NCBI GenBank assembly: GCA_951804945.1
Contig: OX638153.1
Location: forward strand, 43,834,001 to 43,898,000
Length of the DNA: 64,000 nucleotides
Reading direction: 5' to 3'
Source: Podarcis cretensis
Taxonomy: Eukaryota
How positions within the stretch are numbered: position 1 is the first letter of the stretch; each line of letters starts with the position of its first letter. Below are positions 1 to 64,000 of this stretch, piece by piece. The position numbers and the translations under genes were made by a program. Under the pieces are notes generated by a model that did not search any database, was not told the origin of the DNA, and saw only the letters and a list, made by a program, of their open reading frames with translations.

Positions 1-934
1 ACAAGGAAGGTTTCTGCCTGATTTGAACACCACAGAAGCAAAATATGATCTGGGGTTTGGGTGCATTTTTATTATTTGTTTATTTTTGGAATTCCAAAAA
101 TGCTGGTACACTTTTATCTGATATAATAAAGTATCATTTTAATATGGAAGACAGCACAGGCAGCAAGAGGCACACAACAAATCTGAGAGCCACAGAGAAT
201 AGCATATCTTCTTGGTTCTCCTGCCCCCCTCCCCTCCCCTCCCGCATGTCAATATAAATTAGACTTGGCGAAGCTTCTCATATGGATTACTAAGGGAACT
301 GCCACCTTGGAAGGAGATATCAGCCTCCAGTTGAAGACACCTGTCAATGCTGAAACTTAATTTAGGGTCAGGTGGGAATAGATGTCCCATCGGTCATCTG
401 TGAAATGATGGCAAACAGTTTTGAATGGAACAGCAAAGATGAGTACCCATACAATGACAAGAAAATTCGGCATAGCACAACCATGAAAATCAATATTTCA
501 AGCAGTGGCAGAAAAAAACTGCTGTCATACTGGCAGAAGGAAGCAAAATGAGATCCCAGTGCAGCCGAATCTACAGACTAGTTAAGCCAAAATGCCAGGG
601 TTGAAGCCAATCCTGTTCCTACTGAAGGCATGGGTGCTAAATCAACTTAAATCCAAGTACTTCAGCTAAACCGGATTGAACTACAACAAAAAATGCAATA
701 AAAAGCATCTATTAAAACTGTGCTGGGGAAGGTCTAAATAACAACTTGGGTAAATACATTCAAAGTAAAGCTTATTAGGAAAGCAACCATTGCTACATGC
801 TGGATTACATCCTGTCCCCATCTGTTCCAAGGCAAATGTTGAGTAGCTCCTTGGCTCCAAACAGACTTATACTGAAAATGAAAGTCTCAACCCAGTGGGA
901 AATTAGTCTAGCATCAGTAACACTGCCACCTGGA

Positions 935-1261
935 GCAGGGTGGGGTTACCGGTACCTAGGGGGGTGTTAAGAGGCAAGCAGGTAAAGGGCGGCAATGGAG
1001 GTGTAAATGAATATCAGACTTTGAAAAGCACTGGTTCGTCAACTTTGCTGAATCAATTAAACTGAATAGTTTTAAGTGGATTTTGAATAAATGTGCAATT
1101 AATTGTTACTATTTTGAATTTCATGTGTTATTATCTTCCTTGGTGGCTTGCACAAACTACTATTCTGAAGGATGTTTTGTTGCAGAGTAAGGAAGGAGGA
1201 GTGAGGAAGAGTTTATGGAATCAAGGGGGGGGCATAGTCCAAAAAAGTTTGGGAACCACTG
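935..1261. mobile_element. hAT-type non-autonomous element remnant (one clear TIR)
   Basis: Ends in aaagtttgggaaccactg (reverse complement CAGTGGTTCCCAAACTT, a Charlie-like TIR), followed by ctcta. The left end is degenerate, so the start is approximate. Confidence 0.5.
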
Positions 1262-1269
1262 CTCTATTT

Positions 1270-1652
1270 TATTGAATCCCCCCACCCCAAACCTTTGAGC
1301 TGTGCAAGATTCCACAGGTTCCAGACGCTGACCCAGGGTTTTGGAAATAAGGCACAGTGGAGACTATGATGTCTTTATGATATATGGTTTGTTTGCACAT
1401 ATATATCATATATGTTTGATTTCTGCTTGAATCCGAGGCTGTGGATATGGGACAAGCAAGGCCCTCTTGGGTGTTAATGCTGTGAACCCCTCCATTGTAG
1501 GCTCAGCTTGCATATATGTGTAAATAAACCATATATCATAAAGACCCCACAGTCTCTGCTGTCCCTCATTCCAAAGTAAACACAAACCCTGGGTAAACAC
1601 CTGAAACCCATGGAATCTCACACTGCTTGGGGTTTGGGGGTGGTGTGCAACA
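1270..1652. repeat. Imperfect long inverted repeat (~135 bp arms); MITE-like or back-to-back LTR ends
   Basis: 1270-1405 is an inverted copy of ~1512-1652 (gtctttatgatatatggttt / aaaccatatatcataaagac; acccagggttt / aaaccctgggt). Termini are tattg...caaca. Confidence 0.7.
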
Positions 1653-1672
1653 ATATGTTTCTCAGGCTATTG

Positions 1673-1906
1673 CATGGGTAGGCAAACTAAGGCCTGGGGG
1701 CCGGATCCAGCCCAATCGCCTTCTAAATCTGGCCCGTGGACAGTCCGGGAATCAGCATGTTTTTACATGAGTAGAATGTGTGCTTTTATTTAAAATGCAT
1801 CCTTGGGTTATTCGTTCTTTTCCCCCCTTCAAAATATAGTCCGGCCCCACACAAGGTCTGAGGGACAGCAGACTAGCCCCCTGCTGAAAAAGTTTGTTGA
1901 CCCGTG
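1673..1906 (+). mobile_element. hAT (Charlie/OC1-like) MITE
   Basis: TIRs catgggtaggcaaac / gtttgttgacccgtg; perfect 8-bp TSD ggctattg (1665-1672, 1907-1914). Same family as 27545-27791. Confidence 0.9.
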
Positions 1907-3165
1907 GGCTATTGGCTTCAGCACAACTACATCCTGCTTTTTCACTCCGTAGAATGGCCTGTGTGGTTGTGGATTTGGCTGCCTGTCTGACCTGCAAATG
2001 TCACTTCTGCCCATTTCCTTAGCTTCAGGTCTCCTGTAGCTAATATGGCCCTGCCCCTGCAAGAGCTCAGATACTGCTGAAACACTTGGTTAATGTGTCC
2101 CTTTGTCTCTTCGGAGGCAAAATGAAATAGTTTGGCAGATTCTCCAATTTGCAAAGGAATGGAAGAAAGAAATGGAAAAGCTCCCTCGAGTCTTGAGAAT
2201 GTCAACAGCAGCATCCCTTTCAGTCTGCATGGATCCTTTCAGCCTCTCACTTAACACAGCAGGCCAACTGCTAGCCAACGCTGCCGCTTAGAGACCCCCT
2301 ACCCAAGTCAGCGCAAAAGCACCTGGAGCTATTTTTCCCCAAAGAGATGGAAAGGGTGCAGCAAGCATGAAAGGTTCAGAATGCCTCTGAGGAGTTTCAA
2401 GTGGCCACTTAATATCAAGGAAAGTTTCCCGGCGAGCAGAGGGAAGGCATTTAAAATATATATTTCTGCTGAAAATGTGGAAATCAAATCCTTCATCCGC
2501 CTTGGCACATGGATTTCAAGCGGGAGAAGGAACACCAAAAAAGCGGTGCGTGAGGAAGGCGAGAGTGAAAGCAGGTAACACAAAGCCTACACATTTCCAG
2601 TCATCACTTATCAGATGCTACCCTTTGTTAAATTGATGAGTGACAGCCAGGAGCTTTACTACAGCTAGAAATGTCAGCACCAGATCATTATTTGATGACT
2701 ATCATTGCTAGCATAAAGGTCCTCGTGTAGAATAAAGCTAATGTTGCTGTCGTACAATTCAGTGCCCAGCCTGACATGCCTTTTGTCTGAATATAAGCCA
2801 CAGAGCCTCATCCAATGAAAAGGCTCAGCCAAGAATATCATATACCAAGGGATGTTAAGATTTTTCCTTTCTCCTTTACACTTGTCAACGGTGATGGAAT
2901 GCTATCTTGTTGTATGATGTGTACATCTTTCAGCAAATAATGACTACGAGAGAGAGAGCTGCGGCCCAGTGGAATTTCCCAGGTTCAGCAGTTGGCAGAA
3001 TTAACCCCTTAAGATGCAAACTGAATGATCCTTGCTGCAGCAGCTGCAGCACTTCTAGCACTTCCCCTGCCTAAATTCCCCTGCCTGAAAATGAAGTGAG
3101 TTAACCAGGACTAGGCTTCAGTCTGAAAGGATTGTCAGCTCAGCTCTAGTACTGAAAGCTCAGAA

Positions 3166-3213
<48 letters not shown>

Positions 3214-3435
3214 TCTACTGTGCCCACGTGGATGGGTTTCCCCAGCCCCTCTGGGCTGCTTTCAACAGAATAAAAATGACAGAAGCAGATTAAAACTTCA
3301 AACATTAAAAACTTCCCTAAAAAGGGCTGCTTTCAGATGTCTTCTAAAAGTCAGATAGTTGTTTATTTCCTTGACATCTGATGGGACTGCGTTCCACAGG
3401 GCGGGCACCACTACCAAGAAGGCCCTCTGCCTGGT
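3166..3435 (-). mobile_element. L2 LINE 3' fragment with (ATT)n tail
   Basis: (ATT)n at 3166-3213, then an L2 3'UTR/ORF2 end. Near reverse complement of the copy at 59511-59682. Confidence 0.8.
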
Positions 3436-3452
3436 CTGCACTGAATTTGGAG

Positions 3453-3453
<1 letters not shown>

Positions 3454-3495
<42 letters not shown>
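3454..3495. repeat. (CT)n microsatellite
   Basis: Directly visible; followed by a short tandem duplication (ctctttatttcttt...cctctggtaaat x2). Confidence 0.95.
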
Positions 3496-3497
<2 letters not shown>

Positions 3498-3943
3498 ATT
3501 TCTTTCCTCTGGTAAATCTCTCTCTCTTTATTTCTTTCTTACCTCTGGTAAATTTTACTGGTATATTTGAGGTCCAAGTAAAAACAAAGTAGATCTGAGA
3601 AGCCAACCCCTGAAAGGTCTGCCTACCACTCATTCAGACATTACTGAGCTTATATGGACCAATGGTCTAACTCTGTGTAAGGCCACTTCCTATGCTCCTT
3701 ACTCTGCTGTTTTCACATACTAGTGCCACTTATTTAACAAGGGCCCCTTCACCCACTATCTGTTATATAACTTCGTTCTTATTCTATGTTATCATTTCTA
3801 TTCTCCTTAATGCTGATGTAAAGCTTGAGAGTATTTAGATGATGCCAAAATGTAACATTACTACAATGCATGTATATTACATTTTGTGATGTTGCACCGG
3901 TGCAGTGATTGAAATGCCACATGCTTGGCACTTCTGCACTGAT

Positions 3944-4165
3944 GTAAAGTAAAGGGACCCCTGACTATTAGGTCCAGTTACAGACGACTCTGGGGTTGCG
4001 GCGCTCATCTCGCTTTACTGGCCGAGGGAGCCGGCGTACAGATTCCGGGTCATGTGGCCAGCATGACTAAGCCGCTTCTGGCAAACCGCACGGAAACTCT
4101 GTTTACCTTCCCGCCAGAGTGGTCCCTATTTATCCACTTGCACTTTGATGTGTGTTCGAACTGCT
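3944..4165 (-). mobile_element. Sauria SINE, 5'-truncated
   Basis: gtaaagtaaagggacccctg tail, ggttgcggcgctcatctcgc and ggtcatgtggccagcatgac cores, shared with the other copies in the window. Confidence 0.9.
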
Positions 4166-5366
4166 GTGTAGCACATCTTTAGACCAGGCTGCTAGTCAGA
4201 AGAGTGAAACATCATTACACGGCTTCTGTATGCAAGATAATATAATATAAATAGGACAGAGCCAATATAAAATGTCACAGTCATTTCAGAAACAAACATA
4301 GATAAGAACTTCATAATCCGCTCAGAAGCATTTTGTCGACAAAGATAAAGGTGTTATTGGACAAATCATTTGTTTGCTCTTAATTATCCATCCCATGCTC
4401 TACACTCATTTTTCCCACAACTCTCTAGGATGAAATCGCTTGTAAATCTTATATTTCATGTTGGAGATACCAGATTAAAGTCTAAGGATGGAAACAAGGA
4501 TGGAAACAAATGTCCCAGAAAATCTACTCATTCTGCTACTTGAAGGGTCACAGCAGAACTAAAATGCCTATAAAACTATACCTGAACCTGAAATCGTTAT
4601 AATGGGGAGCATATTTATGGTTGATAGAAGTGCTCTGCTTCTTTTTGTTTTATTGTTTTTTACAGTCAAACATCATTAGTATTACTGGCACACCTCTTCT
4701 TCATGTCAAGGGGCAATGGCAACTTTAATACAAAAGAATCTTCCAGTCAGGTATCTAGGTTTGAAAAGAATTGTACCTGCAAGACGCAACCATATTTCAC
4801 TATTAAACCGAGTGATTATAAGTGGTGCTTGGCTGAATACCCACCCACACCCACACCCACCCACAAAATGTGGGGGAATTCAGTGACTTCAAGGGGGGGA
4901 TGTGAATTTATTTAAAGTGGGGAGCTTATATTTGTGATTCCCAGTTTTTGGGAAAGAGTTGCTGCACTCAGGTATTGCTTGTGGGCTTCCCATCAACATC
5001 TGGCTGACCACTGCAAGGGTGGCAAATCTGTTGTTTCTAACATTACATATTTTATTGGCTATACTAATTTTAGAAGGCTTTGTACATGCTGGCCCAAGCC
5101 ATCAGACTAAATTAATTCACATGACACTTGAGAAATGATGATGTGTGGCTGTTGTCCTGCAGAGGGAAGATCTTTACGAAGGAGGAAAAAACTCCACATG
5201 TGAAATGGAGTGTGCAGTCAGCCCTACACATTATCACTCAGAACTGAGTTCAGTAGAACTTATTCCCCAATAACAGTTCACATTTTAGCATCATTTTGGA
5301 AAGCAGAGTCTGGGCAAGAGCTACATATCTGCTGCTTAGGTCTGACCACATTACTGTGGAGTTACA

Positions 5367-5400
5367 TCTATCTATCTGTCTATCTGTCTATCTATATCTA

Positions 5401-5432
<32 letters not shown>

Positions 5433-5458
5433 ATCTATCTATCATCTATCTATCTATC
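5367..5458. repeat. (TCTA)n compound microsatellite
   Basis: Directly visible; explains ORFs 5210..5509 and 5296..5526. Confidence 0.95.
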
Positions 5459-5945
5459 GGAATTTGTACACCACAGTCAGAAAAAGTGGTGCAGTGCTGT
5501 TTTCCCTAATTGCTTTGCTCTTTTAAGCCCCATTGCAACAAGCCAAGATTTCCTTTAGGTTTGAGCAGAGCAAAGTCTAAGTGATGGGATCAGGTAAGCT
5601 CCTCTACCACCAACAAAAGTAAGACATTCATTTCCATGTTATGCCAGCAAGAAGGTAGCAGCTCCCTAAGTATGAAGATGTTTCTGTTGCCTGGGAAACT
5701 TCCCCCTTTTGTCTGCAGTATTACAAATGACATATTGTGTATATTTGTCTTCAGTTACAAGATTATCATGTTGCCTATATACTGTATGCCGTAACTGAAG
5801 GAGGAACCCTTCCAGAGTGAAATCCACTCAAAAATGTAGTGTAATAGTAAGTACATAAATAAAAAAAATGTTATTAGAAGATCAGGCATGGCAACAGATA
5901 TGTAAGCCGAAGGACTGGCTAATTTGAAAGGAAATGTTAATTCTT

Positions 5946-6054
5946 AAGGAGGTTGGATGGCCGTCCATCATGGATGCTTTAGCTGAGATTCCTGCATTTC
6001 AGGGGGTTGGACTAGATGACCCTTGGGGTCCCTTCCAATTCTACAATTCTATTA
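5946..6054 (+). mobile_element. CR1 LINE 3' end, interrupted in its tail by the Chapaev element
   Basis: attcctgcatttcagggggttggactagatgacccttggggtcccttccaattctacaattcta is a CR1 3'UTR hairpin plus the ATTCTRTG-type tail. Confidence 0.85.
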
Positions 6055-6179
6055 CACTGGTCAACAACAAATTTGTTGTCTGTGTTTTTTCAGTTGATTT
6101 AGGATGAATCTGATGTGCTGAATCCAAAAATCACATTGGTTTTGCTGAATCAGGTCAAGTTTTTGAGCTATGGCCACAT

Positions 6180-6420
6180 GCCAGTGTGGTGTAGTGGTTA
6201 AGAGTGGTAGTCTCGTAATCTGGGGAACCGGGTTCGTGTCTCCGCTCCTCCACCTGCAGCTGCTGGGTGACCTTGGGCCAGTCACACTTCTTTGAAGTCT
6301 CTCAGCCCCACTCACCTCACAGAGTGTTTGTTGTGGGGGAGGAAGGGAAAGGAGAATGTTAGCCGCTTTGAGACTCCTTAGGGTAGTGATAAAGCGGGAT
6401 ATCAAATCCAAACTCTTCTT
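6180..6420 (+). mobile_element. tRNA-derived CORE-type SINE (Squam3-like) nested in the Chapaev element
   Basis: A box tggtgtagtgg, B-box-like ggttcgtgtc, CORE-like gggtgaccttgggccagtcac, L2-like 3' end and (CTT) tail. Confidence 0.8.
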
Positions 6421-6622
6421 TTTACGTTTTTGTTCACATGTACGCTTGTGTGGAGCATTTTAGTTGGTGGGGATAAAATGCCATGTCGAATAATTGTTTT
6501 GATTGGAAATGATTATTTTAATGACAAGAAGTATTCAGGTCGGATAGTTCTGGGTGATTATGTCGAAAAGGGATCAGTTTGAAGTCATAAAACCTCGAAA
6601 TCTTCCATAAATTGGCGCGGCT

Positions 6623-7983
6623 GGGATCAACAGAAAGAACCAGAGCAGCCTCAAGTATCCTGATCTTCAATCAGCATGTCGTCCTGTAGCTCATTGTGAT
6701 GAAATTCCAGTGCCTATCTTCGGAGAACTTCCTCACATTAGTGACGAAATGCCTCCAGTGTTGAAGGACATGAAGAAGAAGAAGTGGTTCTTGAAGATGA
6801 TGCTCCACATCCATTTTCCCAAAAGGAGTTGAATGATCTAGTTCATGACCTCAGCTTGTCAAAGAACTCTGCCGAACTGTTGGCATCCAGACTGAAGGAA
6901 AAAAACCTCCTCTCTGACAGTGCTTGCATCAGCTTCTTCCGCAACAGGCATCAAGAGTACCTCTGTTTTGTCTCGGAAGAGAAGGACTTGGTGTACTGTG
7001 CAGATATTGTGCAGCTTCTGCTCAAGCTTGGAGTGCCACAGTACAAACTGAAAGATTGGAGACTGTTCATTGACAGCAGCAAGCGATCACTGAAATGTGT
7101 TCTGCTACACAACGGTAACCAGTTTGCCTCTATACCCCTGGGTCACTCGAGTACACTGAAGGAGAACTATGAAGCGGTGAAGTATGTGCTGGAGAAAATT
7201 GGTTATGATCAGCATAAGTGGTTTATTTGTGTTGACCTGAAGATGGTGAACTTTTTGTTGAGACAACAGTCTGGCTTCACCAAGTACCCATGTTTTCTGT
7301 GCATGTGGGATAGTAGGGACCGTGCTCAGCATTACACGAAGAAGGACTGGCCTGTGCGGGAGGAATTGGTGCCTTGCAAATAAAGGAATGTCATCAACAA
7401 CCCTCTGGTAGACAGAGACAGAATACTCTTCCCACCGTTGCACATCAAGCTCGGCTTAATCAAGCAGTTCACCAAGGCTCTGGACAAGGATGGTGACTGC
7501 TTCACTTACTTGTGCCAGGCTTTTCCAGGATTGACCATGGAGAAGTTGAAAGCTGGCATCTTTGACAGTCCTCAGATCCGTCAGCTCATCAGAGATCCAG
7601 AGTTCGGAAAGTCAATGAACGAAGTGGAACTGGAAGCGTGGAAGGCATTTGTTCTGGTAGTGAATAACTTTCTTGGCAACAATAAGGCCAGAAACTATGC
7701 AGAACTTGTCAACAACATGCTGACTGCTTTCAGAAACCTGGGCTGCAACATGAGCGTCAAGATGCACTGCCTATTTTCACATATGAACCGGTTTCCTGAG
7801 AACCTGGGTTCAATGAGTGATGAGCAGGGGGAGAGATTCCATCAGGACATGAAAGAGATGGAGACCAGGTATCAGGGGAGCTGGGACACAGTCATGATGG
7901 CTGACTACTGTTGGACTCTGAAGAGAGACCTCCCTGCCGCTGAGCATTCCAGGAGTTCCAAGAAATGAAAGTTCAAGCCCTGA
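6623..7983 (+). pseudogene. Chapaev3-like transposase pseudogene (N-terminus deleted)
   Basis: Reads GINRKNQSSLKYPDLQSACRPVAH from 6623, with a frameshift near 6749. ORFs 6784..7383 and 7438..7968 are in the same frame, separated by one TAA. Motifs: WRLFIDSS, CVDLKM, KYPCFLCMWDSR, PPLHIKLGL, SDEQGERFHQD, MADYCW. The TGA at 7966 interrupts a KK(R)KFKP end. Confidence 0.85.
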
Positions 7984-8030
7984 AGTTTGAAAAATGGTGA
8001 AGCAACATGCAATTTACGTGTACTTACCTT

Positions 8031-8368
8031 AGTGCCTAGGACTTGCCAATCGCATGGTTGGCAGTTCGAATCCCCGCGGCGGGGTGAGTTCCCATCTTTC
8101 GGTCCCAGCTCCTGCCCACCTAGCAGTTCGAAAGCACCCCTAAGTGCAAGTAGATAAATAGGTACCGCTTTATAGCGGGAAGGTAAACGGCGTTTCCGTG
8201 TGCTGCACTGATGCTGGCTCGCCAGAGCAGCTTCGTCACGCTGGCCACGTGACCCAGAAGTGTCTCCGGACAGCGCTGGCCCCCAGCCTCGTAAGTGAGA
8301 TGGGCGCACAACCCTAGAGTCGGACACAACTGGCCCATACGGGCAGGGGTACCTTTACCTTTACCTTT
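8031..8368 (+). mobile_element. Sauria SINE, slightly 5'-truncated, nested in the Chapaev element
   Basis: gttcgaatcc B box, Sauria body and (ACCTTT)n tail; flanked by ttacctt at 8024-8030 and 8369-8375. Confidence 0.9.
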
Positions 8369-8724
8369 TTACCTTTATCAATGCCCACCATTCAGTTTAC
8401 AGTAAACCTGACCTGGTGGAGAGAAACGGATGCCATTTCCTGATTCAGCAGTGCAAAAATACCCTAAATCAGTTGTAGAAATCTAGACAACATTCAAAAA
8501 GTAAAAAATTGTTGCCCAGTGTTATTCTTGGCTGTGAATGAAATGTTCACCACATAGGATTCACTAGACGCATCAATTCACCATATTGGGAAATCACCTT
8601 CTCCAAAAGCTAAGCCAACAGCAGCGCTCTCTGCTCACCCTCCAAACACCAACTTGATATACTTTTAAATGTCAAGCAAATTCTGACCTAAGTGACTCCT
8701 CAAAGGCTGAATGCTTGTTGTGTA

Positions 8725-8984
8725 CAGTGGTACCTCTGGATGCGAACGGGATCCGTTCTGGAGCCCCATCCGCATCCTGAAGCGAACGCAACATGTAACT
8801 GCACATCTCTGCGTGCACAAGTTGCGTTTCGCCGCTTCCGCGCATGCACGTGATGTCATTTTGAGCATCTGCGCATGTGCGAGTGGTGAAACTCGGAAGT
8901 AACGTGCTCCGTTACTTCCGGGTCGCCGCGGTCCGCAACCCGGAAATGCTTATCCTGAAGTGTATTCATCCCGAGGTATGACTG
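8725..8984. mobile_element. Tc1/mariner (pogo/Tigger-like) MITE
   Basis: TA|cagtggtacctc ... gaggtatgactg|TA termini with TA TSD; CpG-rich, partly palindromic interior. Confidence 0.85.
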
Positions 8985-9445
8985 TACCAGTTTTAATAGC
9001 AGTTGGGTTTAATAGCAGTTGGGTTATTGTGAGGATTCAGAATGGTGTTGTGGAAACTCAATCAAAATACGGTATCAGAGTGAGAGATGTCAGCTGACAT
9101 TCTGGACATTCCAGATATAGCAGCTGTCATTGTCCAAGGAGCAGCTGATACTTCTTTCTCCAAATAAAGGATGCAAAATGCTGCACTGCTCATAAAAATA
9201 GGCTAATATGTATTCTCCTGTGCATTGGAAGTTAAGGGTTGCATCTCTAGAAACTACCTTTCTGCAAAATACCAGGTACGTTGATGATGTGGTTGATTGT
9301 GTATCTCCACCCTTTGAAAATCCCTCTCATTATATATCAGACAAGCATCATCTCTATGGTCTTTTATGTGCTAGTTTCCACTTTCACCAAGACTTCTAAG
9401 TAGAGGCTGTTATCCCAGTTCGTATCTGCATTGGATTTGAAGTGG

Positions 9446-9448
<3 letters not shown>

Positions 9449-9486
<38 letters not shown>
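9449..9486. repeat. (CA)n microsatellite
   Basis: Directly visible. Confidence 0.95.
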
Positions 9487-9488
<2 letters not shown>

Positions 9489-11893
9489 TATGTTGTTCCT
9501 TTTAAAATTGTTTGTATATGTAATATTTAACTCTTTTTTATATATGCAATTATTTTAACTGTTTTTATTCTCTTGTAAATTGTTTTGAGATGCCTCATAG
9601 GAAGCAATTCATAAATGAAGTAAGTAATAAAAATAGACAATAAAGAACATGGCACTTTTGAGCTGCTACATATTATACCCAAGACCAACATTAAATGGAG
9701 GAGCCATTCCTTAAAGCCTAAATCTCCAGAACGGTTCCTACTTGGGGTTTCTTAAGGGAATGGAGGGGGAAAGGCTCTTCCATTGACTACTTAATACAAT
9801 AGCTGTGGGCAGGGTACTGTGGTATACTATCTCCCTGAGCATTTGAAATTTTTGAGGATGGCTTCCTCCTCTGATTGGCCTCCAATGGCATAATTCTGGA
9901 ATGGATCAAGCACAAAGTGGCAGTAATGGTTCCCTCTCATGACTCTCTTCCTAGTCATGGGGGATGATATCATTTAGCATTGCCACACTTCCTGGCATAA
10001 TGCACACAAACACACTGGAATGGAGTAAGGGAGGATTTTGATTTGAGTTATTTTAGGGTAGCCTGCTTCACCCATTCGGAACCATGCCACAGGATGGGTC
10101 AAGTATCGTTATTAAAAGAAAAATAAACGGAGAGGCTCTGTGAAATCACTTTTCACCCTGCCTGCTTTTGACTCTGCACAACCACCCTGACGGCTTCTGC
10201 ATACTGATAAATGTGTTTTGCAGGGTGACCAGCGAGCTGGTATTTTCTGAGCTACAATGAGTGCCTTCTGAAAGAGTCTGGACGTTGTGAATGCAGGCAT
10301 GGAACAGCTTAGCTCCAGACACACATATTTTGATGACAAGGAATGAAAGGAAATGCAATAAAAGGTAGATAGAATTTTATTCAGCAACTGACACCAGTTT
10401 CTGCCTTTGGCATTCATTGGTAGCTTTAGCTGGCTGCAGTGGGAATTGCATACGCTCATCCTGCGAACAAAAATCAGCGGTGTGTCTTATGCCCTACATA
10501 TAATGAGCATACAGTAGGGAATTTTCATAGCACTGGGAAAGGCTATGGACGCAGAAGCAGCTTATGGAAAAAATATATACATAGCAAGTAAGGAAGAGAG
10601 ATCATCTTGCTTCCACCAAAAGCACAACACAAGATTTCAAAATGTTTCCAGAGTGTATCATTGGGCTCCTTACAATTCAGATATATGTCTCCATTTTCTC
10701 TCAAGCATAGAATTTAGGAATAGAGAGAAAGAATAAAGCCTAATATATCACACCTTATGGCTTTGTGTCAGCCTCATGGCCCACCCTGGAACACTGCATT
10801 GGTGCAGAGGTTGAGGAGGAGGCATGCAATGGCATTATAGAAAACTAAAATAGTGGGGAAAAGGTTTGACAGGTGGCAGGGTGGCAGAATTGACCCACCT
10901 GGCATGTCAGCCACTCTGCAGCTGGCGAAATTGGTGCATTCCAGCATGCTTGCTGTACTGTACTAAGATGCCTTAAGAGGGGATGCAACGAACAGGCAGT
11001 TTTGGCTTGCATACCACAAGCAGGAGGCCACATTAAATGTCATAAAAGACTCTCTGTCACATTGGATGTATTTCCTTGGCTTGGTATATGAAGCTAGGTA
11101 ATTCACATGCTCACCTTCAATATGAGGCAATCAATAGCATTACAACCCTGGAGCTCTTTCTCCAGTTCAGATTTTAATCCAAGCTAGAGAAGAACAACCC
11201 CTACCCTCCCACCATCTGCTTTAGGAAGAGGACTAAGAAGGCAGGTTTTTCTCCCCTGCCAACAGTCTGCTGGTGCTTAGGGAGCTTCTATAGCAGTCTC
11301 TGTTTTTTCCAGGGCTACTGATGTTGATAGGAATGTTCTGCAAACTCCCGCCCTGGGGACATTACATTTCCTGGATCATCAGGTGCCCAAGGGGAAAGGG
11401 CATGACCATAGCAGAGATTCTCTGCCTCCCTCCCTCTTCTCTTCCTGCTAGGGCAGAAGCCAGAGAAGCAAGTGAGAGACTAGGAAGTGAGTTTGGAGGT
11501 TGACAACTGAGTGACCAAAACAGATATGGAGGCTCTTAGTTGAGTTGAGAAAGGGATCAGAAATATGCATACCCCCAGTTATGTCAGCTGGTGTTTCCAA
11601 TAGCTGCAGGTCTCCCCAGGCATTTACCCCCAGCAACTGGTATTCAGAGATAAGCTGGGTGTCATTAAACTAACTTTTTGTGCTAGCTCAGGAATTAGCA
11701 CTAGCACATGGGGATTCCACCGTGCATGCCCATGCTATCTCCAAATCTTCTAAGGTGGCAGGAAACCCAGAACAGACTCAGGAGGAATTTGTAGAGAAGG
11801 GAGGGGAGGAAGAACATTCTGTCATTCACCTTAGCGCTATGTTGAATATAATGCACTATCTCTGTGCATGGAGATTCCAAGTATCCTTTATAG

Positions 11894-12269
11894 GTAAAAG
11901 ATAAAGGACCTCTGGACGGTTAAGTCCAGTCAAAGGTGACCATGGGGTTGCGGCGCTCATTTCGCTTTCAGGCCAACGGAGCTGGTGTTTGTCCCCAGTT
12001 TCCTGGGTCATGTGGCCAGCATGACTAAACTGCTACTGGCACATGGAGGACCGTGATGAGTGCCAGAGCGCACAGAAACAACATTTACCTTCCTGCCGCA
12101 GCAGTACCTATTTATCTACTTGTACTGGCATGCTTTCGAACTGCTAGGTTGGCAGAAGCTGGGACAGAGCAATGGGAGCTCACCCCATCGCGGGGATTCG
12201 AACAGCTGACCTTCCAATCAGCAAGCCCAAGAAGCTCGATGGTTTAGACCACAGCACCACCTGCGTCCC
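11894..12269 (-). mobile_element. Sauria SINE, full length
   Basis: The 5' end GGGACGC appears as gcgtccc at 12263-12269. Tail at 11894. TSD tcctttatag (11884-11893, 12286-12295). Confidence 0.92.
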
Positions 12270-13727
12270 TTTACCTTTTACCTTTTCCTTTATAGCAGGG
12301 GTGGGCAGCCCTTTTCAACCAGAGGGACACATTTTCTTCCACAAAGCCTTTAAACAGTGGGGTTGGGGTGGTGATAGCTGTGGCTATTGAGGCCAGAGGT
12401 AAAACTAGGTACCGTGAATCAACAAATGTAAATTTCCCCATTGTACAGTGGGGAACACACACACATCCATCCTCCATCCAGGGAAGCAAGAGGCATTCAT
12501 GCCCCCCCACCCTGTGCTTAGGGTTTCCCCTGCCTGATTTACAGCAACGTTGATTCCTAGGGCCAAAATGCAGGCTTTTGCTTGGCACTCTGCATTCTGT
12601 AAGCTTGTCTCTGTAACAGTTACCATGTTGGAACACATTGAATTTCACATCTTACATAAGATTCCCAACCTAGCTACATATGCTTAGCCCAGCAGCTTGT
12701 CTGCTGCTACCGATGTTCTTTGCATCTGGAACCTCCACCTGCCACAACCAGTTATAATTACAAATGTAGGGGTGGGGTGGGGGGGGGAGAGAGAGAGAGA
12801 GAGATGATAGGAATAAGACTATAAAATTGGGACTTCCTATGCAATAACTCTGCCATTAATTTGAAGGGTTTCTCTGCTAGCACAGGTCACTTAAGAATCT
12901 ATTAGGCTTAGCACAGAAAACTTCACACCCTGTAGGCAGCTTAACTGCAGGATAAAAGAGTGCATATTCCTTCGGAGTTGATTGGCAGGAGTCACGAGTG
13001 CTCCTCTAGCCTGTATCTCTCTCTCTCCCTCCTCACTTCCTATTGCAAAGCCGTCTCAACAGAACTGCTACAGGAATTATTGGGATCATGCTGTTAGCAC
13101 CGTTTAAATATGGAGAATAAGATGCTTAAAGGTGTAACATTGATAGGTAATTTGTTTGCCTGTTTGAGGTGCTTTTAGTCCATTTTGTGGGATTTGCATA
13201 AGCCGTTGGATGATCTGGCTCTCTATAAACCACAAAATATACTTTTGGCATGGGATATATACATCAGTAAATATTATCTACCTACATGCTTCATAAGATA
13301 AGTCATTTCCATCTCAGATTCATCCATTTCTCTAGCATGTCTCTATATAATTGCACTTGGCTAAGAAGGAGCTGAGCAAGGAGAGGCAAGCATAACCTAA
13401 GGAAGGGGCGCGTACAGATTTAACCCCCTCCATCACTGCTACTGATACTGGCTATGGGAAGGACAATTTTCTCTGTGTCCTTTTCCAAGAGCACATTGTT
13501 TTCACCTTCAGTGCTGCTACCAGTCTTAAAGCCTGATGTCCAGGCCATGAACTCCTAACAAAATGAACATTTCACTGATGTCAGTGGGGCTCAGAGCACA
13601 AGTGCAGGGACCCTGGTTTGTTCACTGCAAATCTGACAAGGTGAGTGTAGTGGGGTAAAGCGGGGCATAGCTGGCCCAGCCAAATCAGTCACAAAAGATG
13701 GAACCACTTTCTGGTCTTCTCTAGGGG

Positions 13728-13823
13728 GAAGCAGTAGAGCACATGCTAGCTGTGCAATAGAGCCCAGGTTCAGTCCCCAGCATCTCCAGGTAGGAGTGGG
13801 AAAGGATTTCTCTTGGAAATCCT
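13728..13823 (+). mobile_element. Degenerate tRNA-derived SINE head (Squam2/LF-SINE-like family)
   Basis: gcagtagagcacatgc...ccaggttcagtccccagcatctccaggtagg; same family as the copies at ~32395-32550, 40412-40595 and 41180-41310. Confidence 0.55.
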
Positions 13824-13953
13824 GAATAGCTCAGTTGGTTAAAGCATGGTGCTGATAATGCCAAGTTTGCAAGTTTGATCCTCATACGGGACAGCTGCAT
13901 ATCCCTGCATTGCTGGGAATCCCTTCCAACTCTACAAGTCTATGATTCTATGA
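13824..13953 (+). mobile_element. tRNA-Ile-headed SINE with CR1 3' tail
   Basis: tagctcagttggttaaagcatggtgctgataatgccaag...gtttgatcctcatacgggac resembles vertebrate tRNA-Ile; ends cccttccaactctacaagtctatgattctatga (CR1 tail). Confidence 0.8.
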
Positions 13954-16900
13954 TCCCGGAGATTCACACCCAAACAATGAAGGTGATGCTGAGATAGGTG
14001 GACCAAAGCAGCATCACGTTGGGATTTTACTCCCCGCTGCTCTTACGGGTTTATGCCCCCCATGGCTTGCATTATGGTTCTGGCATGAGGCACTGCAGTA
14101 TCTTACTCTCTTGGTTTCTCTCCAAGCCATCTTGCTCCTGCTCACCTGGCTATGAAATAACTGTGTCACATTCGTGCATGTCATCCTCAGCTGCATGTGG
14201 AGTGTGGCTCAGGGTTGCTGGAAAGATATTACTAGCAAGCAAAGGGCAGAGGACAACAAAACACAAATAACCCTGCCAATGGCAAGGTTCTGATACTGCA
14301 TTTTGGGGTGTTGGGGGAGAAAACCCATCCAGGATAGTTCTGGACTTCTGAGATGGTTCAATGCTGCTGCAGTTAGGTTTGTCTGCGTAGCAAGACTCTG
14401 TGGGGCAGAGGTATGGAAAACCCAAAGCCCCAAGGGCACAAGGCCTCTCTGTCCAGCACTCACTGGCTTTGCTCCATGCCCTCCTGGGCTTCTTATGCCT
14501 GGCTGGAATGCAGCCTTGCACTGCCTCTTGCTCACTTGGATAGAGAATGGGGAGATGCGTGTGCACATTCATGGGCCGCATTCAACTAAGACCCACAAGC
14601 ATGTTCACACAACGGGGCTCCCCCACTCCTCCCCCATGTGTCCCAGACTCCCCCAATTGGCTCTGGGAAACTCCCAGAACAGTACAAGGCAGGGAGTGGA
14701 TGGGGGATTGTTCCATCTGGAAAGCTGAAATGCTTGTGGTGAGGAAACAAGTCTCACAGCGCTGCGATAAATTCCTCGCTCTGACTTTTATGTGGCTGGA
14801 ACACAGTATTCTGTCAGGTGAGAGTTTCGTCTGTTGCTCTGCCCACTTCTGACCCATCCCTGGCATTCAGGCCCTGGAAAGTTGCCTAAAAGGCAGGATG
14901 TGGCCTTCTAGCTGAGAAAGGTTCTCTTCCCCTATTGGAGGAATTGAGGACCAGCTTGCCAAATTCAGGATCTGTCCCATTCTGGTTGATTCAGGATTGG
15001 ACATTTTGAACAAATCATGCTCTCACTTTTATTAATTTCTTGAAGAGTTATAATTATAGGACTCTCAATAAGACTATCTCTTCTCATCTATCTGAGGGAA
15101 TGCTAAGTGGAAATTAAGGTAAGCCGTGTGGACAGTTGGAAAACGCATACGTCCAGCGCCATAAAAGGACAAATTAGGCAATGTGGTCTGTGGGCTTTGC
15201 TATATTAAATTTAGTCCCAGGTTAGTAATCATGCAAACTTTATTCTCAATTAAATGAGATCTTTTATGTGGGGCACTAAGACTTCTTTTTTCTTAAGCAT
15301 TTACCATGGTACATTGATTCCGGGTTTTAAATATTTTATCTACGGCTCTTTTTTACCCTGCCTTGATTTAATTGGAATCCTAATACTGGACTGAGTGAAG
15401 TGCTCAGAATATAAAAGAGGCCTGGAAATAAATAAAAAAAGATGATTATTTCAAATGACAAGCTAATGCTATAACAAGAGAGGGGATTTTGGAAAGAACA
15501 AGCATTTCTTTTATCTAAAGAAAGTTCTTGTTTCAAAAGCTGAAATTAAAGGGAAACAACAAACACAGAACAAGGCTGCGAGACTCAGTTCCAAATCTTG
15601 GCACTTCTGGGCAGGGCTAGGATACGAAGATATCCCTGCCGGAGACCTAGGGAGAGCTATTGCTAGAGAGAGCAGTGGTCTGAATTCGTTTAAGGCAGAT
15701 CTTTATGCTCATAAGCCGATGATTGTTATGTTGTTGCCCACAAAATACTTGCCAGTGCCAGCCCAAGTCATTTTTCTACCCCAGGCAAAGGACAAGATAG
15801 CAATGGGACATGGCAGGTTGCATTCACACACACAATACTGCCCACTCCTCACTTTTCAGTATCTACTACTGGAGGTGTCTGCCTCACTTTGCCTAAAGGT
15901 AGCACCACAAAAAATCTACAAAAATCTATAATTCTGTGAAGAAATGTCCCACTGAATATGTGGCCAATGTAGCCAATGCTACAGTTCTGCCTGTGCACCA
16001 GAATCCTCCCCTCCTCTTACCTGCAACCCCTTGCCAGCTCTCAAAACCTGCTCCAAATTGTTTGGGGAGCAGATAGAGGAGAGGTTGGGGAATTCTTTAA
16101 TATGAGTGGAGTATCTGTTGTGCAGCAGTGGATACAACTCATAGTAAATGGTTGAAACGGTTAAGCTAAGCTAACTACTTCTTTTTGATGAACACAGCAA
16201 GCAGATGTTTTTTGAAGAAACTGTGTTCTCTTATTAACTGTGGAAGAGTAATAAATACAGACCTTATAGTCTCCATTGCTTCACATTGTGTTCACACTAC
16301 ATCAAAAGTTTGAATATTCAAATTAATTAAAGCAATGTCTTAGACATATACACAGCAGTTGGATTCATGGGATCTATTGTGGCTACTAGCCATTGTTTAA
16401 TACTGAGGTTAGGTTGGCTTGTCTGTTGCAGTTTGTACTCAAAGCAGTGTGATATATGAACAGCATGCCCATGAAATCTCCAGTTCTGGGCATGCTTTAT
16501 ATTTAAATATGTATATTATACAAAAAGAAAACCTCAGCTATCCCACTGTATGACAACCAAATCTGGGCATTTTGTTTGTACTTTGAAACTAGCTTTCTTG
16601 CCCTATCTGTTGCTATAGTCTGCCATAAATGATACTTTGTTTGTGTGTTTTCTACTTAGGAATTACCTGCACATGAAAGACACCTGTGGCCTAACAGAAT
16701 TCTGAACTGGATAGAATATTGGTCTGAACTAGCAAAGGCTTCAACTCCTTTTGTAAATATGTTAATGATTAAACAGTAAGCCCTAATTAAACATGAATAC
16801 GAGTCAGCAGAGAATATTGGAGCTGCCCCTCGCAACCCTTTCCGTATGGCTCATTTGCGACTGAGAGAGGTGGCCCCCATGGGTTGGATAGTAAGTCAGT

Positions 16901-17898
16901 CTCGAAATCTTTCTACTTGGAGAGATAGATGTTGAATGTCTAATTAGCGCTGTCTGTTGTGTCATGTTGTGACACGGGTGCCACTCCACAAGGCCAGCAA
17001 ATGACCTTGGATCACAAAGCTCCTCCATTTCATGCAGACAGGATTCAGACTAGCAATCAAGAAGCAACTGAATCAATATCCAATTACTAATTGCACAATG
17101 TATCCAGCTTCTCTCAGCTGGCTTCGCTTTTAATAGGGGCCAGGCATCATATGACACCCACGAGACAAAGATATACGCATCTCCTCAAAAGGGTTTTGCA
17201 TTTTGTTAATAAGCTGCCTAAGATCAGGATGGTTTTTTTATTAAAAAAAATAAACAATGGGCTGCTGTTTTGTTACAGGTGAACGGTTGTTTTCATAGGT
17301 ACAAATTTTCTGTGACAGTGAGCAATAGCAACTAAATGCTAAAGATGCATACCATCAGGTGTGGTCTAGTGTCAATAAGTGAGACAGTGTCCTCCTTTTC
17401 TTCAACTGTCCTTTGAGTATTTTCTATCCCATAACCTGGTTATACGGGGAAACTATTTTACCATTTCACAGTGTACAGTTCCTATGAACCACCTGAAGGC
17501 AACACGGGGGGGGGGGGGGTAAAATCCTTTGTGTAAACTATAATTAGGAGGGTGAATTTGGAATAGGGAGAACTGAGATACTTAACTTTTCTAGCCCAGA
17601 AATCCTGTCCTCAGTGTGAACTGAGCCCAACCTTCCCCTAATGTTCAGCTCTAATTCACAATGAATTCATCACCAGCCAACTCATCCTGGCTCTTTGTGA
17701 GAGCATTGTCTTTGCAAAGGTGGAGAAAACAGTGACAGAGAAGGCCTGTTGAGGCAGGTGAGGCCTTCTAGACTTGGATGCGGAAGTTTAGGAGGATCAT
17801 TTCTGCTCAGGTACATGGGAGTTGTGGTTTCCTATGCTTCCCATTTCAATGACTTGAGATGGGAATCAGAATAAACTACAAATCACATGGACCCTAAC

Positions 17899-18498
17899 TG
17901 TCGTGAACTGGCAGGACACTGAGGAAGGGAAAGAGGATCCCAGTGAGGTGTATGATTGGGACACGCCGGGGGGAAATAAAGATGGGGAAGGGGTGGTTGG
18001 GGACTCAGGAGGTACTCAAGGGACATCAGAGGCATGAAGGGGCAGCTGACAGTTCATGTGAGCCAGGGGAAGTGGACACATCGCAAGAACCAGAAATGCC
18101 CCCATCTCCGTGAACACGGCAGGCTCTGGGGTACCGGGAACTGTGGGGTGTGCACTTTAAGAGACTGAGGCAGGAGAGAGAACCCAGCCCAGCTTACTAG
18201 TTGATCAGGTGAAGATGATGAGACGCGTTAGGTCTGGGAGGAGGTTTGTGGCCTCTCAGCAGGATTTGGCTCAGGCAGGTGAGGATCACATGCTTCATTA
18301 AGAGGAGAGACACAGCTACTTGTGGGAACAAGCCCAGGTGCATCAAGGAAGATTTGGAGGGAAAACAGGAGAAGCCAGACAGAGACTCTGTCTGCTCAGC
18401 TTTCACTATTGATAGACCATGGCTTGGCTGCTTCAGGAACTCCTCTGGGCTGTGATTTTAGGACTGACTCCCTGCTACCAGTAAGTTCCCTGAGACTT
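17899..18498 (+). mobile_element. Putative solo LTR (Gypsy-like), 3' end lost
   Basis: Starts TGTCGTG; purine-rich, GC-rich body distinct from the flanks, similar in style to 50350-50569. No TSD found. Confidence 0.5.
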
Positions 18499-18669
18499 CA
18501 AAATTCTAAGCCTTTTTTTTTTTTTTTTTTTGCGGGGAGCTTAAAAATACCAATATGTCTGGGGGGGGGGGGGAATTGTGCATCTTTGAACATCCTGTAT
18601 GCACATCTAGAGACTAGACTGAGCCATGTGTGTATGGGTATTTAATAATGTGTGTAGATGTAAAATACA

Positions 18670-18925
18670 CTGGGCCTTTTCTGTGGCTGTTTGTGGAATG
18701 CTCTCCCTGCTTCTGGAATGTTGTCTCCGTTCATTGCATATCTTTAGGTGCCAGGCAAAAGCATTTCTCTTCTCTGATGCCTTTGCCTAATTAGCGAGTC
18801 TGTTGCCATTTTAACTGTGTGTGTAGTAATATTTTTGTTTGTTACTGAGATATGCATTTTGGTGTGTTTTTATTGTAAACTGCCCTGTGATCCTTGGATG
18901 AGGGGTGGTATAGAAATTTTATAAA
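18670..18925 (+). mobile_element. Old L2 3' fragment
   Basis: gggccttttctgtggct...tggaatgctctccc...tgtaaactgccctgtgatcctt-ggatgaggggtggtatagaaat L2 end motifs. Confidence 0.6.
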
Positions 18926-19203
18926 TGCAAATACTCAAACATTATACATTTGTTGAAGGAAAAGCTGGTGTAATATTACTGGATCGCAGCAGCACACATA
19001 ATATATGAAGCTGCCTTTATCTTAATAGATCTTTTAGCATTGAAATTTGGGTTGTCTTTTCTAATGATGGACAAATAAAACTCACATTGAACTTCACTTC
19101 AAACTTGGAAGTAGATTCAGGATACATTGCAAACTTCCTAGAAAGCTCAGGGTGAAAAAGGATGGGGTTTGGCGACGGATTCTGAAAAGCTTCAGCATAA
19201 GCA

Positions 19204-19302
19204 GTAATAATAATAATAAATTTATTATTTATACCCCCGCAGCTGGCTGGGTTTCCCCAGTCACTCTGGGTGGCTTCCAACAAAGATTAAAAATACATTA
19301 AA
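19204..19302 (-). mobile_element. Short L2 3' tail fragment
   Basis: tttatacccc...ggtttccccagtcactctgggtggcttccaaca; same family as 3166-3435. Confidence 0.7.
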
Positions 19303-20664
19303 AGTTGAGGGGTAATTAACTTCCTGCTGGACACCACCTCTTCCTTCCAAGCAAATTTATTCTTGCAACAGGGTGGGGGAATTAGTGTCAGGAAAGGCTC
19401 ATTGAAGACAGAATCCATTTTGTTTGTGAGAGGAAAGAATCATGGGAAGGGGGGCTGGCTGGCTGGCAGCAGCTAACAAGCTGGGACTGAACCTGGAGAT
19501 ATCTGGTCCTGCCTTGACGTGGTGCATATGAAAGTCTGGACGGGGAAGTAAGCAGTTTGAAACCCCTAGTTCTGAAACTGGCTCCATCATCACTAATCTT
19601 GTTGGTATGGGGGGAGAAAGATCCGGTGCTGTTATGTATCAGCACTTAAAAGGACTAATTACATCCTTGGGCATGAGCCAACTTCATATTGGATAGTCCT
19701 GCTGTAGTAAAATCATTTATCTGGGAGAGATCTACTAAAGTCAGATAACTGAATTAAAGGAGGGGAATTCAAATGGGTTTCAAATTGATAGGAAAAGTCC
19801 CGAGGGACTAAGAGTTAAAACAGGAAGCTTGTGTAACCAAGTTTCATATAATGGGGCTTTTACATTGCAATCTCTCCTTGCCCTTTCATATTTCCTTTTT
19901 GATCTACATGTTGCGTGTGTAGTATGTTCTTATGCACATCAGTGAAATAAAGATAATGTTCTCACAATGAGGAAGCTCCATAGTAAGATAAATTTGCTGG
20001 AATCAGTAAGTGTGAGAAATGCCAAAATATTGGCAGCAGGTACCACAGAGACTTTCTATAGTATTGGCAGCAACCCCCAACAATGGAATAACATGTTTTT
20101 GCTGCCTCAGAGGTTCTTCATTCTCTTACAACAGAGGAGACAGGCAAGATCTGGCAAGACAATAAAACTGAGATTATAACTTCGCATATCAACCTTTATA
20201 ATATTAATTAGAAAAGTCTGGAGATGTGCAGCCTGATGAAGGTGGAAATGACAGATGCAATTAATGATTGTGTTGCAGAGGCATTATTGGAAGCAGTTAA
20301 TGCTAAGATCTCGTTCCAGCTAATGACCAAGACAGTGCAAGGAAATTAGAAAGAGTTGAAATCCAGGGGTCATGAAACCACACTGTGATGAATATGATGC
20401 AGCACAGTAACCATAAACAGTGCCAGAACTCAAAAGGCATGACTTGGAAAGAGGCAGACCAGCTAGGAATGGAACATTAACAAATTGATGAAAAGCACCA
20501 GCAGATCCGGGCGGCGGGGGGGGGGGGGTGTCATTTGGAGGAGATGGATGCTATGATCTGAAAACAGGCAGTATAGGTTTTGTCCAACTGTGGATTTTTT
20601 CCCTTATGGATTTATGCAGCTTCTTTTGTGTGTGTGTGTGTGCTTTTAATGCAGTACACACATA

Positions 20665-21020
20665 GGGACGCGGGTGGCGCTGTGGGTTAAACCACAGAGC
20701 CTAGGACTTGCTGATCAGAAGGTTGGCGGTTCGAATCCCCGCGACAGGGTGAGCTCCTATTGCTCGGTCCCTGCTCCTGTCAACCTAGCAGTTCGAAAGC
20801 ATGTCAAAGTGCAAGTAGATAAATAGGTACCTTCTGGCAGGAAGGTAAACGGTGTTTCTGTGCGCTGCTCTGGTTCCCCAGAAGTGGCTTAGTCATGCTG
20901 GCCACATGACCTGGAAGCTGTATGCCAGCTCCCTCGGCCAATAAAGCGAGATGAGCGCCGCAACCCCAGAGTTGGTCACGACTGGACCTAATGGTCAGGG
21001 GTCCCTTTACCTTTACCTTT
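20665..21020 (+). mobile_element. Sauria SINE, full length
   Basis: Starts gggacgcgggtggcgctgtgg, B box ggttcgaatcc, ends gtccctttacctttaccttt. TSD cagtacaca (20652-20660, 21022-21030). Confidence 0.95.
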
Positions 21021-21374
21021 ACAGTACACATTGCCTTCTTATGCAGTTTTTTTCTTGTTAGGAGAACAAAGCCTTAAGATGCTACAGGTTGAACATATAC
21101 AACAGATGTGTGATGCTGGATAGAATTGTCCGGGTACCCTTGGAATACATAGTCAGTGCACTTGTTTTTAAAAGTCATAGCAGATCTCATCATAAGAAAA
21201 CAAATTGTTTCTGTTATAGAGGAGAATGAAATAGTTAATCCTATAGAGCAACAGTGAGAAGCAGTTAAATAGGGTTTGTGATTTGTGATTTGTACACCAT
21301 GGGGGAGAAAGCAAGCAAACCTGAAACAGAGTAATAGATTGAGACTGAATTATGGAGTACTGGGCAAAGGAGGA

Positions 21375-21531
21375 GTTGTTGTTTAGTCGTATTAGTCATG
21401 TTCAACTCTCCATGACCCCATGAACCAGAGCACGCCTTGGAAACTCTCACTTTCTTCTCAAAGCTTCTCCTTTTTTATGTCCATGGAGTTTTCTTGGCAA
21501 AATACTGGAGTGGTTTGCCAGTTCCTTCTCC
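21375..21531 (-). mobile_element. BovB (RTE) 3' fragment
   Basis: gttgttgtttagtcg...gaccccatgaaccag (CAA tail, reverse complement) and ttcttggcaaaatactggagtggtttgccagttccttctcca. Confidence 0.7.
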
Positions 21532-22221
21532 AAAAGGAGGAGTACTGGGGATTAATTTGTAGTTTCCACGGTGGCTGCTTATGTTGCTGAAGAGGCAGGA
21601 TACTTTCTGAATTTAAGAGCGACCTGAAAATAGGCTTGCCTCTGCAACAGCTCAAGTGTCTAAAGTGGGGACTGCTTAGAGTCCCCAGCTGTGCTCCCAG
21701 TGCTTGCTGTGTTACTCCTTCTGTCTCCCATCACATCTTCCCACTTCTAACCCATAAGGGTTTGTGCTGTGAATAATTTTAAAAGCCTATTATATTTGCC
21801 ATTGGCTGTTGCTGGATCTGTGTTCTTTTATTCCGAGCAATATACAAAGTGCATAACGGTAACTAGCAGTGCATCCCACAAAGCACTTAAAGCAGCATAC
21901 TTGCTCTTAACAATAAGTCGATTTTGTTGGATTAAGTACACATAATAAGCGGTTTGTTGCTCGCATCCTGCTGCTTCGAGCCCGATTCCTTTTTTAGCAG
22001 GGGCTTTACAATTAATTGGGCTGCCTGCTGCCTAACACACTTGAAGGGCTCCAATGACATCACCTAAAAGGATCCCAGCTGAAACCCAATATTTTCTTTG
22101 GATATACTGCGTTTCTCTTACCACAACTCATTCTCAGAAGCATCTGTAGTAAAGCTTTTATAATACAAGTAGGAATCTGTCCTGTAGGTTTTATACATTC
22201 ATGTAGGACCATGAGTGAAGA

Positions 22222-22244
22222 CTTTCTTTCTTTCTTTCTTTCTT

Positions 22245-22288
<44 letters not shown>
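22222..22288. repeat. (TTTC)n(TC)n compound microsatellite
   Basis: Directly visible; explains the RERERE run in ORF 22060..22443. Confidence 0.95.
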
Positions 22289-22291
<3 letters not shown>

Positions 22292-23004
22292 TGTGTTGAT
22301 AAAAACCTAACGTTAGAAAATCCTGAAGGTCTTTCAAGCAAAAGGAACATATGAAGAAGTCTAATACTAGGCATTGGTGCGCAGAGGTCTATGCCCAGTT
22401 CATCCACTAAGCAGATCACCCAAACAGACACTTTTTGCTGCAAAAACCATCAATACAGACAACTTGTTTAACTTGTTTAACTCCATGTGTGGCAGGAAGT
22501 GGCATGAACGAGCAATGGTTCTAGCAAGGGCTTTGCACTTTGCAAATTGTCTACTCCTGTGTGGTTCCCAGCTGGACTAGGGGTTCTACTTTTTTGAAAT
22601 GTGCATGAAGTCAAGTAAGGATGGTATACAATACACAGCCTCATAACGCTGCTGTAAGACCATGCAGTGATGTTAGAAAGTCCTTAAGCGGTTAATATTT
22701 TTGCTCCTGGCAAAAATACTGGGGGAAGGTATTTTTCTCATTCAAATCAGTTAGCAGAACCTTGATAGATTCTAGTGCTGCCGCAGAATGATACTGCAGA
22801 AAACTATGCAGGTGGTGTTTTGTCAGTATATAAATGAGAGATTACAGATGCATATTTACTAACTGTGTTCAAAATTGTGTGCTAAATTATGCCAGAAATT
22901 TTTACAGGCCTCAACAGCTTGCTAGGCTCCAGTGTTTAAAACAATGGAAACACTATCAGGAAAGCAAAATGAGAATAGTTCATGTATACTAAAACTCCAG
23001 AAGG

Positions 23005-24445
23005 GCATGATCAGCATGGAGAAACTAGCTAATGGTCTTGAATTCCTTAAGAGGATTTAAGACAGTGATAATGACAGCGCATACATAATCGTTTATTTTG
23101 ATTTGCAGAAAGACATTGATAGACTGTTCCTTCCGACAGGGTCTTACATAAAATGTGAGCTTTTGGAATGAAGCTCCAGAGCATGGAAAATTGATAAAGA
23201 GCTGGGTCATATGATAAAACAGATGTTATTTATCTGTGGAAGCCCCTAAATGAAAACTTTGCCATGGAAGCACATCAGAGGAATTGCAAGCATAAAAAAT
23301 GAATCAAGTGCTATTCAACAGGTTTCAGAGCTCATTAATAAATGGAACAAGTGGCACTAATAAATGTGAAGTGTGGCTCAGACAGAGTATAAAACTAATC
23401 AAATGAAACTCCAGTGGAGGGAAAGCTCAGAAAAAATCTTGAAGTATTATTTGTGTGCCTGCAGTGGGAATAGAAAGGAAAGCAACAGACCAACAGAACA
23501 TAATTGGGGTGAAAACAGGCATCACTCTTTAGTAGTTTGGTAGATGAATGGGAGTGACTTAGGCCTGATGATACCCAGTATGGCCTCTGGGTATTGAAAT
23601 TGGGAAATAATTGAGAAGAAAAAGTTCAGCATCGGTCCATCCACAGACCCAGAGCCAACTTCCTGGGCATGGATCCGTGCTTTTCCTTAGTTATTCAGAC
23701 CTGCCAGTCACCTGGAGTACTGCCTTAAGATGCCCCAAACAACATGCTGCTAAGGGGAAACTCCTAACCAGAGGAAACAAAAGTTTCAGTTGAAATGTAC
23801 TGTTTTGCGTGCGCGCGCACACACATTATCTTTGTATCTCTCTGTGCTTGAAACCAGTATTAACCATGAAGTTGAAATATTAAGAGTCAGCAGTTCTGTA
23901 GTTTCATATCACATTCTTCTTAAACTTTTAGATGAAAGCCACTGGGGTCTGGATATCTATTTCTGCTTAAACTATCAGTTTGCTCTCAATCCTCTTCCAA
24001 ACTCAATAAGTGAAAATTGTGCAGATTTGATACTAAGGCATTGACATAGTTTTATAGCACACACATACATAAGGAAGTAGAAGCACCATGGTGTTTTTAA
24101 TCTAGTGACTGGGACATTATTGTGCATGGGAAAATATTGATCAAAATGGATGGTTGGATTAATAATGCTGATAAGGTTTGCATGGGGCTAAATGATTGTA
24201 TCTTTCAAGCATGACACATGCTCAGTTTAGACAGGAAATATGGATAGTGGAGGTATGGATAATGAGATTCTACAGTATAATCAGTGATCTGTACTACTGT
24301 AAACATATTAATTGAATTACTTATTTAGAGGCCATTACATGCATCAGGAAACACATCAGGCCTTGACATGGCAAATTTGCCTTATAATAGTTTACAATGA
24401 AAATAATTGTTTTAATATTACACAGAAGGTAGCTGTGATAGCAAC
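23005..24445 (+). mobile_element. Very ancient, fragmented CR1/L3 reverse-transcriptase fossil
   Basis: Collinear degenerate motifs: QHG (23012), NGLEFL, YIIVYFDLQKDIDR (within 23067-23123; cf. VYLDFQKAFD), VPSDRVLHKM, LIKSWV, QSSLING, MLIRFA (~24165) and WQI..FN (~24370-24415). Confidence 0.5.
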
Positions 24446-26269
24446 ATTAGATCACCTTTCATTTCTGCCTTGGCATGATAATTTGCATAGTCTTGTAAGA
24501 TTTAAAAAAAAACAACGTATAATTTTCAAATATGCATGTGATAGGTACATTAAAATTGTTGGGAAAACTCCATTTAAGCACAGGCTTCCAGTAGTAATGA
24601 GAAATAGCAGAGAATGCTTCTGCAGCAACTAGAATCAAACAGACCTTTTTTTTCCTGAAGAAATATAATGTGAAGGCATGAGAATATGTTGTGACATAAT
24701 TGTCTCTCTTGGATGATAAATTCAGGAACCGTGCAGGAATAACAAGGTCAAATGATTCAGGGCGTACAGCTCATTCATAATGATCTATCCAACACTGAGC
24801 AGCCGGAGAGCATAATGACTTGAAAAAGCATAAACATTCAGAACAGTACATTGGCAAACATATAGGCATCATCCAGACTGAGATGAGAACATTGACACTG
24901 ACATGTAAACCTCCATGCAGAAACACCTAAGAATTGCAGAAGACCTCCTGCAGCCCCACCATACCCTCATTTAAAATTACCTTGCAATGGTCCTATTCCT
25001 AGCCACATTTGCTTGGAAACAAGCTCCAACTATATGAGACTGGCATGAGTTAACACAAGTATGTCCATCATGTGATAACTGTAACATTGAGTGGTGATTG
25101 CCATGTTTTGCAAATTTTCACAATTATCATAATTCAGTTTTTAGGCAGAGAACATTCTCATCACCCAGCGTCAGACATACGACAGCTAATGGTGGCAGTA
25201 ATAAGTATTATCTACCCTTGGCAATTTTTATTTATTGTACATGTGCAGCCATGGCTGGTTCATGCTGTCAACTAATGGAGCTGGCATCGCTTATATTTAT
25301 GCACGGTGTTCCCTGTTCACCATGTGTGTACATACATTAAGTTAGAAATGACAACAATGGGCAGCTGCAATGTTCAGCGCAACAGCAGCAGCAGCAGCTG
25401 GAAGGATGAAGAAGGGGAGAGCAGCCAGCTCCAAAGACCCAAGCCTTTCCCAGAGTGTTCTGGAGCTTAGCAACTTTTGCCACCTCCAAGAAGTAGAAAT
25501 GCAAACCACCTAAGAATGATTCCAAAATAAGTATCAAGGGCAACTTATGGTAAATGTACCCGAGGCAAAATAGGGGCATGTGAAAATGTTTATCTTTTGC
25601 TACGTTCCTTGTGGTTTAAAACAGAGAATCATAATTGGCAATGCCATGTGTGAACAACAAAATAATAAATCTAAACACTAAAGCAATTAATCTGAACCCA
25701 GTAAAAATGCAAAGGTTGTACTATGCTGCTTCTCCCTTGGCCTCTCCTAAAATGTAGGTGAATTCGACCTCAAGCTAAGTAATAAGAGCCTTGATTCATT
25801 TCACCTTTAACTGGGAAAAGCCACTTCTATGATTCAGCAGAGGGCAAAGCTGCCTCAATTACAAGCTGGTAAAAGTAAATGTCTCAGCGAACTGCAAACT
25901 GATTACTTTGTTCCCTTTGGGCATTATGACTGTCACAGAATTACAAAAGGCACAAGGATCTAGGCCAGCCAGATTATCGCCATATTGTCCTTCCAGGGGT
26001 CTCTGTCATCTTTGTCTAATGACAAAACAGTTTCTAACACCCACTGCCATCAGCTCACCCCACGTTCTCTATAATGGATCACTAAACCCAACATAAAACC
26101 TTAGTTTGGAAATAGGATGTATGAATGTCAGGGAACATAAAATGCCCAACCTTTGAATTAAAACTGTGCAAGAGAAGTCTCCATAGCTTGTATTCAGTGT
26201 CTAAGTGATGGCAAAAAAATTCCAAACACACTTATTCAATACTGGTTTAACTAGGACCTGGATATCTGA

Positions 26270-26612
26270 TAGAATACCTTCTCCCTTACGGACCTGTCCA
26301 AATATTAAGATGTAGCAGGGGTGCTCTCTTGATGGTGTCACACTTGCCTAGGATTTGACATGTGACAACCCAAGAAAGGGCACTCTTGTTCCAGGCATCG
26401 TGATTGTGGAACTCTGAGCCTGTTGACACCAAGTCTACCCAGTGCCAACTGAAGACCTACTGAGTCTCTTCGGCTTTGGGTTGGATTTGTGTCATTGTAC
26501 TCTGTAAATAGTTGTTTGACTGTTGGTGCTCTTGCCTGTTTTGTTGTTTATTGATATGTTGATTGTACGAATTGGAATTATTTTATAATGGAATGCAGGT
26601 GATAAATTTTAC
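26270..26612 (+). mobile_element. Old L2 3' fragment
   Basis: Degenerate ORF2 end (ccttacggacctgtccaaatattaagat...agggcactcttg...tgtggaactct...ctgaagacctac) followed by a T-rich 3'UTR. Confidence 0.55.
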
Positions 26613-26626
26613 AAACAATCAAAAAT

Positions 26627-26752
26627 GCTGGGATAGCTCAGTCAGTAGAGCATGAGACTCTTAATCTTAGGATAATGGGTTCAAGCCCCATGTTGGGCAA
26701 AATATGCCTGCATTGTGGTTCCTTCCAACTCCACAATTCTATGTTTCTATGA
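26627..26752 (+). mobile_element. tRNA-Lys(CUU)-headed SINE with CR1 3' tail
   Basis: gctgggatagctcagtcagtagagcatgagactcttaatcttagg...gggttcaagccccatgttgggc resembles tRNA-Lys-CTT; then cctgcattg...ccttccaactccacaattctatgtttctatga. Confidence 0.85.
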
Positions 26753-27544
26753 AATATGTTCATTTTGAATAATTCCTTCATTGTACAAAACAGAAGCTAT
26801 TTGCTGCAATCATTCAGCTAGTTTTGCTAATGAATAAGATGTCTTAACAATAAGCACAAGCCTCATAACCATGTGTGACTCTGTTCATTAGATAGTGCTA
26901 TACATTGCTGAATTTCCCCCCTTCTCCCCATAAATCTACTATGCACAATGAACTTACAATGTCAGCAGAAATTCAGCTAATCCTATAGCACAGAGAGGGT
27001 AATTTCAAAAGGTAATTGATGTCTTTTTAACCTAGAAATGTCAGATTGTATTGAGAATAATGGGGCCTGACAAGCCTAAAGTTAAAAGAGAAATTGCAAA
27101 ATTGATCCACTTTGGGTTCTGAATTTTTAAACTAAGTTAGCATTGTGCTCCTACCCAAGTATTATTACATGAATATTTCCCTCTAGGTTTTAAGGCTATC
27201 TCTGGAATGGCATGTGCCCTGCTGAATGGGAAAATGCAATAAGACTTCCTTTTCTCTCTTGCCGAGCTCTGGAATATTGGCTTAAAGTCCTGCTTTATAG
27301 GGTAGACCCTCACTGCTGCTTTTCTGACACCTGGAAGTAATTTTGCTGGAATGGGAAGCTTCAGGGAGAAATTGGCCTTGTTGAAATGTTTTAGGAAGCA
27401 GAGACAGCAGCTCTGATGAAAAGGTGGCTCTGCTCCCTGATCTGTCCTCTGTAACTCCATGGAACACAAAGACCACCTCCCTTCCCCTCCCTTAAGCCTC
27501 CAAAGAGTCACCTCTGCTGCCAGACTCTGATGGATGCTCTACAG

Positions 27545-27791
27545 CAGGGGTAGGCAACCTAAGGCCCGTGGGCCAGATGCGGCCCAATGGCCTTCTCAAT
27601 CCGGCCCACGGATGGTCCGGGAATCAGAGTGTTTTTACATGAGTAGAATGTGTGCTTTTATTTAAAATGCATCTCTGGCTTATTTGTGGGGCATAGGAAT
27701 TTGTTCATTCCCCCCTAAAAATAGTTTGGTCCACCACATGGTCTGAGGGACGGTGGACCAGGCCACGGCTGAAAAAGGTTGCTGACCCCTG
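27545..27791 (+). mobile_element. hAT (Charlie/OC1-like) MITE
   Basis: TIRs caggggtaggcaacct / aggttgctgacccctg; 8-bp TSD ctctacag (27537-27544, 27792-27799). Confidence 0.92.
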
Positions 27792-29288
27792 CTCTACAGG
27801 CTGCTTGAGAGATCAAGAGAACTTTGAGGAGAGACCCCACAGCTGGAAAGCCCATTAATCCACAGGAGCCACCCCACCCCCAATTGAAAGCACAGAACCA
27901 ATTGCTCGATTACTGTACTGTTGGATTTTTAGTAAAAATTCTGTCTGAACAGTTAGCCTCTAATACTTGCAATAATACCAGTGTGAATTTTTCATTCTAA
28001 ATTATGATCTTCTGGTGGACACGGAGGTCTGCAGACCCTGAAGCAATAAATAAGTTATTTAAGAACAATATACATGTTAAGAGCATTTGTTCAGGTATAG
28101 ATTGTAGCATTATTTTTTTTCCTTGGTGTCAATTATATATATATATATAAATTCTCTTCGTAAGACATATTTTACAAACATATGTAATATTCACGGAAAA
28201 CAGTATTTAAAAGTCTACAATCCTATACAATGTCATCAGCTCATATGCATGGTAAATATGCTAAACCCCTAAAGGAACAATGTTTCTGCATATGTAGGGA
28301 AGACACAATTGAAGATACACTACACATTATAGAATGAATGCAGAATGAATGCTTTTGTTTGAGTTCTTAAACAATATATGGATTTTGAGAGCGCTTCATA
28401 ACTACTGCTCAGTCGAGACAACTTTCCTACTTATAGGCCTTCTTTGCCTGCAGTGGCTGTCTATAAAATTATAGACGATCAATTGCAGTGTTGTGCTACC
28501 AAGATAATTTCCTATAATATTTAATGATTTTTGCACAGGTGTTTAGACTGAATAATCAGAAGTAGCTTAGGGGGGCTGTTGCTTGCTTTTGCCCTATGAA
28601 ACCCACTTGTACCCACATTGCAGATCTTCAAAACGCCTCTTTCAAATACAGTATTTTTAAAAAGTGTATGACCATGGAGTCTTTTTGTAACCACTACATT
28701 TATTCGTATGATTCTGCTCCTCCCTTACCTGGATGAAAAGGGCTTATTGTTTGCTCATTTTTCAAGTTACTAATGCTGAACAAGAGAACGAACAACAGAT
28801 TGGTTTTGTTGGCAGCAGGGTGTGTGCGTGTGTGTTTGGTTTTGTTGGCAGGAGCTGCAATAAATTCTTATCAAAATTTCTGCTGCTTTTACTTCATTGG
28901 GAACAGCAGGGAATTCCAGCAGGGCCAAAAAGGTTAGCCGTAAGGGATCAGGAAACTAATCTGCACTGGAGAGCCCTTCTCATCAGAGCTGGGCGATACG
29001 CTGCAAAACAAGTGAGCTTTGCAGTGATGCTGATAAACCACCATTTCTGTCATGTGGGAAAATTCGCAGTAGAAGTAATTAAAGCCCACTACCTCACAGT
29101 AGGAATTCAGCTCCACATCAAATATTTGCATAAACCTTCCTAGATGGAGATGTTCTCTAAAATAATTACTTGCCTGGCTGAAGACACACCCACACCCAGG
29201 CTACCTTCAGCAGTTCTGTATTAGCTAGATACCATCTGCTGGTGAAAGTATATGGAAAAAACCACAGGAAGAAAGAAACCATAGGAAG

Positions 29289-30368
29289 GATAAAGTGCGA
29301 GACTGGTTACATTACGCTCAGATTAAAGAAGTTTTTAAAAATGACAAAAAGTTAGGGTTCCAGGTGGAGAAATCGAAGTTGGAAACAGAATTGTTAGAGC
29401 CAAAAACTAAGGTTTTATCAAGAATGTATAACTTGCTGCTGAAATGGAATACACAAGACGAAATGGTTAAATCGGTTATGATAAAGTGGGCTCAGGATAT
29501 TGGGCATAATATTATGTTTGAGGACTGGGAAAGGTTGTGGACCACTGGGCTGAACTTCACTGCATGTAATGCTTTGAAGGAAAATGTAATGAAAATGATG
29601 TATAGATGGTACATGACCCCAGTTAAACTTGCCAAAATATACCATTTGTCTGATAATAAATGTTGGAAATGTAAAGAACATGAAGGAACATTCTTTCACC
29701 TCTGGTGGACTTGCCCTAGAGTGAAGGCCTTCTGGGAAATGATTTATAATGAGTTGAAAAAGGTATTTAAGTATACCTTTACTAAGAAACCAGAGGCCTT
29801 CCTTCTGGGCATTGTCGGCCAGAAGGTGTTAAAGAAGGACCGAACATTTTTTATGTATGCAACAACGGCAGCAAGGATACTCATTGCCAAGAGCTGGAAA
29901 ACTCAAGATCTACCCACACTGGAAGAATGGCAGATGCAGCTGATGGACTATATGCAACTGGCCGAGATGACTGGCAGAATCCGAGACCTGGGAGAAGAGA
30001 GGGTTGAAGAAGACTGGAAGAAATTCAAGATTTATCTACAAAAGTATTGTAATTTGGTTGAATGCTAAGAAGGATGCTAGATCATAAATAATTGCCTACC
30101 ACTGAATTAGATTGAACCTGACGATAAGTGAGATTGAGGGAAACATAAAATTTGTGGAGAATAGATTAAATTAACTGAACAAAATTTAAGAATTTAAACA
30201 AGATGATAAATTGCTGGAAAAAATTTATAACGATGTAAGTGGGAGTGGGAGACGTGAGGGAGTCCAAAGAAGTTCTGAAAAATGTGTTCTGATCCATGCT
30301 ATATTGTTTATTATTTTTGCATTTTGTATTTTAAAAAAAAATCTCAATAAATATTTATATATAAAAAA
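29289..30368 (+). mobile_element. Young 5'-truncated L1-clade LINE
   Basis: Uninterrupted 257-aa ORF2 C-terminus (29295..30068) with the CCHC knuckle CWKC..GTFFHLWWTC, 3'UTR, aataaa and poly(A). TSD aaagaaaccataggaag (29272-29288, 30369-30385). Confidence 0.92.
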
Positions 30369-30633
30369 AAAGAAACCATAGGAAGATCTCGCCCTCGAGG
30401 CATCAGCTGCATGTGATATACATTTTATTTGAGTTGGGGCCTTCTCCCTTTCATACAATCTGACAAGAACAATAAAGCTGAATTTACACGTCTCTGTATG
30501 GAAGGCCACCAGCCAGAACACAGTGGAAGCTTCCAGTGGATGTGCTGGGGACGTGGAACTCAAGCCACAGGTTAAGTGTGAGGCAGGTGAATACAATATG
30601 TAGCATGGCAGTCAAATGTTCAGAAAATCCAAA

Positions 30634-31123
30634 GGAGGAATGGCAACTAAAGCTATTTGACTATATTAAGCTGGCTAAAATGACAGAAACAATTAGGAAC
30701 AGAACAAGCCAAAAGTTCTCTAAGGAAAGGGAGTGCTATAAAAAATATCTAGAAAAACATTGCTCTCAAATAAAGCCTTTATTATGCTTTGATTAATTTA
30801 ATTTTTGCAAAACACAAAACAGTTATTATAACCAAACAAGCTAATACCAAGAAACAGAAAACATCTAAAGAAGGGCAGTTAAGGAAAAGGAAATATTGAC
30901 TCAAATTGAGGTGGTGGACGGAAGCTAAATCAAAAGATTAGAATGTTTAAGGTTTGATAATTAAATATAATAAGTATGGGGAACGGGTGGTGGGAAAGAT
31001 ATTTAGTGGCTATGTTATTTTTTTCTTTATTTCTTATGTAACTGTTTATTCCTAGGTGTAGTTCAAATTAAGGATGGAAAATGTATATGGATGTATGCAA
31101 AACAGAACTTAAAAAGAAAGAAA
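30634..31123 (+). mobile_element. Older 5'-truncated L1-clade LINE
   Basis: EEWQLKLFDYIKLAKMT..IR is homologous to EEWQMQLMDYMQLAEMTGRIR in the neighbouring L1. A-rich tail; TSD agaaaatccaaa (30622-30633, 31124-31135). Confidence 0.8.
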
Positions 31124-31883
31124 AGAAAATCCAAATGAGAAGAGATGTTGAAACAGGAAATAAGGAATGTTATTGGTTCTTAAAATCTCAATCTTTTACC
31201 ACAAGATCCATAAAACAGCTACAGTTTACATGAAGACCAGATATTTGTATAGCTTTATACTCATCTGTCTTCTATTCTAATGATTTGCTTTTGTTCCTCG
31301 GTTTCTTACTCTGAACCTTGGCTTGCTGCATATCACAATCCTGGCTGTCATTAGTAGATTTCTCCGAAATGGTTTTCTCACTTACAGGCATTGACAGGGG
31401 GTCAGAATCATTTACCAGAAGTCGAGTATTGAGTAGTTCTCTTTTGCTCTCACTATACTATTCTTTAATTTCGCTTGTGTTTGAGTGCAAACCCAATTAT
31501 TTGTACTGATAGAAAAATATCTTTTTTGGATGGTGAAATGTATTCAGCTGTAGCAATAGATAGAAAAATAGATGGATAAAGATAGACAGACAGACGGATC
31601 AATAGACGTGACAACTTAGCATCTAAATCTTTCCTCTCTAAACATTCTTCTTACAGTGTAGCAACTGAATGGTCCAGTTATATGCTGCTTCATAAAGATT
31701 TCTAAAGAAGTGGCATAGATATGATGGCATGGCTATGTCTGCAGTTATGTGCTGTCCTACAGACATTTGGAGTAATCCCATCAGCTCTCTTACTGACCTA
31801 ACATGGCACTTCTTTACAGATGTTAGCGGAGCGTTGCCAGGCTGGACCATTCTACGGGGGTGTGCATGTTGGTTGAATTAGGA

Positions 31884-32255
31884 CAGAGGTAGGGAACCTC
31901 TGGCTTGGGAGACAAATGTGGCCTTCCAGGCCTTTCTATATGACTTTTGGTACTGTCCTCAGGCCACTCTCTTGAGTGGCCCTTCTCTGTGCCCTTGCCT
32001 GACAGGAATGTGTCCTTGAACTGTGCTAGTGCCTCTTGCATCCTGCGTGGAGGGTGGGCAAAGGTGTGCAGGTGTAAGATGTAGAAACATCCGACTTGCA
32101 TGGTTGGAATGTAGCCTACTGTACAAAGAAGAGAGTCACGTCTATTGCTTTTCCCATTTTTCTTCTCCCCACCTCTGGGCAAACTGGCATGCAGCCCCTG
32201 AAAGTCTGCCCATGAGAAACGTGGCAATCATGCTAACAAAGATTTTCTATTCCTG
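31884..32255. mobile_element. Old hAT MITE
   Basis: cagaggtagggaacct ... agattttctattcctg degenerate TIRs; the 3' part resembles 14860-14935. Confidence 0.45.
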
Positions 32256-32592
32256 AACTGACTTTCTATTCTAAAACAAAACTTAGAGAGCACTTGCCCA
32301 AGAAGTAGTAGTGAAACTCCTTTAAAGGTGTGCAGCGTGGTAGCCTGACCCTTTAAATCCTAACCTACTTTGCAGTCTTCCTTCCAACTAGCATATACCA
32401 AATAAAACCATTAGTCCATCTAGCTAAGTATTGTCTACACAGACTAGTGGTGGCTTCCTAGTGTTTGAGGCAGGGATCTAAAGAGGCTAGGGATCAAACC
32501 TGGGATCCTCAGCATGCAAAGCAGATGTTCCACTATGGAACTCTAGGGCCTTTCCTCAATCTAGTTGACACAATGTTGATACCATCTCTAAA

Positions 32593-32756
32593 ATACTGTA
32601 CTTACTTGAGTCCAATGCACCATCAAATCTAATGCGCACCTCAATTTTCAGAACCTTGAAACCAAAAAAGTATTTGGTGGTGAATGTAAATGTGCCATTG
32701 AATCTAATGCGCACCTTAATTTTCGCAATGTAATTTGGTCAAAAAAAGAGAGCATT
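32593..32756. mobile_element. Tc1/mariner (pogo/Tc2-like) terminal fragment
   Basis: tactgtactt start with a repeated aatctaatgcgcacc subterminal motif. Confidence 0.5.
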
Positions 32757-32848
32757 CTGGCACAGAGAAAGTCACTGGCAAGAGCCTTCACAATCATAAA
32801 TTTTTATTTACCTCTGTTTAGCAGTTCTCTGAAACAATTGTTCTAGAG

Positions 32849-32982
32849 TAAGGTTACCAGACGTCCCTGTTTCCCAGGGACAGTCCCCAGATTTACAAAT
32901 CAGTCCCCTGACAAAATCCTATCATTCCAACTCATTTCAATGAAGTGTCCCTGGATTCATTGAAAAAAATCTGGTAACCTTA
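32849..32982. mobile_element. hAT (Tip100-like) MITE
   Basis: Perfect 13-bp TIR TAAGGTTACCAGA / TCTGGTAACCTTA; 8-bp TSD ttctagag (32841-32848, 32983-32990). Confidence 0.92.
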
Positions 32983-34083
32983 TTCTAGAGAGACTTTAAT
33001 TTTGAAGGGGGCAGGAATTCCTTTTCTAGTACTTCTTTCTTCCTTTTCTTCCCTTCTCTAGTCCTGGCCACCAGTAGCCATCTTGTGGAGAATAGCAATG
33101 CAAGCAGCACTACAAAAACTTCCCCATGTGCCTTTTTGGTGCCCCACCAGGACAAATCTTGCATTTGTACCATGATACTGAGATTGCCAGAGCTGTCATT
33201 AAACCATGTGAAGTGCCTGGATTTTTTTTGAATAATGCAACTTTTAGTTCAGTACAAACTTAAGGAATTTAGAAGCTTAATTTCTCCACCAAACACACAC
33301 ATATACACAGCCTTGGTGAAAGGGATCAGATTAAATTTACTGAGCCTTTATGGCTTACTTTTCAATTAGCATCCCAGAAGGAATTTGTTCAAAAATGCTC
33401 CAAGATAAAGAGCCCCATAAACCAAGAGAGTTAATAGAGCACTGCCTTCTCAACCTGAAAATAATTGAGGTGGTCATCAAGGATGGCTGCATGAGTGCAT
33501 ACTCTGGGGCAGTTTGCTAGTTATGTACCTTTTTTTATGTTGCTCTTTTCGAAACATGACTGTCAAAGCAGTTTACCACAAGAGACAATCTGCGTACACA
33601 TAATTTCCCCCAAACTACAGTGCGAGCATGTGTTTTATTTTGTTCTCAGCGAGCTTTGCTCTTGGCCAGAGGTGCTTTCTTCTGCTCCATCATTTTCTTG
33701 TAAAATGAAAGGAAGACAGAACAGGAGGGTATTCTACTAATAGGTAAATTGCCATATATTATAGGTAGGTGCTTGTCCCCCGCCTTTTCCCAGTTGTCCT
33801 TACTGTAGAGGTGAAGCACACAATGGACATATTGATTTATTATTTTAACAATGCAGATGCTGGCTGAAGCCACGACTTCAGCTATTTAAAACATGTTCTC
33901 TTGATGTACTCACCTGGTGAACTATTTAAGGAGTTTGAGACAAAAGGTCCATTCTGGACGAGGACTGTCTTCCTATTTAATATGTAATAACAGTATTGTG
34001 AGCTCTTTCAAATAGTTGCTAACAACTTTTTTCAATCAGGATAGATATTTTTATATGGGTAATAATGAATGCACCATATTTAC

Positions 34084-34211
34084 CAGGGCTGGTGAACCTT
34101 GATCCTTCAAATGTTGTTGGACTTCAGCTGCCATTAACGCCAGGCAGCACAGTCAACCATTAGAGGTTATGAACTCTCCAACATCTGAAGGGCTGCAGGT
34201 TCTCTGTCCTG
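34084..34211. mobile_element. Old palindromic hAT MITE
   Basis: cagggctggtgaacct..ccttcaaatgttg / caacatctgaagg..caggttctctgtcctg; same family as 59177-59315. Confidence 0.6.
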
Positions 34212-34678
34212 AAATACATAAAGGATTTGGGTGGCTGGCTATGCTCATAATGTTTTTCTCTTTGACTGTGACTGTGGAACCGATCTGAACCAAATATAAA
34301 TAAATGTAAAGAGATGCCGTCTTAGATGAGTTTTCACCAGGGGGCGAGGTGTTTGTCATGTATGCTATTTTAGAGGCAGAGAAGATATGAGAGGATGGAT
34401 TTCAGTTCCAGCTCCAATCTAGGAGCCTGAAGGGGCTCCTCATTCAGAATCTAGAATCAATGAAATGTGTTGTGCCTTTGAAAACCCCTTTTAAAGAAAT
34501 ATTCCGCTCTCATTGTCACAGTTTGTCTCTATAGGCTCCCCACTGAGTTGCATTAAGCACAGCACAACACCCCAGCAATAATTTGAAATGCTTGTGGAAA
34601 AGCACTGACAAACCCACACTTAGGTTCACTTAAAGGCACAATAAAGAGCTCATTTATTCCTCCTGGATGACTGCATAC

Positions 34679-34953
34679 AGCAGCTTTCCCCAACTGGATA
34701 CCCTTCAGATAGTTTGGATTACAACACACATCAGTTCCAGCAAACATGGCTCTGCAAGCTGGGCAGTGCTATTTTTCTAGAAAAAGAGGTGCCAGAATTC
34801 ACCATGAACGCCTCCCTTTTTCTCTTACAATGGCAATGGTGCCCACTTGAGAGGTGCCGGAACTGCATTCTGGTGAATTCCAGCTGAATAAAAGCTGAGG
34901 CTGCAGATGAGAGTTGAGGTTCAAAACAACTGGAAGACACCAGGCTGGGGAAG
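34679..34953. mobile_element. Old hAT MITE with a second MITE nested inside (~34763-34897)
   Basis: Outer ends cagctttccccaactgg / ccaggctggggaagac. Inner element cagtgctatttttctagaaaaagaggtgcc...gaggtgccggaact...gaataaaagc. Confidence 0.55.
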
Positions 34954-37900
34954 ACTTAAAAAAGAAAGTTTAATATCTTTTTGGTCACTTTTCTGTTATA
35001 TTGTATTTTATTATTGTTGCCACTGTCACAAGTGAAAGATTGCAAAAAAAAAAAAAAAAAAAAAAGGATATAGCATATAAGCTTTCTTGGAACATCTGAT
35101 TCCACTCCCACCCCCCGTAAGTTTGAAATTGGGTGGCTTTGAAATATTTACTTCAGAATAAGCTCAATGAAACTTACTTTATAGTAACCATGCTTATGAT
35201 TGTACTGTGTGTCAAATCTGAGATGAACAGATTCCACCCCAATGCAGCCTGGAATCAGTTCAGGACACTTGGAATCATAGCCAAAATTTTAATCTGGGCT
35301 CCAAATGTAGTCAAGATGAGGCCTGTGCTGGGCCTGTCCAGAAGACTCATGGCCTTATTGCTTGACCATGATATTTGGGCTTCCCGCCCTGGATGCCTCA
35401 CACCCTTCAGCAACCTTTACTCCATCAGTTGGCATCATCCAAACACTTTGCAAAATCTACCAAAGGCCTAGTATGACTCAATTAATGGCAAGATAGCCAC
35501 AGTTGGACCTGAGGCCTCCAGCTTTTGGCAGAACAAGAAGATCACTCAGCATAGGAAAAGTTTTTCATGCTATGGAGAAGATGGTAAGACCTATTTGCTC
35601 TGTTCCCATTCTCTGTCACCACTGCCAATGTATGTGTACATTGCCAGAAACTTTACACTGGCCCCTTTTACAAAGTAGTACCAGCCAGCCCAAAGCAGCG
35701 TGCAAAGTAGTTTCATGCTGTATTTGTATGATGACCCACTTCTGCATTCCATAATCCTTTGATTTTTTGATCTTGAACATGCACCCTTAAATGACAATAT
35801 CATGCTCCCTTGCTATAGTTAAAGCCAGCTGAGGTGGGAATGACAGAGACAGATGGAGAAGCATCGTCCTTGCTAACATGATCTTAAAAAGAAACTCCCT
35901 CCCACGCAGAATTATTTTTTTTTGTGGTCACTGCTCACTTCCAATTATGTTGTACCATTGGCTAATGTCTGTTGTCAGCTAGAAACAAAGAGCACCAGAG
36001 GAAGGGGAAAAAAACCAAACAAGTTCTAAGCAGTGAAATTGTTTCTTTCTGGTACTACAATGGCCTACAGAAAAAGAAAACATTCCTGCTGAAGTTACAT
36101 AATTATGTGTTAGATAACCCTGTCAGAATCCCAGGGGAGGCCCAGCATTGCGGCTTTATTCCCATTATAGATCAGTGCCCTCCTGTCAATTACCTGCCAA
36201 CTTGAGGTCACACTGCTCTGGGGACATACCTTTCCTGAACTAAAAGCAAGCCAATATTTGTACTGAAGCTCCTTCTAAATAACAGCCTACAGTCAGTGGG
36301 AGAGCAGGAGTGGTAAAATCCCTTTTGCAAAATGCAGCTCAATAGCCAGGCAGACATGCAGGTGACAGAACTGGCTGTTCACAACCTTACAAAGGCATAT
36401 TCCACTCTATTGGCTGAAACAACAAGCCCCTTTTGCCTGTAATTCCAAACACTATGTAAAGGAGGAGGGTCAGAAATTGATTTTTAAACCATTTCCCCCC
36501 CAGGATTCTAATTTGTTGGAAGTCTAAAGAGTTCAAAGCATATTATAAAGTAGATTGTGTGCCCTCCCCGCCTGACAACCTCAATTCTGATTTAAAGCCG
36601 ATTGGAGCAGAAAATAGTTTGGGGCTAAGAGTCAGAATGTAAGTCTAGATGAAACCATTGTTAGTTTTATTGATTTGGTTGTTGTGGTTTATGTTGGGCC
36701 CCATCCTGGTACTGATGAAGTTATAAGTTAGCTAAGCATTAGAAGCTATAAGGTATAAATAAATAAAAATGATGACCATGGAGTCAGATTCAACTCATCC
36801 TACAACTGTAACATTTTACCTTGGCTGATTAGGGACAGTCCAGTCATTTTGTGTAACAGTGGGACATAACAAGCAGAACTTCCAGGGGCTCTTTTACTGA
36901 GACCTCTGTGTCATAATAATGAGTAGCTAAATACATCATTCTGATGTTTAAAAAGATTGTTGGAAAAAAGCAGGTCAGCAATTGCCAGTCATTATAGGCA
37001 GCCTCACAGGCTTGAATGCCCAGTGGAATGAAAGGAGGAGTAAGATATACAGTAGCAAGCATATTCAGTAAATGTGACCATATCCTGCATGTCTACAAGC
37101 TCACATTGTCTACACCATGTGTGCAAACAACCCACATGTATAGTTTATATGTTCACACCTTTAAGGAGGAAGCAACAATGCCTGTGTAAGTCTCATCAGC
37201 AATAAATCAGATCAGCCTGTAAGTCACACCTCTCATTTCAGGATGATAAAGCAGAACTGCTGAGGGAGAGGTGCAGGCTTCACGAAGAATCAGAAAGAGA
37301 AATACTGAGAGAAGTAGGAAAGTGGAGAGAAGGGGAGGGAGCTGTTGGGGCATGTTTCATCTTACTCAGAGATAAAGAGGGTGGAACTCTCTAAAGCAGC
37401 ATCTAAAGAAAGGTGAGAGGAGAAAGGAGATTTGGAGGTGGGGAGCCCTCACACTTTGAGTAAATAATAGTCAACAAAAACGGATACTGGTGTGAGACAA
37501 AAAGTTCTGGTGGTGAGTCTATAACGAGAATGGTGGGATATTAAAACCAAAAATTAAAATAGGAAGCAGGTTAAAAGATAAAGGACAACTCCAGGGTTCA
37601 GTGATGAAAATGGAGTCTGAGTTCTTGTAGCTATGGTCCCACCAGTATACTTCGAAGGAAGAGTATTTCATGTTCTAAGGATCCTCTGGCTGGGAGGTGA
37701 TGGATAACCCTAGAGTGAATCTAATGATACCCAGTGTGGAACTCACATAGATCAGGGTTTTCTACCATGATCCTACTCCTCCTATATTTATTTACATGTG
37801 AGTACAACTATAATCTTGCTATTGTGGTCATATACTCTGCCACACAATAATTCTGCTGCCAAAAAGAAACAGTATTATGTTGCTTCTTTCCTTAAGCAGT

Positions 37901-39899
37901 GAAGGGCACAAGTCTTCCCAAAAAGACAGGCTCAAAGTGGCAGACATAATTCATATGAAATATATTGGTTATGTGTTGGTGGAATTTTTGAACAACCAAA
38001 GTAGGAACAGACCTCATACACAGTATGCCTAGGCTGGATCCATGCTGAAGTGAAATCAGGACCCTGGACAGGAGCGAGAGTACCATGGACAGTGATCTTG
38101 CCATTGAAAGCAAGGAAAACAAGTTACTGAACCTTAGCTTTGGCTTACAGCAATTGCCAGAGGTTTATTGTATGGCTTAGGATAAAGACTGAAGGTGTGC
38201 CTTCTAAGTGCTACACCTTTCTCCTCCTCCTCCTCCTCAATATGGCTCAAGGCAGCTTACTGTTAAAGGGCTAGAACCCTTTAGTTGGTAGTCAATTGCT
38301 CAGAATCCATAGACAAAGATGTGTCCTCAGGAATCTGGTGCCAGCAGATCTACTTCAGCAGGTCCCTGGGTCTGTCTCCTCTTTGGAGTTACTATTGTTT
38401 GGGAACAATGGGGCCACGAGAGTATCGCTTTGTTGTACACTTACTTGTTAATTATCGGCACATTGACAGCCACAAGAATTTGTGAAGTGATCAGAATAAA
38501 GCTACACAATTTCACACACCCAGATATTCAGGCCAATCTTACGAAACTGTGTCTCTTTTTCTAAAAGGAAAATCAGTAGCCTCAAAACATAACTTGAGGA
38601 ATTTTCATGACAGCCAAGGGCAAAACAACCACAAGAGTAAAAAAAAAAAAAAAAAGACACAGCCATTTCATCTGCATAGTGCAATGCAGTTGTGCTTTCA
38701 GAGATACACCTTCTTTATGATTTCAAACATTTCAAAAAGCATCTTCATGTTTCAGAGCAGAGATGTGTTTATATTCTGCTATTCTTTGAAATGTTAATTT
38801 GCAGGGCCTTGTTTTAAAAAGGAGTTTTAAAATGCCCTTCCTTTAGGAAGAAGTGGAGATGACGGATGCTTACCATATTATACTGCGGCAAAGGTTTTTG
38901 CAGCTGTGTGTACATATGCAGCTGGGAACTACAGCCAGCCCTGGCCCACTGATTCATGCTTAATAAGTGCAATTGCATGCATTCATTGAGTGCAAATTGC
39001 ATGTATGTAATTTTACATGTGTAAAAATGTAACATGTGAAACAGCAATAAAATAAAAGCAGTGAGACATCCTTTGGATTAAGTCTTGCAAAAACTTCCAC
39101 CAGTTGTTGAACCTTAGAAAGAATTAGTAAGTGTTCCCATTCAAGGTTCCAGCAAGCCATGCCCACTTCCAGGACACTCCAGTTCCCATCCCCTTTGGGT
39201 TCTACCTGTCTTTCAGTGGCCACTGAGCCATAGCCATGGGCTCCCCTGGGGAAGCCCTCCCAAATTACTTTGTCCTTCTGCAAACCTGAAGTTTCCTCCA
39301 AAGCTGCTGCTATCTCTGTCTTGTGCATGGATGGTGTCATGTTAGCTATATAAGGAGTGGCACTGGGAGAATTGAGTTCACTGTTAAACAATCTGGAACA
39401 AAGTAAGTGATTATGTGAAGAATGGTGATAGTTTTGGTTTGTGTTTTTTTTTTAAAAAAAAGCTCAACATACACATTGGTCAGAAAGCTTTTACAATCTC
39501 CTGCAGCAAGTGTATTGCATGAATAGAAATGTGGTGTGCAATGGGTATTATTATGCTTTTCTAATGGACTTGCAATTGCACTGAAGCGGTAGTCAGTCTG
39601 TTTAAAGGATCCATTTACGTTGAATGAATTCTAGCAACCGGAATAACATGCTACTCTTGGCTATAGCTGTGAATGCTGGCTTCCATCAATTAGCATAGTT
39701 GTGCTTCAGGTGATGAGAGCCTAGCTTAGAAAAATAACAGCCTTACTACAAAACTGGCAGGAGAGAAAGGCACTTAACTGTTTACATGCAGTAGAATGAC
39801 TATGGGTCGTTCCACTTAATAATTATAGGTTCTCCATAGGCAAAGTTACAAAGCTGGGAACTGACACTGCAAGTTTGGTCGCAGATGTTGAGACCCAGC

Positions 39900-40130
39900 A
39901 GTCATGACCTTAGGGTCAGACTCACCCTCTAAAGGGGATGAGCCTGGGGATTCAGAGCAGGACAGGGAACTGCAGTTAGGGGCAGCCCCAGATGTACCTA
40001 ACCAAACAGAAGTACTTGCACGAGAAGAACCCTTTGTGCCAGTACTTTTCCAGCCTGAGGATCTTGTGTTACATGCCTCTGACTTGGCAGAATCCAGCCC
40101 TAGCGAGACTGAAGTAGGTTGACCTCTTTT
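39900..40130 (+). mobile_element. Putative LTR 5' fragment
   Basis: Starts (a)gtcatgacc; GC- and purine-rich like the other LTR-like pieces; explains the acidic ORF 39904..40122. Confidence 0.35.
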
Positions 40131-40411
40131 AAAGGAAGAGGTAGCAATGCTGAATTTAGGCTCAGCCTGATGACTGTTGCTGAAGCAATAACTGAGCTCT
40201 GCTCTTGCCCAGGGTATCATTGAAACCTTGCCTCACCTCTGTTGCTGAGGCATTGCTCAATACAGAACAGTAGCTGGAAGTCAAAATGGAGCTCATACCA
40301 CATAGATTGAGGTAGTCTGGATCCAGGTAGGCAAGTGGGCAGAGGGAAATTTCTTTGGAAACATCCACTCCTCCAAGCTACTATGGGATGTTAAAGTGCT
40401 AGCCTCCCTAG

Positions 40412-40595
40412 AAGTACAGGAAGCTGCCTTATTCCAAATTAAGCCATTGGCCCATTTAGCTCAGAACTGTCTGCATTGACTGGCAGCACCTCTCCAGGGT
40501 TTCAGATGGGGGAATTCTCAGCCATGCCTGGAAATGCTGGGGATTCAACAGGAAACCTTCTGCATGCAAAACATACGCTCCAACACTGAACTATG
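40412..40595 (-). mobile_element. tRNA-derived SINE (Squam2/LF-SINE-like tail)
   Basis: aggaagctgccttat..ccattggcccatttagctcag tail (reverse complement) and ggggattcaac..ccttctgcatgcaaa..cactgaactat tRNA-like head. Confidence 0.65.
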
Positions 40596-42465
40596 AATGA
40601 TTCCGTGTCCCTCGCAGTTGAGTGCCAGGCTCTATAGTCTTCTTATTAGGAGGTACAAGACTACACACTGCCAGATATGTGGCTTGTTGAGGAAGTGTTA
40701 TGGTGATATGAAAGTCCGGGGAATTTGTGTGTGGTGAATGGACTGAAAAAATTCTGTCAATAAATCAGATTTTCTGCAATACAGCCTTTGATTATCTCTA
40801 AGCATCTTATTGGTTACATTTTTTTGTGTGTGTAAAGGTTATTTACCAGTAAGCTATTAAAAAAGCAGTAAGCTATAAACATAGAATTATATTGAGAGAA
40901 AGAGAATACATATGCTTGGTATGTATTCTTTTACTTTTATCCTAGTGGATGATTGGAAAGAGTTCTTTTGACTTCTGTTGTTGCATTCAGAAAAAAAGAG
41001 TATGTTGGCTTTCCCCCATTAATTAAGTGCAGAGGTTTTGATTGTTCCAAGTTGTGCACCTGCCTTCAAGCAGCTGTGGATATTGCTCATCCACACATTC
41101 ATTTTGTAATGTCCACAGCCACTCTTGCATGAATGGACCCTAGAATGCATAGCAACCCAGGAAAATGCCATATGCTGCTACATCTAGATCAGAATTATCT
41201 GCAGTGAGTGGCAGCAACTCTCCAGGGTTTCAGGCTCTACCAGGAGATGCCAGGAATTAAATCAGGGACCTTTTGCATGCAGAGCAGGTGGTTTACTGCT
41301 AAGCTGTGACCCTTTGCCTAATTGTGGGTTGTTTCTCTCCATTATGGTGCTAATCGTTTGTGGGAGACATAAGTTGGGTCCATAAATAAAAACATTTGCA
41401 AATAACAAGTACCTTGCAAATTTACAACAAATATTTCAGTTTGCTAACTCCCACCTCCCACAGCCAACAAATAAAATATAATCTCACTTTTCAAGTGAGA
41501 ACACGGATCAGGATTTTTATTATTCACTCCTGCTCTTCTTTCATAACTAATAGCACAAACATTGAGCTAGGAAGTTTCCCTTTCATTTCCCCCTACAATC
41601 TATTTTCTTCTTCTATTGGCCTCCCTCTGGAGTAGCTATTGCTAAGTGTGAATAATACTTCTCCCTCTTGGGTTATATTTGTTGCCATCTAAGGTTCAAA
41701 AGTGGTTTCTCTCCAATGCCTATTTAAAGTTTTTCCAACATAATGCCCTCAAGTGTGCCAGGACATACTTTCGAGAGACACCAAATGTTAAAAGGCCTTT
41801 TAAAATCCACCGCAAAGCCCTCATTTATCTCCAGAAGGTCAGTGAAGTTATTTATGAGAAATTTGACCTTTGGAGCTCCTATTTACATTTTGCTAACATT
41901 CCCCTCTGGACACATATATCAATGGCAGAGAAAATGACAGCACACAAACCACTCCTTAGTAATAAACTACATGGCAAATTTAATAAATAACTGCTGTAAA
42001 ACGTCAGTGGAAGGAAGCAGGATCCATGCTGGCTTCATAGTAACATCACCGCATGCTGTTTTTGAATGCTTGTCCTATTGGCAAAGTACTTGCTAGTTGT
42101 TGTTTTTTAAAGTACTCCATTAATTTCACATAGCTATTCACTTCCAAGCAAGCTGTGTGCATCACCCTTCTGAACACATACATGCAAAAAGGGTCCAGGA
42201 ATAAAACCTTGCACCCAGCTCCTGGGTGTTCATGGTATTCTACAACGGGGTGGGCAGAGAAAACAAAGCAGATACCACAATCTTGAAACATGTCCATTCC
42301 AGTTAGAGAACTGTGAGTAGCACCAGCCAAATTAGGTTTAGCATTGTAATCTCAAGCAACATCTTTATTTAGGGGTGGGGACAGAATCCAAGCACTCCTT
42401 ACCAATCTTCTTCCCCCTCAGTGATCAGAGGTGTCAAGTGATGACAGTGCTGATCATAGCAGTTG

Positions 42466-42504
<39 letters not shown>

Positions 42505-42510
42505 TATTAT
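42466..42510. repeat. (ATT)n microsatellite
   Basis: Directly visible. Confidence 0.95.
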
Positions 42511-42556
42511 TCCAGTGGGGAGATCATCATGTGCAATGCACAGAATGATCTGTGGG

Positions 42557-42836
42557 TAATATATTAATAATATAATAAATTTTTATTTATACCCCACCTT
42601 TCCCGGCCAGAGCCGGGCTCAGGGCAGCTAACACCAGTAAAATTTCAAGTGAGCCCTGCGGAAAGATGTCAAGTCCCGCAGGGCCCTAGTCTCTTGTGAC
42701 AGAGCGTTCCACCAAGTTGGGGCCAGTACTGAAAAGGCCCTGGCCCTAGTTGAGACTAATCTAACCACCTTGTGACTTGGGACCTCCAAGGTGTTGTCAT
42801 TTGTGGACCTTAAGGTCCTCCGTGGGGCATACCAGG
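42557..42836 (-). mobile_element. L2 3' fragment
   Basis: ORF 42628..42867 contains the L2 ORF2 C-terminus YAPRRTLRS..LEVP..RAFSVLAPTWWNAL..LTSFRR, plus the 3' tail. Confidence 0.85.
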
Positions 42837-45049
42837 CAAAACGATGCAGTTGGTGCTCTTTTGACATTCCCCAGCTCGTATCTACCTGATGTTATAAAAT
42901 GTGACATCATACCAGCGCTGAGGGGAAATGTGAGGGTATAATGGAACTTGAGTTTTCAGCATGATCCTAAGACCAATTGCCCCAGCAAAATGTGAAGAAT
43001 GTCACAGCAAATTTATTGTCAAAGCCATATGTCATACCAAAAGAATTGCAATGTCATAAAACAAGATGCAGTGCAGGTGTCACCAGTCTGTTTTTCTTAC
43101 CTTAGAATGCAGGTAGACCGCCAAGATGTTTAGGACTGCGGATGCCAGGCTGTTTTTTAAAAAAAGATTTTACAACTGAAAACTGTTAAAACTTAGCACT
43201 CTTAAAAAAATTTATATACTGTTAACATTAATAGAAAAATAAATACTCAGCATTAGCTGATCATAAATAATCTGCAGTGACTTTTTCCTAATACTTTCAT
43301 TTGAGGTGCTCGTAATGTCAAACTACTGAAAATTCTGAATTAAGCTAGTTTAGAAATGCATTCTGAAGCTTTCAAACAGAACCCAGAAACATTACAAAAT
43401 GGTTACACTTCTATATTTGCAAGGTTTGATTAAATGCAGCAATGCATGCAAAAGTGCCTGAGAATGGTTTTGGTTGCCCATTAATTTCCACTCATTGTTT
43501 TTCAGTCCCGTGGTTTTGTCTAAGTGTTTTTAAGTTAGAACAGATCTGGTTGCTCAGTTTTGCTAAGTTCTACACCACTGCTAGCATGATCTGTCATTGT
43601 TTGCCAAAATGACGGGAATGGAAAACTTAAATTAAATTGTGATTACAGCGCTCAGTACATAACTGAGAATAGTCATCAAGAAGAAGAATTGCTTTGAAAC
43701 CAGAGTAATACCCAGGGTGGGAGCCCTGCTGACAGAACAAATATATTCATTAGCCAAAAGATGGTGAACCAAGGGAGCCAGATAAACTTATTTAGCTGAA
43801 AAAGGCGTGTGTCAAATACCCTCCAGCTAACTTCAGTGCGTCAACAAGACCCTTTGTCTCCTGTAACAACCAGGCTTTGATATCCACTCTACAGACCCAG
43901 TAGAGCTTGGAGCTGGTTCCAGCGTGGCACAGCTGTATGCTACAGAGCAGACTGGCTAACTTTTCTATTAGCCAGCAGCTGGATTAGCAAAGGCAAATCA
44001 TGAACCCAGAAGGCTGGGGTGGGGAGAAATTTAGCCAAATGCCTCACCATGCTGTCCAAAATGTGCTTGGCAACCAGCCAGCCACTGCTGAAGCAGCAGT
44101 ATCAATTTCTGCTCTGTTCTGTTTCTCAGGCAATGCAGCTGTAAGCTTAATCCAGTTCTGGCCAGGTTGGCCAGCAATTCCCAGTCTAGTAATTCTCTTA
44201 GATTGGGTGCATTACGTTCATTCTTTAATTTCACCCAAATTTGGACACACCACCACCTGTTCTTGGTCTAAGTTGGAGTCTAGACACAACAGCTGAAGAG
44301 GGATGACCTTCTCCCATGTGTGACTGGCAGCATGTCACCAAGCCACACCACAGATCAAGCCCCAGTACAGCCACAGTTAGGTGAGTCAGCTGCTTATGAG
44401 GGACAGCAGATTTGAAGGGGAACCTGGTCTGCTCCCAGGGCATCAATTAGAAGACCATGTGTGGCTTCACTCATCAACATCTGGGCCTATTAAGGTGAAG
44501 ACCATTCACTTGGGCCAGAAGCATCACAAAGCACATAGTGTTTGTCATGCTGATCAAAATGGTGTACAGGGCCAACTCACTTTTGCCCTTCTTTGGCATT
44601 TCCCCCCAATGGTTGCTTTACACTGCATACTGCTTGCCAATTAACATTCACGCTCAATGGGTACAAGATGACCACTAGCAGCACTTTCCCCAAAACATTA
44701 ATCTAATTAAATATAACTTCATGCATAAAACAGACTTTTTTGCACTTCTAATTGTCACTTTGTATGGGTCTTGGGGAAAGTGATGTATGTGACTATCTCA
44801 TGCATATTGAGGATGGAGGTTAATCTGTGAACAGCAAATCATTTGCCTGGAATGTAATTTCGCTTCCTGGCAACATATCAACATAGGTCCAATTCTAATT
44901 TTGAATAGCTTTGGTAATAACATTTATTACATACTAATTGTAGATTTATTTACTATTCATTTTGAACTGCTTGGTTTCTAATCATTTGTTTATTAATTAC
45001 TTACCCTGTCAGGTTTGCAATTAAACAAGTGCTGCTAATGAACATTATT

Positions 45050-47550
45050 CTGAAATCAACATGTCACCTGCAGCAAATAAAACCAAGGTTTTTGATCATA
45101 GAACCACCATGCAGGGATAATAGCATCCCAGTTTTGTGTGGACAAAGCATAGGATTTGTAAGAGTAAGAGAACAGAAAACATCCAGCTATATAGGAAAAG
45201 TGTGATTCTGACTGATGGTGCTGGTTATACATATGTTTCTCAGCATATACTGCAGCTCCAAAGTTTGGTACTTTGCTGTTTCCTGGTCTAGAAATTGAAG
45301 GAAATGCAGCATCCCATTCAGCATTCTGATATAAATCATGCAAGGATATCATTGGCAGTACTGACATGACACAATATCACGGACAGTATGGGCTACCAAC
45401 ATCACCAAGCCTTGTAGATGCTATAAGATCATTGGACTCTACTGCAAATGGACAAATCCAACTTCAGTGTATTTATTGTGCTAGATGTAAAAAAAGTTCT
45501 ACTGACAAAAGCATCAACCTTAACTACTGAGTGATAAACATTGTGAGAGAGTTCAGAGACACCAAAGTCTCACAAAACTGCCATTAGATAGCAATTCATT
45601 TGCAGTTGGTGCAGGTTATTCTCTCAAGTGGTCTTACAAAGTTATACAGGTATGCAACTCCAAGGCCAAACTTTCAGAAAAAGGAACATAATGATAGCAC
45701 ATTATGTGGTATTGCTCTATTTGTATAGATAGCATGAAAGATCTGTTTCCAAGTTGTCCAATCTTAGTATATACATAGCTCAATTAAAAACTAGGTGCCA
45801 ACATGTTGAGTCCTGTGATTGAAATATCTACGATTTTTGATATCTCTGAACGTCCTGGTCCAACCTTTGTGGATTATGCCAGTCACCACAAGCAGAATGG
45901 ACTCATTGCACAAAATTGTCTCACTGGTGTGAAGAGGGTAATGCCTTTGTTTGAAGAGCTGCACAAACCTTTTCTAGAAGACATTGAAGAATCATAGAAT
46001 CATAGAATCATAGAGTTGGAAGAGACCACAAGGGCCATCGAGTCCAACCCCCTGCCAAGCAAGAAACACCATCAGAGCACTCCTGACATATGGTTGTCAA
46101 GCCTCTGCTTAAAGACCTCCAAAGAAGGAGACTCCACCACACTCCTTGGCAGCAAATTCCACTGTCGAACAGCTCTTACTGTCAGGAAGTTCTTCCTAAT
46201 GTTTAGGTGGAATCTTCTTTCTTGTAGTTTGGAACCATTGCTCCGTGTCCGCTTCTCTGGAGCAGCAGAAAACAACCTTTCTCCCTCCTCTATGTGACAT
46301 CCTTTTATATATTTGAACATGACTATCATATCACCCCTTAACCTCCTCTTCTCCAGGCTAAACATGCCCAGCTCCCTTAGCTCTTCAGGGTGGCAACAGT
46401 ACAAAGACATTCAACAATGTGCAGGATATTGAATGAGCACAGTTCAGGAAGCTTTGGCAACGCAAGACTTATACACTGAGTGAAATTACTGATACATTCT
46501 CAAATAACTATTTGCTGCAGTTTGGAAAGAGTGCTGTGTCCAAACAGAAGAGAGTACTGCTGTGAGAGTTCTGAAGTGAAAACTGTCCATTACTTGCTGG
46601 TCACACTCAGATTGCAAATATTTATTCACACATGGCAGCCAAGCTGTTGGAGAAATCAGGTATGGAACAAAGCAGCAGTTTTTGCAGAAACATCTAATAA
46701 CCATCCCAGTGTCAATGCATTGGTAACTGGTGATTTGACTTCATGAATATGCTCAGCACTGGTGTTTCTCAGACCTTTCTGGTCTGACTTGGTGGCTGTT
46801 GTTTTTTAACCACATATATAAAATCAGGCTTTGACTTTCAAACAAACCAGGTGCTGTACAGTGCATGGACCACAAAGACAGCCTGCAAATAACTGTGTGA
46901 AAGAGGAGGCACAGGTGTGAAACATAGATCAGCTGCTGCCAATCTACTGACATCACCTCTAAAAATTGATGAAACCAAGAGTGATCTATTCATGTTTATT
47001 GCAGAGGTTATATCAAAAGATAGCTGCAACAAACTTCTGACCAGCACATGTGGAGAGCATATTATTAACTAGTTATTTCCAATGTCAAGTCTTTCTGACA
47101 CTAGTAATGTTGCTCCTCTCAACCAGGAAGAGGCAGATTCTAAAATTATACTCAGCATTTGAGATTACACTCAGTTTCCTTCAGAATACTGATCAGGACT
47201 GTTGATTCTAATACTCTAGCCCTTGCCATTTCATTTTTCTGCTTATTCCCTTGGAAGCTGGAAGAACTTCACATACCCGATACAGGGAAGACAAATATCT
47301 TGCAAGCCTTTTATACATTTGCTGGTGAAATACTCTGCTGTTATCACCTGAAAAGGAAAATCAAAGAATGGGCAATCTGGTGAGATTTCAGATGTAGCAG
47401 GGAGTTCTATTGTTTAGGCAACTTCAAACAGCATACTGTGCTTATGTATGACTGCAGCAGTGAATGAATATTAGTTAATTAAGAAACAGAAGTGTCCTTT
47501 TCAAGTGGACACATTCCACTTACTTGAGATAGCATATAATGCATGTCATT
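45050..47550 (+). mobile_element. Fossil Academ-like DNA transposon (transposase/XPG-like domain remnant)
   Basis: Collinear degenerate motifs: LFEELHKPFLED (~45945), KIDETKSDLFMFIAE (~46962), APLNQEEADSKIIL (47112-47153), RILIRTVDSNTLALAI and LQAFYTFAG (ORF 47159..47383), VLMYD and IPLT. These match HEEADTRI / IRTVDTDV / FHAFTGCD / IPPT. Boundaries are approximate. Confidence 0.6.
45988..46380 (-). mobile_element. Young CR1 3' fragment inserted in the Academ-like fossil
   Basis: ORF 46072..46410 (LGMFSLEKRRLRGDMI..RTRSNG..WNLLP..FKQRLD) and (ATTCTATG)n tail at ~45988-46013. Confidence 0.95.
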
Positions 47551-47653
47551 TATTATTATCAATAAAGGGTTGTATTTGGCTAAGTTTTACTCAGAGTAAG
47601 TAGTGAATATAACTAAATCACATGCTTTAATTTCAGTGGGTCTCCTCTGAGTT

Positions 47654-50600
47654 AAAAGTACCATTGTACCTACTTGAAAGGTAGATTTGCTTGTCCAGTG
47701 CAGCATCCCTAGGTTGGGCTTACATGCGCGTCTAGTGGACGAAAGCAGGAATAGGTATATTCAGGAAACAGGCTGCCCCCTCCTCAGTTTTGCATATTTG
47801 CCAAGCTTGAACCGTCTGGAACTCAGAATAGTGTTAACCTATTTCCTACAACAAGTAAAGACCATAGAGCCAGTGGGGCAAACAGAAGTGGAATTAGTGT
47901 TGCAGACCAAGAAAGGTGTGGTCCCAGTGATGTTGGGAGGTGAAGCAGACAGGGATGGTGGGATGAACTGAGGTTTGGGATGACTTATGAACCCTATGCA
48001 ATACCTGTGGGGGATGCTAAACCGAAGCCATTGGTCTTCGTAGAGTATGACCAAATCTCTGTGAATGCTTGCAGAGGTTCCTCCATCCAACTACTGGTGG
48101 CGTCGCTAGCAATTTCTAGAGTTCTTTGTGGGCAGGGCAGGTTGGAGGAATTGAATTTGTTTCCCTGCTGCCCCTTGAGGGAGAAACTCAGTTTATTCCA
48201 ACCTTGTTTAGGTTTGCAGTCTCTTGGTCCACCTTCCTATCTGTAGGAACGAAAGGACTGGTTCATCTGGTATGGAGTGCAGCACTTGAAGTAGCAGCGT
48301 TCCTCTCAATTGGGTGACAAGCACTTTCCATTTGTCTTTAGATTCTAAGAGGATATCTTTGAGTGCCTCTTCTCCAAAGAGATTTGAGCCTTGGAGTGAC
48401 GCTGTGGAAAAGTTTGTTTTTGATCCAGTGTCAGCTTCCCACTTTTTCCATTCATAAGGTTTTAATTCATATGGAACATGCTGCAAATTGAGAAGCATAC
48501 ATGGTGGCATCAGCTATAAAGGATGCTGCTTAAGTAAGGTTTCGCAAGCGCTTGGAGGATTCTGTTCTGGTTTTGTAAGGAGATATTTCATCCAGGCATG
48601 GAATGCTCTAGCAAACATTGACACTTCAGATGATGAGAGAGGGCTGCTGCTTTGTGAACACGCCTGAAGGTGAAATCCAGGCTCCTATCAGTGTGGTATC
48701 TTTAACTGTGCTTCTCCATCCTTTGGTAAAAGATCTTTTGAGGAAAGTGAGTAGACTGATTTGCCCACTAATGGGAACTTCAGGAGGTCCATGAATTCTG
48801 TATCCATCATGTACTGTAATGTTTATTAGCAAGCTGTACAGACTTTCTAAACGGCATAGCAGTGTTCCACTTTGCTTTAGTAACTTTCTTGATAACTGCA
48901 GGAGTGGGAACAAATCTAGGAGTTGGCTGGGGGTCTGCTGAAGAAATAGTGTCAGCAGTTTGCTCTGTTGACTTGGGAGCCAATCCCAGAGTAGCTAGGG
49001 TGCAGCATAGCAATGACATAGAGTGTCATGGAACATCCTGTCCAGTGGGGGTTCTTTGATTACTGATCCCTCACTCCATTCATCACCAGCTTGCTCTGCC
49101 AAGGCAAACAAGTCAAGCCCCGAGGATTGGGAGGTTTGAGTATGAATGGAGTCATTCCCATAGTGATGGATGGGAAAGGTGCTAGGTGAAGATGGAGCTG
49201 TAGATTCTCCAGATAATGCTTGCTGCTGGCTGTGATTCTGAATTTTTGCAGATTTAGCAGCTCTGCATGTGGAAGCAGATTGGGGCTGTGAGGGCTGCTG
49301 CTGCTTTGGAGTAATGATGCTCACCTGCCTTGATAAGGATCCTATTAATGTTTCTTTAATTTACCATAAAATATACTTAGATAATTGGAAGGACTGAGCT
49401 GGGGGAAGAGGAGGGAGATCCCTGTTCCTTGGGTGAGTTGTAGAAGGACAAAAGGGATGATCCTCAAAACACAAGAACTCATCTTCCCCAGAGGGTGGAG
49501 GAGATCTAAAGGCCTGTGCTACAAATGAGCTGGGCTAGCCTCCTCTAGAAAACTGGGCTGAGCAGGCAGTGGCTGGGAATCAGCAGGGGGAGCAAGGTCA
49601 GATGGTCTTACCTTGTCTCTACAGTGATGGGCCTGTGTCCTCTTCCAACCGAGACTGCAGCTTCACTGCCTTAGCAGTAGGCCTCTGGAGATGCTTGGTA
49701 CTACATAAGTCCTTAAGGGGTTTCTGAGTCTCAACATTGCTCATCAGAGCCTGATGTGTGCCCAAGAAGGGCATCTCACCCTATAAGGGAGGGCAGAGAC
49801 TTAGGAGGGATAAAGGGATGCCACATGCAACCACTGTGAGGAAGCAGTGGGTCCAAAGATCTGGCCTGGCCTGCTCATGAGCATTGGGCCTGACTAGGTC
49901 TTGGTGGGAATTCCAAAATATTGCAGTTGGATGAGTGAGGGGAGATCAGCCCATACCTCTTAGAAGTCCAGAATCAGAGACAGAAGCAGGAGAGGAGGGA
50001 GGTAAAGATTGGTCAGGGTTGTGAAGAGGCATGGGTGTTTCCCTCCTGTTGCTGCAAGATCCCCTTCTGCTGGTCTCCCAGAACCAAGAGAGGAATAAAG
50101 TGGGAAGAGCAAAGACACATGCAGGTGCAGTCTCTGATTGTTTGGGGGGAAACCCTGGAGAGGAGGCTACAGCCAGCTGTAGGGAGGTAGGGATCTTTAG
50201 TCTTGGCAACTGCTTCATGTGGGCCAAGACCTGAGTTGCTGTACTCATTAGACCTGACACTCCTGTATGGATCCTGTTTTGCTATTAAAGAGTTAACTCA
50301 AGCTTTCTCTGTGTGATTTACTGCTGGCTTGCTTCTGTCATTAGGATTGTTGTAACTTGTTTCAGCACTTCTCTCTGCCACTCTCCCTGGTCACCAAGCC
50401 CTGTTACCTCTTCAGCTTTTGACACCTCCTCCTCCCAGTCTTCTCCCTCATCTCTCTCTGACCACTCATCATTGTCCCACCTCCAGTCCCTGGGCTCTGA
50501 GACTTCTTCCCTTGGGCAGTGCCCCAGCTACTTCCTCCTACCATTCCCATGTCCAACCAGTCCCTGACACCTAAAGCCAAAACTGAGCCTCCACAAAAGT

Positions 50601-51058
50601 AAATGGAGGATTACAAAATGGTAGAGCTGCAAAGGTCCAAGTTCCAGGGTGGAGAGTGATCACCACCACTGCTTCAATTGGTCGGTGAGGAGCTTCCGGT
50701 GTCCCAGCCTGCTGTGGATCACTGCTAAAAATATCCACTGCTGCAGCGATCAAGAGGTTAAATTGGAAAAATGGTAGCCACTTGTGTCTCCCTCTCCGAA
50801 GCCAGACGGTAGAGAAGGGAAAGAAGAAAGATCTAAAATCTATTTTTTGTTCTGTTTTTTAGAGACAGAAGATAAGAATTAACAAGGGAATGGAAAAAAA
50901 TGAGAGAGAAAAGAATAGATACTAAGCCAATATGAAGAAGTGAAGCAAAAAACTGAAGAGGGGCCAGCCCAGCCTATTTCCTGAAAATCCTACTCCTGCC
51001 TTTGTCCACTAGAGGCACAAGTAAGCCCAACCCAATGCTGCTACACTGGTAAGTGAAA
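47654..51058 (-). mobile_element. DIRS1-like tyrosine-recombinase retrotransposon, decayed and internally deleted
   Basis: Inverted terminal repeats at ~47693-47793 and ~50945-51050. Gag-like motifs LLPKDGEAQLKD (~48700-48740) and WEADTGSK..GSNLFGEEALKDIL..KD (ORF 48208..48510). RT N-terminal-like DQWL..RYCIGF..P..F.P (ORF 47839..48090). Confidence 0.75.
49922..50569. mobile_element. LTR-like insertions within the DIRS element
   Basis: ~49922-50350 has an LTR-like U5 (attaaagagttaact...gtgtgatttactg). 50350-50569 is an opposite-strand piece beginning TGTCAGGGACTGG. Confidence 0.5.
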
Positions 51059-51407
51059 TCTTAGTTGAATGCCACCTATTCTTAATAATGGTAATAATAT
51101 TAACAGATATACTGTTTAATGCCAAAATAAGCTTCCAGGTGGTTTACAAAGCATAAAAACTGATTACACATACATTTAAATATAAATATCCATAATTAAA
51201 ATACACAGTAAAGCAATCCCATTAACATAACACAGGAGACACAAGTCAAGGGAATTCAAGAGTGCATTACACAACACTGGTGCTATTAGTAAAAATAAAA
51301 CTCTGGGTCTGCACAAAGTGATGAATCATTAGGCCATCACAACACTAACCAGGTTCCGTTTCTAGGTTGCTCATATTTGGGGGGAAATCACTGAAGGAAC
51401 CAAAATA

Positions 51408-51622
51408 TAAGAGCAGCTCTTTAGGATAAGACCAGAGGCATATCTAGCTCAGCAACCTGTTACTCGGCGTGGTTGATTTGATGCCTGTAGGGAGTCCAAA
51501 AGCAGGACATGAGCAATAGCCAGTTCCCAGCAACTGGTATTCAGGGACACACTGCTCCTGTTCCTGAAGTTGGCATTAAGTCATAATGACAAGTAGCCAC
51601 TGATAGCCCTATCCATCAAGAA
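51408..51622 (-). mobile_element. Ancient CR1 3'UTR fragment
   Basis: aagagcagc..ggataagacc..atctagctcagca...cagcaactggtattcag...tagccactgatagccctatcc pattern. Confidence 0.5.
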
Positions 51623-52938
51623 AAGCAGCCTTATCATGGGGTTGGAATCTGAGTAACATGGGATAGAAACCATTGCAGGTTACTCTTCCAGAGTTTTAGG
51701 ATTCTTGCTGTGAACTAATTCACATTGAAACAAGAAAGACAAATCTGGAAAGTCTGTTTGTTAGAAGAATGAATTGCAACTCCAGCATCTTTGCTCAAGG
51801 ACCTTGTTGCAATCAGATTTTTATTCCACTCCTCCTTCCGAAAGAGCCCAGAAACATGTCATTGCCGACAATGTAATTATACTATGTGATGCTGTTATGT
51901 ATCTTGTTACTTAGTTGTTAATGCTGATAGTACCTTAGGATAGCTCACATCTATTTGCCAATTTCCATGACAAATTATTTGAAATTCACTTATCACCCGA
52001 GCAGCCTAGAAAACTTTTATCACTACCTAAGAAAGCCAAATTTATGTTGAACCTGGATCCGGTATTAATCCACTTAAAAATTATGAATTTGAGCCAAATG
52101 CAATCATTCATAGTGTGAGCAATTCTTTTCAAAGGTGACTTGAACAGCAATAGTGTGTGTGTGTGTGTGTGTGTGTCCCCATAGTGACATTGGGCCTAGT
52201 GAAAGCCATGGCTTATGTCAAGTCAGTCTAAAACTTACATTATCCACCAATTACATATGCTGCATGCTGTAAGACTTGTGTGTTAGGGGAGGAAAGTTTG
52301 AATTAATACAAAATATGATTCAGTTATTTCTCTTCTTCATGGGCAAACCTCATTAACCATAATTATTTGAGTCTATGTACTGAGATTTTCATTCCACCAA
52401 GCTTTTTTGAAAAACTGGGGAAAGTTAATACTTGCCATCAATGCTATCTCAAGTAGAATAGCTCCCCTATTATTGTAGCTACCATTTATGAAAAGGCTAT
52501 TTATCCCTAAAGCCTCACTCTCAGGTGTCACATGAGAAATGGCGATTGTAAGTCCAAAACTTAGTTTAAATCCATACACAAAATACAAAATTGGAAAGAA
52601 AGGAAATTGAAATGTCAGGGCGACTGGACCTTGCAGATAAAATGCAGCGTATTAGGACTGAAAGTTGAAGATTAGAGTGTGTGGGGGGGACACCTTTAGT
52701 ATTCTGTCTCCTTTTTATACTTCTGAGGCAAGTTCTCTTTTGTGTATGTGGCATAATTTATAGTGTGGCAGAATCCAGTTGGGAAGGGAAGAATGCTTTG
52801 CTTGTAAAATTCCATATCCATGGGGTTGGACTGAATGTCACTGCTGCCAGTGAAAAAAACAAAAGCAAAAGTGATCTAGTATTAATACCCCCCCAAGGAA
52901 TACTTGGGATCAGGAAAGAACTGTTGTTTTTGTTTTAG

Positions 52939-53299
52939 TAAAAAGGTAAAGGTACCCCTGCCCGTTTGGGCCAGTCTTGACAGACTCTGGGGTTGTGCGC
53001 CCATCTCACTTAAGAGGCCAGGGGCCAGCGCTGTCTGGAGACACTTCCGGGTCACGTGGCCAGCGTGACATCGCTGCTCTGGCGAGCCAGAGCCGCACAC
53101 GGAAACGCCGTTTACCTTCCCGCTGGTAAGCGGTCCCTATCTATCTACTTGCACCCGGAGGTGCTTTCGAACTGCTAGGTTGGCAGGCGCTGGGACCGAG
53201 CAGCGGGAGCGCACCCCGCCGCAGGGATTCGAACCGCCGACCTTTCGATCGGCAAGTCCTAGGCGCTGAGGCTTTAACCCACAGCGCCACCTGCGTCCC
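52939..53299 (-). mobile_element. Sauria SINE, full length, young
   Basis: CpG-rich, both ends intact; 15-bp TSD ttgtttttgttttag (52924-52938, 53302-53316). Confidence 0.95.
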
Positions 53300-54724
53300 A
53301 ATTGTTTTTGTTTTAGCCACAACAAAATAAGAACCACAAGGTTGCCTTGCTGGAGCAGATCAACTGCACAAGTACACTTAAAAATAATGTTGGAAAACAC
53401 TCAGAAAAAAATACCTCCTATCGAGGGTACTAACTTTGCTCGTGACTTTTCTGTCAGTGGTGGATATAGCAACAGGGAAGTAATACCTCCTCTTTCCCCT
53501 GATGCTTGGAACACTTCTGGAATTAAGAGATCAGGAGAACTATAGTTCTTGCCTCACACATCACATTGAGGCAAGTATTACAAGTTGCTGAGGTTGCACT
53601 TTGGAAAGTTTGCATTCTGTCTCCAGCAGGCACCTGTGCTGAAGTGGACAAATAGGACATAAAGATGACGCTCAACCTTTATTGTGTGCTCTAGCATTGA
53701 CTGCTCAGAAGTGTAGTCTCTTAACATAGTGGTTCTGTTTAGTTATCATGGCTAATAGCTAGGTACAGATAATTCTCTGTGACTTTGCCCAGTTCTTTTT
53801 GAAAAGAGAAGAAAACTCCCTGTTGATTCTATGCTGTCTCCTCTCATTGAACGAGAAAGAAAATGTGTCTTTTCAGTGATGCTGGTCCTGCTGTAAATTT
53901 AACAGCTAATCCTGTTTTGGGTTTTTTTTGTAGTTGTTTGGTTTTTGTAGTAATTGTCTTTTGTTGTTGTTTGTTTTGTGTTGTGATATACTGTTGTTTA
54001 GTTTTTAAGTTATGTAAGCAGCCCCTGGCTTGCGTGTATGTGAGATACAAATTTACAAAAAAACAACAACCCAAAACTTTAAACCTGCAACTTTTCTAAA
54101 AAAAAAGAAAGAATGTAAATATAGGGAAACTTGAATCACTTTCGAAAGTAGCTTGGGATATGGCATGGGACTCTGATGTTCAAAGGTTAGAAAAAAATTC
54201 AAAAACCCCTTTGGCCATGCAGAAGCGCTTAGGCACATCAGATCTTTGGATTCCAGTCTTAGCCTTTATGATAACAGGGATCTAACTGAAGAAAGCATTG
54301 TAACACATTAACTGACTTTTGTATGCTTCTTCCATTAGCTTGCTGTGAGTTTGGACACTTGCCTAGTTTCCCGCTATTTCCTTCATTTATACAGCCACCA
54401 CGTAACAAGAGTTCTCTCCCTCTGAAGCATCTGACACCCCTTCTGGGGGTGCTCAGGAATAGGGTGGGCTGTGGCATGGGGTTTTAGACAGAAGGGAGGA
54501 GTCACCCCCAAATCAGAAGGGGTCACCTTCTATGAGCAGAGCCAACTTCACAGCCAAGCCCCTTCTAGTGCTTTTAGGGATCCAAGCCATTACACTAGTG
54601 ATTTGACAATTACAAAATCAGTATTCTGTGGTTGATGAGAGCCGAAAATACTCTACAGCTGATTACCATAATGGATTAAATAACTGTTAATTCAAACTAA
54701 CAAGAAGACTTCTTATTTACTTAG

Positions 54725-55801
54725 AGAAAATATTTTAAAATAATTCTTTATTTCTGAAGAGAGTGAAATATTAAAACTATTGTTAAGGTTATAAAGGTTG
54801 TTGATGATAAAAAAGAAGTACATTGACAAGTTTTTAAAAGTTAGTTTTTTTCTGGTTTTCCTCATAATTGCCCAATATTTTCTGAGTTCAGTTACTGGGA
54901 ATAACACACATGTTAGCAACTTATACATTTTCAGTGGTTACCAACATTTAAAATGCTGTAACACATTTGAAAGTACATAATACCATCATTACTTTAAAAG
55001 CAGGCACAGTGAAATGAAACAATTTGCAAGTCCAATAATATATACAAAATGGCTGTACATAATGGCACAACTGTAAATCAAGTACAACTGTTAGGTTTGA
55101 ATTTTTGTTCCCAAAAGCTCTCCCCTTTCCTATTTTTTTTTTAAAGGAAGCTCAAGATTTCTTCATTTGCATACATGATATTTTCCATAAATTAACAACT
55201 TTCCAGGAGCTTAAAACACATTCTACACTAAAATCCACACAAAATCAGGCTCAGCCAATGGTTGGTCCTTATTCTGTTACAGTGGAACTTCAAAAAGCTA
55301 TCAGCCTATGAGAGACCAACATTAATGGTAGCCCAGAGCAATTATAAATACTCTTCACAAATACTTCTGTTTTCCTATTTCCTTGACAAAGAGTACAAAC
55401 CTATGATACTAAGGTACACTGCTTACATTTAGGCCAGTATTTTAAAAAGGCTTGTGAATGCCAGTGCAATGACAGAGTGGACTGTTCCTCTTATTAGTCC
55501 CAATGCAACTTCTTAACTATAGTTTTAAGATTAAAATTTCAGAAGCCAGCAGGAATGATTTTTTACATTTTTTAAAAATGGCTGCAATAATATGCTGTCA
55601 CTTAACAACACACCTGTGCTTTGGAATACAGTTTGGGTTCATAATCTGTGACCTTACGTAGAGCTATCAATCTTGCTCTGAAAATGAGAACTATTGCACT
55701 ATGTTAGATGCTCTGATGCTGAGTGGTGTTAAAACACTGTGTACATCTTTAGGGAAAATAAATTTTACAAGCTCAGTCTTTGGAGGTATCCGCTCTCTTG
55801 T
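54725..55801 (-). other. DOCK1: DOCK1 3'UTR (inferred extent)
   Basis: Repeat-free AU-rich sequence between the stop codon and the AATAAA. Confidence 0.65.
54747..54752 (-). terminator. Likely DOCK1 polyadenylation signal (AATAAA)
   Basis: tttatt on + is AATAAA on -, ~1.05 kb after the stop codon, with a U/GU-rich stretch downstream (reverse complement of ~54690-54715). Confidence 0.6.
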
Positions 55802-55897
55802 TCACTGGACAATTCCAGAATCCACAGAGGTTTGCTTCCGAGTAGTCTTTGGAGGAGGTGGAGGAGGAGTTTTGCTTGGTAATGGAGGTGGCAATTG
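55802..55897 (-). CDS. DOCK1: Dedicator of cytokinesis 1 (DOCK180), last coding exon
   Basis: Acceptor tttgtcttccag, then QLPPPLPSKTPPPPPPKTTRKQTSVDSGIVQ-TGA, which matches the recalled vertebrate DOCK1 C-terminus (PxxPxK Crk-SH3 sites). Upstream constitutive exons were not found in the window. Confidence 0.93.
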   Translation of the reverse strand, partial: QLPPPLPSKTPPPPPPKTTRKQTSVDSGIVQ

Positions 55898-58281
55898 CTG
55901 GAAGACAAATTTGGAACAAAATAGCTTATTGAGGAACCAATTCTATAGCAACTGGTCAATTCAGATGTAATTTCTTACAGACTGCTGTGATGTGCAAGAT
56001 AAAGAGGTGTACTCATTTAATTCCGTTCCAACTTTGGTCCTATGAACAGTGTTTTGCTGCTTGATGTTAAGTCTAGTGTTTAATACTGACACTAACTGGC
56101 TTCACAGGATTTATTAACTAACTTTGTTTCAGAAAGGTCTGCTATATAAGCGGCTAACTTCTGACTTTATTGGTCTTTATTAACCATCTTAGCCCTAAGC
56201 ATTATCGAGTTGAGAGACCGATGCTGGAATACTTTTTCTTCCCTTCTTTTATGACCAGTTTCAGGTCTGCTCTTTGAGAAATGTCTTTTTTTTCTGTATG
56301 AAAATGGTGGACTAGCCATGTACTTGCCACCATATAGTAATTAAAGCTTACTAAATGTTAAAATATTAGCTGCTGTGAATGGCATTATGCTTTGAGCTCT
56401 AGGAAATGACAGGAGCCACCAGTTGGCTTGATCAAATTAAAGACAGGAGCATAGATTAGACCTGTGATAAATTACTTACTCTCACAAGGATCAAGCTATG
56501 TGGCCGATGACAAAAATCTATACTGTCAGGATAATGTCAAGCTATTGCAGAATTGCGCACATGCTGCTTTCAGGATGATTTTTCAACAGCTTCATTAAGA
56601 ATGCAGCCAATGTTGCTTCTTTGCTGGAAGGCTGTAGTGATACTGCAGCATCCTATCTAGCAGTTATCTTTCATGCAATCTTAGCCCATCAATTGAACAT
56701 AAACTCTCCCTTTACATTTTACTGTCTGACATCTTAATACCACTTTTACTACTTCACCCCCCTCCATTTTTTATGTTTTCTCCCCCTCTTTTGCATTTCA
56801 CTTTTCATATGGTAAATCCATTCAACACTTTTCTCATATTGCTAGCAGGCCTGCTTCTAAACAGAAAGTTATAAAAAATGTTATCCATGCTACACAATCT
56901 CAGTGACTATCTCGGGGATGAATCCAGACACGTAGAGTAGACCCACTGAAGTCTACTCTTCAATCTCACTGATTTCAGTGTGTCTGCTCTAAGCATGACT
57001 TAATTCTGCATTCAACCCACAATGTTTGCAAAGTTTCTTCATAGACTTGGTACAAAATGTTTGCAGTAGCTGGAAAAATCTTACTGTACCTACTTTTGTC
57101 TTGATCTTGTCTTTTTAATTCTGAATTCAATATACAAACATTTATAGATCTTTTAATAACAATTCACTAATTATCAGTGCCTTCACTCCCATTTAGTGGA
57201 TGAAAAGAGTACCCGGAAAGGGAAAATATTAGAGGAGGGGATGTCTTCAGTACTGGGGAATGTTCTTTATATACAATGTATTTCAGACCACTTCCTAGGA
57301 CTGAGGAGGGTCTGGCAGACCACTGTGTACGTATTGGAGCCCTGCTGAACCGCAAACCATGAACTTATTAATGCTTCAGTAAAACCTTTGTGAAATGTAT
57401 CCTGGTTATAGGAACCCAATCATTCTGATAAAGAAATTCTATTTATCAAAAGTGTGATTTTGTAAAAAATAATAATCTGTTTTTAATGAAAGTATCACTG
57501 TGATACTATCATAGCAAACCAGGTCCCTTGTGGACCCCATCATGTCATCACACAATTCTATCTACTTATCTCGGTCAGAGAAACCTTAGATTATATGTTC
57601 AGTAAATGTACTCACAAATGAAGTTGATCAGTTTATTAAATAAAGTACCGGGGGGGGGGGACGGACAAGGCACAAAATGGCTATTACCTTTCAGGCCAAT
57701 AGCAAATTGTTTTAGTATAGGATTAATTTCATGCAGAGCCTAGAGAATAGCTACATCTGCTAGAGGAGGGCCAGGATTAAAAAACAAAGCAAAACAAAAC
57801 ATATCTTCCTAGATGCATCTGATTCTTTACTAGTATTTACCTGCATTCTCTGCAAGTCCAGTTTTATTTTCTGTGCTCTAAGTCTAAATCTGAACTGGGT
57901 CTGGTTATTGCTCATGGTATTTTATCGGCGTGATAAAAGACCGCATCAAAAAAGCATTATGTACACCTCAAGCATTCGTTCAAATGGTCACACCGTTGTT
58001 GTACCATGAAATTCTAGTGCGTAGTGCAATACAGAAACCCAGAGGTGAAGGTCTTCTTCAGTCTAATAGTTTCCTGGGACAAGGTATGTGTGGGGTGTGG
58101 AATAGACAGTACAAGGGTTCAGGACACGAAGGGATCCCAGAGACAATTTTGACAGAAAGCTACATGTGCTTCATTCCGTGCTAACCAGTGGGTACAAATG
58201 TAGTAAGCTTGTTGTTTTAAGCCAGAAAGGGTCAAAAACACACCGTTAAAAAGAGGCCCTAATAAGTAGCTCCACACTTAC

Positions 58282-58308
58282 TGCCTTTGTTTGTTGACAT
58301 CCCTGAAT
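58282..58308 (-). CDS. Candidate 27-nt alternative microexon of DOCK1 (IQGCQQTKA)
   Basis: Reverse complement reads gttgttttttactctcag|ATTCAGGGATGTCAACAAACAAAGGCA|gtaagt; frame-preserving and stop-free in phase 0, the phase of the last exon. Confidence 0.45.
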
Positions 58309-59176
58309 CTGAGAGTAAAAAACAACATACATTTGAAGTCTAAAGTAATGGATGGTAGGCTATTTGCTATATATTTGTTTTCATTTCTAAAAGCCTATTG
58401 TATGCTATGAATGATACTCTGGTTTTGTTCAGTTCATTTAAAATTTAAATTGACAAAAGGGCTATTTAGAATCTCAAGAATAATATCACAGGTGCCTGAA
58501 TCATTTCCGCTCAACAATGTGGCTGAAATGCAAAACCAAATTTCGCTTAACTTTACATTAATTAAATGTCTGTGTTTATGTTTCAGTAGTTTCTAGGGTG
58601 CTTTTCAGGTTTTAAGAGATTGCTTTCTTTCTAAAATAATGATAAGAGCCTGCCAGTTCAAATTAAACCCTATTCTAGGCAGACTTCCCTCAGTCACGTG
58701 TACCTCAGGGGAAATGGGAACCTCATGTAAAACGCACATCTGCAACATATAAGCAATCTGTCCTTTCCATTTCAAGTACCAAATTGTTCTCATTTGTTTG
58801 GTTTCCTTCTGTATTAAAAGAAAGCAATTGTGCTTTAAAATGTCTTGTTTCTCTTCATAGTCTTGGCGGAACACAGCACAATAGTTAAGGGGGAAATGTA
58901 AAATATAAAAGCAATAATGATTTCTCTCCTTCAGAATAACCCATGGATTAAAATAAAATTTGAGTTGTGCATTGAAACACTGTGGATGTTTCCTTCCATG
59001 CTATTAGCCGGCCAAAATTCTCTCTAATATTTATTAGGTCCTCAAAGACACACACGGATATGCAACTCTTTATCCTTACCATCTAAATAATTTCCTTTTC
59101 AGTTTTAATGTAGCACAGGGTTTCCACATCACAGAATATATTGAATGCCTTTTGCTTACCCTGAATAATAGTGTAA

Positions 59177-59315
59177 CAGGGGTAGCCAATATCACACCCT
59201 CCAGATGTTGCTGGTCAACAAGTCCCACCGTTTCTGATCATTGGCCATGCTGGCTGAGGCTGATGGGAGCTGGAGTCGTTCAGCACCTGGAGGGGGAGCA
59301 CACTGGCTACCACAT
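59177..59315. mobile_element. Old palindromic hAT MITE
   Basis: caggggtagccaa..ccctccagatgttgctgg / cagcacctggaggg..ctggctacc. Confidence 0.6.
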
Positions 59316-59476
59316 AGCGGGTGTGATAGTATTATGTAACAATGCTACCAGTAGTTTTCAAGGCAATATAGATCCTGTAAGCACTTGAACTATATAATAT
59401 ATATGTGTGCAACAGCTGGGTGCAAAGAAACAGTGATAGCCTTTATTTGAATTCTATATTTCATAATTAATACAGG

Positions 59477-59682
59477 TCGTAGAATTGTAGAGTTGGAAGG
59501 GACTCTGGAGGTTGGTAGTGGCGCCCGCCCCGTGGAACGCCCTCCCATCAGATGTCAAAGATATAAACAACTATCTGACGTTCAGAAGACATCTGAAGGC
59601 AGCCCTGTTTAGGGAAGTTTTTAATGTCTGATGTTTTAATGTGTTTTTAATCTTTTGTTGGAAGCTGCCCAGAGTGGGGAAA
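59477..59682. mobile_element. CR1 tail (-, 59477-59510) abutting an L2 3' fragment (+, 59511-59682)
   Basis: tcgtagaattgtagagttggaagggac (CR1 tail, reverse complement), then ggtagtggcgcccgccccgtggaacgccctcccatcagatgtc... (L2). Confidence 0.75.
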
Positions 59683-62600
59683 CAATATCATCCTCATCTT
59701 CTAGTGCAGCCTCTGCATTCGCCAGGGAACCAAGAGACTGTCCTCCCTGTCCCCCAGGACTTCTACATAGGAAGGGGAAGACCAACCTGGTTTCATACAT
59801 CTGCCAAAACGGCAGCAGCGGCAGAGAGCTTGCATCCTTCCCCCCGCTGTGAGAAAGAACTCAAAATAAGAACTAATGTCTTTTCCCTTTTCTCCTTTCA
59901 AGTACTTTTTCGTTTTGTGCCATGTCTTTTAGATTATAAGATGGAGGGCAGGGATCGACTTAGTACTGATTGTTGCAAGCCTCTCTTGGGTCCTTTTTCG
60001 GCTGATCAGCAGGGTATAAATACTTAAAAATATTTAAAATGAAACTGCAAGCAGGCAAATCTGTCCAATGTAATTTCTTCACAATAGTAACACCGTATCT
60101 GCAAATAATGGAAAAGCAATAGCAGGCACGTTTTCATGATCTAGATCATAAAAATCTTTGAATTATATATTTGAATTAAAGGAAGAGCTTCCAAAGCTTT
60201 GTTATATGAAATCTGCCTGTTAGAAAGTCTCATAAAAGTAACACTGCTGCTTCAATGAAATAATTATGCCACAGTGTTCATTAACCTGCTTTTAAAGAGA
60301 GCTGTTCCAGGAAAGTTCATTATTCTCACCCTTCTGTGGACATCAGGTTTGCTCCCTGAACATTATCCCCATCTCCTTACCTAGAGACTTAGCAGTTGGG
60401 GATCATTGCCTAAAGTCTAGAAATTTGCAAAGCTTTTAATGTGGTAGTGTTTTTTTGTTTGGTAAAAGAAGGAATGGCATCTCTGTGCAGAATCAAAATC
60501 ATAATGTGCAGACGGCTCAGAATCAACAGGCAGGCCCTATTCATACAGCTCTAGAATATAATTATTTAATGACCTTACCCTCCAATTGATCAATTGGCGT
60601 GAAAAAGGTTAAATCCAGACCTGAACTCAGGGGATTTTCACTTGTGTTGGAGGAATGAACCAAGGAGTTTATTTTTCCCAGTTCCTCCTCCCCCCCCCCC
60701 TTTTAACCCTCTTTGTGTCCTCTGAAAAACTGCTCTGTAGGGTTTGGAGTGGCATGAGAGGCTGCATGGGAGTCAGCAGAGAGAGAAAGAAACCCACCTT
60801 GTCCCACCATTTCTTCTAGCAGGAAGTCTCTACTGCCAAACAGTTGGAGCCCTTCCATTCATGAATAGAACACATCGGGTTAAAGACCATGGTTGCTGTG
60901 CCCATCAGAGTTGTGATGCAATATTGGAAAGTAGTAAGGCTATTTTTCCTCAGTTCCTTATTCCCCCTGCAGCTCCCCATGCCACCTGAAAAGTATCTCT
61001 GTGGGGTTGGGAAACTTTCTGGAGCACCATGAAAGAAAGTGTGGAGACTTCAGGGGGAAATGGATTCAACAATGATAGCTTCCTTCAGTGAGGAGTCTTC
61101 ACCGGATCTTAGTACCTTCCATGGATGGAAGGAGTCTTTTCATTTGCAGACAAGTAGCACTGTGATGAAATTGAATACTTTGTATTCTGGGTAATGTACT
61201 GGATAGTTGTTAAGATTTGCCTTGAATCTGGAGAAGTAACAGTATTCACAGAATACCAAAAGGATGGGTACACGTGACTATAACTTTTCCAACTTGCAGA
61301 ACACAGATGCATATATTTGTTCTCCCATAATGTTTGCTATGAGCAGATTTCTCTGATACGGCATAAAGCATTAGAATTGGAGGAAAACTATTTTTCTTGC
61401 CTGTATTAGTTCTCTTATTATGCATTGGGCATTGCTTCCGCTCTATGGCACATTCATCATCAAGCTTTGTATCTACTTTTGGATTGATGGGAATCAAGCC
61501 ATTATTTGTGTGCTTAGTAAGCGTTAGAGCCAATGTTACAAATTTAAGTGCTCCATTGTCTATTTTCTTTCTCTTCTTGATTTTGAATGCTAACTATGCA
61601 GCTGATTTTATATGCAACAATGTGTGTGAGGCTATGAAAGAACAGGGGGGAAAGCCTTTATGTAACAGATCTTCACCAGAAACAAAAGGTCCTATTTTAT
61701 GCTCGGATATATTTATTAGGAAAACCTTTCAAAAAAGAGATTTTATAATACTATGTTAGATAAGATTGTGTGTGTGCATATATACCAGTAAATGTTTTGA
61801 AATGAGAATGGGTAGAGCAATAATAATATTGTGTGAATAAATCATCTAATAAAATGATTTTTCCTCAATGCATTCAAAATTGGCTAAAATGGAATTCTCA
61901 TATAATGGCCTGCAATTGCAATTCAAGTATTTTGTGATATAGGCCCATTTTTTTGCCTATTTTTTGCGCCATTTTAACATTTCCTACTTCATTCTAATAC
62001 AGAGCACTCTCTACTTTTGTGTTCCATATCCTTGTTTAATGTGAATAAAATGAGGTTAGCTAATAATTTCAGTGGGTTATCCCCACAGATACTCAGGGTG
62101 GGTAATTCAAAGGCAGCCAAGTCTTCATTTGCCAAATCTAACACTGATAATTATGTGAGATGCGTCTATATGTATGTATTTGGGGGAAGCTCAGCCCTAA
62201 ACTCATTGGGCTGACGATGAGCAAGTTACTGCCTCATAGCTTCTTCTATTAATATGTAAAGTAGGATTAACAATGAGTCCCACCCTCCTATAGGAGAACA
62301 TTGCATGGGGGTGGGCGGGTGAAGGAGTACTGAAAGCAAAGAAAAATGGCTAAACATTGTCAAGCCACATGATTCCATTAGCATGCTGGTCTAATGCAAG
62401 GTGATCAATGCATGAATAAAGTTCCTCACTTGTAACTGGGGTTCTGAAGATGTCAGAGGAATATAGTTGTATGCGATATTTGACACACTTATAGATAATT
62501 GCAGCCTCCTTGTACAATTGGCTGACTAACTAGAATTGTATACTATGATATGCTAGAAGATGAATAGAGGAAACACTGTTGAGAGTCAATTTAATTACAT

Positions 62601-63429
62601 TAGGGACTCCAGTCAGCTTCCTATGCAGAAAGCAAAATAGCTCCTGCATACTAAAGCATAAGCTGGATAAAATGAAGGGGACAAATCCACAGCTAAAGGA
62701 AGTGGGAAAGCTCAGAGCTTGGAAACAGAGTTTCTCCTCAAGAGCTGTGCTATCGCAATCTTTCCTAATACCACTTTTGGCTCTCAAGAACATTAGTGTA
62801 TCAATATTTTAAATATCTGACATGGGTTAAAAGTAAGATTTAAACAGAAACCTACCAATTTTATTATATATATATATATATATTCAGACTTACTATTTTG
62901 ATTGTGTTACAACTTGTTTGCTTAGGTCAAAGGTTGAAGAAATTTTGACAAATGTTTGCGAATGACTTTGATAGGATGTTAGAAACAGAAATCTAAGATT
63001 GTTAAACAATAGTTTCTTTTCACCAGCAGCAACAATTTTTGCTCAAATGTTTCAGCAATCCATTACATAGAGTGGCAAAATTGCTTGCCTTTAGGAAACT
63101 GGTGAGTGAATGCCTGCAAAACAAACCTCATATATTAAACTTGTCTGAAATATACTTTATATTCTCTCTTGAAATGAGATAGGGAAAACATAAAATCTAA
63201 GTTTCTGCTGGGACTCTCCTCTGTCTTTTTAACAGCCTCTATCAGGCTGTTTTACAATACTTTGTTTTTATGTATAGGTTTCACTAACCGATTAATCTGC
63301 GTTCACATACAAGTCACCTAGCATTCTCTTCTGCCAATGAAAACATTTTCTGTGGCAGTTCACCAGGGATCAGAGAAAGGAAAGCCATGGTCCTGAAAAC
63401 ACCAGTTGCTTTCCTAATCTACAACCCAG

Positions 63430-64000
63430 AAGCAGATGAAGGGACAAGTGGGTGCGGACTTTGGAGAGTGCAGATTAGCTGCTGTTCTGACTCCATCCAC
63501 CAGCTATGGCCACTCTTGGTCAGGGATAGCCTGGCCCCAATGATTCATGCATTGTTAACCTCACATCTTGATTACTGCAATACAATACACCCTGTGTGGG
63601 ATTGCTATTGGGTCTGGCCAAGAAGCTCCAGTTAGTGCCAAATACTCTGGGTGAGGACAGCATGCAACCAGCACGTAGCTCTAGCACTTGAAAGCTTGCA
63701 CTGGCTGCCTATATGCTAGCATATAGTCCTTCACAACTTGGGGGCAGGACACCTTAAAGACCACCTGGTTCCTTATATCCTGGCCCATTCACTAAAGTCT
63801 TCTGGGGAGTCACAGCTTATGTCTCAGACAATGTATCTCGTGCACCAGGAGACATGTGTTTAGTCTTGTGAACTAAACTCCTCCCAGCTGAAATTAGACA
63901 GATGCCTTCCCTGTTGAACTTAAGACACCCTATAAAAGACCTTATTTTATTTCAGCAGGCATTTTAAATATGTTTTATGGTTAATTTTAACTGATTTTTT
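63430..64000 (+). mobile_element. Old L2 ORF2 C-terminal fragment
   Basis: ORF 63387..63635 includes IHQLWPLL..IHALLTSHLDYCN; downstream are LQLV, LHWLPI, HLVPY and a T-rich 3'UTR. Confidence 0.75.

Follow-up and report, generated by a model that had tools for sequence, protein, structure and literature searches.

DNA transposons, Chapaev3 elements among them, are already known to have entered lizards by horizontal transfer, and the locus described here shows no new mechanism. According to the consulted part of PMC4079192, Chapaev3 transposons insert at A-TWA-T targets and duplicate the 3-bp TWA. Conan (Chapaev3-1_ET; tenrec and Anolis) resembles the present element in its Chapaev3 subgroup, its TWA duplication and its horizontal transfer into a lizard, and Merrow and Garfield resemble it in their C(2)C, LH and H(4)H motifs and their wide horizontal spread among vertebrates and arthropods (PMC4079192, in part). 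Chapaev3-1_AC and Chapaev3-2_AC of Anolis likewise share a lizard host, TWA targets and a length of 1.8–1.9 kb (PMC3014272, in part). The initial annotation pictured Chapaev3 as patchily distributed and mostly an invertebrate element; in squamates it is not rare, since in the 30 of 33 supplementary rows of PMC7070016 consulted Chapaev-3 is annotated in Anolis, six snakes, two turtles, frog and koala. The consulted text and supplements of that paper name no lacertid genus among those searched for.

Here, we describe a 64-kb stretch of DNA (the window) that contains a dead, N-terminally deleted Chapaev3 copy, one of an estimated few hundred, whose family very probably entered a lacertid-type lineage by horizontal transfer about 6–12 Myr ago. 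The structure and breaks of the copy, the secondary nature of its SINEs, its multi-copy state and the presence of near-identical elements in genomes without lizard repeats are shown by the data. Between 0.41 and 0.56 of 160 sampled 31-mers were found in 20 of 24 listed read runs (10 organism labels, 12 studies), shares that are inflated where the pool is multi-copy; runs X21 and X22 gave 0.00–0.01. The element was mapped in detail in four of the 20 holder runs: X23 and X15, of lizard type, and X7 (organism D) and X10 (organism F), of non-lizard type.

The element spans positions 6055–8521 with exact boundaries and a TTA on each side, in the arrangement A-TTA, element, TTA-T. Its termini follow the pattern CAC..GTG, with CAGTG closing the 3' end at 8521 (Table 1). 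The TIRs are imperfect, with 12 matches in the first 13 bases, and a weaker inverted similarity extends over about 110 bp; the earlier claim that both TIRs and the TTA duplication are intact is thus borne out, with this one mismatch. Subtraction of both SINEs leaves 1884 bp. Across the whole window, TWA-CACTG occurs six times and CAGTG-TWA once, at the end of this element. The same pair of termini is present in metagenome relatives (the 5' end in L003 and L007, the 3' end in L010). The ends and the target duplication are Chapaev3 hallmarks in the consulted part of PMC4079192 and, together with the C(2)C, LH and H(4)H motifs, all fit the Chapaev3 type proposed initially. The 5' non-coding segment 6419–6620 has no match among 79 metagenome loci; it is assigned to the family because X7 and X10 cover it too.

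Table 1. Features of the Chapaev3 element and its immediate surroundings (window coordinates)
Feature	Position	Strand	Basis
Abundant lizard repeat, with the insertion in its tail	5942..6051	+	Depth ~14,700 in X23; edge depth only in X7/X10
Left target-site duplication TTA, preceded by A	6052..6054	+	Sequence; target rule of PMC4079192 (in part)
5' end: TIR, reading CACTGGTCAACAA from 6055, and subterminal region	6055..6180	+	76–85% like relatives' 5' ends
Squam3B SINE, 238 bp, short CTT tail	6181..6418	+	By-eye match to Squam3B consensus, PMC7983390 supplement (in part)
Remaining 5' non-coding region, up to deletion junction near 6620–6622	6419..6620	+	Family-own: depth in X7, X10
Chapaev3 transposase remnant, ~residues 100–556 of full-length relatives	6611..7983	+	Homology
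5'-truncated Squam1/Sauria-type SINE, ACCTTT tail, in 3' non-coding region	8024..8368	+	Edges known to within 7 bases
3' subterminal region and TIR, reverse complement starting CACTGGGCAACAA	8369..8521	+	Termini; relatives' 3' ends
Right target-site duplication TTA, followed by T	8522..8524	+	Sequence

The transposase homology amounts to about 457 codons and contains one frameshift (a 1-nt loss at 6748, where an extra G is present in 155 of 232 X23 reads) and two premature stops, TAA at 7381–7383 and TGA at 7966–7968, the latter five codons ahead of the native stop (7981–7983). These values agree with the approximately 450 codons, one frameshift and two nonsense changes first reported. Every core motif is retained (FIDSS starting at 7066, CVDLK at 7228, CFLC at 7291, PPLHIKLG at 7432, H(4)H at 7765 and DEQGERFHQ at 7819), with the stop at 7381 preceding LH, H(4)H and the last acidic motif. 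By-eye comparison with the Garfield_BM translation shows C(2)C, LH and H(4)H in a DDE core; Pfam returned no family for three window pieces or for the relative P0123, and a PDB search gave no match. Full-length relatives comprise 556–560 aa, and the window matches them from about residue 100 onward. Residues 1–99 of the 556-aa relatives have no match anywhere in the window, and similarity to the metagenome loci at the DNA level starts again at 6621. With this part missing, one frameshift and two stops, the copy is a non-autonomous derivative with an N-terminal deletion and not merely a lightly decayed autonomous element. The description 'lightly decayed' in the initial annotation therefore stands as to the few lesions and falls as to an autonomous-like state, the loss of ~100 N-terminal codons having been overlooked.

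The deletion is likely to be common to other lizard copies, because its junction is covered at 6616 by 27 X15 contigs and ~57 X23 reads (~50 at 6642) and the proteins P0001 and P0131 begin just past it, at the first possible start codon. X7 and X10 contigs across 6616 stop within 6 bases; there is a weak hint that the copies in these runs are without this junction. The frame of P0001 and P0131, open over 424 aa with all catalytic motifs, might be taken for a shortened protein that was once functional or domesticated. This is highly unlikely: the frame starts at a GTG call and is without the N-terminal Cys-rich part, and the window copy has a stop ahead of the last catalytic motif together with neutral-looking changes. 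In X23, most organism-A copies seem to have another 5' structure that starts near 6700 (~50 reads at 6642 and ~340 at 6734). Indels are shared among organism-A copies in the X23 reads (145 of 246 at 6772, 65 of 217 at 6918, 171 of 388 at 7473 and 154 of 297 at 7508), and P0125, P0134, P0348 and P0350 end or start where organism-A frameshifts predict; defective sub-lineages are likely to have multiplied in trans. Separately, the metagenome loci L003 and L006–L009 (87% identity) have unrelated DNA where the initial ~77 transposase codons would stand, and they have one left flank in common.

The SINE-less joint 6180>6419 is present in all four runs and the joint 8023>8369 is listed in three of them (X23, X7 and X10). 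Reads or contigs of other copies thus join across both inserts and both SINEs arrived after the element, which settles as secondary the two SINEs noted inside it earlier. An empty-site joint was not found among the best 15 of 2069 joints. Beyond what its ACCTTT tail indicates, we take the second insert to be a member of the Squam1/Sauria family; four further Squam1-type copies lie in the window at 3944–4165, 12003–12231, 20696–21020 and 52942–53271. The repeat to the left of the element is presumably a CR1-like 3' end. From 8725 onward the window reads TA and then CAGTGGTACCTC, where a repeat begins that is abundant in the lizard and resembles a Tc1/mariner-type MITE, and a 279-codon open frame at 29229–30065 (+), with no Pfam match, is presumably a LINE ORF2 tail. 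An ACCTTT tail is described for Squam1 in the consulted part of PMC10058329. Squam3B is restricted to geckos and Lacertoidea and is youngest in lacertids (PMC7983390, in part). A lacertid host is therefore likely, in line with the lizard proposed from the outset.

The 31-mer shares by label are 0.45 for D, 0.42 for F, 0.56 for lizard A and 0.55 for lizard G. X7 and X10 have depth on the two ends of the element, on its 5' non-coding part and across its coding part, but a depth of 0 at 6284–6397 and 8108–8335 (the SINE cores) and at 8564–9000, and on the left repeat they have edge depth only; X23 depth reaches 26,000 and 80,000 on the SINEs. The D and F genomes are therefore without these lacertid repeats yet carry the element. 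At the left TIR, 56–57 X10 contigs have loose ends that differ from one another, which indicates many insertion sites in F. Of 33 listed differing positions (from a longer table with 359 further rows), 26 differ from the window in all four runs, five in D/F only and one in the lizards only, and one is mixed. We infer that the lizard and D/F source elements are 97–99% identical; the 87%-identical metagenome loci each hold at most 1.5% of the element's 31-mers and 3% jointly. The identity between hosts is thus far above that expected from host divergence, non-coding parts included. The D/F copies are more decayed, as their longest pieces differ by 9–14% from the window. Depth in X7 and X10 over 6398–6625 and 7424–8030 is 10–30 times that over 6626–7195, which suggests that copies with internal deletions are abundant in D and F. 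C>T and G>A changes dominate in these runs (96 of 170 and 86 of 153 places), as in methylated DNA.

Contamination of runs or assemblies is an extremely unlikely source of the cross-species match. Filtering can leave holes in contig depth, but lizard DNA would bring its SINEs, which in X23 are 60–200 times deeper than the element, and D and F show none; lizard contamination of X7 and X10 is thereby excluded. D and F also have five fixed differences of their own. On the lizard side, lizard SINEs sit inside the copy and a contig of organism G matches the left flank of the copy without a difference over 389 bp, and the locus of the prawn protein XP_064120350 sits on a 106-Mb scaffold.

P0001 has the lizard states. 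Its identity is 97% to the intact 556-aa proteins P0123 and P0128, 94.3% to XP_064120350 of the prawn Macrobrachium nipponense (over 244 aa) and 91.7% to a protein of Lates japonicus (over 314 aa). Identities are 89.8% for Pycnogonum litorale, 77–87% for Helobdella and 83% for a firefly, but only 61% for the amphisbaenian Rhineura floridana; amphisbaenians are the closest relatives of lacertids. The tree of 49 rows, obtained by a quick search with SH-aLRT and without bootstrap from database proteins rather than named Repbase Chapaev3 transposases, groups the window and the prawn protein in a clade of 14 rows (SH-aLRT 99); Rhineura lies far away. This quick tree is incongruent with the host tree, and the transposase tree proposed as a check in the initial annotation thus speaks for transfer. 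The 79 metagenome loci were considered as members of the same family and rejected: the best is only 87% identical and they represent different families. Between the window and the eight closest of these loci (87%), dN/dS is 0.10–0.20. A search for longer proteins gave 34 matches, the best with 83% identity over 35% of the query, and no close fused form. Viral contigs gave three pattern matches, none confirmed, and no evidence of a viral vector. The fish gene models P0151, P0333, P0334, P0361 and P0419, named NACHT/LRR/PYD, are or include transposase pieces; they are likely to be annotation chimeras or insertions in NLR clusters.

These data also bear on vertical inheritance within squamates, in which the family would still be active, D and F would be other squamates such as snakes and the likeness would reflect slow, constrained evolution. 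The Chapaev-3 annotations in Anolis, six snakes and two turtles (PMC7070016, 30 of 33 rows) would suit it, lacertid SINEs may drop below the 85% threshold in other squamates (PMC10058329, in part) and the dN/dS of 0.1–0.2 does reflect constraint. It is nevertheless very unlikely. The lizard and D/F elements have their non-coding ends in common as well, D and F are also without the CR1-like tail outside the element edge, and a prawn protein at 94% identity is set against an amphisbaenian element at 61%. The Anolis families have other ends and are 12–35% diverged (PMC3014272, in part). Even if D and F were squamates, elements so alike in different squamate families would suggest separate invasions.

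The mean X23 depth over the coding part is 395, against 1.2–1.4 expected for a single copy, and corresponds to ~290–330 copies for a genome taken to be 1.4–1.6 Gb, a figure that comes from a single Hi-C run; the same calculation gives ~80–90 copies of the 5' part. For Squam3B, the same depth sum gives 19,000–22,000 copies, within the published 16,000–92,000 for lacertids (PMC7983390, in part). Organism A may be of another species than the window, because X23 depth on the flanks of the element is just 0–0.27. The count of copies and divergence across squamates advised earlier is thus available as a copy number for one lizard run. The copy differs from P0001 in 21 of 412 codons. The best-supported private changes listed comprise 14 that alter the amino acid and six silent ones (seven of the 20 of CpG type) and fit neutral decay, as expected. 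Selection between hosts, seen in the low dN/dS among relatives, and neutrality within one host is the usual transposase pattern. The word shares of 0.55–0.56 under the lizard labels imply ~1.9% divergence. With the Podarcis rate of 1.98e-9 per site per year (PMC8760935, in part) as the single rate and P0001 as a proxy for the source element, ~2% decay would place the insertion at roughly 10–12 Myr, or ~6–8 Myr without CpG changes. This estimate (6–12 Myr) is younger than the Lacertini crown, dated at 37.6 Ma with a published range of 15–47 (PMC6733905, in part).

Recent horizontal arrival, as initially proposed, is upheld by the D/F runs, the 94.3% identity to the prawn protein, the incongruent tree and the ~2% decay. 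In the history that we propose, a full-length 556-aa transposase of the family would have arrived from another animal and a derivative would have lost ~100 N-terminal codons, the Cys-rich part, while keeping both ends. This derivative would have been moved in trans into an A-TTA-T site within the repeat tail, and the inserted copy would then have decayed neutrally and taken two SINEs. More tentatively, the family may have swept within ~10 Myr through crustaceans, at least two other unrelated hosts and more than one lacertid lineage after the genus split, with mainly deleted derivatives in lizards and the intact 556-aa form elsewhere. The family is young (~2% decay) and has intact relatives at 97%, which makes donor and route traceable, and its insertions would be usable as dated presence/absence markers for lacertid genera.

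It is possible, if somewhat doubtful, that the transfer is real and the family is already catalogued in Repbase, Dfam or an automatic library. PMC12400950 (in part) screened both Zootoca vivipara and M. nipponense and counts 256 class 2 transfers for Zootoca, which may include this family; a phrase search for the Zootoca–Macrobrachium pair in the consulted part of its table gave no match, for which the format is possibly responsible. Against this, the termini are unlike those of Conan, Merrow, Garfield and the four Anolis families (PMC4079192 and PMC3014272, in part), and titles and abstract openings, with most subscription journals outside the search, contain no report of the family in lacertids. 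Prior cataloguing would touch novelty only and is therefore compatible with horizontal transfer. By published termini, with Repbase and Dfam outside the comparison, the family is apparently distinct from the named Chapaev3 families and would be a fourth, apparently unnamed one among known horizontal transfers into vertebrates.

The closest elements are those behind XP_064120350, P0122, P0123 and P0128, which form one clade with the window (SH-aLRT 99) and are 94–97% identical to P0001; none of these four records describes a transposon family. All of these keep the N-terminal part (556–560 aa, although the gene model of the prawn breaks off at 383 aa), whereas the window copy is without it. Merrow and Garfield differ in their TIRs (CACTGTGTAAC and CACGACTCTAC) and two-exon transposases and are unreported from lacertids in the consulted part of PMC4079192; identity with either was rejected, their termini being absent from the window element. 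Identity with any of the four Anolis families was rejected on their other ends and 12–35% divergence; Chapaev3-1_AC and Chapaev3-2_AC have the TIRs CACTGRWAAACA and CACTAGGAAACAC and copies diverged by 11–20%, against ~2% for the window copy (PMC3014272, in part). Conan was suspected from its size, Conan_ET having 1,865 bp and 461 aa and the window element 1,884 bp without SINEs and ~457 codons. It was rejected by a comparison of ends alone (PMC4079192, supplement fig. S6, in part): Conan starts CACAGCCCAAC and finishes GTGTTGGCCAGTG, whereas the window element starts CACTGGTCAACAAC and finishes TTGTTGCCCAGTG, and the Anolis Conan copies are older than the window copy. Chapaev3-1_AC (1,910 bp, 485 aa; PMC3014272, in part) is also near the SINE-less element in size. 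By this size likeness to Conan_ET and Chapaev3-1_AC, N-terminal loss may be recurrent in vertebrate Chapaev3 bursts.
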